A stretch of 64,000 bases of DNA from positions 101,122,001 through 101,186,000 of the forward strand of contig OZ024742.1 in assembly GCA_964016885.1 (NCBI GenBank), given 5' to 3'. The translations under genes were made by a program, and so were the position numbers. Below the pieces are notes generated by a model. The model had not been told where the DNA came from, did no database searches, and saw only the letters and a program-made list of their open reading frames with translations. This document shows, one piece after another, positions 1 to 64,000 of the stretch. This DNA is from Eledone cirrhosa (lineage: Eukaryota). Within the stretch, counting starts at the first letter, position 1. Every line of letters begins with the position of its first letter.

Positions 1-756
1 CCAGGAGTTATTAATACCTGTTATTTTATCAATCTCTATTTTCTGGACTACTTACATTATAAGACAAAATCAAGAACAGATATGGACAGATGGACACAGG
101 CACATACACTGAATATAGACATTGTGTTTCAAATAGTATATTTATGCAGAGTTGTAGTTATTATTTCCCACAAAATTGTCCACCAATAGAGTTATCTATT
201 TCTGAGCAATGTTAGTAAGTATATAAATATATATATATTCTTGTGTGTGTGTGTAGCTACATGTGAACATATAATTCACAAGGAAACAAACTCTCAAAAC
301 TACATTCTTATTATTTATTATCAAAAAGTCACCATCAGCCATCACACTTCCTATACTTTCTTAACTTTTTTGATACTAACCCACTCAAAACCACATCTGG
401 TTCTGTGAAACAAAATTATCCATTTTAATTGGATTCTATTTAAACTAAAACATTTCACCATAATTTTATATAAACACCATGTTTAGTTACATTACAAATA
501 CCATCTTAATAATGAAATAGCAATTTTAGTAAATTCTTCCATATCCTCCATTAATTAACTGAAATATAAAGTAAGCCGTTAGAAATATGATGATGAAAGG
601 GTTAAACTTTTAATCTCTGATGACCTTCCATAGCAACAACACAGACTGTAACATAGGCTAGGTTTCTTTCTTTCTTTTTTTTTTTCATGGGAGAAAATAT
701 TTCACTATTAACAGCACACAAATACAGGCATGAACTGTCACATATCTGACAGTGAG

Positions 757-771
757 GCTGCCATCTGCTGG
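757..771 (-). promoter_or_regulatory. Candidate CTCF site
   Basis: Minus strand CCAGCAGATGGCAGC matches the CTCF core consensus; it lies in non-repeat-looking sequence. Confidence 0.4.
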
Positions 772-833
772 GGCATCTGATGTAGTGTGGTACAGAGTAC
801 TTTGTATACTAGTCATAGAAACTACTACTACCA

Positions 834-866
<33 letters not shown>

Positions 867-873
<7 letters not shown>

Positions 874-1150
874 GTGAGAAAAAGAAATGGGGAAATCTTT
901 TTTTGAGAAAAAAACACGTTTGTTCCGTTAGCCATATATACAAACGTGTTTTTTTCTCAAAAAAAGATTTCCCCATTTCTTTTTCTCACTATTTTTTTTT
1001 TAGTTCTTTTATTTCTCACTCTATCTTCTGATGAAAAACTAACGTCTGAAACTAAGATTTTTTTGCTACTATATCAAGCGTTAAGTTAATATATATCTTT
1101 ATTGTACTGTATCGTTTTTCAGTGTTGTTTTCCGTTTAATTTTCGAGTGT
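867..1150 (+). mobile_element. Penelope-like terminal fragment with 5' inversion and a degenerate hammerhead
   Basis: Follows (TA)n. 57-bp inverted arms at 867-923 and 940-996; TCTT-CTGATGA...GAAAC-T-AAGA at 1024-1057; the downstream sequence matches 41510-41590 and 11013-11080. Confidence 0.65.
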
Positions 1151-2638
1151 GTGATGTTACTTCTATACTATTATTTCATACCTGATCCAGGTATTTGGAC
1201 ACAACGATCTTCACAGAACCTTTACAGGAATTGACTAAGCAAAAAAGAAAGAAGCCAACTGTCAGATCGGATCAAGGAAATAATATTTCTTCCCAATCAG
1301 TCACAACTGGCAGGATTTGAACTAAGGATGCACTGTGCTAGATCAGATACTGCAAAGCATCTCCCATCACACTTTCAAACAATTCTGCCAGTCACCATCC
1401 CCTACTGGACTGGTATTTTATTTATCAACACTGAATAGATGAGAAGCAAAGTTGACAGTTGAATTTAAACTCAGAGAGCAGAGAGTTGGAACACATATCA
1501 AGACATTTAATCTGACACCCCAAACATCCATGCGCCAATCCACCACCACCACAAATGCTTCCATAACTATTGGAAAAGCCCTCTGGAATTAATTGTGCCT
1601 GTAATACCTGGACACCAACGTGACATTGCAGTATACAAGTAACGAATTCGGGTGCCTTCTTTTGAGGTAAATATTATTAAAGGTGGTGCCCCAGCATGAC
1701 CAGGAGAGAGAGTGTGGTGTGTGAGGGAGAAAGAGATATTTAACACTTGGCTGTATGGACTTTGTGCTGGCTATTATGTGGTGTAAGGATGTAATGGTTC
1801 ATCGCGGAGAGAGAGGAACGTGATGGAGAGTGTGGGGTTTAATTAAATGGTGGTGGCGGCGGTGGTGTTGATGGCAGTAGTAGTAGTAATAGTAATAGAG
1901 GTCAGGTCATGCAGCAAATAGTTGGGATAGTTTGAGGCTGGTTTGGTAACTTTAGTCACTCTTTTGACAAACACTGTTAGTCTTGTAAGACTGCTGTCTC
2001 GGCCATGATAACTAGTTGATTGCTACTGGTGTTGTGGTGTTGGTAGTGGCAGTGGAAGTAGTGGAAATGGTGGTGGTGCAGATGGTGGCCATGGAGATGG
2101 TTGTACTGGTACCGGTGACAGTGTTGGTGGTGAGGGTGTTGTAGAAGTGGTAGATAGATACAGATGAAAGGAAGCCGGCCTATATTGTACACACAGCTGA
2201 GCAAAAAATTTAATTTGCTGTGTAAAATCTAGTGATATATTATAGTACTAATAGAGGGGCATGATATAGGATAGTGTGTATGGTAGAGTGGGAGCAGAGA
2301 AATAGGTATAGAGAATTGTCAAAAGAAACAGAAAGAGAGTAGGGCAAGGTTCCCAGCTTGTGACTTGTAAGTAGCATTAGCATGTTACTTAAGATATTTC
2401 GTGCTATATCTATATACAAGGGTGGTGGGCTGGCCATTGCAGTATTTCTTCTGGCTCTTTACATTCTGAATTCAAATTCCACTCAACTTTGCCTATCATT
2501 CTTCAGGGATCGATAAAATATAGTAACAGTCAAATACTGGGAGTGATTTAATCAGCTTTGCCCATTCGCCAAATTTGCTGGCCTTATGCCTAAATTAGAA
2601 ATCTATATATCTATATATAATTTCACATTCATCATATA

Positions 2639-2961
2639 CAATAGAACCTCGGTTGACGAACGTCTCATCACGAGCAAATCAGTTCACGAATAATTTTCTC
2701 AAACATAAAACGTCTCAGTTGACGAACGTTGTCTTGAGTAATGAACACACAAGCCAGCAACAACGGTTAGAGTATTGGCAGGAGAGTGTTACTTGCTGTG
2801 TAGTTAGTTACTATGGTGATATCTATCTGTCTTTCACACACAGTCTTTCTAACATTGTATCTCTCAACATTTCATATGGGGGAAATAGTTTCAGTTTATG
2901 AACATTTCAGATAACGAACAGCTTTCAGGAATAAATTAAGTTCATGAACCAAAGTACACTG
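2639..2961. mobile_element. pogo/Tigger-like MITE
   Basis: TA flanks; ends caatagaacctcggttgacgaa / ttcatgaaccaaagtacactg. Confidence 0.65.
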
Positions 2962-2963
2962 TA

Positions 2964-3147
2964 TGTGCTATCAGTAAAGTGAAAGTTGACAATGAGTTCA
3001 ATGTGCAGTTAGGTGTTTGCCAGGGCTCAATTCTCAGCTGTCACCTGTTTATTATAGTTCTCCAAACTATAACATAGACGTTTAAGGCCTGGTTGTTTAT
3101 AGGAACACCTTGTGCTGTTAACCTAGTACTTACAGCTGAATCTGTCA
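2964..3147 (+). mobile_element. Decayed RTE RT fragment
   Basis: AISKVKVDNE..FNVQLGVCQGSILSCHLFIIVLQ aligns with the GVHQGSVLSPLLFIIVLQ region. Confidence 0.7.
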
Positions 3148-3605
3148 TGCTAAGCACTGTACACATTTTAAAGAAAGTATTATCTGTCTGAGATCCTTGT
3201 TGTGACTTGACAGAAGACTAAATTCTTCGGTGCATCTACACAGCATGACAAAGTAATCATGATAATAATAAAATGCACCCACTACATTGTGCAAAGTGGT
3301 TGGTGTTAGGAAGGGGATCCAGCTGAACAAATCACATGGACTATGGAATGTAAGAATGAAGACGTGATTCCCCAACCTGTCTAGTCATGAACAGTAACCA
3401 CCCATTCAACCCATGCCAACATAGACAACGAAATATGATTATGATGATAGAAGAGTAGGGAATATCCTTAATGAAAATAAAACAAAACCAAAGACAAAGT
3501 GAAAAACAGAACAATGTAAAATAAAACAAAATAAACAAAAAATATAAAACAGGAAATAAGTATTAAATTAAATTTAAAAATAGAGAGAAGAGGAAAATAA
3601 ACAAC

Positions 3606-3778
3606 TATAATAAACTTGATCCTCCTTTACAAAGATAAAACTGCAACTTGTTTCATCAGGCATTAGCTGAATATTAAATATAGTCAATAAGAACTATTGA
3701 CTATATTTAATATTCAGCTAATGCCTGATGAAACAAGTTGCAGTTTTATCTTTGTAAAGGAGGATCAAGTTTATTATA
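3606..3778. repeat. Perfect hairpin, 84-bp arms, 5-nt loop
   Basis: 3606-3689 is the reverse complement of 3695-3778; loop agaac. Confidence 0.92.
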
Positions 3779-3904
3779 TCCACACCACCACCCCACAGCC
3801 TTTGATACCAATATCCACACTTACCTCTACCAATTCATACACTTTATAGCCAAGCCACTTGGAACACTAACTGTTATATCATCATCCTTTGACTTCAACA
3901 TCAA

Positions 3905-4137
3905 TTTTTTTTTTTTTTTTAAATACTTTAGTTTTTATTGTGTTGTATCAGATGAAAGAATGGTATTTAACTAATGTATTGGTACGCGATGGGGCCCACC
4001 CACAGCTCCGGCGAACAGAATGGAGAAGGCGTTTCCCCGCAAGACGGCAAGGGAGACACGCTGGAAAAGCTACTCCAACTCGCGGGGCTCACACCTGCGG
4101 CTGGCCAGCTCAGCGCCTATGGTGGTGAGTAAGGAGG
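3905..4137 (-). mobile_element. 3' end of a CRE-like (restriction-like endonuclease) non-LTR retrotransposon
   Basis: GC-rich island. Minus strand reads SLLTTIGAELASRRCEPRELE*LFQRVSLAVLRGNAFSIL..., the LFQRxSxAxxRGNA C-terminal motif of CRE-clade ORFs. Followed by a short UTR, AATAAA and a 16-nt poly(A) (poly-T 3905-3920 on +). Confidence 0.75.
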
Positions 4138-4301
4138 TATTATGTCAGATTTCTATGTTAGCATGGGTTAGATCTGTTGTTATACAACAAACCAGTACTT
4201 AATTGGAGCTACTGTCCTCTTTGACAGATCAGGTTAGGCCAGGGATTGTGTCTTGTTCCATTTTGGCATGGTTTATATAAATAGTGATGTCCTAGTGTCG
4301 T

Positions 4302-4722
4302 TTAACCCTTTCATTAGCATATTTCTAATAATTGTTTCTACTTTTGGCGCAAGGCCAGCAATTACCCAGTGTATTACTGGTACTTTATTTTATCGACCCC
4401 GTAAGGATGAAAGGCAAAATTAACCTCAGCGGGATTTGAACTCAGAATGGAAAGGGCCGTAACTCTTTGCGTCAAAGCATGGCGTCCGACCCTCTACCAA
4501 TACTGCCAATCCACTGCCTTTTGACAATTTTGCAAATAATGACAAATTTCGAGAAATTTTATAACTTTTTCACCATTAAGTTGGTGTTTGGAGCATAACA
4601 TAAAGATTCTTACATAAAATTATGATGGAAAGTTTTTAGATAAATATAAACACTTAAAAATAAACAGTTTTGTATCATAAAACCAGGGGTGGTTTCAGGA
4701 AGTTTGGTATCAAAAAGGTTAA
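4302..4722. mobile_element. TTAA-flanked (piggyBac-like) MITE with a SINE inserted in it
   Basis: TTAA-CCCTTT ... AAAAGG-TTAA ends. Related copies at 361-605, about 6760-6990, 26730-26970, 40230-40810 and 44283-44532. Confidence 0.65.
4327..4518 (-). mobile_element. SINE family A
   Basis: Reverse-complement match to 5333-5527. Confidence 0.85.
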
Positions 4723-5332
4723 AACTACTTGTCTCACATTTCTTGTAATAATAAATATTAAGTCCCTTCAAACCATTGTTTAACTGCAGTCAGGCCTCAC
4801 ATAGAAAAAAAGTTAAGTTTCAGTTCTCCGTCTTAACAACATCGAGCCTAATTAGCTCTTAGTTGGTTAACCACTTGGGAAATATTGGTACTGTAAACAT
4901 AGGCTTGTCAGGTCGGAGCTTATCCTGGCTTCCTTAATTTTAAGTGACTGAGATGCCAGTCAGAGTTGACCTCTAGTCATTTGCTGGTACTCATTTTTCT
5001 TTTCAGTTGAGTGAACTGGAGCAACATGAAATGAACTGTTTTGCTCAAGAACAAAACAAACTACCTGGATGACATAATACCAGCCAAGCACTGGATTCAA
5101 TTTAATCAACTAACTTTTTACCTCAAATTTCTGACCCTATGGTAGATACAATAATTCATCATCATCACCATTTTTTGCCAACTTTTCCATGCTTGCATGC
5201 GTTAAATAGGTTCTTTCCAGCACAGCATCTCTCCAATCATCTCAGTCCTTCATCATCTACTCCATGAGATTCAGTGATTTGAGATCAGTTCCAACAGCCT
5301 CTGCCTTATTATTATTATTATTATCATTATAA

Positions 5333-5527
5333 GGGCGGTGGATTGGCAGTATCGGTAGAGGGTCGGACGCCATGCTTTCCAGCATAGTTACGTCCCTTTA
5401 CGATCTGAGTTCAAATCCCGCCGAGGTTGACTTTGCCTTTCATCCTTACGGGGTCGATAAAATAAAGTACCAGTAATGCACTGGATAATTGCTGGCCTTG
5501 TGCCTAAAGTAGAAACAATTATTATTA
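5333..5527 (+). mobile_element. tRNA-derived SINE, family A (young copy)
   Basis: Pol III A box TGGCAGTATCGG, B box GAGTTCAAATCC, (ATT)n tail; many copies in the window. Confidence 0.85.
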
Positions 5528-6992
5528 TCATTATACAAGTTTGGTGGATTGGCCATATTGGTAGAGTGTTGAACAAAATGCTTTGGAATATTTAGTTACA
5601 ACTTTCTACAGTCTGAGTTCCAATCCCACCAAAGTCAACTTTGTCTTTCATCCTTCCAGGATGGTTAAAATAAAATACTAGTCAAATACTGAGATTGATT
5701 TAATCAACTTTCCCTTCCCACACAATTACTGGGTTTGTACCTGTATGTAAATCTATTGATGTCCTTATAGGAAAGGATATATATCATTCCAGTTGTACCA
5801 ACTACAGGTGGGATGATGGATAGATTTCTTAATCTGTATTATAATAACAGTTCAGCTCTTTTGCTGTCTGTCACACAAACACTACACTCTTTTGAATTTA
5901 GCTTATGTAGACCTGTGATATTGTGAAAGGAGAAATAAATACTACTTTCTGATCTACTATTGTTGTTGCCAATGTCATCCTTGTAAAGTGTATTTTTCTT
6001 TATTATTTGTAAATGTTGCTAAGCAGTTTTTTGTGAGTATTTTAAAGATTTTGTAACACACACACTTACATTTGTGGTGGTTTTTAGAGACAGTTTGGGC
6101 ATTTAAACCTCTGATATTTTTAGTTTGTATTTGCACATGCAAAAAGAGATATTTTTAGATCATCATCATTTAACATGTTTTCCCTACTAGCAAGCATTGA
6201 ATGAGTTGTCACAGACCAAGTCATTACTCAAGTGGGTCTACTGACCTCTTGCTTACATATGTTCCTGCACTCTACCAAGAGCATTTTATCATGATACCAG
6301 CACTTGGGAGGTTATGTCTTGCACACAGAATCATCCCGACCCTTTATTTGGCTGTTTTCTACAGCTGGATGCCCCTCCTATCACCAACCACTTTACAGAG
6401 TGTACAGAGTGCAACTGTCGTGTAGATCACCAACACCAAGAAAGTTGTCATGAAATTGACAACTGAAGAGTCTTTTTGACCCTTTGTTTGGCAAGCTTTT
6501 ATTGGTTATATCACCTTCCTAATTAGGATACTTTACATTTTAAGTTCAAATTCTGCTGAGGTCAACTTTGCCTTTCATCCTTTTGAGATCAATAAAATAA
6601 AGTACCAGTCAAGTACTGGGGTTGATATAATTGACTTCTCCACTCCACAAATTGCTGGCTTTGTGCCTAAATTAAGCTGGTGTTTGCAACATAACTTAAA
6701 GGTTCTTACATATAATTATAATGGGAGGTTTTTAGATAAATACAGACATTTCACTCTTATGATACCAACACAAAACTGCCTCTGGTTCTATGGAACAAAA
6801 CCATTCATTTTAAAGGGTTTCTATTTGAATGAAAATCTTCCAATCTAATTTTATATAAAAAGCATTTTAAGTTACCAATCCATCTTAATAATGAATAACT
6901 TTAATAAATCCTTCCAAATTCTACATCAATTAATACAATGTATTTTATTAGAAATATGGTTTATTAAAAATATGATAATGAAAAAGTTAAAG

Positions 6993-7134
6993 TAGGCATG
7001 GGCAACCTTTTTTTAGCAGTGAGCCACATAGGATGTGGCTCATCATAAGGCAGGCGTGTCACACTACTAAGAGATTCAAGGCAATTTTGAAATTAGGTGT
7101 GCCATTCAAATGGGCCACAGTTTACCCATGACTG
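6993..7134. mobile_element. hAT (Buster-type) MITE
   Basis: TIRs taggcatgggcaa / ttacccatgactg; 8-bp TSD agttaaag / ggttaaag. Confidence 0.75.
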
Positions 7135-8191
7135 GGTTAAAGCAAAGTTTTGTATCATAGAACCAAGGGCAACTTCAGGCAGTTTAGTATCAAAAGAGTT
7201 AAGCCAACTAACAGACACATTTTCTCACATATATAAACTTATATAAATTATTTCGTTTCTGAATTTGTTTAGCAAGATTCTTATATAAATTATATTTCAT
7301 TAGAAATATGGCAACAAAAGGTTTTTCTATCATAGAACTAGGGGCAACTACAAATAGTTTGGTATCAAAAGAGTTGAGCCATTACTATTAACCAACCAAC
7401 AGACACATTTTCTCACTGAACCACAGTAACAGTCATGTCTCTCCCTAACTTCTGTCACCATTTAAACATACACCCCCTGTCCCCCAGTATCGAAAATCAA
7501 CATCACCCACCACCATTCACATTGAATAAACACCCTGGATACTATGTGTATATTTATATAATCTGAAAATAATTTATTCCCTTCCCTCCAGAACTTTCTC
7601 AAATGGCTAAACTATCAATTGAACAAGAGAGAAATTCTTAACCACTTAAGCAGTCACACACACACACACACACACACAGCAGCATACACACACCTACCTG
7701 AAATACTTTAAAAAGTGTGTGTATGTGTGTATATGTACATATGTGTGTGTGTGTGTATGTGTATGCATGCATGTATGTGTATGCAGAATGGTGGTGAATT
7801 GAACACTAAAATAACCCAAGAGAGGCTGGGGGTGAGATAAGTGACTGTGATGGCAGTTATGTCTGCAGGTGGTGGGGTTGTGAGTATAATGGACAGAGGG
7901 GGTAGAAATGGGGCAGAAGGAGTGGTAGGTTCTGGTAGGTGAGGAGATGGTGGCAATGTCTGACAGGGAAGGAGGTGCTGCAAAAGAGGAAGAGGAAATA
8001 TTTTTACTTTATCACATTCTAATTCCTAATTCAAGTGGGTGTGTTTTAGCTCCACTGAACACACATAGACAGACAGGCATGTATGTGTATATATACACAC
8101 ATATATATATATATACACACCACAGAGAGTCTAAGAGCTAAACAGTCTGTAAAGAGGTGAAAACAGATATTAGGAACTGATAAATGGAAGT

Positions 8192-8255
<64 letters not shown>

Positions 8256-8324
8256 GTGTGTGTGTTTGGAGTCCCTCCTCCACAGGCTCCTTAAATAACT
8301 CTGGGGCTCTTTTTGAAACTAGTG

Positions 8325-8367
<43 letters not shown>

Positions 8368-8442
8368 CTCTTTTACTCTTTTACCTGTTTCAGCCATCCG
8401 GCTGAGGCCATGCTGGGGCACCGCCCTTGAGTATATATATAT

Positions 8443-8762
8443 AGAGAGCATTGGCCTTGCAATCAAAAGGTTATGAGTTCAATTCCCAGACCAGGTGATG
8501 TGTTGTTTCCTTGAGCAAGACACTTTATTTCACATTGCTCCAGTTTACTCAGCTGTAGAAATGAGATGATAGGGACTGCGGTCCCTATAATAACACTGCA
8601 AAGTGGTCGTGGAGGTGCCACGGCAAAAAAGCACCCAGCACTCACTGTAAATGAGGTTGGTGTTAGGAAGGGCATCCAGCTGTAGAAATCAAGCCAGAAT
8701 CAGTTCCCGTCCCACCCTTGCAGGCAGGGAAAAGGGGACGTAAAATGAAATGAAATGAAAAT
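8443..8762 (+). mobile_element. SINE family B
   Basis: Matches the reverse complement of 18666-19003. Confidence 0.85.
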
Positions 8763-10266
8763 TAGAGGCATATATGAAAGTGTATACAATATGCTTGTGT
8801 TCTTACAAGCTACTGAAGTAGCTGTGACAGATTATGACTTTAAAAAACCCATAGCGGGACTAATATATGTTTATTTTACATAAACATATTCTATATGCTT
8901 TCATATATACCTCTATTATGAACCACACTATGATAGTGCCATTGCTGATAAATCATATATAATATATATATATATATGGTTTCCAAAGAAAAACAGAAGG
9001 GAACAACAGTTAAGGTACTTGGTACATTAATAGAGAGGGTACATATATACATTTAATATAGAAATGATTTCTACAGGGCTACAACCATTTCGTTCATTTG
9101 AAATCATCAGGATTTTACTATGTTTTCAAACAAACAAAACAGCTAGATATGAAATAAATAAATATCTATGTGTATGTGTTATGTGTTTCGGTATGTGTAT
9201 GTAAGTTTATAGGCAAATGTATGGAGATAACATTCCAAGCCAATTTTTATCTGAGGAGTGGTGGGTAGAGGTGTTGCGATTACACATTTTGTCATTCTAT
9301 TTACAATGGACAAAGGACCCAGCAGCAGCAGCAACAACAACACTAACAGCAGTAGTCACAGCTTGAGAGTTATAGGAAAGCTTTATTCCTCACTGTTTTT
9401 CTTGTTAGTCAACATTTATGACATACAAATTAGGAACAACTTGTTGAAGATGTAAGTTTTATACAGCATACACCACTTGCACTGTTATAGCTCAGTTGGT
9501 TTTGTTAACGAACATTCCAGTAGTGTACAAATGGCTAAGTTTGCACAGACACAAGTACCCATAACAGTTCTCAAGGAGATTCAGTATAATACAAGTGAGT
9601 GACAAGGCTGGTCCTTTGAATTACATATACAATTGAGTGGACTGGAGCAACATGAAATAAAGTATTTTGTTCAAGAACCCAATATGCTGCCAGCAATCTT
9701 ACAATTGTGAGTTGGAAACCCTAACCATTAAGCCACACACCTTCCCTACCACCATTTGCAGTATATATACACATACATCACTGCAGTATATACATAATCA
9801 CTTGCAATATATATATACACTCAGACACCACTGACACAAAGTGTCCACCTACACAGCTCACACAAATGACAGACTATATATTCCCCAAATAAATATAACT
9901 TATAATTTATTTTTAACGTAACACTTAACATCCTGCAGTGATTTAATAGAAAATGTTGAGAAATTGGTTTGTTAAATAAAATGTATCTTTATGAGTGGAC
10001 AGATTGTGAAAATTTGCAGTATAATAATAAAGATTTCAAATTTTAATGTGACACAGTCATAGTGCTGTTTTGTACTCTTCAAGAATGTCTTGTTAATGTA
10101 GTTGTTTTCATGTGGTACAGGACATTAAGATTTAAATATTTGACCTGGAGATTTCTACCAAACATTTCTCTATGTTGGTAGGGTAAACTACAGAAGTCTT
10201 TTCTTAAGTTTACAACTCTTGAGCCCATCCATCAGGTTTGAAGATAGTTGATTTCTTCCAGAGAAG

Positions 10267-10298
<32 letters not shown>

Positions 10299-10924
10299 TA
10301 GAAGAATCGACCCCAGTAATGGACTGGTACTTTTCTATTGAGGCTGAAAGGCAAAATATCCATAGCAGGTTTTGAACTCAGAGCATAGAGAACCAGAACA
10401 AATACCACAAAGCATTTTATCTGATGCTCCAATGATTCGGCCAATTCACTGCCTCAGAAAAGTAGTAGAAATCTGAAAATCTATAACAACATTAGCTAGT
10501 AGCACAGACAGAAGAATTATGAAATAATTCAAGGAACTAACACATAAGGAACTTCATATCCAACATGTTAGGGTAAAACAGTTAAACAACAACATGCTAT
10601 GTCAAGTTTTAGAAATTGTTTGAAGTCTAGAACCATTGTCAATAGAAATACAATTGTTAAACCCATAGCAGTTGAAACATCTGACATTCTAGATCACCAA
10701 CCCACCCCTACTTACTGCAGTCAAGACAGAGATGGCCATCTACAAGAACAAGCCCTGTAAGCTGGACTGGCCCTTTCAGAATATCTCCCTCTTATAATCC
10801 TCCAAAGTAACACTTCCACAGTTCTGTCATCTGGGACCAACCAACACCCACCTGAGGTTTTGCACTTCAGAGAGACAGAACAGATGAAAGAACAATTTTC
10901 ATTGGTTCATATATACTGTTAGTA

Positions 10925-11082
10925 ACTATATACACTCTCCTCTATCTTTCTATTATCTCTTTAATTTCTCATTCTATTTTCTGATGATGGACTAGCATCT
11001 GAAACATTAAGACTCTTTTCCTACTATATCAAGTGTAAAACTAATACATTTCTTCATTGTACCGAATTATTTCTGTTTAATT
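10925..11082 (+). mobile_element. Penelope-like terminal fragment with a degenerate hammerhead (same family as 41472)
   Basis: CTGATGA-T-GGAC-TAGC-ATCT-GAAAC-ATT-AAGA at 10981-11012, followed by ctactatatcaagtg... Confidence 0.6.
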
Positions 11083-14000
11083 ATCAAACCCATGCAAGCG
11101 TGGAACACGGACGCTAAACCTGATGATGGTGATGATGATGATGATGTACACATATATATAGTCTCAAGAAAATCCATTGAATAAAAGAAAACAAGTGTTC
11201 TACAGAGTCAAAATATATTACTATTAGGTAGCAAGCAACTGCGGACATGATTGAATAAGTGATTTTGATCAACAGTTCAATAAAAGAGTGATGCATTGTT
11301 GAGGAAGTTACTTCCTTGTTTAACTTTCATAATACATATGTAATTTGGGCAGAACAAACACTAGATTTTCAGTTTGTTTGGTAATATTAGAAATGGAATG
11401 ATAAAACTGTGGTAGATAAAAAAACATCAACCATTTCATTTATATTAGAAGACACTGTCTATAATTTTCAATTAATTTCGAAATTAATCAAGAATTTTGA
11501 GGAGTTAGCAATATAACTATCTTTGGCTAGGTTAAGGTGTAAAATTCACGCTTGATATCTCACTGTTTTCACTTTCTCATTAAGCTGGTGTTTGGAACAT
11601 GACAGCTCTTAGATAAAATTACGATAAAAATAAACACTTTAAAATGAACAGCTTAGTATTATAAACTCAGAAGTTGTCTCAGGCAGTTTGGTATAAAAAG
11701 AGTTTACTATTGTAAACTTGGGCTATTGGGAAGCTATATATTGGTTGTTGTTACAGCTCACACCTATTTAGGGTTGCTGGCCTCCTATGAAATTACCTCT
11801 CATAGCAGGTTCCAAGGGTGTTTTTATAATAGGGACTGCAACCCTATCATATATATGGGTGTCTCAAGCTGTATATGATTCTAAATATATCCTTGTGGTT
11901 TATATGTACAATCTAAAAGTCAAATTATAATTTTAGATGAGGACACAGTAAATGATAATAATCTTCAAGTTGTGCCTAACCTAATTTATTAGGCACAAAA
12001 TGAATTAGGCATATGTGTGTGTGTATCATCATCACCATTTAACACCTATTTTTCTACGCTTATATGTCATCATTTTGTTTTTATGTTCCCTTTTTCATGC
12101 TAGAAGAGTGGGATGGGACTTCTGAGGCAATGTTTTACAACCAGATGCCCTTTCTAATGCCAACTCTTTTAACACACTCTTACAACACACATGGATATGT
12201 GTGTAATTATGTGTGTATTTATATGCTTATGTGGATATAGACTTGTATGTATTTTATATTCCATCATGTATGACCACCATTCAGATCAAGTTTCCAGAGT
12301 CTGAGGATAATCTTGTATTTTGCATATGAATTATTGATGCCATAGGGTTATAAAGTTAGATGCACTTCATACCATGACCATTTAGCTCTAAAATTAGGGC
12401 TGAGCAGAATACAGTATTTCTTCAGTTCCATCACAGTGACTGGATCAAAATTTCAAATTGATTTTTTTAAGGTCAATTGTTTAATCATCATCATCTGTTT
12501 TCTATGCTGGCATGGGTTGGATTGAATATCATGGTCCAAGATTAGATGGGTTAGAGGGGACCACGACTTGATGATATGTTCTATTTTGGACATGATTACT
12601 ACAGTTGGATGTCCTTTCTAATGTCAAACACTTTACAGAGTATACTATATGCATTTTATCAAGACACCAGCAAGATCACTTTAGAGAGTGTACTGAGTGC
12701 ATTTTATTGTGGTACCAGCATTATCACTTTACAGAGAGTACTGAATGCATTTTATAGTACTAAAGGTTGTCATATGCATGTCCTGATTGAAGAGTTTTCT
12801 CTATGTTGATTTGGTTCATTCATCAGCCAGTCTCATCCACTGCAGACTAAAGAGGGACTTCTTCCCTCCATGCTGTGCTAGTACTAGTGGACAGGTCTTT
12901 TCTAGTACACCAAGTTGCCAGTCATCATAATCCTGTGTTACTGAAGTAAATTCAAAAATCAAATATTCTAGGCATCCTTTTAAATGTTACCAATAGAAGA
13001 CACTGCATGCATTTGGTGGGATTTAAGAAATATTGAACATCTCCAAACACACATTATGTAAACATTTCCAAAAATCATTTCAAAAAAAATAATCAAAAAT
13101 TTTTTTTTCCAACACTATAATATTCATGATGTTAAAAAGGTTTGTATTTTTAGTTGGTTTCTTAAATATCAAGATTAAAGAACTGAATGCCACACACATG
13201 TATTTTATACTGGGGAAGACATCAAATGTTCAGGAATCATGCCGTTTTAAATGGAAGCATTTGATTAGTACATAAAAGAGAGGAAGAACACAGTAAATTG
13301 TTTCAACACTCAAAAATATCACTCAAATCTAGTCAGGAAATATACCTGGGTGGATCAGTTTGAATAATTTCATTCTAAAATAAAAAAAATAAATAGATCA
13401 ATGAATAAACAACCAGATATAGAAATATATTGGAGTTAATAACTGAACCTAAGTGAAAAAAAAAAGATAATAGTTAAACAGACACAGACACAAGTTTTTA
13501 TTTTAAAGTCATTAAAAGTTTAATCTTACAGTCAGTGACCAAACTTTTGAACTGATATTATCAATCTTATGTTATAATAATTGTTTCTAACAAAGGCACA
13601 AGACTAGTAATTTGGAGGGAAGGAAAAGTTGATTAAATTGACACCAGTACTTTACTGATACTTTATTTTATTGACCCTGGAAGGATAAAAGGCAAAAATT
13701 GAACTTAGAATGAAAAGAATTGAAACAAATACTGCTATGCATTTGTCCAACCTAATTATTGACTTGTGGAGAGTGAAAGAAGAGAGTGAGAAAGGGGCGG
13801 ATGAGAGAGAAGAGAAAAAGGAGACAGGGGGAGATGAGAGAGAAGTGAAAGAGGAGAAAAGGGAGAAGAGAGAGAAGGGAAAGGGAGAGAAAGAAGGATA
13901 GATGAATGAAAAAGAAAGAAGAAGAACAGGGAGGAGAGAGAGGGTGCGGAGAGACAGAAGTTGAAGGAAAGAAAAAAATTGACAAAAGTGGAAACGTGAA

Positions 14001-15112
14001 AGAGATGACATAAAAGATATAGGGGAGGAAGGAGAGAAAAAAAATTTGGAGAGAAAAAAGAGGAAGACAAAGGAGTAAGAGGTAAGAAACCTCGAGAAAT
14101 AGTTGGTAGCAGATTGATGTAGGTGGTGAATTGGTAGTCATTAAAATGTTGGATAGAATGCTTCATGGTATTCACTTTGTCTTTCTCAACACACTGAGTT
14201 CAAATCATATTGAGGTCAACTTTGCTTTGCATCCTTTTAAGGTTGATAAATAAAGTACTAGTCTAGTACTAAGGTTGATTCTTCCTCTATATATCTTTCT
14301 AACTTTTTCATTTCTCTCACTTTGTCTTTCTTTCTCCAGAAGAAATCATGTGTTCAGACCTGGAGACGGATAGACTTCACTAAGTAAATGCTTAAAACAT
14401 GTCATATACCACTACAACACCACCAAGAATCCGTCAGAAGATAAAGATTCAAATTGAAAAAAAAAACAAAAAAAAAAAACTAAGTTGCATATGAAAAAGA
14501 TGAGAATATAGCTACAAGATTATTGGATATAAAACTGTAAATCTCAAGGAAATTTAACACTGAGGAGAGAAAGATCTAAATTTGGTACATTTTTAAAGAA
14601 CTACCATTCCAATTAGATAGAGTTCTTCACAACATTTATCAAAGTAAACATTGTTTAAAAACCTTCAAACTTTGACTGTGTTCCTTCAGTAAAGAATTTT
14701 AGTTATTTCATCTGTCATCTCTATTTTGATATTTAGTTTTAATTTACAGACTAGGGCAACAAACACCACTCCAAAGATTAGGCTATTTATACATACACAC
14801 ACACACATGTATGTGTGTGTGTGGAGGGGGGGGGGGGCGGTGTTGCTGTGAGCCTGTGTGCCAGTGTGTGTGTATGTGCGTATGCACATATGTCATAATC
14901 ATCATCCTTTTATGTCTTTTTTTATGCTGGTATGAGTTGGATGGATTGTCACAGACCAAGTTATTATGTAATTGGAGCTACTGTCATAGATTGATTGGAA
15001 GGGAGGATCACATCTCACACTGATACATTCCATTTGGAATGCAGGACCAATAATTTGGTCAATAAATGATCAAGAACAACAATAAACAGACTCAAGAATT
15101 TCTCTTTCTTAA

Positions 15113-15490
15113 GAGGATATGCGACGGCTGGAGAGAAATGAAGCAAGTATGCTCCTTTGGATGTGCAATGTCAATGTGTGAGAATGATAAAGCATGGACG
15201 AGTTGAGAAAGAAACTGGGTATAAGAGGGATAAGTTGTGGTGTGCGGGAGAGAAGACTGAGAGGGTATGGACATGCGATGCGCATGGAGGATGACCGCTG
15301 GATAAAGAAGTGCCAAAAAATCCCAGTAGAAGGAAGACGCAGTAGAGGTAGACCACGTAAAACATGGGTGGAGGTGGTGAGAGCAGACCTCAGATCGCTG
15401 ACACTCACCGAGGAGATGATGCTGTGCTGAATAGGACCTGTCCAACCCTTGCAAGCAGGGAAAAGCAGACATAAAATGATGATGATGATG
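15113..15490 (+). mobile_element. Older RTE LINE 3' fragment
   Basis: DELRKKLGIRGISCGVRERRLRGYGHAMRMEDDRWIKKCQKIPVEGRRSRGRPRKTW is homologous to the RTE C-terminus; (GAT)n tail. Confidence 0.85.
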
Positions 15491-16369
15491 AGGATATATT
15501 AGTCGTGTAGGTGTCAACAAAAGCACCCAGTCCACTCTGTAAAGTGGTCATGTAGGTGTCATAATAAAAAGCCCACAGCCCACACTGTATAGTGGTCAAG
15601 TAGATGTCACAACAAAAATCACCCTGCCCACACTGTAAAGTGGTTGGTGTTAGGAACGGCATCCAGCTGTAGAAAACAAGCCGTGTATGTGAATCAAGAG
15701 TCTCTGACCTGATCTCTCACAAAGGGACTGCCTGTCCTACCCATGCTAGTGTGGAAAATGGACGTTAAGTGATGATGATGATACATATATATATAATCAT
15801 TATAATCATCACCATTTAAAGTCTAATTTCTATGATAGCATGGGGCTGTCACATTGTGAGGCCAGACAAAGTCATCTTTGCCTGTCATCCATTCAGGGTT
15901 GATGAAATAAAGTATCAATCCAGGATGGTCTGCTAGAATTGTTAGAGTACTGGATGAAAGGTGATACTTCCCCACCTCTTCTCTCTACCACACCTGCCAT
16001 ACACCCATAATATAATACTTGTAATCTGCCCACCCACCTACTATCACCTAGCCAGGACATCAAACTTATCGCCCTTCCTACCTTCCCCCTTTCCTGTCCT
16101 CCATAGGACAGAGAAAGCTCTTCAGTCAAGTCAAGTCGGCAAACAACCACCCTAGTGCTGGTGCTATGATAAAATGCTATAGAAACTACGCCAAAAAAGA
16201 GTTGTGTCAAGGACATGGTAACCTCCCTTATGCTGGTGCCATGATAAAATACAACTGTTTCATTCTATAGACTGCAGTAATGTACAAGAGCAAGATGTGG
16301 CCTCTGATACATCTGAGAGGTCAGTGGATCTAAGTACTGACTTGGTCAATACTTAGATAACCCATTCAA

Positions 16370-16423
16370 CTCAGCTCGTAATGGACATGGTTATACGTAT
16401 AACCATGTCCATTACGAGCTGAG
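16370..16423. repeat. Perfect 54-bp palindrome
   Basis: ctcagctcgtaatggacatggttatac|gtataaccatgtccattacgagctgag. Confidence 0.93.
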
Positions 16424-16455
16424 GATCCGCTAAGGTGAAACAATTGTTCTCAGTA
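16413..16455 (+). ncRNA. Minimal hammerhead ribozyme, second family
   Basis: TACGAG-CTGAGGA-TCC-GCTAA-GGT-GAAAC-AATT-GTT-CTCAGTA: core boxes intact, stem III AC/GT with a palindromic AATT loop, stem I GAG/CTC. Stem II is weak. Confidence 0.6.
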
Positions 16456-16550
16456 TGGTGAACTAACTGTTGTGTAACCACTTCTACCTAACTCGTCCCA
16501 TGGACTGCGTGCTCTACCACTACGGTTATTACCTTCCAGTGTTCTACCAC

Positions 16551-16622
<72 letters not shown>

Positions 16623-18665
16623 CAAGTGTCTATGTACATATATTTGATCAAACAGTATATAAACTTCACTATATTTCTGTTTGTTTAATGTTAAATAAAT
16701 TGCTTCTCCTCAAACTCACACATACATACTTCATCAAAACAAAAACCTACTTCATTAAACATTACATGACATCTACAGCACTACCATCTCTTGAAGAAAG
16801 ATCTTTTATTTTCCCTGACAACCAGTCTCTATACAAACTTTACTTTTAGAAATTAATTAGATTTGGATAAGCTATTCACTTCTTTTTCTTCCTATTTTTA
16901 TTATATTCTATTTTCTCTTTTGCTTGATTACAGCTTCTTTCTACCCTGCAAAAAAAATCTTTTTATGCAGTGGAAAGTAAGGCCTTTCTACCCAGCAGAA
17001 AATATGGTCTTTCTACTCAGCAGAATTTATGTTATTTCTACTTAGCAGAAAGTATAATCTTTTTATCCAATATAAAAGTATGGTCATTCTACTCAATGGA
17101 AAATACCATATATACTCAGTTGAGAAATATGTAACTATAAAAAGAAATTATGGTAAAATGAGAGTCAGCGTATATTTTGATGATTTCCATAAACTTCAAA
17201 TTGTACATAAATAAGGTGCTAAAATATATGGAGCGATTATTTTACAATGAAACAGTTTTTTTTACATTTACTGTATCACCTTGAAGGTTATATGCATTCC
17301 TTTGAGAACATTCCTAATAAACTTTTATAATTTGAACTTTTTAATACATAAATATCCCCTACATATACATACTGACTATTTTACTCTGATTAATTATACT
17401 TTTTCTTTCAATCTTATTTCTGTCTTGTATTTTATTGTTCTCTCTCCTTTCTCTCGATCTCACCCTCTCTTTCTCAAATGTTCTCCCTTCCCCTTTCAAC
17501 TCTGAATCCTTATACAATGTCCTCTTAGTCAATATCTTTCTTTCAACTATTCCTTATTCATTATGTACCCTTGTACATAGTTTCGATCTCCTCCTAGTGT
17601 TTTTAATGATCTCCATAATGTTTAAACGAAAAAGATTTTTTAATAAATATTTTAAACTCAAAACATATCTCAATGGAATAAAAGGGTAGACTTATATATC
17701 AAATTTTAGTGATTTTAAAGTAATAATCTGGCTGATTTAGGAAATTTTAACCAGCTTACACGTTTGTTTTTGTTTTGTTTTTAATATCAAACTGAGTGTA
17801 CTAATGAAGTAATAGAGAGAAAAAAAAATTGTTTTCAAAATTACACTAGTGTTGAATATTGAATTTTTTAGTGAGGGGGTATGCTGTTGCGAGATGTGTG
17901 CTATTGTAAACATTTACTTAAAACTTTAATACTTGTATGACATTAAGTTGTTTCCAAGTTTTTTAAGGCATGCATTTCACTCAATGAAACTAAAAACATT
18001 ATAAATATCAAAATATTAAATTTCATAAATATATTTTCCACCCATGAGAATTTTAAAACTGTGCCATTTAAACAATGTATTGATTAGCTGCCTCGGCTTA
18101 TAAAAGGGGTTTGGATTTTTGCAGTTTATTCTTTTTACCTAGCAGAAAATATGGTGTTAAATATAAACATAGAATTATTTTTCTCATTGTCTTAATGGAT
18201 AAACCCTTCTTTACAAAGAAAAATAAGGGGGAAATAATAAATACTATATTGCAAAATATAAAGTAAAACCATAAACTACTACTTATTTTTTTTGTCTTAC
18301 TTTACTTGTATTTTCATTCCTTTATTTCTAACACTAAGATTTATTCATTTAATTGTATTTCAGACTGTTAAGAAACAAATATAGAAAGCAACCAGGTGAA
18401 ATCTCTAAAGATTAAAATAACTGAGTATTATAACCCTATATACTTGTGTATAAGTCACATAGTTAGATAAGTTGCACCTCCATTTTACATACAATGTTTT
18501 GTAGGTCTAGTAGATAGGTTGTATGCCGAGTTTTACATCATTATATATTTTTTAAGCAATGTTTTACATCCGGATGCCCTTCTTGGCACCAACCTCTTAG
18601 TTGCCTTGTATGATATGAAGTAACAGTATACATATTCTAAAATACAGATGGAATATATATATATA

Positions 18666-19003
18666 TCATCATCATCATCATTTTACATCCGCTTTTCCCT
18701 GCTTGCAAGGGTGGGATGGGAACTGATTCTGGCTTGATTTCTACAGCTGGATGCCCTTCCTAACACTAACCTCATTTACAGTGAGTGATGGGTGCTTTTT
18801 TGCCGTGGCACCTCCACGACCACTTTGCAGTGGAATGATATGGACCCCATTTCTTATCATCTCATTTCTATAGCTGAGTAAACTGGAGCAATGTAAAATA
18901 AAGTGTCTTGCTCAAGGAAACAACACATGACCTGGTCTGAGATTTGAACTCACAACCTTTCGATTGCAAGGCCAATGCTCTAACCACTAAGCCATGTGCC
19001 TCC
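18666..19003 (-). mobile_element. tRNA-derived SINE, family B, with an RTE-derived 3' tail
   Basis: A box TGGCTTAGTGG, B box GAGTTCAAATC, central ccttgagcaagacactttatt domain, 3' part shared with the RTE 3' UTR, (GAT)n tail. Confidence 0.85.
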
Positions 19004-19114
19004 ATATATATATATATTTCTAAAATTTCTTCAGTCAAAAATATGACAAAAGCTTCTATTTCTACTAAATTTCAAACTTCGCTCACTTTTCAAAACAGAC
19101 TTACTTGTCATTAT

Positions 19115-20668
19115 ATCATCATCATCATCACCGTTTTACGTCCGTTCTTCCACGCTAGCATGGGTTAGACGGGTTGTCCTGTTGTGGGCAGTGTCTGGTC
19201 GGCTGACCATGCCTTGCTCATACAGGAACTGATCTGGCTTGATTTCTACAGCTGGATGCCCTTCCTAACACCAACCTCATTTACAGTGAGTGCTGGGTGC
19301 TTTTTCGTGGCGCCTACACGTCCACTTTACAGTGTGGGCTGGGTGCTTTTTTGCCGTGGCACCTCCACGGCCACCTTGCGGGGGGGGGGGGGGGGGGGGG
19401 CATATTGTTTATATGCTTCAGCATGTACCCATGGGAGGTCGGGTACCCTGTATTACTGCGTGACGCCAGAAGTCACGGTCGTGTGTCATTGACTTTGAGA
19501 GGTGTAGTTGGGTAAGGTCGGCTTTTATCACCTCATCCCAAGTCATCTTGGGTCTCCCCACTCCGCGGTTTCCATCAACTTCTAGTGCTCTGCACCTTTT
19601 TATGCAGCTGTCATCCTTCATACGCATCACATGTCCATACCAGCGTAACCGCCTCTCCTGCACGCAGCATTTGATTCCTCTTATGCTCAGTCTCTCTCTC
19701 AATTCCTTTATGCTTTGTCGTTCACGTATATTACTGTTACACATCCATCGAAGCATGCAGGCTTCGTTTCTCTCTAATCTACGTAAGTCTTCCACCTTCA
19801 GCGCCCAGGTCTCACTACCATGCAACATCGCTGTTCGGATACACGCATCATACAGTCTGCCTTTCATTCTGAGGGAGAAGCCTTTTGCAGCTAGCAGTGG
19901 TAGTAGTTCCCTAAACTTCTTCCATCCCGTTCTTACCCTAGTTATTGTACTTTCTGAGCACCCACCTCCGTTGCTAATTCGGTCACCTAGGTAGCAGAAG
20001 CTGTCTACTGTTTCTACAGGGCCCTCCCAGAGATTGGTGGTACTTGTTTCCTGTGGCTGTTTGCTTGCTGTTTCAGCACAGCTGCTGCATGTGAATCCTA
20101 CATTCTTAATTAAGCTTCCTGAGATCCCGCTACATCTCTTGTGTACCCATTGTTTGCATTTGGGGCAGAGAATGGAGTTCCTACCTACACCTTTCCTACA
20201 TACTGAGCAAGGCCATTTCCCTGAGGGGATCTGGGTTCTGTTTTCTCGTCTACTTATAAGGACCTTAGTCTTTGTCATGTTGACTTTGAGGCCCTTTCTC
20301 TCTAGTCCCTGCTTCCAGGTTTGGAATTTATTCTCTAGTTCTACCATAGATTCAGCTATGAGTGCGAGGTCATCAGCATACAGGAGTTCCCATGGGCATC
20401 CGGTCTTAAACTCCTCCGTTATTGCCTGCAGGACTATGATGAACAGGAGAGGGCTAAGAACAGAGCCCTGGTGGACCCCAACCTGTACGCTAAATTCCTC
20501 GCTATACTCATTGCCAATCCTAACTTTGCTGACTGCTCCCCTATACATGGCTTGTACCGCTTTCACAAGCCATTCATCTACTCCTAGTTTTCTAAGAGCC
20601 CACCAGATTACTGCACGTGGAACTCTGTCAAAGGCTTTCTCAAGGTCGACAAATGCCAAGTAGAGTGG

Positions 20669-20672
<4 letters not shown>
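19115..20672 (-). mobile_element. 5'-truncated copy of the same RTE LINE (3' part of ORF + 3' UTR), inserted next to (TA)n
   Basis: The 413-aa ORF 19418-20659 matches the C-terminal part of ORF 33584-35656; only scattered nucleotide differences were seen. (ATC)n tail at about 19115-19130; the 5' end abuts a (TA)n run. Confidence 0.95.
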
Positions 20673-20725
<53 letters not shown>

Positions 20726-20770
20726 ACAAGGGGAAAGAGACGATTATGAGGAAGAAAAATATATATATAT

Positions 20771-20852
20771 AATTTTAGCCTGATAGTGGGGTTTAGAACC
20801 CTATCCTTTTCCATTTTTAGAGGGTTCTAAACCCCACTATCAAGCTAAAATT
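20771..20852. repeat. Inverted repeat (about 32-bp arms) next to (TA)n
   Basis: aattttagcctgatagtggggtttagaaccct ... agggttctaaaccccactatcaagctaaaatt. Confidence 0.85.
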
Positions 20853-20894
20853 TCTTTAGTCAAAAATACAGCGAAAGCTATTTCTACTAAATAA

Positions 20895-20947
<53 letters not shown>

Positions 20948-21146
20948 AGATTGGCTGGCTAATTAATTATGTTAATTAGCTAATATTCATAATCATGGTG
21001 AAACCATGGTCAATATATAAAATGAACAAAAACCTAAAAAATAGAAATTAGAATTTTTCCGTTGAAATAAAAGCAACATGTGTAAATTATTCATAAATAA
21101 AAGCTCCATATTTATCTGGTATAGAAAGTGCACAAGTAAAGCTTAC

Positions 21147-21308
21147 CAGTTCCATCTTCATCAAAACAAGCAAATGCATTCTTTATCACATCCTCGGGAT
21201 CTGTTCCATTTAACTTATCTCCAAACATGGTAAGAAACAGAGTGAAATTGATGGGGCCCGTAGCATCATTGACCATATCATTCAAATAATTGTCATCGGG
21301 GTCTTTGC
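21147..21308 (-). CDS. Myosin regulatory light chain, second coding exon (162 nt, phase 1/1)
   Basis: Not in the ORF track. Manual translation gives (G)[53 protein letters not shown](G), the typical MRLC middle segment. Flanked by tttcag acceptor and gtaagc donor; in frame with the previous exon. Confidence 0.95.
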
Positions 21309-22162
21309 CTGAAAGAAATAAAAATGGGAATGAAATTAATGTTACAGCTTATTACTATGGAGGTTAAACTGGCCTCCCATGAGGTTACATCGCTTAGGAG
21401 GTTTATTGGGTGTTTTAATGATAGTCCTCTCATGAAAAGCAACATAAAATGAAGCATCATACTCAGGAACACAACATGCTACTCAGTCCAGGAATTGAAC
21501 CCATGATCTTATGACTGTGAGTTCAAAACTCTAAACACTAGGTCATATGCCTTCACAAATTATTCAAAGTTGTTGAAATAAGAAAAGTATCTACATTTAC
21601 CTTAGATTTTAATGAACAATTTTTTAACAAGCTTCAAGGTGATCTTTGTAGACAAAAATGTATAATCAAATGACCTGACCACAATATAACTGATTATCAT
21701 ACTGATTTTGTTAAAGTTAAAGTCTTTCTGAACCAAGAGGCTCATCAGACAGGAGCTTATCCCGGTTTCATGTGGTATTAAATGACAGCAGAATTAATTT
21801 TATCAGTAAAATGGCACTAGAACAACATGAAATGAAGTGCCTTGATCAAAGATACACTGCACCACCCAGTTCGTGAATTGAACTTACAACCTTAAACTCG
21901 AGGGAATATACATTAGAACATTGTAGGTAAGCACCCTAATTCATGGAACATATTTCATGATGTTTTTTTTTTTATAAGACCTATTTTCTAAATGTTAGGG
22001 TGCACCATTGAGAGAAGGAAGGGTAGTGCTATCCAGTGCCCCTAACCCACAAGGCACCAGGAGCTATACATTACAAAATGCTTATATTCAAATTAAAAGC
22101 TTCCACCATATTTTTATGTAAGAACCTTGAGTTAAGTTTTGTTACACACATCAGCTTAATAA

Positions 22163-22374
22163 TGATTTCTAGTGTAGGCACAAGGCCAGTCATTTAGGGG
22201 GAGGGAAAAATCGATTAAATCGACTCTAGTACGTTACTGGTGCTTTATTTTATTGACCCCGTAAGAAGGAAAGGCAAAGTTAACCTCGGCGGGATTTGAA
22301 CTCAGATCATAAAGGGCCGTAACTCTATGCTGCAAAGCATGACGTTCAACCCTCTACTGATACTGCCAATCCAC
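22163..22374 (-). mobile_element. SINE family A
   Basis: Reverse-complement match to 5333-5527. Confidence 0.8.
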
Positions 22375-25300
22375 AATAATGGAGAATTAAATGAATTTGC
22401 TAAACCTCTCCAAACATTTGATTTTCAAAATGAAAGGAAAGACAGACAATATATGATGCATATGCATGATGATTGTTGTGTAAAAAAGTGCCAGGAAATC
22501 CCAGTGGAAGGTAGTGGCAGTTGATGAAGACTAAGGAAGGCCTGTGTAGAGGTGATATGAGCTGAGGCTCACAGTGGAGATCGCAAAGGAATGCAATGAA
22601 TGGAGGGATGCTGTGCTAGAAAAGACCTGTCCAACCCATGCAAGTATGGAAAAGCAGCCATAAAATGGGGATGATGATGGCCAGAAAAGAGTTTTCAAAT
22701 TGCATGATGTGAGTTAACTTGTGAAACAGAAATGAAAATGTGAACCAGCTGCCAAGAAGTATGATGACCTAGTTCCTTGGGGCATGAGGTATTTTGTTAG
22801 TAAGTTCACTAAAATAAATAAGCCTTGACCTAAAGGTAGAAACTGAAATCAAACCACACAGCAATCAATCAGATCACTGATATTTATGTCAACTATTTTC
22901 AAAGGAATGTTTGCTCTGTGCCATCAGTAACTGATAGCAACTACAACAGCAACAATTATTGACTTTCAGCTCTGAACTAGGTTATATGATAGCAACAGCA
23001 ACAGGTCTAATGAAACTGAAGATGTTCCCCACCCAACAGTTCTCAATGGTGATGGAGAAGATACTGAATTGTTTTAGTAAGGGAGCCAAGCACATTAAGT
23101 CTGTACTGCTTATTACAAAATTTAATTAAAAATAAATAAAAAAATTTACAATTCATCTACACATATTTTAAAAAAGAAGAAAAAGGAAGGATGAAAGAAA
23201 AAGAAAAAAATAGCATAGGAAAAGAAGGTACCCACATAATCTACACCCCAGTCTGAGTGGTATATCTCAGCTGCGTTCTGCAGACAAAATGGTGAAAACA
23301 TTGCTGTGGAGAACAGACAGTGACACCTTCAGCACCAGCCTTTCTACCTCATAGAGCTCTTTCCTTAGGCAAGAGCTCTTCTTGATTTTGCAGAGGAAAA
23401 TGGCAGTTCAGGGACCAAGGACACCCAAGGTTACAAAAAAGGCAACCAGCATAAAAAGGAAACAGTTGATCAAGTCCTGGTATTTAGCTTATCTTTCTCT
23501 CCATAGAAAACTAAACTAAAAACAAATTACATGAGCAAGACATGGCCACCTGACATGCTTGGCCTCATAGCGTGACTAACCCATGCAAGTTTAGAAAACA
23601 ATGTTAAATGGTGTTGATGGTTCACCAGTCAAATAGGGTTGCCTCATGTTAAACAATAAATAAACTAAAAACAAAAATATTTTTGCATGCAAGTATACAT
23701 CTTCATTGTAAAACATCTCTTTAAACTGCATAACAGAGAAAAGAAAACTGAAATTATTCTAGATTTGAGAGAATAGTAATATAACTATTTTTTTTATTAT
23801 TTACTGTTGTATCAAACACAACAAAAGTTTTTATACATAAAATTATGACAGAAGATTTTAAGATAAATATAAACACTTTAAAATAAACATAGAACTAGGG
23901 GCAGGTTTTCGGTAGGTTAGAATCAACTGCATGTCAGATAGTAAACTGTGTCACAGACAGGATTTTTTCAAGAGCACTTGAAGTACTTGCCATGTAACTC
24001 TTTCAGGGTCATATTTTTCATGAAATAATATATTTTTTATGTAAACAAACAATGAACATAAGCGTAACCAAGAAATGCTATAAAATAGCTTATAAAATAT
24101 GGTGAAGTCTTTTTAACTATATAACTGAACAACAATTTTCAGATGTCAGCAGACAGCAACCATATGTAAACAATGTAAGTAGCTGAAAAATCAGACTTTG
24201 AAGTGTTGAGGATATAAAATTAATGTGAAGGATGATGTGTCTTTTAAGGATTTTCACCCTATTTTATAGCATCTATGTGCATGAGCATATTATCCTTTAC
24301 ATTAATTTTAATTTCTATGTATTTTGATACCAAACCACCAGAAACTACTCCGATTTTATTACAATCCTCCCCATATAAAAATATTAAGTAAAGTGGTTGG
24401 TGATAGAGAGGGCATCCAGCTACAGAAAACCTGCTTAACAAAGGGTAGAGAGGATCCTTCAGCTGTATCAAAGACATAAACACCTCTCTAATGCTGGAGT
24501 CAAATGCACAAGGTAGAGTATGGGATCATAAATGAGATGCAGGCCTCCAACCCATCTGAGAGGTCAAGTAGCACCATTTGAGTCTGTAAAGAACCATCGA
24601 ACCCTTACTATCAAGAAAATGAACATTAAATGATTATGATGATATTAAAAACCTTCAATTAAAATTTTTTCAAGAAATTTTCATTAATGTTCCAAAATTT
24701 AATTGAAATTCATAGTATATTTTATTAGAAATACAATAAGGAAAAATTTGAACTAGTGTTTGGTGCATAACTAAATGAAAAGTTCTATATAAAACTATCA
24801 TCATCATCATCGTAGTCCCCCACCTTTGAAGGGGATAATATACCATGAAAAATTAAAGAACATTTGAACTGAGGACAATGAGGTGCAGGTATTAAATGCA
24901 GCAGGACATCATTAAATTTGATGTACTTGGTCATCTTTAGCGCCATTTTTTTAAAACATGAGAAATAATCTTTTTAAATATATAAAAGTAGAAACATAAA
25001 AATTAAAGAAATCTCAAGATGTCTATTTAGGAAATAGGAAGTTTTGTAGGCGCGGCTGCTTCTTTTACTCCTCCTCCCCCACCTCATTCCAGCTGTAATT
25101 TCAGTTTTCAGCAAAAGCTACAGCTGCCACCACCATCACCCCCAGCTGTTTCTGATAAGAATCTGGAATTCTACAATTGTAGGACATGGAGCCCAACAGA
25201 GTGAAACAAAAATTTACACAATAATCAAAGACACTTGTAACTCTGTTATGGAGAAGGGAAGGAGGTTCAGGTGTTTAGTTGTGGTGTAGGGTGAGGCTTT

Positions 25301-25699
25301 CTCACCCACCAACCACTAAATACCTAAAATACATCTCACATTAATATCACTGGGATGTTGAACATGACATATGTATAGAGAAACAAATCATACCCTTATC
25401 ACAACACCATATACCCTTTCCTTTTGCATATCACCCCATTTTTTAAAAAACATTTTAAGGGAGGTAAACTGGCAGTATCAGTAGAGTGTTGGATTAAATG
25501 TCTTGATATTTGTTCCATCTCCCAGCACACAGAGAACAAATCCTGCCATGGTCAACTTTGACTTTCGTCCTTTCAAGGTCAATAAATAAAATACCAGTCC
25601 AAATTCTGCTCCACCTAAAATCAAAATGTTCACACACATTCACAACATACACATTTATATATAAAGAATAATTAATATAGTTAATATGAAGTATTGTGA

Positions 25700-25968
25700 G
25701 ATATGCAATAGATGACTAAGTTTCAGAAACCCAGTAAAATGCAGTAGAAATATATAAAGAGCAAAGGATGACGAGTAAAACAAAAAAAAGTAATGTTTTA
25801 CCCAGTATATTTCAACATGATATTTCAGAGCTATTACCCTCTTTTCAAATGTTGAAATATACTAGATAAAACATTACTTTGCTTTGTTTTATTTGTCATA
25901 TTTTGCCCTTTATATACTTCTACCGCATTGTATCGGCCTTTTGAAACTTATCAGTCATTTATTACATA
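25700..25968. repeat. Older, degenerate inverted repeat (about 118-bp arms)
   Basis: The arms pair (e.g. aagtaatgttttacccagtatatttcaacat / atgttgaaatatactagataaaacattactt); the outer ends carry a GAAAC-TTA-GTC hammerhead 3' half on the minus strand. Confidence 0.75.
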
Positions 25969-28029
25969 TATATTTACACACACACACACACATGCATGAT
26001 AGGCTTCTGCAGTTTCCATCTACAAAGTCATGTTAAAGGTATTGGTCAATTCGAGGCTATAGTAGAAGACATTTGCTCAAGGTGTCACACAATGAAACTA
26101 AATCGGATACGACACGGTTGCGAAGTGAACATTTTAACCAAATAGCCATGTATTTGCCTAATTTATATGCAGAAAAGTAACAATTTTAATAAAATCTGCA
26201 GCAGTTTCTATCGCTGACCTAAAAACCAGTGTAATATATATATATATATATTTTTTTATTATGAACAGGGAAGAGAGAACTATTTAAGTACTAATAGACA
26301 ACCACTCTAGTGCTGTTGGCACGATAAAACGTGTCTGGTCCACACTGTATGGTAGTGCTGGTGCTACAATAAAATGCATCCAGTCCACCCTGTAAAGTGG
26401 CATGCTAAAATGCACCCAGTACACAATGTAGAGTGGTTGGTGAAAGGAAGAGTATCCAGCTAAAAACACTTCTGTGTATGTGTGTGTGAGCATATAGAAA
26501 TAATTGTACCATGTACAACAATGGTTAAAAGTACTCAATACTAGACGTAAAGCAATAATGAAACAAATAAAGTAAAACACAGAATACATTCAAATATATT
26601 ATTTTACTACAGTTTCGTCGTCTGAATCATCAGCAATAGCACTGTTTTGAGGACATATAGCATAATGTAGTCCTAGAAATACTATTAAAAAAAGGCACAG
26701 GATGGAGTAATCACAGCTGGAGTCACTTTAGCCCTTTTCATACCAACACCACTGAAATCACTCTTAGTTCTATATTTATTTGTAAGGTTCATACTTATAC
26801 AACCTTACATTATAATTTTACGAAGGAAATTTGTGTCAAGTAATGTTCCAGATATCGGCTTGAAAAATTAGTTATTTTACTAAATTCTTCAAAATTATTT
26901 AATTTTTCTCAAAATTTACTACAACATACTGGCAGTGTATTTCCTTAAAAATATGGTAACAAAATGGTTATTCATTTGCACCACTAAGGCTAAACCAGAA
27001 CAACAGACCTAATATAATTTAGTAACAGTCACACAGTAACTAAACCAATTTCTGTTTATTTTATTTACTGACAAAATGTGTGAAAATAATTATCTTGGCC
27101 AAGATAAGTACTTTCACACAGTTTAAACCATTTTCCTTCCAACTCTTATTTAGTATTTTTAAAAAAAATGAAAATTAAACAATAACCTTGAGTAAGAATG
27201 ATTCACACAGACAGAAACAATGGGAACTGTTTCTTAAAATAATCAAATGAAACACATATTGTTACCAGTGTCACAGAACTTGGGGAAATTGGAATTCAAT
27301 TCATTTGTTTGAAATTTTACTTGTCATTTCACTAACACTTGTCACTCATCTATTTTTAAATTTATTTCTTTGAGATGGAAACCAATATTTTACTTACACT
27401 GATTCTATTTTACTATTGTCTATCTTGTATTGTCATAGTTTGGCAGAGTCATTAGAATATTGAATAGAGTGCTTTGTGGTATTTGTTCCAGCTCTCTGCA
27501 CACAAACTTCTAAACCCACCAAGGTCAATAAAAAGTACTTGCCTAGAACTAGGGCTGATCTTTCCTCTATACCTTTTTCTCAATTCCTCTCTACCACTCT
27601 CCTTTTCTGGAAGAAATAGGCTGTGTTCAGATTTATAGTGAGGGGATGAGCTCTACCAGGTTTTGAAAACAGTACTCAAGATGCCCCTACAACTCCACCT
27701 GGAGTTCCATGTCCATACATTTACATTGCTCTATTTCATAATTGTTTCTACTTTTGGCACAAGGCCAGCAATTCCCCAGTGCATTACTGGTAATACTTGC
27801 TGAAATGGCAGAAGCATTAGAGCTACAGATGAAATGCTTAGTCATTATTCTAACACCTTGTACCTTGAGCTCAAATCTTGCTGAGGTCAATTTTGCCCTT
27901 AATTTTTCCAAGGACCAATAAATAAATATGTGTAGACTACTGGATTGGCAGAGTCATCAGAATAGTAGATAGGATGCATCATAGTATTTATTCCAGCTGT
28001 TTCAGTTTGGAGTTCAAATTCTGCCATGG

Positions 28030-28447
28030 CTTACTAAACTTAGATGCAGAAGAGTTAATATGTTAGCACACAGTTAACTAAGTTAACTGTTGAACAGTTA
28101 ATAAGTTAGCACCCTGTTAACTAAGTTAGGTACAGATGAGTCAATAAGTTAGTACCTTGTTAACAAAATTAAGTGTAGAACAGTTAATAAGATAGCATCC
28201 TGTTAACTGAATTAGGTGTCGAACAGTTAATAAGTTAATTCTCTGTTAACTAAGTTAACTGTAGAATAGTTAATTCTATTAATTAAGTTAACTGGAAAAC
28301 AGCTAAGTTAACGCCCTATTAAGTTAGCTTCAGAACAGTTAATAAGTTCTGTTAACTAAGCTGTAGAACAGTTAATAGTAAGTTCCTATCAATTAACTAT
28401 TAGCTGTAGAACAGCTGTTAACACCCTTTCAACTAAGTTAGCTGCAG
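28030..28447. repeat. Degenerate ~40-bp minisatellite rich in GTTAAC/TAAGTTA
   Basis: gaacagttaataagttagcaccctgttaactaagtta variants are repeated. Confidence 0.75.
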
Positions 28448-28470
28448 ATTTTATTACCCATTATTATTTT

Positions 28471-29092
28471 CGGACGCCATGCTTTGACGCATAGAGTTTC
28501 GGCCCTTGCCATTCTGAGTTCAAATCCCGCCGAGGTTAACTTTGCTTTTCATCCTTACGGGGTCGATAAAATAAAGTACCAGTAATACACTGGGTAAGTG
28601 CTGGCCTTGTGCCTATATAAGAAACCATTATTTATTGGCAGTATCGGTAGAGGGTTGGTTGCCATGCTTTCTAGCATAGTTACGTCCCTTTACAGTCTGA
28701 GTTCAAATCCCGCCGAGGTTAACTTTGCCATTTATCCTTACGGGGTCGATAAAATAAAGTACCAGTAATACACTGGGTAAGTGCTGGCCTTGTGCCTAAA
28801 GTAGAAACAATTATTATTCAGACTGGGCGATGTGTTGTTTGCTTGAGCAAGGCACTTTATTTCACATTGCTCCAGTTTACTCAGCTGTAGAAATGAGATG
28901 ATAGGGACTGGGGTCCCTATCATTCCAGTGCAAAGTGGTCGTGGAGGTGCCACGGCAAAAAAGCGCCCAGCACTCACTGTAAATGAGGTTGGTGTTAGGA
29001 AGGGCATCCAGCTGTAGAAATCCAGCCAGAATCAGTTCCCGTCCCACCCTTGCAAGCAGGGAAAAGTGGACGTAAAATGAAATGAAATGATG
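28471..29092 (+). mobile_element. Tandem SINE cluster: two family A copies followed by a headless family B copy
   Basis: A-type units at about 28471-28635 and 28636-28818; B-type body and RTE-like tail at 28819-29092. Confidence 0.8.
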
Positions 29093-30962
29093 AATACCAT
29101 CCATCATGATGCTGTTTACTAAATGTCACCCAAGTGTTTCTGTTTCATATACATACCATTAAGGCATTTGTCATAATATTAGACAAAGTTAGAAAGGGCA
29201 ATAATGTAAGAACTTCAGAAATACACACATGGTGACATAACAGAACTTGGAATAATACTATATTTTGTGTTTCACTGGATTGGTGCTCCCCTCTTTGTGT
29301 CTCAATTCTCAAATGGATGCTTTAAATATGAAGTTGGTGATTGAATGGAGACAATGTAGGGTAGAGAGGACTCCTTAGTTTTGCCAAGTACCTGACAACC
29401 TCTCTAATGTTGGTGCACTATAAAGTGCTTGGTGACAGAAGAGCATCCAGCAGCAGAAACCATGCCAAAAATTGGAATGAATGAGTGAAACATGGTTCTC
29501 TGATCTGTCTAGGGGGCTAATATAACTCAATAAGAAGTGACTCAAACTGTGATGATTTTTCCAATCCATACCAGCACAGAACATCAGATGTGATGATGAT
29601 GATAATATATGTATATGGTTGAGGTGTGAGAAGAGGGAGAGAGAAAGGGGAAAAACAGGGTTGGTGTGGCCAGTTTATGTCTACTTAATGGAATTTAGAA
29701 TACCTAACAGAAATATCTTGAGAGAGGAGATAGGAGAAAGAGAGAAGGCTGGGATAATGAGGGAAGCAATGGGGAGAGGTTATGAGAGACAGAATGGGAA
29801 AGAGATATAAAGGAGAGAGAGGGTGATGGCAGGAGAAATGGGAAGGGTAAAGAGAGAGAAAGGAAAAGAGGGATGAAGAGATCTGAGTTGCTTCAAGATC
29901 TGCTTCTGTCAAAAAAGTATTTTGAGTTGATCAAATAAACATATCTTTGGTGACTGAGACAGAGAAGGAGGCAGCAGAGAGAAGGGGGGGGGGGGGGGGG
30001 CAAACCATGATGGAACTTGATGAAGTAAGAACTGGTGGTTGAGTTAGATATAAATATGTAGGCTGAGAAAACTAAGGATGGTGATTGAAGGAATTTCAAA
30101 CATTGGCATATGTAGGTAGGGGAATGTGGTGGGTAGTCCAGTATTTGTAATTCTAAGCGACAAGATATCAGTTCAATGTGAGGCCTCACCACTTCAAAGT
30201 GAGAATAAAAGTGAGTACAACTTAAAAGTGAGAATAGTGATTTCAAAATGATACTAACACAAAAAGATTTAACTATGATATTTTGAAAGCCTGACAGAGA
30301 GCATGAAATAACATTGTAACATCATTTGTAATACCAACAATGTGAACTTGTTTAGTTAATTATAAGTTTTTATCAACCAAATAATGAGGCAAAAAACTCA
30401 TTATGTGGTTATAATGTATTTTCCTTTTTTTTTTCCGGTTCATAGGAAAGGCACCCTACTGTAGAAATCTTGTCAAACAAGGAGTTGGGAGGACCTTTCA
30501 GTTGTATGAAAGACATGATAACCTCTCCTGTACACCCGGAAGAACGTATGATTGTATGTGAGATGCAGACCCCCACTCACAGCCTGTCTTGGAAGTCAGT
30601 ACTCACACTTTAGTATAGAATTGGTCTATGTAAACTTGTCCAACCTTGCGAGCAGGGAATGTGGATGTTAAATGATGATGATAAGTATACCAATGGCAGT
30701 ATTTCATGATCATAATCTATCTACTAACAGACACTTGTGTCTACTTTGACCATGTTTACTTGATGCTGTTTACCTAGGCACTACAGAAACACTGTTCAAA
30801 GAATAAGCAATTTAACTCTTAAATGATTAGGTGCTGCACTGTTCCTAAAAAAAAATGTTTGTTAAACAATCTTAGAAGCTGCACAGTCAATCAGATTTTA
30901 CCAATGCAATAATTCCATAGAAAAGTTATGATTATGATTTTAAAAAGAGTGGACACAGTGCA

Positions 30963-31186
30963 ACACCTGATCCAATAATCCATGAGCTTATAATCTTGAG
31001 CCCAACAACCTAACCACACACACCTGGTCCAAGAATCAACTTCATGAGCTTACAATCTTGAACTCAACAACCTAACCACACACACCTGGTCCAAGAATCA
31101 ACTTCATGAGCTTACAATCTTGAGCTCAACAACCTAACAACACACCTAGTCCAAGAATCAACTTCAGGAATTTACAATCCTAAGTT
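30963..31186 (-). repeat. About 60-bp tandem repeat (3-4 copies) derived from a SINE head
   Basis: cacctggtccaagaatcaacttcatgagcttacaatcttgagctcaacaacctaaccaca is repeated. Confidence 0.75.
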
Positions 31187-31231
31187 GATTCCAATTTTCA
31201 ATCCTAAGTTGATTTCCAATTTACAATCCTA

Positions 31232-32298
31232 AGTTGATTCCAATTTTTCCAGCCATCCATCTAATCTACGAAGGTATTTTAGCCTACATATTGTTGTTAA
31301 TATTATGATGTTCCCTGCTGTATTAGCGTTAAATTTTTCCTGCTGTATTAGCGATAAATTTTCGAGGGTTTCTCTTAGTAGTTTTTCATGACGTTATTAT
31401 TGTTAATTTTACTGATGTAGTATTAACTTGGATATTTACCATGCGGTATTCTAATCCTATTGTATCTCTCTCAGTTATTTACCATGCGATCCTCAGTTCC
31501 TACCCCCCCCCCCTCTCTATGCACTTCTTTAAGGCTTACTACCCTGTCTTTAACCTAATTCATTCAATCTGAAAATATTGAAGAGATAAGACACTTTCCC
31601 ATTCTTCTCTGCTAAAATGTATCACTAGAGTTGATTCCAATTTTTCCAGCCATCCATCTAATCTACGAAGGTATTTTAGCCTACATATTGTTGTTAATAT
31701 TATGATGTTCCCTGCTGTATTAGCGTTAAATTTTTCCTGCTGTATTAGCGATAAATTTTCGAGGGTTTCTCTTAGTAGTTTTTCATGACGTTATTATTGT
31801 TAATTTTACTGATGTAGTATTAACTTGGATATTTACCATGCGGTATTCTAATCCTATTGTATCTCTCTCAGTTATTTACCATGCGACCCTCAGTTCCTAC
31901 CCCCCCCCCCTCTCTATGCACTTCTTTAAGGCTTACTACCCTGTCTTTAACCTAATTCATTCAATCTGAAAATATTGAAGAGATAAGACACTTTCCCATT
32001 CTTCTCTGCTAAATTGTATCACTAGAGTTGATTCCAATTTTTCCAGCCATCCATCTAATCTACGAAGGTATTTTAGCCTACATATTGTTGTTAATATTAT
32101 GATGTTCCCTGCTGTATTAGCGTTAAATTTTCCCTGCTGTATTAGCGATAAATTTTCGAGGGTTTCTCTTAGTAGTTTTTCATGACGTTATTATTGTTAA
32201 TTTTACTGATGTAGTATTAACTTGGATATTTACCATGCGGTATTCTAATCCTATTGTATCTCTCTCAGTTATTTACCATGCGACCCTCAGTTCCTACC
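31232..32298 (+). repeat. 397-bp tandem repeat (about 2.7 near-identical copies) forming the RTE 5' region
   Basis: The unit start agttgattccaattttt recurs at 31232, 31629 and 32026. Confidence 0.93.
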
Positions 32299-32540
32299 TC
32301 ACAATTCCCCCCCCCCCACCCCCACACACCACCATAGTCTATTCGACCAATCAAATCTAGCATGCCATTTCCACTGCTGCTGCTGCTACTACCTGCCTAA
32401 CTAACTCTCTCCTCCTCTGGCGCATCCCAACACACCCTGCCATTACCCCACCACCACTGTTCTTCTAGCCCTCATATTTCCCACCGTTATGGATGGATGA
32501 GCTGGGAATACACGAGCAACTCTGAATCAATAGATGAAAT

Positions 32541-35500
32541 ATGAATCTGCGAGCTACCAAGCACCCACGTGAAGCGCCAACCCAGAGACGCTCCCCTACG
32601 AGTGTCGACAAATGCCCAAAACTCCGAGTTGGTACCATCAATGTAGGCTCAATGAAAGGAAGAGCAGGAGAAATCGTAGAAATGCTAGAGCGAAAGGAAG
32701 TTGATGTATGCTGTGTACAAGAGACTAGATGGAGAGGAGGGTCTGCTAGAGTCCTTGTAGGAAAAAGCCAGTGCTACAAATTTTTCTGGGTGGGAAATGA
32801 CGATGGGATGGGTGGTGTAGGTATACTATTAGCTGACAAGTGGGTAGATAAAGTAATCTCAGTGTACAGGGTAAATGCAAGAATCATTAAACTCAGACTA
32901 GTCCTGAATAAGACAATTACCACAATAATATCAGCTTACGCACCCCAATCGGGGCTGCCAGACGAACTTAAGGATAGGTTTTACGAGTCCCTAATACACA
33001 CTACTGCTCTAACAGACAACAAGGACTTCCTAATCATTGCAGGAGATTTTAACGGACACGTAGGTAAACACTGCGACGGCTTCAATAGAGTACATGGAGG
33101 CCATGGAGTTGGCACAAGGAATGAGGAAGGATTCAGACTTCTAGAATTCTGCGACGCCAATGACATGTCAATATGTAACACAAACTTTAAAAAACCCGAC
33201 AACCACCTGATCACCTATAGATCAGGGGAGCACTCTAGTCAGATTTTATCCTCATCAGAGGACGTGACAGATGGACGGTCGTAAACACAAAAGCCTTCCC
33301 TAGTGAGGAATGTACATCCCAACATAGCTTAGTTGTCAGTGACCTCACGGTCAGAACTAGACGAGCCCTGAAACAGAGGCCAACCTGGAGAAGAAAGATC
33401 TGGAAGCTGAAAGTCCCCTCAACCAGTAACAGATTTAAAGATATTTTACTCAACGCCTACGACAGTAAAGAAGAACAGATAGAGACATTTAACGTAGAAG
33501 AGAACTGGGAGTTCCTAAAAAATAACTTACTAGAGGCGACGGATGAGGTTTGTGGCTGGAGTAAGACCTCAAGCAGGAGGAGAGTGACTTGGTGGTGGAA
33601 CAATAAGATAGATGAAGCAGTCAAGGCCAAGAGACAGGCATGGAAAGAATGGAAGAACGGGGGGAGCAGGGTACATTACATAGAGACCAAGAGGGAAGCT
33701 AGGCGACAAGTATACTTAGCTAGGAGGGAAGCAGAGGATAGAAAATTCAAGCATGTTTTACAACGTGAGGACCAGAAACAGGAGGTATTCAAGATTGCGA
33801 GGCAGTGTGTCAGAGATAGTTGTGATGTCATTGGAGAGAAGTGTATCCGGAATGATAAAGGTGAGCTTGCCCTCACAAGTGCTGAGAAGAAAGATGCATG
33901 GAAGAGTCATTATGATAGATTACTAAATGAGGAGAATGCATGGGAAGAAGAGACCCTACCCCACGTAGACCCTATAGAGGGACCAGCAGTACAAGTCAGC
34001 GGCAGCGTAGTAAGTAAGGCAATCAGAGATATGAAGATAGGGAAGGCAACCGGTCCATCGGGTATAGCTGCCGAGATGCTGAAGGCATCTGGGTCTGTAG
34101 GTCACACTATAACCACACGTATCGTTAACCAGGTAATACTAGAGGGGGCCATACCAAAAGATTGGTGCAGTAGCATCATTGTCAACTGCTACAAAGGTAA
34201 AGGCGATGCACTAGATAGAGGAAACTATAGAGGTATAAAGTTGATGGACCAGGTCATGAAAGTAACAGAAAGAGTTATAGCACAGCTGATTAGGGACCGG
34301 GTGAATATAGACGAGATGCAATTTGGGTTTGTACCAGGGAAAGGCACCACTGATGCGCTCTTCCTTGTGAGGCAATTACAGGAAAAGTACCTAGCTAAAA
34401 GTAAGCCACTCTACTTGGCATTTGTCGACCTTGAGAAAGCCTTTGACAGAGTTCCACGTGCAGTAATCTGGTGGGCTCTTAGAAAACTAGGAGTAGATGA
34501 ATGGCTTGTGAAAGCGGTACAAGCCATGTATAGGGGAGCAGTCAGCAAAGTTAGGATTGGCAATGAGTATAGCGAGGAATTTAGCGTACAGGTTGGGGTC
34601 CACCAGGGCTCTGTTCTTAGCCCTCTCCTGTTCATCATAGTCCTGCAGGCAATAACGGAGGAGTTTAAGACCGGATGCCCATGGGAACTCCTGTATGCTG
34701 ATGACCTCGCACTCATAGCTGAATCTATGGTAGAACTAGAGAATAAATTCCAAACCTGGAAGCAGGGACTAGAGAGAAAGGGCCTCAAAGTCAACATGAC
34801 AAAGACTAAGGTCCTTATAAGTAGACGAGAAAACAGAACCCAGATCCCCTCAGGGAAATGGCCTTGCTCAGTATGTAGGAAAGGTGTAGGTAGGAACTCC
34901 ATTCTCTGCCCCAAATGCAAACAATGGGTACACAAGAGATGTAGCGGGATCTCAGGAAGCTTAATTAAGAATGTAGGATTCACATGCAGCAGCTGTGCTG
35001 AAACAGCAAGCAAACAGCCACAGGAAACAAGTACCACCAATCTCTGGGAGGGCCCTGTAGAAACAGTAGACAGCTTCTGCTACCTAGGTGACCGAATTAG
35101 CAACGGAGGTGGGTGCTCAGAAAGTACAATAACTAGGGTAAGAACAGGATGGAAGAAGTTTAGGGAACTACTACCACTGCTAGCTGCAAAAGGCTTCTCC
35201 CTCAGAATGAAAGGCAGACTGTATGATGCGTGTATCCGAACAGCGATGTTGCATGGTAGTGAGACCTGGGCGCTGAAGGTGGAAGACTTACGTAGATTAG
35301 AGAGAAACGAAGCCTGCATGCTCCGATGGATGTGTAACAGTAATATACGTGAACGACAAAGCATAAAGGAATTGAGAGAGAGACTGAGCATAAGAGGAAT
35401 CAAATGCTGCGTGCAGGAGAGGCGGTTACGCTGGTATGGACATGTGATGCGTATGAAGGATGACAGCTGCATAAAAAGGTGCAGAGCACTAGAAGTTGAT

Positions 35501-35656
35501 GGAAACCGCGGAGTGGGGAGACCCAAGATGACTTGGGATGAGGTGATAAAAGCCGACCTTACCCAACTACACCTCTCAAAGTCAATGACACACGACCGTG
35601 ACTTCTGGCGTCACGCAGTAATACAGGGTACCCGACCTCCCATGGGTACATGCTGA
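32541..35656 (+). pseudogene. RTE ORF (APE endonuclease + reverse transcriptase) with a single frameshift near 33244
   Basis: APE motifs (GTINVGSM, CVQETRW, SAYAPQ, AGDFNGH) in 32541-33244. The second frame is open from 33245 (FILIRGRDRW...QHSLVV) to 35656 with RT motifs NYRGIKLM, QFGFVPG, FVDLEKAFD, GVHQGSVLSP, YADD, FCYLG. The shift looks like loss of 4 nt from SQI(D)FIL. Confidence 0.92.
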
Positions 35657-35672
35657 AGCATATAAACAATAT

Positions 35673-36152
35673 GGAACTGATCTGGCTTGATTTCTACAGC
35701 TGGATGCCCTTCCTAACACCAACCTCATTTACAGTGAGTGCTGGGTGCTTTTTCGTGGCGCCTACACGTCCACTTTACAATGTGGGCTGGGTGCTTTTTT
35801 GCCGTGGCACCTCCACGACCACCTTGCGGGGGGGGGGGGGGGGGGCATATTGTTTATATGCTTCAGCATGTACCCATGGGAGGTCGGGTACCCTGTATTA
35901 CTGCGTGACTTCTGGCGTCACGCAGTAATACAGGGTACCCGACCTCCCATGGGTACATGCTGAAGCATATAAACAATATGCCCCCCCCCCCCCCCCCGCA
36001 AGGTGGTCGTAGAGGTGCCACGGCAAAAAAGCACCCAGCCCACACTGTAAAGTGGACGTGTAGGCGCCACGAAAAAGCACCCAGCACTCACTGTAAATGA
36101 GGTTGGTGTTAGGAAGGGCATCCAGCTGTAGAAATCAAGCCAGATCAGTTCC
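35673..36152. repeat. Inverted repeat with about 237-bp arms and a 7-nt spacer in the RTE 3' end
   Basis: 35673-35909 is the reverse complement of 35917-36152, with a few mismatches. Confidence 0.92.
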
Positions 36153-38879
36153 TGTATGAGCAAGGCATGGTCAGCCGACCAGACACTGCCCACAACAGGA
36201 CAACCCGTCTAACCCATGCTAGCGTGGAAGAACGGACGTAAAACGGTGATGATGATGATGATGATGATGAAGTTCAACAACCTAACCACATACACACACC
36301 TCACAGACATCCCCACTCTCAAAAATGCAATTACTGAGTAACCAATAACTTAATTCCTACAGAAATACAAATACCTTAAGCTTGGAAGAATTTAGTCAGA
36401 AAGTGTAGCTCAACAGATTTGTTTTATTTTTCTTGTTTTCGAAATAAAAACTATATTATCCAAAATGCCAAGAATATTCCCAAAGAGCGGCCAGTAAAAG
36501 TTATAGGATAGAAATAAAGTGATAAAAATAGAGGCATCAATCTCATAAAACATGGTGATATATAATCTGAGAGGATTAGAAGAACATGACAGAGGAATTA
36601 ATAAAATATTTCAAAAACATAATATATTTATTCATCAGCTATTTAAAACAGATTCAATCTTGTTTAACTAAAGTGGATCATTAATGTTGGTGAAGTTATG
36701 TTTTAACAGTAAAATTAGAAGGCTTTACAAAAATAAAAATGATGAGAATAAACAGTGAAAAAAAAATGTTCACATTTTTATGTTAGCTATACATTACTGT
36801 TTGGAATGTTTTTGAGATTTCAGACAATCTCTGTGAAAAGGTTTGACATTCAGCCAGTAACAACAAAAGGTAGGGAGGTTATGTCAATGACCTAACAACT
36901 TCCTTACTGCTGGTGGATATCAAGGTGGATTTTTATCTGAAGTTGTCCCTTCCATTACCCTTAAACAATGCACCCCAAAGCTAGTTCAATATCTTGCCTC
37001 AAAATCTCTTTTCCTATCTCTCTAGATATATTCTGATCTTTGGATACAAGCTCCAGTTGTCCAATTCTAAGACATTTGTGATTGCTGTGCATGTGTGGCC
37101 TCTATTCTTGATGCTGTTGATTCGCTGGTTGGAAATAGCTCAACCCATCCTGGGTGAACAGTGTCACAAGTTAAAAAAAAGAAAGAAAAGCAAAGTGCAC
37201 TGTCTCATAAGGGAGAGTTTTCTAACATATCACACTCACATCAAACACCTTAATGTCGATGGAGACAGCCATTTCTAACACCTTCAATTTTTCTCACTCC
37301 TTAAACCTTTAGCATTTAAACCAGCCATATCCAGCCAGAATTCTCTCACCTCTTTCTGTTCAAACCAGCCCCAACCGGCCCCTCATACTGATGTTAAGGT
37401 ATTGTTCTCAATAAATAATATTAAAATCTCGTAGATTTGATATTATGTGTGATAAATATGTGAGGTAAAGCCTTTACTGTGAAAATACCATACTTTATAT
37501 AGAGTAATGTAAATGCTAAAAGGCTAATGACTATACACATACACACTCAAAAGTAAATGGATTTATGTCAATTTCAACTGAGTTTTCTAGTTCGACCAAC
37601 AGTACTACCGACCAGGGACTGAGGTGTCACAGGGGATATACCCCCTCCAACACACACACCAAAACATTCCATAAAAAAATAATAGTGGAGTACAGAGTAA
37701 AAAATATTTCAGTATTTTAACACTTCTAATATACATATATATATATATATATTGAGTCCCAGGATTAGCTGGCTGAAGGGCGGAGGGATGGAGCACAATG
37801 CTAGAAACCATAACTCCATTAAATCAAAATTACTATGGAAACAACAAAAGTCACCCAATGCACCACAGGGAGCAACTGAAACTAAAAAAGGAGGAGGACG
37901 ATGCACACCAGTACTACTTTTGTAAAACCAGATCTACTGGGAACATTCTCCTATGTTACATTGTAACCTCTGTGCTGTCTTTTTGCCTTTTCTCCTGCTA
38001 CTACAGTATTCTAATACAACACAGCACTATGGCTGCATTACATTAAATATTAAAGTCTTTAGTTTACTGAAAATGTTTAAATACCTGTCCTCTAGTAAAG
38101 ATACTAGAAACATATGAATTAACAAATCTGTTTTTAGATATTTTCTACTAAATCATTACAAGAGGTAAGAGTTACGACCGATGAATAGATATTAGGGCTA
38201 TTAGATGAAGAGAAAACAAGGACCTTTGTAGAAATGATCGAAGAAACAGGAGGAAAATGTAGCTCAACAATTGGTCAGTCTAAACTTCATTTTCTTCAAT
38301 GGAAAATATATAGCGTTTTACTGATGAAACCACCATATTGAGTGCCTTTAGTGGAGTTCATTTTGTTGCAAGCACTTGGGCCAGTCTTGAGTCCCTGAAA
38401 AGAGCCATGGACATTGCCCTTCCTTTTCTCCCTGTGCTATACAAAACAAATATTGGGTTTTCTTTTTGCATCAAAACCCATCAATATATCTCACTTTATA
38501 TATCATGCCTGAATTGATTCAGGATTGACACAAATCATCATAAAAATATGAAAATTTGACTGCGAGTCAATGAATCAGAGCATAAGCTTGAGGTAACCAA
38601 AACAAATCACAGATCTATATTGTTTCACTGTAAGATTAAAGGCAGATGATGAATTAGCAGAGTCATTAGAGCATCCAATTAAATATTTTGGTATTTGTCC
38701 CAACCGTCTAAGCTTTGAGTTCAAATCCTTCCGAGGTCAAATTTGCCTTTTATCCTTTTCAAGTTGATAAAGTACCAATCCAGAGGCAGTGGTTTGCAGA
38801 ATCTTTAAAGGTGTCAGATGGGATGCATTGCAGTATATGTTCTGGATTAAAGTTCTGAGTTCAAATCCTGCCTCTTATC

Positions 38880-39175
38880 ACCGGAACAGAGGTGTCACTT
38901 CTGCCAGGAGTTATGATCAGTAGATAGTATACACCTTTCTCAGCAGTCTGGCCTTCATGGGAAGTAATCGATCTAAAAGACCAGAGGATAGTATATCCTA
39001 TTCCCAGGAGGCAGGCCTCTCATGGGAAGTAACAGGCCTAAAAAAAACAGCAGATAGTATGCCTCTTCTCCAGTAGGCCAGCCGCTTGTGGGAAGTAAGT
39101 GACCTAAAAGTTCAGCAAATACCTCTTCCCCAACAAGCTGATCTCTTGTGAGAAGTAATTGACCCAAAAACAATT
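38880..39175. repeat. Degenerate ~58-bp tandem repeat (4-5 copies)
   Basis: Recurring ...gatagtata...ggcc.tc.tgggaagtaa...cctaaaa... Confidence 0.65.
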
Positions 39176-39218
39176 ATGAAATATATCCAAAATGTTTTAT
39201 ACTCTGCTGTAAGTGGAA

Positions 39219-39410
39219 ATAATTGTTTCTACTTTTGGCACCAGGCCAGCAATTATCCCAGTGCATTACTGGTACTTTATTTTATCGACCCCCGTAAGGA
39301 TGAAAGGCAAAGTTAACTTCGGCGGGATTTGAACTCAGATCATAAAGGGAGGTAACTCTATGCTTCAAAGCATGGCGCCCGACACTCTACCAATACTGCC
39401 AATCCACCGC
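39219..39410 (-). mobile_element. SINE family A, about 60 nt downstream of the MRLC donor site
   Basis: Reverse-complement match to 5333-5527. Confidence 0.85.
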
Positions 39411-39471
39411 TGTAAGTGGAAATAATGATTAGAAGAAATAATTAAAGAGATAGAAATGTAGTTCTTTTTAC

Positions 39472-39655
39472 CTAAAGATGCTAGCATGTCATGGAGATCC
39501 TCTTTGTCAATTAGTCCATCTTTATTTTGATCTATCATATTGAAAGCTTCTTTGAATTCCTGAATTTGAGCTTGATCAAACATAGCAAAGACATTTGAAG
39601 TGGCCCGTTGTGCCCTCTTCTTTGTCGTCTTTCCTTTAGTTTTGCGGCTCGACAT
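39472..39655 (-). CDS. Non-muscle myosin II regulatory light chain (sqh/MYL9/MYL12-like), first coding exon
   Basis: Translates [61 protein letters not shown](G): the RATSNVF phosphorylation motif and EF-hand 1. Acceptor tctttcag lies 4 nt before the ATG (exon starts 39659, implying an upstream non-coding exon); phase-1 donor GTAAAA at 39471. Confidence 0.96.
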
Positions 39656-40291
39656 TTTGCTGAAAGAAGAAAAACAATTATAAGATAAAATCATTTAAAC
39701 CCCTTTAATATACTTTCCAAATACACACCCACACACCATTTTACTAACATGTAGTGACTAACCCCATCAACTAATCAACTGTTACATACATCTATAATAA
39801 CAATATCATTAAAATGTTTTTCTCTGTATCATTCTTTTTACCTTTCTCACCATAATTCTAACTTTTTAAAAATTTATAATGCCTGAGGCGTTTAGTAATA
39901 TCACTTTCTCATTATTAAGCTGGCGTTTGGTATATAATTGAAGTCTTTAAAAAAATTATGATGGGAGATTTTTAGTTCATGAAATAATTTGTAGCTCTTG
40001 ATTTGTTCTTTACACACCCAACAGGCATTCAGGAGGGGGTTATCTGTGATGGTGGAGCAGCATATTGGTTTCATAGTAACCGTGAATATATGGATGTTTG
40101 TCATTTCAACATTTGTCTCATAGAATAAAATGAAAATACTAGAAAAATTAAATGGATATTTCTAAAAAGGGTAACTGTTAAAATAATTTTCTTAAATTGG
40201 ATGACTCAACATCTATTTTGCCACCATGAAATCCCTTTGATAACAAAACACCTGAAACTGCCCTTGGTTCTACGACACAAAGCTGTTTATT

Positions 40292-40520
40292 TTAACCCTT
40301 TAGTATTTACATTATTCTATATTTACTATTATATTTTCATAGTAAAGGCTTTATCTCACATAATTATTTCACATAATATCGAATCTATGAGATTTTGATA
40401 TCATTTATTTTGAGAACAATACCTTAACATAAATATAAGCAGCCGGTTATGACCAGTTTGAACAGAAAGAGTTGAGGGAATTGTGGCCTGATATGGCCAG
40501 TTTAAATACTAATGGGTTAA
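40292..40520. mobile_element. Second TTAA-flanked MITE family, nested in a copy of the first
   Basis: TTAA-CCCTTTAGTATTTA ... TAAATACTAATGGG-TTAA; a reverse-oriented relative lies at 37301-37528. Confidence 0.65.
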
Positions 40521-41123
40521 GTGTTTATTTATTCTAAGTGTTTTATATTCATCTGAAGTATTCCATCATAATTCTATATAGGAAACTTTAAGTTATGCTC
40601 TAAACACCAGCTTAATAATGGGAAACTTAGTTATATTACTAAACCCTTACAAATTCTTGATTATTTTCAAAATCATTTGAAAATCATAGGTAGTTTCTTT
40701 CATTTCTTTCATCGTTAAAAAAAGATTAAATATCAACACTTTAAAAAGCAGCAGTTTTGTAACACAGAACCAGCAGAGGTGGTCTTGATGTGTTGCTATC
40801 AAAAGGATAACTGTTCTTTAAATCAAAGAGTAGATTGATGATTTGAGTGACACACCCGCTTCTTTCAATTCAGAAATAACCATTTAGCCTCAGTTCCTAT
40901 GAGAAAACTGTTCTTTTTTTTACTGACAAACTAATCCTTTAAAAATAAACTGATTGATTAGTCCCTTATAACAAACAATGAATATAGTCCTTTTTAACAA
41001 TAAATGAGTATAGTCTCTAACAACAAATGATGAGTCAGTCATCAGATTAGTTGTCAAACTGAATAATTCAACTATCCCAGTGACCAACTGAATCATTTTC
41101 ATTTCAGGCATTGAGAATTAGGT

Positions 41124-41164
<41 letters not shown>

Positions 41165-41471
41165 GTATATAATACGTAGATTCCCAAGTTGTGTCAGGAA
41201 GTAACCACAGTTAAGAAAGGTACTCAATACATTGGTAGAGTAAAGGCATCAATATTGTATATAGAAACAACTTCTACATGACTGGAACTGTTCCATTTCA
41301 GGTAGACGCACTCCATCATACACTTTTTTAAAAAATAAATCATATACAAAACGTCAGCCCCAACAGTTTTGCAAGAGATGTCAACATGAATGGACCTGTT
41401 ATTTTTATCTAAAGACATTTTTTCCAATTCCAACCCGCCCGTCCCCTCAATCTATCTTATTTCTCATTCTT

Positions 41472-41507
41472 TCTTCTGATGAAGGACTAGTGTCCGAAAC
41501 GTTAAGA
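41472..41507 (+). ncRNA. Minimal type I hammerhead ribozyme (Penelope-like element type)
   Basis: TCTT-CTGATGA-A-GGAC-TAGT-GTCC-GAAACGTT-AAGA: stem I TCTT/AAGA, intact core boxes, 4-bp stem II, palindromic ACGT mini stem III, GUU cleavage triplet. Confidence 0.8.
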
Positions 41508-43250
41508 CCCTCTCCCTGCTATATCAAGCGTTAACCTAATATATCCCTTCCATATACTGTACCGATGTGTTGTTATTTCTGTTTACCTTTTACATACACA
41601 CACACACACATATATGGATATATATATATATACACACACACATTGGGTACTTTTTGTCGTGGCACCAAAGCAACCACTCCCCAGCCCACACTGTAAAGTG
41701 GTTGTTTTGGTGTCATGACAAAATGCACCCAGCCCAAAATGGTTGTGTAGGTGTCATAAGAAAAAGCACCCAGAGTACATTGTAAATGTGGTTGGCATTA
41801 GGAAGGGCATCCAGCCATAGAACCCAAGCCAAAAACAGTTCTGTATGAGTAATATATGGTTATTTGACCTGGTTTGTCTCACAACGGGACAACTCATCTA
41901 ACCCATGCTGGCATGGAAAAATGGGCATTAAACAGTGATGATGATGATGATGATGATGACACAGAGTATATCTAAGTGTGGTAATTTTTTTAATAGTGTT
42001 TGTCCTTCAGTTTTATGAAAACATCCATCATTGTAACACAAACACCAACCCAGTTACGTAATTTGGAGAGACTAATATAATTAATAAATGTTATAAAATC
42101 ACATACATAATAAATCTTACATAAAGCTGGGTTTTATCTCCAATAAACTCTCTTACCACTGTTATCTACACACACATTGAAAACATCACCTGCCACCACC
42201 ACCACCACCACCACAAACACTATGAAATCAGTATGTGGAGTTTGTAATAAATTTCTGAATATTTCAAATAATAAATTATATAACCATAAAGTGAAGACGT
42301 GTGGCTGAGTGGTTAGAGAATTGGATTCACAATTGTGAGGTTGTGATTTCAATTCTCAGACTGGACAATGCATTATGTCCTTCAGCAAGACACTTCATTT
42401 CATGTTGCTCCTTCTGCCTGGAGTTGTGACTAACAGATAGTATTAGCAATTGGAAAGACCAATGAAAACATTGTTTCCTCAGTCCGATTTGACGATCTTC
42501 ACTCCACTCGATAGGCGAATGAGGTCTGGGATCTTGTCAATAGACTATCGATAACCACAGTCAAGTTAGATTAATCATGTTCTGATGTCGACAAACAATT
42601 CTGAGGATACCAACGATGTGTTTAAGTTATGTATCCATAGTCGTTGAACTCCTAATGGAGTCTTTGGTGAGTTCATCCCTCTCCATATTTGAATACAGGC
42701 AATTTCTTTCAGAGAAAGAGAAAGTATCTAAGTCAGAAAGAGAGATAGAGAAAGAATCGACCCCCAACATTGAACAGACTGTGTTGGTTTGGCTCAAAGT
42801 GTTCCATTGGCCCTTATGAGGTGCAGCCGATTGTCACACTTGGTGGTGAATTGATGGTTGTTTGGTTTATTATATAATTTTAAGTATTGTATATATTATT
42901 TGTGTCTATTTTCATTGTAAGAATTGTGAATAATTTGTAATGATATTTATACAATTGTGAATAAGACGAAGATCATAGTTAAAAAGTGTTTCATGCTAGC
43001 ATGGATTATCATCAAAACAGAGACAAGATGATTATATATACTAGCAGAAAAATCAATCTTCAGGTGGTTTTCTGCTCGCCTGTGTAGTGTGCATATTGAT
43101 ATTATATGCAAGTATATATACATGTAGATATGATACATCAAATAAAATCGTAATTGACAATATACACAGAAATTGAACGAAGACTGCATTACACTGTCTT
43201 ATGTAATCAGTAATGCAATCCATTGACGGAAATATATGAATGTTTATTTA

Positions 43251-43271
43251 AGCGATCGCTAACCGGAAGTG
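43251..43271. promoter_or_regulatory. Candidate promoter element: palindrome AGCGATCGCT plus ETS/GABP consensus ACCGGAAGTG
   Basis: Exact 10-nt ETS consensus in a locally CpG-retaining stretch 3.6 kb upstream of the MRLC start-codon exon. Function is inferred only. Confidence 0.35.
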
Positions 43272-43821
43272 TTAACATTTGAAAATTTTAAAAAAGTGAA
43301 TCTTAAAATAAACGACAAAATTATTTATATTTAATCAAGAATAACGAAATTTAGTAGATAAATTATGTAATATTCATTCATTATTTCTTCAAAGTAATCC
43401 AACTTATTTTACAAATAGAATAAAAAAAATATATTCTGGCCACTGTCCCGCACTCCTCCCTTTATTATAGTTTAGATATATATATATAAAATGAAACTGT
43501 GTAAAAAAAACAAAAACATCCATTGATAACAATACTTCCACCTCATGTCCTTTACAAAACAATTTATAAAAGCAGCTCTGCCACCCATCTTTCTATTTAC
43601 CCAAACCACACAAAGGACATGAAGGGGGGGGGGGGGGGGGTATCAACAACAGTAGCAGTCACATAAAGGCAGAAATAAACAAATCATCCATTATCTCCAC
43701 CACTATTGTCATTTTACTAGTTTTCTATGCTGACATGGGTTGGACAGCTAAAATCAGTACTTAATCAGAGCCACAGTCCTCCTAGACTAGCAGGGGTGGG
43801 GGTTGTCTACCTGAACACACA

Positions 43822-43887
<66 letters not shown>

Positions 43888-46800
43888 CTGGGGAGTGGGG
43901 TAATAAAAACAAAAGTGAGGGAACCAGTAATGTAGCCAGTCAAAACAGAAAGTGATCATATGACATAGCTAACCAATGAAGCAGCTATGTTTTATGAATG
44001 ACTAATGCCCCTGCCACATACCTCATTCCCTGCTGGCTAGTTATGAATCATTCATAACTCTTAAGATTCTTGGCCATAAATGGAAGTAAATTTTCATAGT
44101 TTACTTAGTCAGAGTTAGGGCCAAACTGATTTAGTGTGGTTCTTTTATATAACTTCAAGTAGGAAGCAGTGTGGTGGGGATGGAGTGTTATGTCAGGTTC
44201 TTGATTTCATTAGACATATGGTCAATTGTTATAGGAGAGAACATATTGTCAATTGAATTAACCCTAATAAATTACTGGTACTTTAAAACCCTTTTGATAT
44301 CATCCTGCCCAAAACTGCCTCTGTTCATATGAAACAAAACCACTCATTTTAAAAGGTTCCTAATTTAATTCAAATCTTCCAACATAATTTGATATGAGAA
44401 CCTTTTAAGTTAAGTTACAAATACCATCTTAACAATGACTTAACTAATAATTTTAGTAAACCCCTTTAAATTCTTCATAGATTAATTCATGTACATTATA
44501 TTTCATTAGAAATATGCTAACAAAAGGGTTAATAACAGAGTTGGTTGATTGTCAATGCCATCATTTTACAGCCATTCTTCATGCTGGCATGAGTAGGATC
44601 GGTCGACACAGTCTGAGCCAATTCTTAAGTGGAGTTAATGTCCTCCTGGATGGGTTGATGAGAGGGGCATATCTCTCTTTTAAGTCCTGTTTTGGAATGA
44701 TTTCTACAAGTGAATGCCCTCCATAACACCAAACACCTTACAAAATGTACTTGGTGTATTTTATCATGGCACCACCAGTAGAGATGTTGTCATGTCCTCA
44801 GCATGACTATATATATATCATCTCAGTTCACTCATCAAACACATTACAAGATGCACACTTCATATCAATATAATCTGTAATGTGGTTGGTGAACAAACAG
44901 AAATACTAGTGGAGAGCTTGAATATAAAATTGTCACCATCAAATGGAATTGCCACTTTAACACCTACATCTCCATGCTGGCATGGATTATACATTCTTTT
45001 ACTATTTTACTGGTTTCAGTCATTAGACTATAACCATGCTAGTGTACCACCTTGAAGTGATTTAGAGAATCACTTTGTTGACCTGTTAAATTAAGGGACA
45101 TAAACATTAAAACATACACACATGCACACAATGGACTTCTGCAGTTTCTGTCTATCAAATGCAATGGTCAACTTGAGGCTATAATAGTAGTTATTTGCCC
45201 AAGGTGGGATTTAAACCCAAATCACATGATATATTGAACAAAGCCATTTTCCTGGCTGTATCAGAGTCCAGTGTTCTTTAGATTTTGCTAAGTTTACTCT
45301 TAGTCCTTTAATTCCTGACTTTTCTTCCAATATTATTGATTTCTAATTTAGGCACAAACCCAGCAAATTTGATTTAATCAACCCCAGTACTTGACTAGTA
45401 TTTTTTTTATTGACACCGGAAGTATGAAAGGTAAAGTTGACTTTGGTAAGATTTTCACTCAGGATGCAAAGAGCCAGAACAAATACTACAATAGCCTTCT
45501 ATTCAACACTCTACCAATTCTGCCAATCCACCACTCTTCCAATATAAGAATATTGAAAAGAAAATTGTCACCAACATAGCCATTAGCACTTTAAAAACCC
45601 ACTTCTTCAGGCTGGCATAGATTAGACAGTCTCATGTATAGCAATTGCCTACTTGTCTTAATCTTGCATCATCCTGTTTATGAGACGAAACATCTTGAGA
45701 TTTAACCTCACAATTTCCTTCTATATATTCCTCTGCCCACAAACACCTTCCTCTATTATTACATTTATACTAGCACACTCCATTCTGCTGTCTGTCAATC
45801 TTTTGTGACCAACAACCATGTGTGTTTGTATAGTTATCTCCATCTATAACTTTTTAAAATTTACACACATAATGCATTTCCTATTTCAGTCATGTTGCTA
45901 CAATAAAGTTTGCTTTGTCCCTGTACATTTAAATCATGTATGCCATTTGTACATATATGCTGAAGATTTATGTAATTATATCCTAGAAATAGCATTCTTA
46001 TCTTTAATCATTTTCACGTGTCAGTAATCAACTATATGGTTTCTCTTATGCAAACAATTAATTGAATCAAAATGCAATTTCCCAGTAACCCTGATATATA
46101 TGACATACCAATCCTGGACTCCCAAAATTAAATACATTTGACACTAATAATTAACAGCACAGATTCACTAAACTAATGTTTTCATTGTAATGCTGGTATT
46201 TTGAACAAAACTTCACAAGCATTATGTATATTAAATTGTAATCATCAATTTCAGACAAAAAAGAACATGCCCAATCATATATCTATTAATATTAATTGCC
46301 AGGCAACTGTGTAACTGATTACACTATAGAGCATCTGCCATTCACTCTTCGCAAAATGCCATGCTGTGGGCCCATAACTCCTGATGGAGTCATAGGGGTG
46401 CTGCACTAATGAACAGGACATTTAAACTTGGTGGAGCCATCCCTCTCCAGGTCTGAATACAGCAGATTTTTTCCAGAGAAGGAGAACAAGAGAGAAAATG
46501 AAAAAAATATGAAAAAGATAGAGATGGAGGGGGGGGGGGGGGCTCAAGCAACATGAAATAAAGCATCTTGCTCAAAAACACAATATGTCAATCAGACAAT
46601 GGATCAAAGCCACAACCTTAAGATTATGAGTCAAGCACCCAAACCACTAATCCTTTCGCCTTCACATTGATAATGAATGGTTGGAAGGTGAAGGTGAATA
46701 TGGTGGAGTTTAAACTGAGAAACAGACACCCAAAGTCTCCAATTCCCAAAATTAAAAACCCAAATACAACATGATGAGTTTTAAATTGTTGAAGAGTTTT

Positions 46801-47157
46801 ACATGAATTTGTCTGAATTAGTTGATGTCACATGGACAGCTCACAATACAGAAACTGGAATTTAGTCTTTGGCTTGTTTACACCAAACTTGTCATAGCTT
46901 TCTTTGAGGAATGTAAAGGATGGCATATACTGTTATGAAAGGGTGGAGTTGTAGGTGTTCACACACAGACACACACATCACCATCATTAGCATTAGTTTT
47001 TATAGCTAATTTTCCATGTGGGGATGGGTTGGACAGAATGTTTTAAGACAATGGTTTACAGTCAGATGTCTGTCCTGACAAACACTTTTAGTTATTTCCT
47101 ACGAAATGCAGGAATACAGTGTACCTATTCCAAAAACTAGGATATACACATATTGTA

Positions 47158-48272
47158 TCTATATTATAAAGCTGACGGCTCTATGTATGTAACAAACATT
47201 TCGCCAAATGGCTGGACCAAACAGCAAATTTGCACCATAGATGTAACTTTTTCCAGTAAAAAAGTGAGGGTATTTTTGTCTACTGAATTTTGTTAAAAGA
47301 TTAAAGACATTATTTAAATATTCACTTCTTTAAAATTTCAAATGTCAACACTTCCGTTTATACAACATTCCTCACTCTTTCTTAGTCTGTCTTTTTAGAT
47401 AGATACATAGCAATGACATTGTGCCCTTATATGTCTCTGTATGTCTGGCTGTCTGCATTAGATACATAGCTATGACGTCGCACAACATTCCTCTCTTTTT
47501 CTTAGTCTGTCTTTTTAGATAGATACATAGCTATAACGTCGCTGCCTTATAATATGTCTCTGTATGTCTGGCTGTCTGCATTAGATAACGTTTTTTGAAA
47601 TATTTACTTCTGCGTTCACAGATTGATTTTTTTAGTTTCAGAAGATCCCGTTAAGGGTGAAAGCAGCGATTCTTTGCTTAAACTTTAATCTGTTATTTTA
47701 ATATATATATTCGTGTACAGATATTTTTGCATACACAAAAACAAAATATAAACAAACCTATTTATTTCACGAAAGCATAAATGGCTTATCGTCATTGTTA
47801 CTGCTGATATGCCACCCAAAAAGTCCCAGCCTGGCCGCAAGATCAGATTTTCCAGAAGAAAAAATGTTACTAGAGCAAGAGAGTCTGATGATGATCATGA
47901 ACATCGCCTTCAGCAGATGAGAACTCCAGCGAGAGCAATTCGATCAGCCCAGTCTCAAGAGCAGTGCCAGTCTCGCCTTCAGCAACTGAGGTCCCATGCA
48001 GAAGTCAAGAGAACAACACAGATAGAACAAGCCAGATTGGAGCAGGTGAGTTCACAAGCTGATTGCATCCACATTGCATTACAGCATCAGTGTGCCATAC
48101 AGGTCCTTGCAAAACTGAGTCCGATTTTTAACTATTCAAACCCAGCATCAGAGCACGTTAACCCCCCTCACTCCCCCACCCTCGCTGACTTGAGAGGGAG
48201 TGTGGTATCTTTGCACTGGAGTGGAGATTCCTGAAAAGATAAAATGCTGGTATACCTAGCCGGGCCAGCTAG
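47158..48272 (+). mobile_element. Non-autonomous Helitron
   Basis: Sits between host A and T. Starts TCTATATTATAAAG and ends in a GC-rich hairpin-like segment plus CTAG. Carries ORF 47809-48234 whose N-terminus (MPPKK...RARESDDDHEHRLQQMR...QSQEQCQSRL) resembles the STPR-like repeats of RepHel proteins. Internal ~120-bp tandem duplication at 47362-47590. Confidence 0.75.
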
Positions 48273-48441
48273 TATTATATATTATTGAGTTTCTGTTAAC
48301 ATTGAAAGTGTGTAGGTGAATATATATACACAATATATGTTTATGCAGATTCACATAATCATACACATTCATATATATATGCACATATTTAATCATACTT
48401 AAACAGAGACCAAAGTTAAGTCATACACATACACAAATACA

Positions 48442-48623
48442 CGAGGGTTGGCTGAAAAGTTCATAGGCTGACCAAGATACTCTCATGAAATGACCAAATG
48501 AGCTTTATTTTTCAACATAGTCTCTGGAAAGAAACAATGCAATTATTACTAAGAAGAGTTAGAATTAATGCATGCAAGATTTCACAGCTCTAGCATCACT
48601 CTTTCATAGTCAGCCAGCCCTCC
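48442..48623. mobile_element. Tc1/mariner MITE, same family as 52041, opposite orientation
   Basis: Same CGAGGGTTGGCTGAAAAGTTCATAGGCTGAC end; the interior is the reverse complement of 52070-52200. Confidence 0.75.
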
Positions 48624-48639
48624 TATATATATAATCATC

Positions 48640-49290
48640 CCTAAGCGAGACCAGCTGAGTTCATGGAGGTTATCCAACCATCTTGTTCGGGTATCCTGTT
48701 GGTTGGTTTTGCCTGTAAAATCTGTCTAGATTTTTCTTTCCTGAGATATTCTAACCACATGTCCATAATATTGGAGCTGTCATCTCTCAATTCAGAGAAG
48801 TAGAGGCTCTACCTGGAGTGACTTTGATTTCCACGTTACGCAATCTATCAAGTAATATTACTCCAAAGACCCTTTAGAGGAACCCCATTTTGGCCACTTA
48901 TATTCACAATTGTATTATTTCAGTCATTACCCAAGATTCATGACCACAGGTGAAGGTTGGCATGAATACTGAATTGAAGGCAGCATTTGGCTTTTACACC
49001 AACCTCTCTTTTAATGACAGAATGCTGATGCTGGCACATTACTGCACCATCTCCTGCAGTTTTTGCACTTAATTCAGCCTCCTGCCTTTCATCACTCATG
49101 GACATGGCCCCAAGATACTTAAATTTCTCTACCTGCTTCAGTGGAACTCCATTCACATATAGAGTGCACAGCACAGGCTTCCCTGAGAGGATAACTGTCT
49201 CGGTCTTTGCAACACTGATTTTCATTCCAGCCATGCAACACTTGGCGTTAAACCTATCAAGTGCATGCCAGAGATTGAGTTGGGGGTAGC
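48640..49290 (-). mobile_element. Decayed 3' fragment of a different RTE-like LINE family
   Basis: MKISVAKTETVILSGKP...NGVPLKQVEKFKYLG (RT motifs 6-7). Confidence 0.7.
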
Positions 49291-49481
49291 CACAATAAAT
49301 AAGGTACTCAATGCATTAAGTATGATTTCATACGAATGAAACAGTTCTAGTCCTGCAGAAGCCATTTCTATATATCTCTCTCTCTATATATATATATATA
49401 TAAAACAAAGAAGGTCTGGTAAGATACCAGGTGGACCATAATGCACAAGAGTACTCGATACTTAGGGTAGTAGAGTGGGTA

Positions 49482-49583
49482 ATAGAAAAAGAGTTAAGAC
49501 CCCAACGGCTGAGCTTCGGCTGTTTCAACAGTTAGATCGAAATGGCCGGAGCTCAGCCGTCAGGGTCCTGACTCTTTTTCTAT
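49482..49583. repeat. Imperfect GC-rich hairpin (about 48-bp arms) next to (TA)n
   Basis: atagaaaaagagttaagaccccaacggctgagcttcggctgtttc ... gaaatggccggagctcagccgtcagggtcctgactctttttctat. Confidence 0.85.
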
Positions 49584-51234
49584 ATATATACATATATATA
49601 TAATAGGCAAAAGTATTTCATATCCTGCAGACTAGTCAAATTATTTACAATAAACTCCAGTTATTTGATGCTGATATAAAATGTATTGTTTGTTAAATAA
49701 AAAAAAAACCTAACTGCAATTGTTAGAACATAAACAAAACAAAGAAAACATAATACAACTACTGCTTTCAATACTATATTTCTAATGAAAGATATAGCCC
49801 TTAATTTCCAAATAATCATGTGTTTGGAAGAATTTAATGATATAACTGACATTCTCATTATCAAACTGGTGGATTGGCAGAATATTAGGGTGGCAAATTG
49901 GCAGAATATTAGGGTGGCAAATTGGCAGAATTGTTAGTGTGTTGGACAAAATACTTTATAGAATTTAGTGATATCCCTCCATGTTCCGAGTTCAAATTTC
50001 GTCATGGTCAACTTTGCCTTTCATCTTTCTGGGGTTGATAAAATAAAGTGTCAGTTAAGTACTGGGGTCTATATAATTCCCTTTCCCCTTCCCACAAATT
50101 GTTGGCCAAATGCCTAAATTAGAAATACTTATCAAGCTGGTGTTTGGAACAAAACCTAATAAAGTTTTTACTTGAAATGATGATGAAAGACTTTTAGATA
50201 AACATAAACACATTAATATAATCAGCTTTGTATTGTAGAATCAGGTGTTGTTTGGTATCAAAATAGTTAAACATTCAGTTATTGTTAGAAGGTGATTAAG
50301 AGGGTGCAGATATCCAAGTGGATAGGGTGGAGCAATAATTCTGAACATGAGGGCACATTCCACAGTGAGACATTTTTTTATAAATTTTATATTATTTAAC
50401 TGTACAAATGGGTAGAGCAATAGACATTTTACTATAACTGTGAAGCTATAGTAAAATATATATCACTCTACCCATTTCAGACTTAAGGGCCCAAAACTCC
50501 TTGCCCTCCAGTCACTGGTATAGCTTCACAACTATAATATCATCATTATCCTCACTGCTTTACATCTTTTTATGAGTTGTCATATTTTGAGATTATGTTG
50601 GGTCAGATGAATACATCTCATTCATATGTTCAATTTTAGAAAGATTTCTACAGCTAGATGCCCTTCCTAATGCCAACCACTTTACAGCACCAACTCGGTA
50701 CATTTTATTGTAGTAAAAATATACATTTTACATTTAATATAAAGAGTGGTGTGCTCGGGCACTGAGACGCTACAAAACTTATAAAACTGGGTGAAGACGC
50801 CTAAAGACAGAAAAGGAAGTTGTCATCAGCTATATATGGTTTTAGCACCTATCATGTTTTATACTGAAGGGGACATCAAAATCTATTAGGGATAGAGGAC
50901 AAGCAGTGCATAGCATTTGATTCTTTAGCAATTCCACCAATTCAACACTCCTGTACTGGTACTTTATTTATTAACCCCAAAAGGATGAAAGGCAAAGTTG
51001 ACTTTGGCAGGATTTGAACTCAGAATGCAGAGAGTTGGAACAAATGCCAAGGCATTTGATCTGACACTCTAATGACTCTGCCAATTCACTGACTACAACA
51101 GGAGAGAACAAACATTAGAAAAACTGTAAAAGAACTTTCTAGTTGTTATGTTCTGACTCTTGGATCAGTCTGGGAAACTTCCTGCTCTGAGAAATTCAAT
51201 CATGTAAAGGAAGCTGGACCACTTCTGGCAAGTT

Positions 51235-51600
51235 CTGTGAAATTTCAATACTTTATGAAACCACTAAGATATTTAAAAATATATAAATGGCAATGGGGTG
51301 CAGTGAAACAGACACACCAACACTTAACAGTTTTACTGTTGTCTTACAATCTCAACACTTTGTGAAACCTCTAAGATATTACAATAATGAAAACATACAC
51401 AACTATTGGGTGCAGAAAAACAGACACACCAACACTTAAAATAGCTTTACAATAATGTTAAAATTTCAATACTTTGTGAAACCACTAAAACGTTACAAGG
51501 AGAAAATATACAATGATTATGTGCAAGAAAACACACACAAACACACATCAACACTTAACATTTTCTACAGTAATATTACAATTTTAATTTCGTTTTTAAT
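51235..51600. repeat. Degenerate ~118-bp tandem repeat (3 copies)
   Basis: Recurring aatttcaatactttgtgaaaccactaagat...gtgcag..aaacagacacaccaacacttaa. Confidence 0.7.
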
Positions 51601-52040
51601 CAACTAAGTATGTAAAATCTCTGCCAGTGAGTGGTGTTAGACTAACACTTTCACAATCCATACCAGTAATTCTATATTTATTCCAATTGGTTCCTGGTTG
51701 GGCAAGGGAAGAGAGGAAACTAGGAAAAAATTCTTTCTTAACTTCAGTTATTTCTGCTCCAAATAAAACCTTAATTTAAAGTAAGCGGCAACCGTCCAAC
51801 CCACAACACACACACATACATACATATAAACACAAACACACACACAATGAAATCTACCTAAGCTATCCAATTGGCATCACGACAAGAAAAAAGGAAAATT
51901 ATAAATACAGAAGGCGATGACAGATAATTAATATTTTGCTGATACAATTTCCTCATATTTGAGATGTTGAAATACTTAAAATAAATAGCTTTGAGTACAA
52001 TAAAATGCAGAATTGAGATACTGTTAATATTGTGATCGTA

Positions 52041-52224
52041 CGAGGGTTGGCTGAAAAGTTCATAGGCTGACTATGAAGGAGTGAAGCTAGAGCTGTGAAA
52101 TCTTGTATGCATTAATTTCAACTCTTCTTATCAATAATTGTAGTGTTTCTTTCCAGGGTCGATGTTGAAACATAAACCTCATTTGGTCATTCCATGAGAG
52201 TATGAACTTTTCAGCCAACGCTTA
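52041..52224. mobile_element. Tc1/mariner MITE
   Basis: TA-CGAGGGTTGGCTGAAAAGTTCATA ... TATGAACTTTTCAGCCAACGCTTA-TA. Confidence 0.8.
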
Positions 52225-53038
52225 TATAGTTTACAGTTGGAAAATGAAATATAATCATCATCATTGTTTTTACGTTACACTTCCATGCTGGCATGGGCTG
52301 GACAGGACTTTTTGAGGCAGTGTTTTACAGCTGGATGCCTTTCCTGATCCCAACACTTTTAGTTGCTTCTTATTAGTGCTGGACTAGTATTTTTTATTGA
52401 CCTTGAAAGAATGAAAGACAAAGTTGACATCAGTGGGGTTTGAACTCAGAAAGCTGAAATGAATACCCCAAAGCACTTCATTTGACATTACAATGACTCT
52501 TGCCAATCCACTGCATAGCACAGAGTATAGAGATATCAAACCATATGAAACAGCTGTTACAAAACAATAAGCGGCGTACTAGTTTACCATATATTTCTCA
52601 TGGCAAAATTTTAATCACTCTGTTTGTGACCTGGCCACTGAATAGGGTGCAAACAACTCACTCCGTAAAGTGGTAGTATTGACGTGACAATGAAATGCAC
52701 CCACTACACATAGTAAAAATGTTTAGCATTAGGAAGAGCGTCCAGCTATAGAAAACAAGCCAAGATTGAAACGTATGAGTGAGATATGGTTCCCCCAACC
52801 CATTGAACTCAGGGCCAATATAAACCGATTGGTATGATATCGCTGCAATGAAGTAAACACTTAAGTTGATAAAGAACATTTGTACTATTGATATAATGGC
52901 CAGCATTCCTATCAAATTAACAAAAGAAGAAGGGTCCATAACACAATATATAAAGACTTGGCCTTTTCTTCTTTTTTCCAGTTGTGTTGTTTACATATAT
53001 ATGTACAATGTAGAAATGTTTTACAGTAGGATATATAT

Positions 53039-53378
53039 ATCATCATCATCATCATTTCATTTTACGTCCGCTTTTCCCTGCTTGCAAGGGTGGGACGGGA
53101 ACTGATTTTGGCTTGGTTTCTACAGCTGTATGCCCTTCCTAACACCAACCTCATTTACAGTGAGTGCTGGGTGCTTTTTTTCCATGGCACCTCCACGACC
53201 ACTTTACAGTGGAATGATAGGGACCCCAGTCCCTATCATCTCATTTCTACAGCTGAGTAAACTGGAGCAATGTGAAATAAAGTGTCTTGCTCAAGGAAAC
53301 AACACATCACCCGGTCTGAGAATTGAACTCACAACCTCTCGATTGCCAGCCCAATGCTCTAACTACTAAGCCATGTGT
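53039..53378 (-). mobile_element. SINE family B
   Basis: Matches 18666-19003. Confidence 0.85.
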
Positions 53379-53389
53379 CTATATATATA

Positions 53390-53506
53390 TAATGTATAAT
53401 AAACAATACAATATAATTACCTCATTACCAGAGGTTTCCCGAATAAGACCTATTCGGGAAACCTCTGGTAATGAGGTAATTATATTGTATTGTTTATTAT
53501 ACATTA
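53390..53506. repeat. Perfect hairpin, 56-bp arms, 5-nt loop, next to (TA)n
   Basis: 53390-53445 is the reverse complement of 53451-53506; loop agacc. Confidence 0.92.
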
Positions 53507-53618
53507 AATTTTGCTCTGGTACTTACATAGAGCACTCTTCACTCCTATGACTTTTTCAATTTTCAACGGAAACCTGTCCAACATTTGCAAGCAGAGAAAG
53601 TGGGCATTAAATGATGAT

Positions 53619-54956
<1,338 letters not shown>

Positions 54957-55014
54957 ATGTCATCATCATTTAATGCCCACTTTCTCTGCTTGCAAATGTT
55001 GGACAGGTTTACAT

Positions 55015-55375
55015 AGGAGAATGCATGGGAGGAAGATAGTTTGCCCCAAGTAAACCCAACAGAGGGACAGTCAACAACAGTATAGTAAGGCAATCAAGCA
55101 TATGCAGACAGCAGACAAAGCAGCTGGACCATCAGAGATAGTTCCTGAGATGTTGAAATCATCTGGGATAGTGGGTCAAGCCTTAACCACAAGTATTGTA
55201 AACCAAGAAATATAAAATGGTGTCATACTCAATGACTGGTGTAGCAGCATCATCATCAACTGCTACAAAGGCAAAGGAGATATTCTAGACAGAAAACTAG
55301 AGGTATCAAGATGGGCCAGGTCATGAAGGTGTCACAGAAAGAGATATAGCACACCTGATTTGGGACAGAGTTAAC
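55015..55375 (+). mobile_element. Decayed RTE fragment
   Basis: [33 protein letters not shown]; homologous to 33930-34310. Confidence 0.8.
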
Positions 55376-57565
55376 CTACATGCACCCCATCCCCACTCCT
55401 GTGCCCCCCCATTGATCGACATGTATAAAAGCAAGGGAAGATGAACATGCTCTCCCACAATGATGCTGAAATAGCTAAAAGTGTTCAGTCTATGCTGTAA
55501 GATGGTCATGCTGGTGAAACAACAAAAGCCCCTAGTCATCGTATAAGATTCTACAGTCTACACTGTAAAGTGGTTGTTTTAGCGCTGCGATAAAAAGCAC
55601 CCTTCCATATTCCACCCACATCTTAACACTCCACTCCTCACCAGCCAAGTAATAAATAAATAAAATACATATATATCATCATCATTTAATGCCTGTTTAT
55701 ATATGAACATTTCTGTGTACATTTAAATCTATCTTTTCTAGGTCTATTTACATGAATCTGCCTCTCTATATAATTGTCTGTGCCTGTCTGTCTGTTTCTC
55801 TCTCTCTCCTCTCTATTTATTTATTTATTTTATATATATATATATATATGCGCATATATACATATTGAGAGAGATAAAGTATTGCATAACCTCACAGCTG
55901 TCCTTCATAATAGCAAAAGCCTAGTTTTACAAAAGGTAGTAGGAGGAAGAAGAGGAGGTTGTTAGTGGAGGTGTGAGTGGTGATGATGAGTGATGTAGTT
56001 AAGGAGACAAGACTGGAAGGGAATGCAGGATGTGAAAGATGGGGAATAGTTAGGTGGGACACATGGTGGTAATAGTGGTGGTGGCTGCAATGGAGTGAAA
56101 GGAAGCAGCAGTGGTGGTGGTAGCAATAGGTGGAGGGAAGCAGTGCTGGTGGTGGTAGCAATGGAGGGGGGAGAAAGCGGCAGTGGTTGTCGAAAGAGAA
56201 AGAAGGAGAGTAAGAAGAACAAGACACACAGGAGACAAGGAGCCCATTTAATATTCAGTTACTGTATTACTGTAGATGGTTGGTTTCAATGTTCTTTATG
56301 TAACAGAAATAGGAAAATAAGCAGAAACCTTCACCAACATCAGGAAAATTACAACCATCAATAAAACCAACAACCACCCATACACACACAAATTGATCTC
56401 ATTTTTACATAAAAAAAATTGATTAGGTTTATTTTGTGTTTTTAAGGAAGGAAAACCAGGTTACCTAGATCTCACAGAAGGAAAATAAGAAATAAAACAA
56501 AAAAAAGATTAGGAGAGCAAGGAAAATTAGAGTTTGAAATATATCAATTTTGCATTGTTTTCTTTATTCAGACAGACAAGAAATATTTATATTTCATATA
56601 TATATATATATATCATTTAATTTCCATTTTTCCTGATAGAAAGTGGCGGTGGGTGGGGGTGTAAGTAAGAAACGGCTTTTCTTTCAAACATATATTGAAA
56701 ATAATCCTACCCATGCTAGCGTGGAAGATGGATGTTAAATGATGATGATGATGATGATGATGATGAAGACTGTTCCAGTTTGATTATTTCTATTAAGGAA
56801 TTTTCTTATTTCCTTAGTTTTTTGTGCTTTGTTTGGAACAGCAGCATTTCTAAAACCATGTGTGTGTTATTTTGAGGCCATCCACAGACTGATGTTCACA
56901 TTCAGAATGATCATACATCAAAATGCAACATGCTTCACACTGTAAGGCAATATTGATGTTGCATGATAAAATACAAGCAATATATGCTGTAAAGTGGTTG
57001 GCATTAGGACAGGCATCCAGCTGTAAAAACCAAACCAAAGAATGGAACATACAAGCAAGATGTAGTTGCCTGACCAGTTTAACCTCAGTACGTACGTGAC
57101 AGACCAACTAAACCAAAGGTTCTCAATGGGGGGGCATATGCACCCCCGGGGGCCGTTTCAGAACTCTGGGTGGGGTGGGCGAGCGATGGAAGGTTCTTTA
57201 CTTTGGTAAGTTTTATAAGCCATTTTGTATGTCTTTGAGACAGCCAGTGTGAATGCATTTGAATGAGCATGCAGACAGCATAACTATAGTCTGATCGCAG
57301 CTGTGAGCAGGTGTGCAGGCGTTTCTAGACATTAACCGGCAATTGAGACCCTAAAAATGGAAAAACCCACAGTCAACTGGGTCAAGGAAACTTTGAGCGC
57401 AGCCAGTTAGAATCTTATCTTTCCTTCACCGATAACAATGTATTTCATGTCTGAAATTATTGACTCAACCGTAACGAGTTAACACTATCTAGATCTATTT
57501 TATTCCCTATTGTATAAATAATATTACAAATAAAAAAAGAAAAGAAAAAACACAGAAGTGGGTAG

Positions 57566-57900
57566 CACACACATCGAGGACCACATACAACACATAATCA
57601 GATAATACACACATCTAGAACATACAACACATAAGCAGGTAATACACACATCTAGGACCACATACAACACATAAGCAGGTAATACACACATCTAGGACTA
57701 CATGCAACACATAATCAGGTAATACATACATCTAGGACCACATACAACACATAAGGAGGTAATACACACATCTAGGACCACATACAACATACAAGCAGGT
57801 AATACATACAGTGGGGGACCACATGCAATACATAAGCAGGTAATTCATACATACAACACACAGGCAGGTAATACATCTAGGACCACATACAACACACATT
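57566..57900 (+). repeat. About 40-bp minisatellite (about 8 copies) inside the hAT element
   Basis: Unit ggtaatacacacatctaggaccacatacaacacataagca. Confidence 0.88.
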
Positions 57901-58956
57901 GTATCATGTGCTACAGACGACGCAAGAGCAATGGTCGGCCAACATAAGGGTTTCGTCACTCTTCTGAAGAGAGAAAATCTATCTGTATTTGCTGTTCATT
58001 GTCATTCATCGACAACACTTGGCTGCGAAGAAACTCAGCAAGCCGCTGAGCAAGTCCTTGCAGGTGGCCATTGATGGCATCAATTTTATCAAATGGCATT
58101 CCCTCAATGAACGAATTTTCCGGCAACTGTGCCAAGATAATGACGAAGAATTCGTGAAGTTGCTCCTTCATAATGAAGTGAGGTGACTTTCAAAGGGCAA
58201 CTGCCTTACTCACTTCTTTGAACTGTTCGACTCTATCATTGAGTTTCTGCGAGGACGCAACACAGAACTGTACAAGAAAACCCTCGATGTGAGGTAAGAC
58301 TCCCCTACCTCATCGACATCTTCAACAAATGCAATAGCGTCATTTTGGCTTTGCAGGGGAAGAAGATCACCTTGCTTAAAGCAAGGAATGCTGTGAAAAC
58401 ATTCCTGGCCAAATTGAATGTCATCGAAAGGAATCTGTGTTGACGGGAATTCTATAATTTTCCTAGTGTCGCCAATGTTCAAAACATTGTAAGCGATGAC
58501 CAACTCCAAATTTATACCGCTCACCTCCGTGCGCTACAAGACAACATGAGAGAATGGTTTGTCGACCTTTTGCCGATGGACATGCCAATGTGGGTAGCAG
58601 ATTCCTTCATAGTTAATGTCGATGATTTGGACGTTAAATTTCAGGAAGAATTCATTGAACAAGCAGATGACATGATCAAAATTAGATTTCCCAAAATAGA
58701 TGAACCCCTTTTTGGGATGCAAGAGGAAATTCACTGTCAATTTCCACTCCTACAAGCAGAGGCTAAGAGATTTGCTCTGCCTTTTCCAATCTCATACTTA
58801 GTCGAGAGGAGGTTTAGTGCTGTTTCCAGACTGCACAGTAAGGCTCGCAATCGCTACAATGTAATTACACGTGGAGATCTCTGGCTACATCTTAGGAAAA
58901 TTCAGCCTCACGTCAAAGAGTTAGCTAGACTCCATGACGCTCAAGGGTCCCATTGA
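57900..58956 (+). pseudogene. Buster/ZBED8-like hAT transposase remnant (frameshifts and stops)
   Basis: Fragments CATDDARAMVG, IHRQHLAAK, LLLHNEVR*LSKG and FPISYLVERRFSAV (C-terminal dimerisation region). Confidence 0.85.
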
Positions 58957-61900
58957 AATGAGGTCAAAGTTAAAGTAAGTTGATTTATCCGAAAACTTGG
59001 ATATGCTATTGTTACAAAGCAAACTAACAATCTTTTTAATTTGTAATTGCAGTCTGACTGGACTGGAAACCATCTACTACAATTCACTTACTCATTTGTT
59101 GTATATATTTTACCATTTACTAATAAATATATCTTCCTGCGTGGTCATGAAACTCTCTTCCGTGGTCTCTAAGCTCACAAAGCAGGGGGACATCAAGTTA
59201 GATATCAACATTTATTCTGTCCGTTTCATTAAAGGGAAAATTGGAAAGCTTTGAAATGATATAATTGCCACTTTCTTCCAGATAAGAGCACTCTTGGGAT
59301 AGACAGAGTTGCTCTTGTATAAATGTTCAAAATAGCTGGTATCGCCTGGTGGGAATATAACAAATTCAACTGGTCCTTATTCATAAAAAAGAACATTTAT
59401 GTTCCTTTTTTTTAAATTTATATATTTCCTTTCAAGGAATGTATTTATACTCTCAGCTGCCTGCAATGGTATCTTTGGAATATTGTTAATAATTTTTTAG
59501 TAATCTACTGATATCAAAATCAGTAGTATATTGAAAAATGGAAAAATAGGGTAGGGGGCGTTTTGTGATTTCGAGAGACAAAAGGGGGAGTTTGGTCTAA
59601 ATGGGTTGAGAACCTGTGATCTAAGCCATATAAACATGGAAAATAGACATTAAACGGTGATGATGATGATTTATCTATTGTATATAGACTGTAAATGTCT
59701 GGCTTATCTACATACCTCCAATCACCATAGCAATTCTATAAAAAAATATTCACTTCATTATAACTGTCTAATGGCAATAAAAGATGATGGCAGTCTTTTT
59801 ATAAGTTTGGGTGTCCTAAGCTATAAATATATCTAATATAATAATTACAGCTTCATATAAGCTGAATTGTTTAATATAGATAAAGTTGAAAAGATTCAGG
59901 AAAATATTTGGAACAGACGTGTAAAATATAACTAGAGTGATCGATATTATCGACTAAATCCCTTCAAAGCGATGCCCCACCATGACTGCAGTCTAATGAC
60001 TGAAAACAGTAAAAAATAAAATGATTTCTTATCTAGGCACAAGGCCTGTAATATATGGAGAGAGAAAGTTAATTATATCGACCCCAGTTATGACTGATAT
60101 TTTATTTTATCAACCCCAGAACCAGAAGGATGAAAGGCAAAGTTGGCAGCAGGGGCTTTTGAACTAATGTAAAGAGCAGGAACAAATGCTACAAAGTATT
60201 TTATTTAATGTTTTAACAATTTTGCCAATCCACCACCCTCTAAAAGAATAAAAGAATAATAAATTACTTCTTGAAAATCAGAAATGTTGATGTTAAATAT
60301 AGATTTTCCTTTTAATGTTTATTAAATCCTTGTGAAATATTGATTAAAATACTGACATCAGAGTATTTACTTTCCTTTTTAGCAGTGATTTGCACAGCTT
60401 TCAGAAGGAGGTTCATAGAATCCACGAGGGAAACTTTACGGATCACCAAATGTGTGTGTGCGTGTGTGTTGGACGAAGCATGGCCGAATGGTTAATAAGT
60501 TTGCTTTGTAATCATTAGGTTCCCTGTTTCAATTCCATTACATGGCATCTTGGACAAGGTCATTTACCAGTCTCGGTCTCAAGTCAAGCCTTGCCATCAG
60601 AGTGAAGTTGGAAGCTCGTCGGATTGACTGTATCTGTAATTCAAAGAGCCAACTTTGTTACACACTTATACTGAATCTCCCTGAGAATTATGCTAAGGAT
60701 ATACATGTCTGTAGAATGCTCAGCCACGTGCATGTTAATTTCATGAGCAGGTTGTCCCATTGATCAAACAACTGGAACATTCATTGGTTAAACCGAAGGA
60801 GGTCTATCATCATTGTTGGACCTTCATCAGTTTCAACGACGATTGTTCCAGTTGTTTGATCAATAGAATAGCCTGCTCATGAAATTAACAAGCAAGTGAC
60901 TGAGTATTCCACAGAAACATGTACTCATATCTTAATGTAATTCTCTGGGAGATTCAACATGATGCAATGTGTGACATGGTTGGCCTTTTCAAATACAGAT
61001 ACAATGCATTTTTTCCAGCTGAGTTTACTCGAGCTACGTCAAATTAAGTGATTTGCTCAGGGGCACAATGTACTGCTGGAAATCTAACTCCTACCTCAAT
61101 CATTAAACCACACCTTCACACCACAAAATATAATTACAACACACAAGGATATAAATGAATCCTACATTGTATAAAATCATCAGTAGAACTAACGATGTGA
61201 TTCATAATAAAGGCATACATGATATGTTTATGTATAATAAACATATATATCTTTCCATGAATACAAGACATATGTTTAGTATACATAAACATCATGTATG
61301 CCTTTATATACACCTCTGTCATTGTATAAGATATATGAAAATTTACTTTAAATTGATCGAGATTTTCAATCTCAAACAATTATGTCTTATGTAAAAAGAA
61401 GTTAGTGTCTTCTTTCTTTGGGGTTATGAAACTTGCTGTGGACCACCAAAACTTTGGTATGGACCATGATGTGCATCATTGATATAGATATTTAAAGCTT
61501 AGAGACTCATCAGGCTGGTGTTTATCCTTGTTTCTGTGACATGAAGCGACAGAGTACAGATTCCCCCCTGGACAGGATGCCAGTCCATCGCAGGGTTAAA
61601 ACCCAGCTATTGCTGGTACTCTTTTTCAGCTGAGTATACTGGAGCAATGTGAAATTAAGTGTTTTGCTCAAGAACATAACACACAGCCCAGCCCAGGAAT
61701 TGTACCCACAACATTATGATTGCAAATCCAACACACTTACCTGATATATATATAGCAAAGGTAAAAAATAAATATAAATAACGCAAATGTATGTGGGGAA
61801 TTATATATGGTAGTATATAATTGCCAAACAGTTTAGAAATAGCTCAATGTGTTTATATATTAGTATGAAAATAAAGGAGAATTTTTTAGGAGGAAACGGT

Positions 61901-61996
61901 TAGAACAGACATAAACACAGGGCAAATATAATCAAATATATAAATGGAAAAATTAGTTTTTAAATCATCCTTAATTCTTTACGTTTCAAGGACCGA

Positions 61997-62182
61997 TGGA
62001 TTGGCAGTATCGGTAGAGGGTCGGACGCCATGCTTTGCAGCAAAGAGTTACGGCCCTTTATGGTCTGAGTTCAAATCCTGCCGAGGTTAACTTTTTCTTT
62101 CATCCTTATGGGGTCGATAAAATAAAGTACCAGTAATACACTGGGATAATTGCTGGCCTTGTGCCAAAAGTAGAAACAATTA
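61997..62182 (+). mobile_element. SINE family A inserted in a Penelope-like fragment
   Basis: Match to 5333-5527. Confidence 0.85.
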
Positions 62183-63094
62183 TGAAATAGCATTATACAT
62201 AGAATTACTGAAAGGACGTTATGTGTAATTCACATAAACGATATAAACAATTTAAATATATACATAAGGCGTTTTCCTCAGAAGAATTTAAAAAATAATA
62301 TCAAACTAAAGCAGAGTATAACAGAATAAAATAAAAACAAAGAAAGAAAATAGTAATACTATCAATCACTATTACTGTGACAATTTAAGTAGTCTGACTT
62401 TTATTGACGTCTCAAGCATTCCTTCAATGTGACATTATTATTCAGTCCACCAGTGCATTAAATAAAGTACCAGTAATGCACTGGTAATTGCTGGCCTTGT
62501 GCCTAAAGTAGAAACAATTATTATTCAGTCCACCCATGCCATCAGCAGGAGCATTGTTCTTGCTATAAGGCAGAGAGTTGTCCTCCAATGTAAACAGAGA
62601 GTTATTACCTGATGTTTATGTGAAGACATTCACACTAAAGCACACAACTTGAACATAGAGCTCAATTGAGTAAATTTCCATTGAAACCACCTTGGAGACA
62701 ATTGACAATTCATGGGGACAGGCCATGATGAATAAGAAATGGGAGATGAGGCAGTTTTCACTATGAGACATAGTGAAAACTGCCCAGCAATGACAGGCTA
62801 CTCAGCTAGTATTTTAATAAAGCTGTCTTTTTTTAAGAAAAAAAACAAAAAACTCTTATGTCCAAGTATCAGACAAGGAAGTTTGACATTCTGATCAGGT
62901 GTTTCATGTTTGGAAGTGACAGAGGAGAGGTGGGAGGAGGGACACACAGACAAACAAATATGCTACACATTTTAACTGATAATACTTGTCAATCAAGTTT
63001 GGCCAAGCCTTAGTAACTCCAAGAAGGAAACTGACTAATTGCACACATACGCACACCACACTTACACATGACCAAATATTTCATGTGTGTGAGT

Positions 63095-63170
<76 letters not shown>

Positions 63171-64000
63171 ATAGCAAGGTTTTAAGGGCTGGGGCATTAA
63201 ATAGTCATGTTTTAACCAGATATGACAAGCAGGAAGCTGAAGGGAGCTTAAAGAATTGGATATTAGCAGAGAAGGGAGGGGGAAAGAAGGATAAAAATAT
63301 ATAGAGTGAGAAAGTGAGAAGTACAACGATATAGAGAGGGGAGGAAGAGTGAAAGGAGAGAGATATAGTTAAGGGAGAGAGTGTGAAATCCAAAATAAAC
63401 AACAATAATGTAACAACTAATAATTTCTCTCAAACACAGTTTTATGATCTTGTCTTTTTACTCAACAAATTTCAACTGGATTGTATAATATATGCAATAA
63501 AAAAAATGAAAGAAAACATGAAATGGCAAAAGTAAGGGAAGAGTGGAAGGGATAGAAGATTCTACACTCCATTCAAAGCCATATATCTCTGTTGTATGCC
63601 ACAGACAAAATGGTGAAGACATTGCTGCAGAGAACAGCCATTGATACCCACAGCAATTGCAGGTGCACTCCTAATTTTGTAGGGGAAAATGGCAGTTGAA
63701 AGACCAAAGACACGAGAGGTCTTGATGGCAACTGGCACAAAAATGAAGTAGACAGTCAAGATATACTTAGAACCTGTTACTGACAGTAATGGGACCTCAT
63801 ATTTAGAGAGGAGAGCACGCAGGCGTTACTAACACAGACATTTAATATAGCAATGGATTAGAATTGAAACTGTGTTGTTGACTCAGTTTGTTAAATAAGG
63901 AGTTTCTACTTTTGGCACAAAGCCAGCAAATTGAAGGGAAGGAGAAAGAAAGCTGTTTAAATCACCCCCAGTACACTGCTGGTGCTTTAACGACCCTGTA

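What the first reader, a model, noticed from the sequence alone, without database searches (positions are those of the whole stretch)
19115..36269. Near-identical inverted LINE pair brackets a symmetric 162-nt exon: built-in dsRNA, exon-skipping and circRNA substrate
Seen: a 1.55-kb truncated RTE copy (minus strand) ends about 475 nt from the donor of exon 21147-21308. The matching part of the full-length copy (plus strand, about 34401-36269) lies in the upstream intron. Both would be in the same MRLC pre-mRNA if the last exon lies left of 19115, and could form a ~1.5-kb near-perfect duplex looping out this exon. The exon is phase 1/1 and 54 codons long, so skipping keeps the frame. A back-spliced circle joins G|GC and has no in-frame stop, with internal AUGs, so it is an endless ORF. 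Established: inverted intronic repeats promote back-splicing and are ADAR substrates, and coleoid cephalopods edit RNA heavily. Inference: two recent insertions may have changed processing of a housekeeping cytoskeletal gene.
Basis: partly seen in the sequence, partly recalled or inferred. Interest (0 to 1): 0.75.

Follow-up and report, generated by a model that had tools for sequence, protein, structure and literature searches.

The report
Chance inverted LINE pair around exon
Two near-identical copies of a very common young jumping gene sit in opposite directions on either side of one exon of an octopus myosin light-chain gene; they would be able to pair in the unspliced RNA and likely get edited, but the arrangement is likely a chance result of thousands of recent insertions, and no circular or exon-skipped RNA has been seen.

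Summary
The pair is real and both copies lie inside the pre-mRNA of a four-coding-exon non-muscle myosin regulatory light chain gene: the next exon is 2.5 kb left of the window. Arms: 1272 nt (2 mismatches) and 282 nt (2 mismatches), 13.7 kb apart. The family is huge and young: 4,944 exact matches to a subfamily-diagnostic 39-mer, so about 69 inverted pairs within 17 kb are expected even at random. The two copies share no private change, so they look like independent insertions. Exon B was already flanked by 15 older inverted matches and has strong splice sites. The 'endless ORF' follows from any symmetric coding exon. No RNA run was available, so circularisation, skipping and editing are untested; published octopus data show few, low circRNAs, which the authors relate to ADAR antagonism. 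The scan reported the same pattern at another gene of this genome (e1-10355425). Ordinary; low interest.

The parts
19115..20672 (-). T: 5'-truncated young RTE-type LINE (RT C-terminal half, PHD finger, 3' UTR, (GAT)n tail); sense in the MRLC pre-mRNA; 5' junction abuts a (TA)n tract; no clear TSD
21147..21308 (-). MRLC exon B, 162 nt, phase 1/1, strong polypyrimidine acceptor and GTAAGC donor
31232..32298 (+). 2.7 tandem 397-bp units forming the 5' end of F; preceded by short slipped repeats at about 31171-31231
   Evidence: 13 of 18 other loci join the unit directly to the element body
32299..35673 (+). F body: 5' UTR and single APE-RT-PHD ORF (about 32541-35653), split by a frameshift near 33240-33280; 34402-35673 is the long pairing arm
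35674..36155 (+). Private fold-back inverted duplication in the 3' UTR of F (turn at a natural 6-bp inverted repeat with 7-nt loop, 35904-35922); 235-bp hairpin, -515.5 kcal/mol
35981..36269 (+). 3' UTR end and (GAT)n tail of F; short pairing arm (35981-36262), 175 nt of which is contested by the local hairpin
39472..39655 (-). MRLC exon A coding part (ATG, 184 nt, ends phase 1)
28818..29093 (.). Older repeat, 277 nt at 91% inverted to 18666-18940: best of 15 older reverse-complementary matches across exon B

Best explanation
Two copies of a young, very abundant RTE-type LINE lie head-to-head in the introns on either side of exon B of a myosin light-chain gene, likely as independent chance insertions; they would form a transient 1272-bp intronic duplex that is likely edited and degraded with the introns, with at most a trace of circular or exon-skipped RNA. 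Shown: both copies are in the pre-mRNA, the family has thousands of copies about 99.4% alike, and the two copies share no private change. Inferred: each arose by target-primed reverse transcription from the same source lineage; the local fold-back hairpin in F forms first and takes 175 nt of the short arm; the long arm pairs only if the 18-kb upstream intron is still unspliced when T is transcribed; ADAR editing would then weaken the duplex; normal A-B-C-D splicing dominates.
For: 4,944 exact matches to a 39-mer with three subfamily-diagnostic sites, 0 for the reversed control. Uniform expectation 69 inverted pairs within 17 kb; 16 inverted and 23 direct pairs among the first 100 listed matches. 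30 sampled copies have median 99.42% identity to T. 6 of 120 pairs among 16 near-complete copies differ by 2 or fewer changes, and unlinked L043 is 2 changes from each of T and F. The only 2 alleles of T absent from all 30 copies are not in F. 15 older inverted matches already span exon B, with 10 and 19 more inside the two introns. Strong splice sites. O. vulgaris: 296 filtered circRNAs, low levels, ADAR antagonism cited (PMC9699675). Mammalian circRNAs near young TEs are described as splicing by-products (PMC8516420).
Against: The long arm is far longer and more perfect than any older match here (1272 nt at 99.8% against 277 nt at 91%), computed duplex energy -2674 kcal/mol, and one arm is only 475 nt from the donor. 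The pair is in the closest 5% of random young pairs (6 of 120). For any one exon with introns of this size the uniform chance of such a pair is only 0.0006. The 100 listed matches come from a dense stretch of one contig and are not a random sample. No RNA could be examined.
Confidence: 0.8

Rival explanations
1. The new duplex measurably changes processing: exon B is back-spliced or skipped at a clear rate on haplotypes with both insertions, giving a 162-nt circle and a 118-aa light chain lacking residues 62-115.
For: Correct nested geometry and a 1272-bp near-perfect arm; frame-preserving exon and stop-free circle; young TE dimers and inverted L1 copies are associated with circRNA loci in mammals (PMC8516420, PMC8516421).
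Against: Upstream arm 13.1 kb away; strong splice sites; circRNAs with distal inverted elements are classed as inverted-element-independent in PMC7819710; low circRNA levels in octopus; a 162-nt single exon is short for back-splicing (recalled, not from a call).
Confidence: 0.1
2. The two copies are related locally: one was made from the other by DNA duplication or local retrotransposition, or they were homogenised by gene conversion.
For: Only 2 differences in 1272 nt against a median of 8 for random young pairs; same segregating alleles at four sites.
Against: No shared private change; that allele set is found in 6 of 16 near-complete copies elsewhere; T lacks F's fold-back and has its own tail and junctions.
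Confidence: 0.06
3. One copy, or the fold-back in F, is an assembly artefact.
For: High-copy near-identical repeats beside (TA)n tracts and a palindrome are error-prone; the junctions could not be confirmed in reads.
Against: Each copy has its own substitutions, tail length and junctions; the two hairpin arms differ by 2 substitutions and one homopolymer base, which a library fold-back would not be expected to give.
Confidence: 0.04

Closest known systems
Exonic circRNAs flanked by reverse-complementary matches from young TEs (inverted Alu/L1 in primates, ID/B1 in rodents; PMC8516420, PMC8516421)
   Same: Inverted copies of a young species-specific TE in the two introns flanking an internal exon; long flanking introns (18.2 and 23.6 kb).
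   Different: RTE LINE in an octopod; 1.27-kb near-perfect arm, one side 13 kb distal; no circRNA shown.
[not shown]
   Same: Long introns and a distal inverted element.
   Different: That class is described as not depending on the inverted element, which weakens the causal role of this pair; no expression shown here.
Repeat-directed A-to-I editing in coleoid introns and UTRs (PMC9068888, PMC9699675)
   Same: Long intronic dsRNA from repeats is the expected substrate.
   Different: Editing at this locus is not shown, and reads cannot easily be assigned among thousands of copies.
Active RTE LINEs of octopuses (RTE-2_OV; PMC9115989)
   Same: Single APE-RT ORF of similar size, microsatellite 3' end, recent activity; insertion polymorphism reported in O. 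bimaculoides.
   Different: This family has a PHD finger after the RT and 397-bp 5' tandem units; identity with RTE-2_OV was not tested, its sequence was not in hand.

Membership tests
RTE clade LINE | Single ORF of about 1,000-1,100 aa with APE and RT, no separate ORF1 | tested here: met
   APE and RT in one ORF split by a frameshift; the 120 listed of 442 relatives are single proteins of 921-1,119 aa with RT and often APE; feature as described in PMC5850137. No other ORF of 150 aa or more in 31232-32540.
RTE clade LINE | 3' end of short tandem repeats instead of poly(A) | tested here: met
   (GAT)n tail on both copies.
RTE clade LINE | RT groups with reference RTE elements in a tree | not tested
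   No labelled reference RTE sequence was returned; relatives are almost all unnamed.
RTE clade LINE | Target site duplication | tested here: inconclusive
   T sits in TA-rich sequence, F in a roughly 62-bp minisatellite; only 5-6 nt candidates.
RCM-driven exonic circRNA locus | Reverse-complementary matches in both flanking introns of the same pre-mRNA | tested here: met
RCM-driven exonic circRNA locus | Both matches proximal to the splice sites | tested here: not met
   475 nt downstream but 13.1 kb upstream.
RCM-driven exonic circRNA locus | Across-exon pairing stronger than within-intron pairing | tested here: met
   1272-nt arm has no within-intron rival; 175 nt of the short arm is out-competed by the local hairpin (-515.5 against -390.7 kcal/mol).
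RCM-driven exonic circRNA locus | Back-splice junction reads, RNase R resistance | not testable with these tools
   No RNA holder listed.
ADAR hyper-edited inverted repeat | A-to-G clusters in RNA against matched DNA | not testable with these tools
   No RNA holder listed.
Non-muscle myosin regulatory light chain (MYL9/MYL12/sqh type) | Best matches are non-muscle/smooth RLCs; intact 172-aa frame | tested here: met

The most novel reading that the evidence does not exclude
The insertions are young enough to segregate, and on haplotypes with both of them exon B is circularised or skipped in inverse proportion to ADAR activity. This locus and the dozens to hundreds like it in this genome would be a natural allele-specific experiment on how an ongoing LINE burst creates new circRNAs and how heavy cephalopod editing suppresses them.
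Probability: 0.08. Interest if true: 0.5.

Novelty: new member of a known kind. Interest (0 to 1): 0.15.

Why it matters
On its own it matters little: it is one of many expected inverted pairs of a family with thousands of young copies. It would matter if RNA showed allele-specific back-splicing or skipping, because that would catch a circRNA at birth in an essential cytoskeletal gene and test directly whether ADAR suppresses it in cephalopods. The family-wide burst (about 4,900 diagnostic matches, about 99.4% identity) is the more useful fact.

Tried and rejected
RNA evidence: the one run search (window 20960-22900, mostly intron) gave no RNA holder listed; this is no evidence on expression. 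Laying X5, X6, X4, X1 on 20950-21700: X5 and X4 had no cover on the exon; X1 had a 466-nt contig with 0 differences across the exon and both flanks, X6 a contig across exon and flanking intron with 15 differences, so both behave as DNA. Local origin or gene conversion: first suggested, where about 11 sites were private against 20 older copies, then rejected when 4,944 matches to three of those sites appeared. The DNA search scored only 40 of 729 candidates and under-reported young copies. Fold-back junction elsewhere: only the window itself matched all 69 nt among 40 scored of 91 candidates. ADAR scars in DNA: F's 7 private substitutions are 6 G>A and 1 C>T on the sense strand, none A>G (6 of 7, p=0.125). 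Literature: no paper with circMYL9/circMYL12 terms (0 hits); cephalopod plus circRNA gave 17 papers, 15 listed, none on this locus by title; 'myosin regulatory' was not found in the four supplement files searched for PMC9699675, and no table of its 296 circRNAs was seen. A search of earlier scan findings with the fold-back region gave nothing. An annotated exon-skipped 118-aa human MYL9 isoform is recalled only; one search did not bear on it.

Full report
Observation. The window holds one long near-perfect inverted repeat: 19401-20672 with 34402-35673 (1272 nt) and 19115-19396 with 35981-36262 (282 nt), 13,729 nt between the inner arms. Each arm has 2 mismatches. Pfam gives RT and a PHD finger for both copies and an endonuclease for the right copy. 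Both end in (GAT)n. I call the truncated copy T and the long copy F.

Host gene. Exon 21147-21308 matches non-muscle and smooth-muscle myosin regulatory light chains best and is 100% identical to an Octopus sinensis protein, so the genome is taken as an octopod; the species was not worked out. tblastn with that protein places the ATG exon at 39655-39472 and two more exons in the neighbouring stretch L001, about 2.5 and 5 kb left of the window. Exons of 184, 162, 68 and 105 nt give 172 aa, 170 identical to the homolog; skipping exon B gives 118 aa with no stop. The flanking introns are about 18.2 and 23.6 kb. So both copies lie in the pre-mRNA, F antisense upstream and T sense downstream, nested so as to loop out exon B. 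The circle is stop-free in one frame only. That is automatic for a symmetric coding exon, so it is not evidence.

F has a 307-nt insert in its 3' UTR: an inverted copy of its own 35904-36152, turning at a natural 6-bp inverted repeat with a 7-nt loop. It folds into a 235-bp hairpin of -515.5 kcal/mol (z -54.9, 0 of 100 shuffles), which beats the -390.7 kcal/mol that the contested 175 nt could gain with T. The free long-range arm is therefore 1272 nt, plus about 107. The fold-back junction matched in full only in the window among 40 scored candidates. F also begins further left than assumed: the 397-bp tandem unit at 31232-32298 has 218 matches in 35 scored candidates, often in arrays, and 13 of 18 other loci join it directly to the element body; the other 5 show no body match within the 1.5 kb of flank fetched. 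F's ORF is split over two frames near 33240-33280, so F is not an intact source.

Chance. A first DNA search returned mostly 88-97% copies (40 scored of 729 candidates), against 20 of which T and F shared about 11 private sites. A 39-mer spanning three of those sites has 4,944 exact matches (2,526 and 2,418 by strand; reversed control 0); four of them are in this window by sequence. The first 30 loci are a median 99.42% identical to T. Random placement gives 69 inverted pairs within 17 kb genome-wide; the first 100 listed matches, from a dense end of contig C1 and so not representative, hold 16 inverted and 23 direct pairs within 17 kb. For one given exon with these intron sizes the uniform chance is 0.0006, so the case is rare per exon but expected many times per genome. 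Among 16 near-complete sampled copies, 6 of 120 pairs differ by 2 or fewer changes (median 8), and L043 on another contig is 2 changes from each of T and F. T's only 2 alleles absent from all 30 copies are not in F. This favours two independent insertions from one source lineage over local copying or conversion.

Background pairing. Between the two introns there are 23 inverted matches of at least 50 nt and 80% identity; 15 involve neither copy (1,582 nt in all, best 277 nt at 91%), with 10 more inside the upstream and 19 inside the downstream intron. The new pair is much the strongest, but it did not create the first pairing potential across this exon. Exon B has a long pyrimidine acceptor and a GTAAGC donor.

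RNA and population data. No RNA holder was listed, and the contigs laid gave no RNA cover and no readable empty-site test. These blanks are not evidence either way.

Literature (passages read by term search, not whole texts). Gruhl et al. PMC8516420: circRNA loci associate with young species-specific TEs and are read as splicing by-products. PMC8516421: inverted L1 and AluJ enriched beside conserved primate circRNAs. PMC7819710: circRNAs with distal inverted Alus and long introns are treated as Alu-independent. PMC9068888: widespread coleoid editing is directed at repeats in UTRs and introns. PMC9699675: O. vulgaris circRNAs are at low levels, 296 after filtering, which the authors relate to ADAR melting intronic dsRNA (main text passages; supplement passages). 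PMC9115989 and PMC13282606: active and polymorphic RTE LINEs are known in octopuses. PMC5850137: RTE structural features. Heavy editing thus argues against, not for, abundant back-splicing.

Mechanism. Shown: anatomy, gene structure, copy number, absence of shared private changes. Inferred: two insertions by target-primed reverse transcription; the fold-back arose by template switching at the short inverted repeat and beside the C-run, during insertion or later in DNA; in the pre-mRNA the local hairpin forms at once, and the 1272-bp duplex forms only in the fraction of transcripts whose upstream intron is unspliced when T is made; both are likely ADAR substrates and are discarded with the introns; back-splicing and skipping stay at trace level. 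A skipped product would lose residues 62-115 of a 172-aa EF-hand protein and is unlikely to work (established knowledge of the fold, not tested).

Verdict. Real, ordinary and expected by chance in this genome; a new member of a known kind. The scan reached the same reading at another gene of this genome (e1-10355425; unreviewed, not used as support). Interest 0.15. The bolder reading, an allele-specific newborn circRNA under ADAR control, is not excluded (probability 0.08, interest 0.5).

Noticed in passing
window 35674-36155: Private forward-inverted-forward rearrangement in the 3' UTR of F, starting just before the C-run and turning at a natural 6-bp inverted repeat; gives a 235-bp hairpin in both the intron and any element transcript. 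A better local ADAR substrate than the long-range pair.
   Followed up: partly
window 31232-32298; e.g. L067-L084: 397-bp tandem units form the 5' end of this LINE family, in arrays of up to about 16 units elsewhere, reminiscent of mouse L1 monomers (recalled).
   Followed up: partly
genome-wide: Very recent LINE burst: 4,944 exact matches to a subfamily-diagnostic 39-mer, strongly clustered at the start of contig C1.
   Followed up: partly
window about 34865-34996 and the matching part of T: PHD finger after the RT domain; the same APE-RT-PHD layout is common among 442 relatives at E<=1e-100, so it is not special to this locus.
   Followed up: yes
window 32356-36011: 6 of 7 private substitutions in F are G>A on the element's sense strand, which is C>T on the non-template strand of MRLC; not significant (p=0.125).
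   Followed up: partly
window 20775-20855: Small palindrome (arms of about 30 nt) between two (TA)n tracts just right of T; its flank recurs at 19020-19075 and is a high-copy repeat.
   Followed up: no
window 30963-31231 and 36270-36300: F is inserted into a roughly 62-bp minisatellite, with short slipped repeats of about 27 nt at its 5' junction.
   Followed up: partly
G000:C1 9033985/9037072 and 9049086/9052173: Two inverted pairs of the young family with the same 3,087-nt spacing, 15 kb apart, suggesting a duplicated composite.
   Followed up: no
window 3606-3778, 867-996: Self-palindromes in the downstream intron (173 nt at 97%, 130 nt at 91%).
   Followed up: no
window 47752-48231 and 58444-58953 (+): Open stretches of 160 and 170 codons with no Pfam match; probably decayed transposon pieces, not tested.
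   Followed up: no
G000:C23:1600978-1601130: Second myosin light-chain-like exon, 69% identical to exon B.
   Followed up: no
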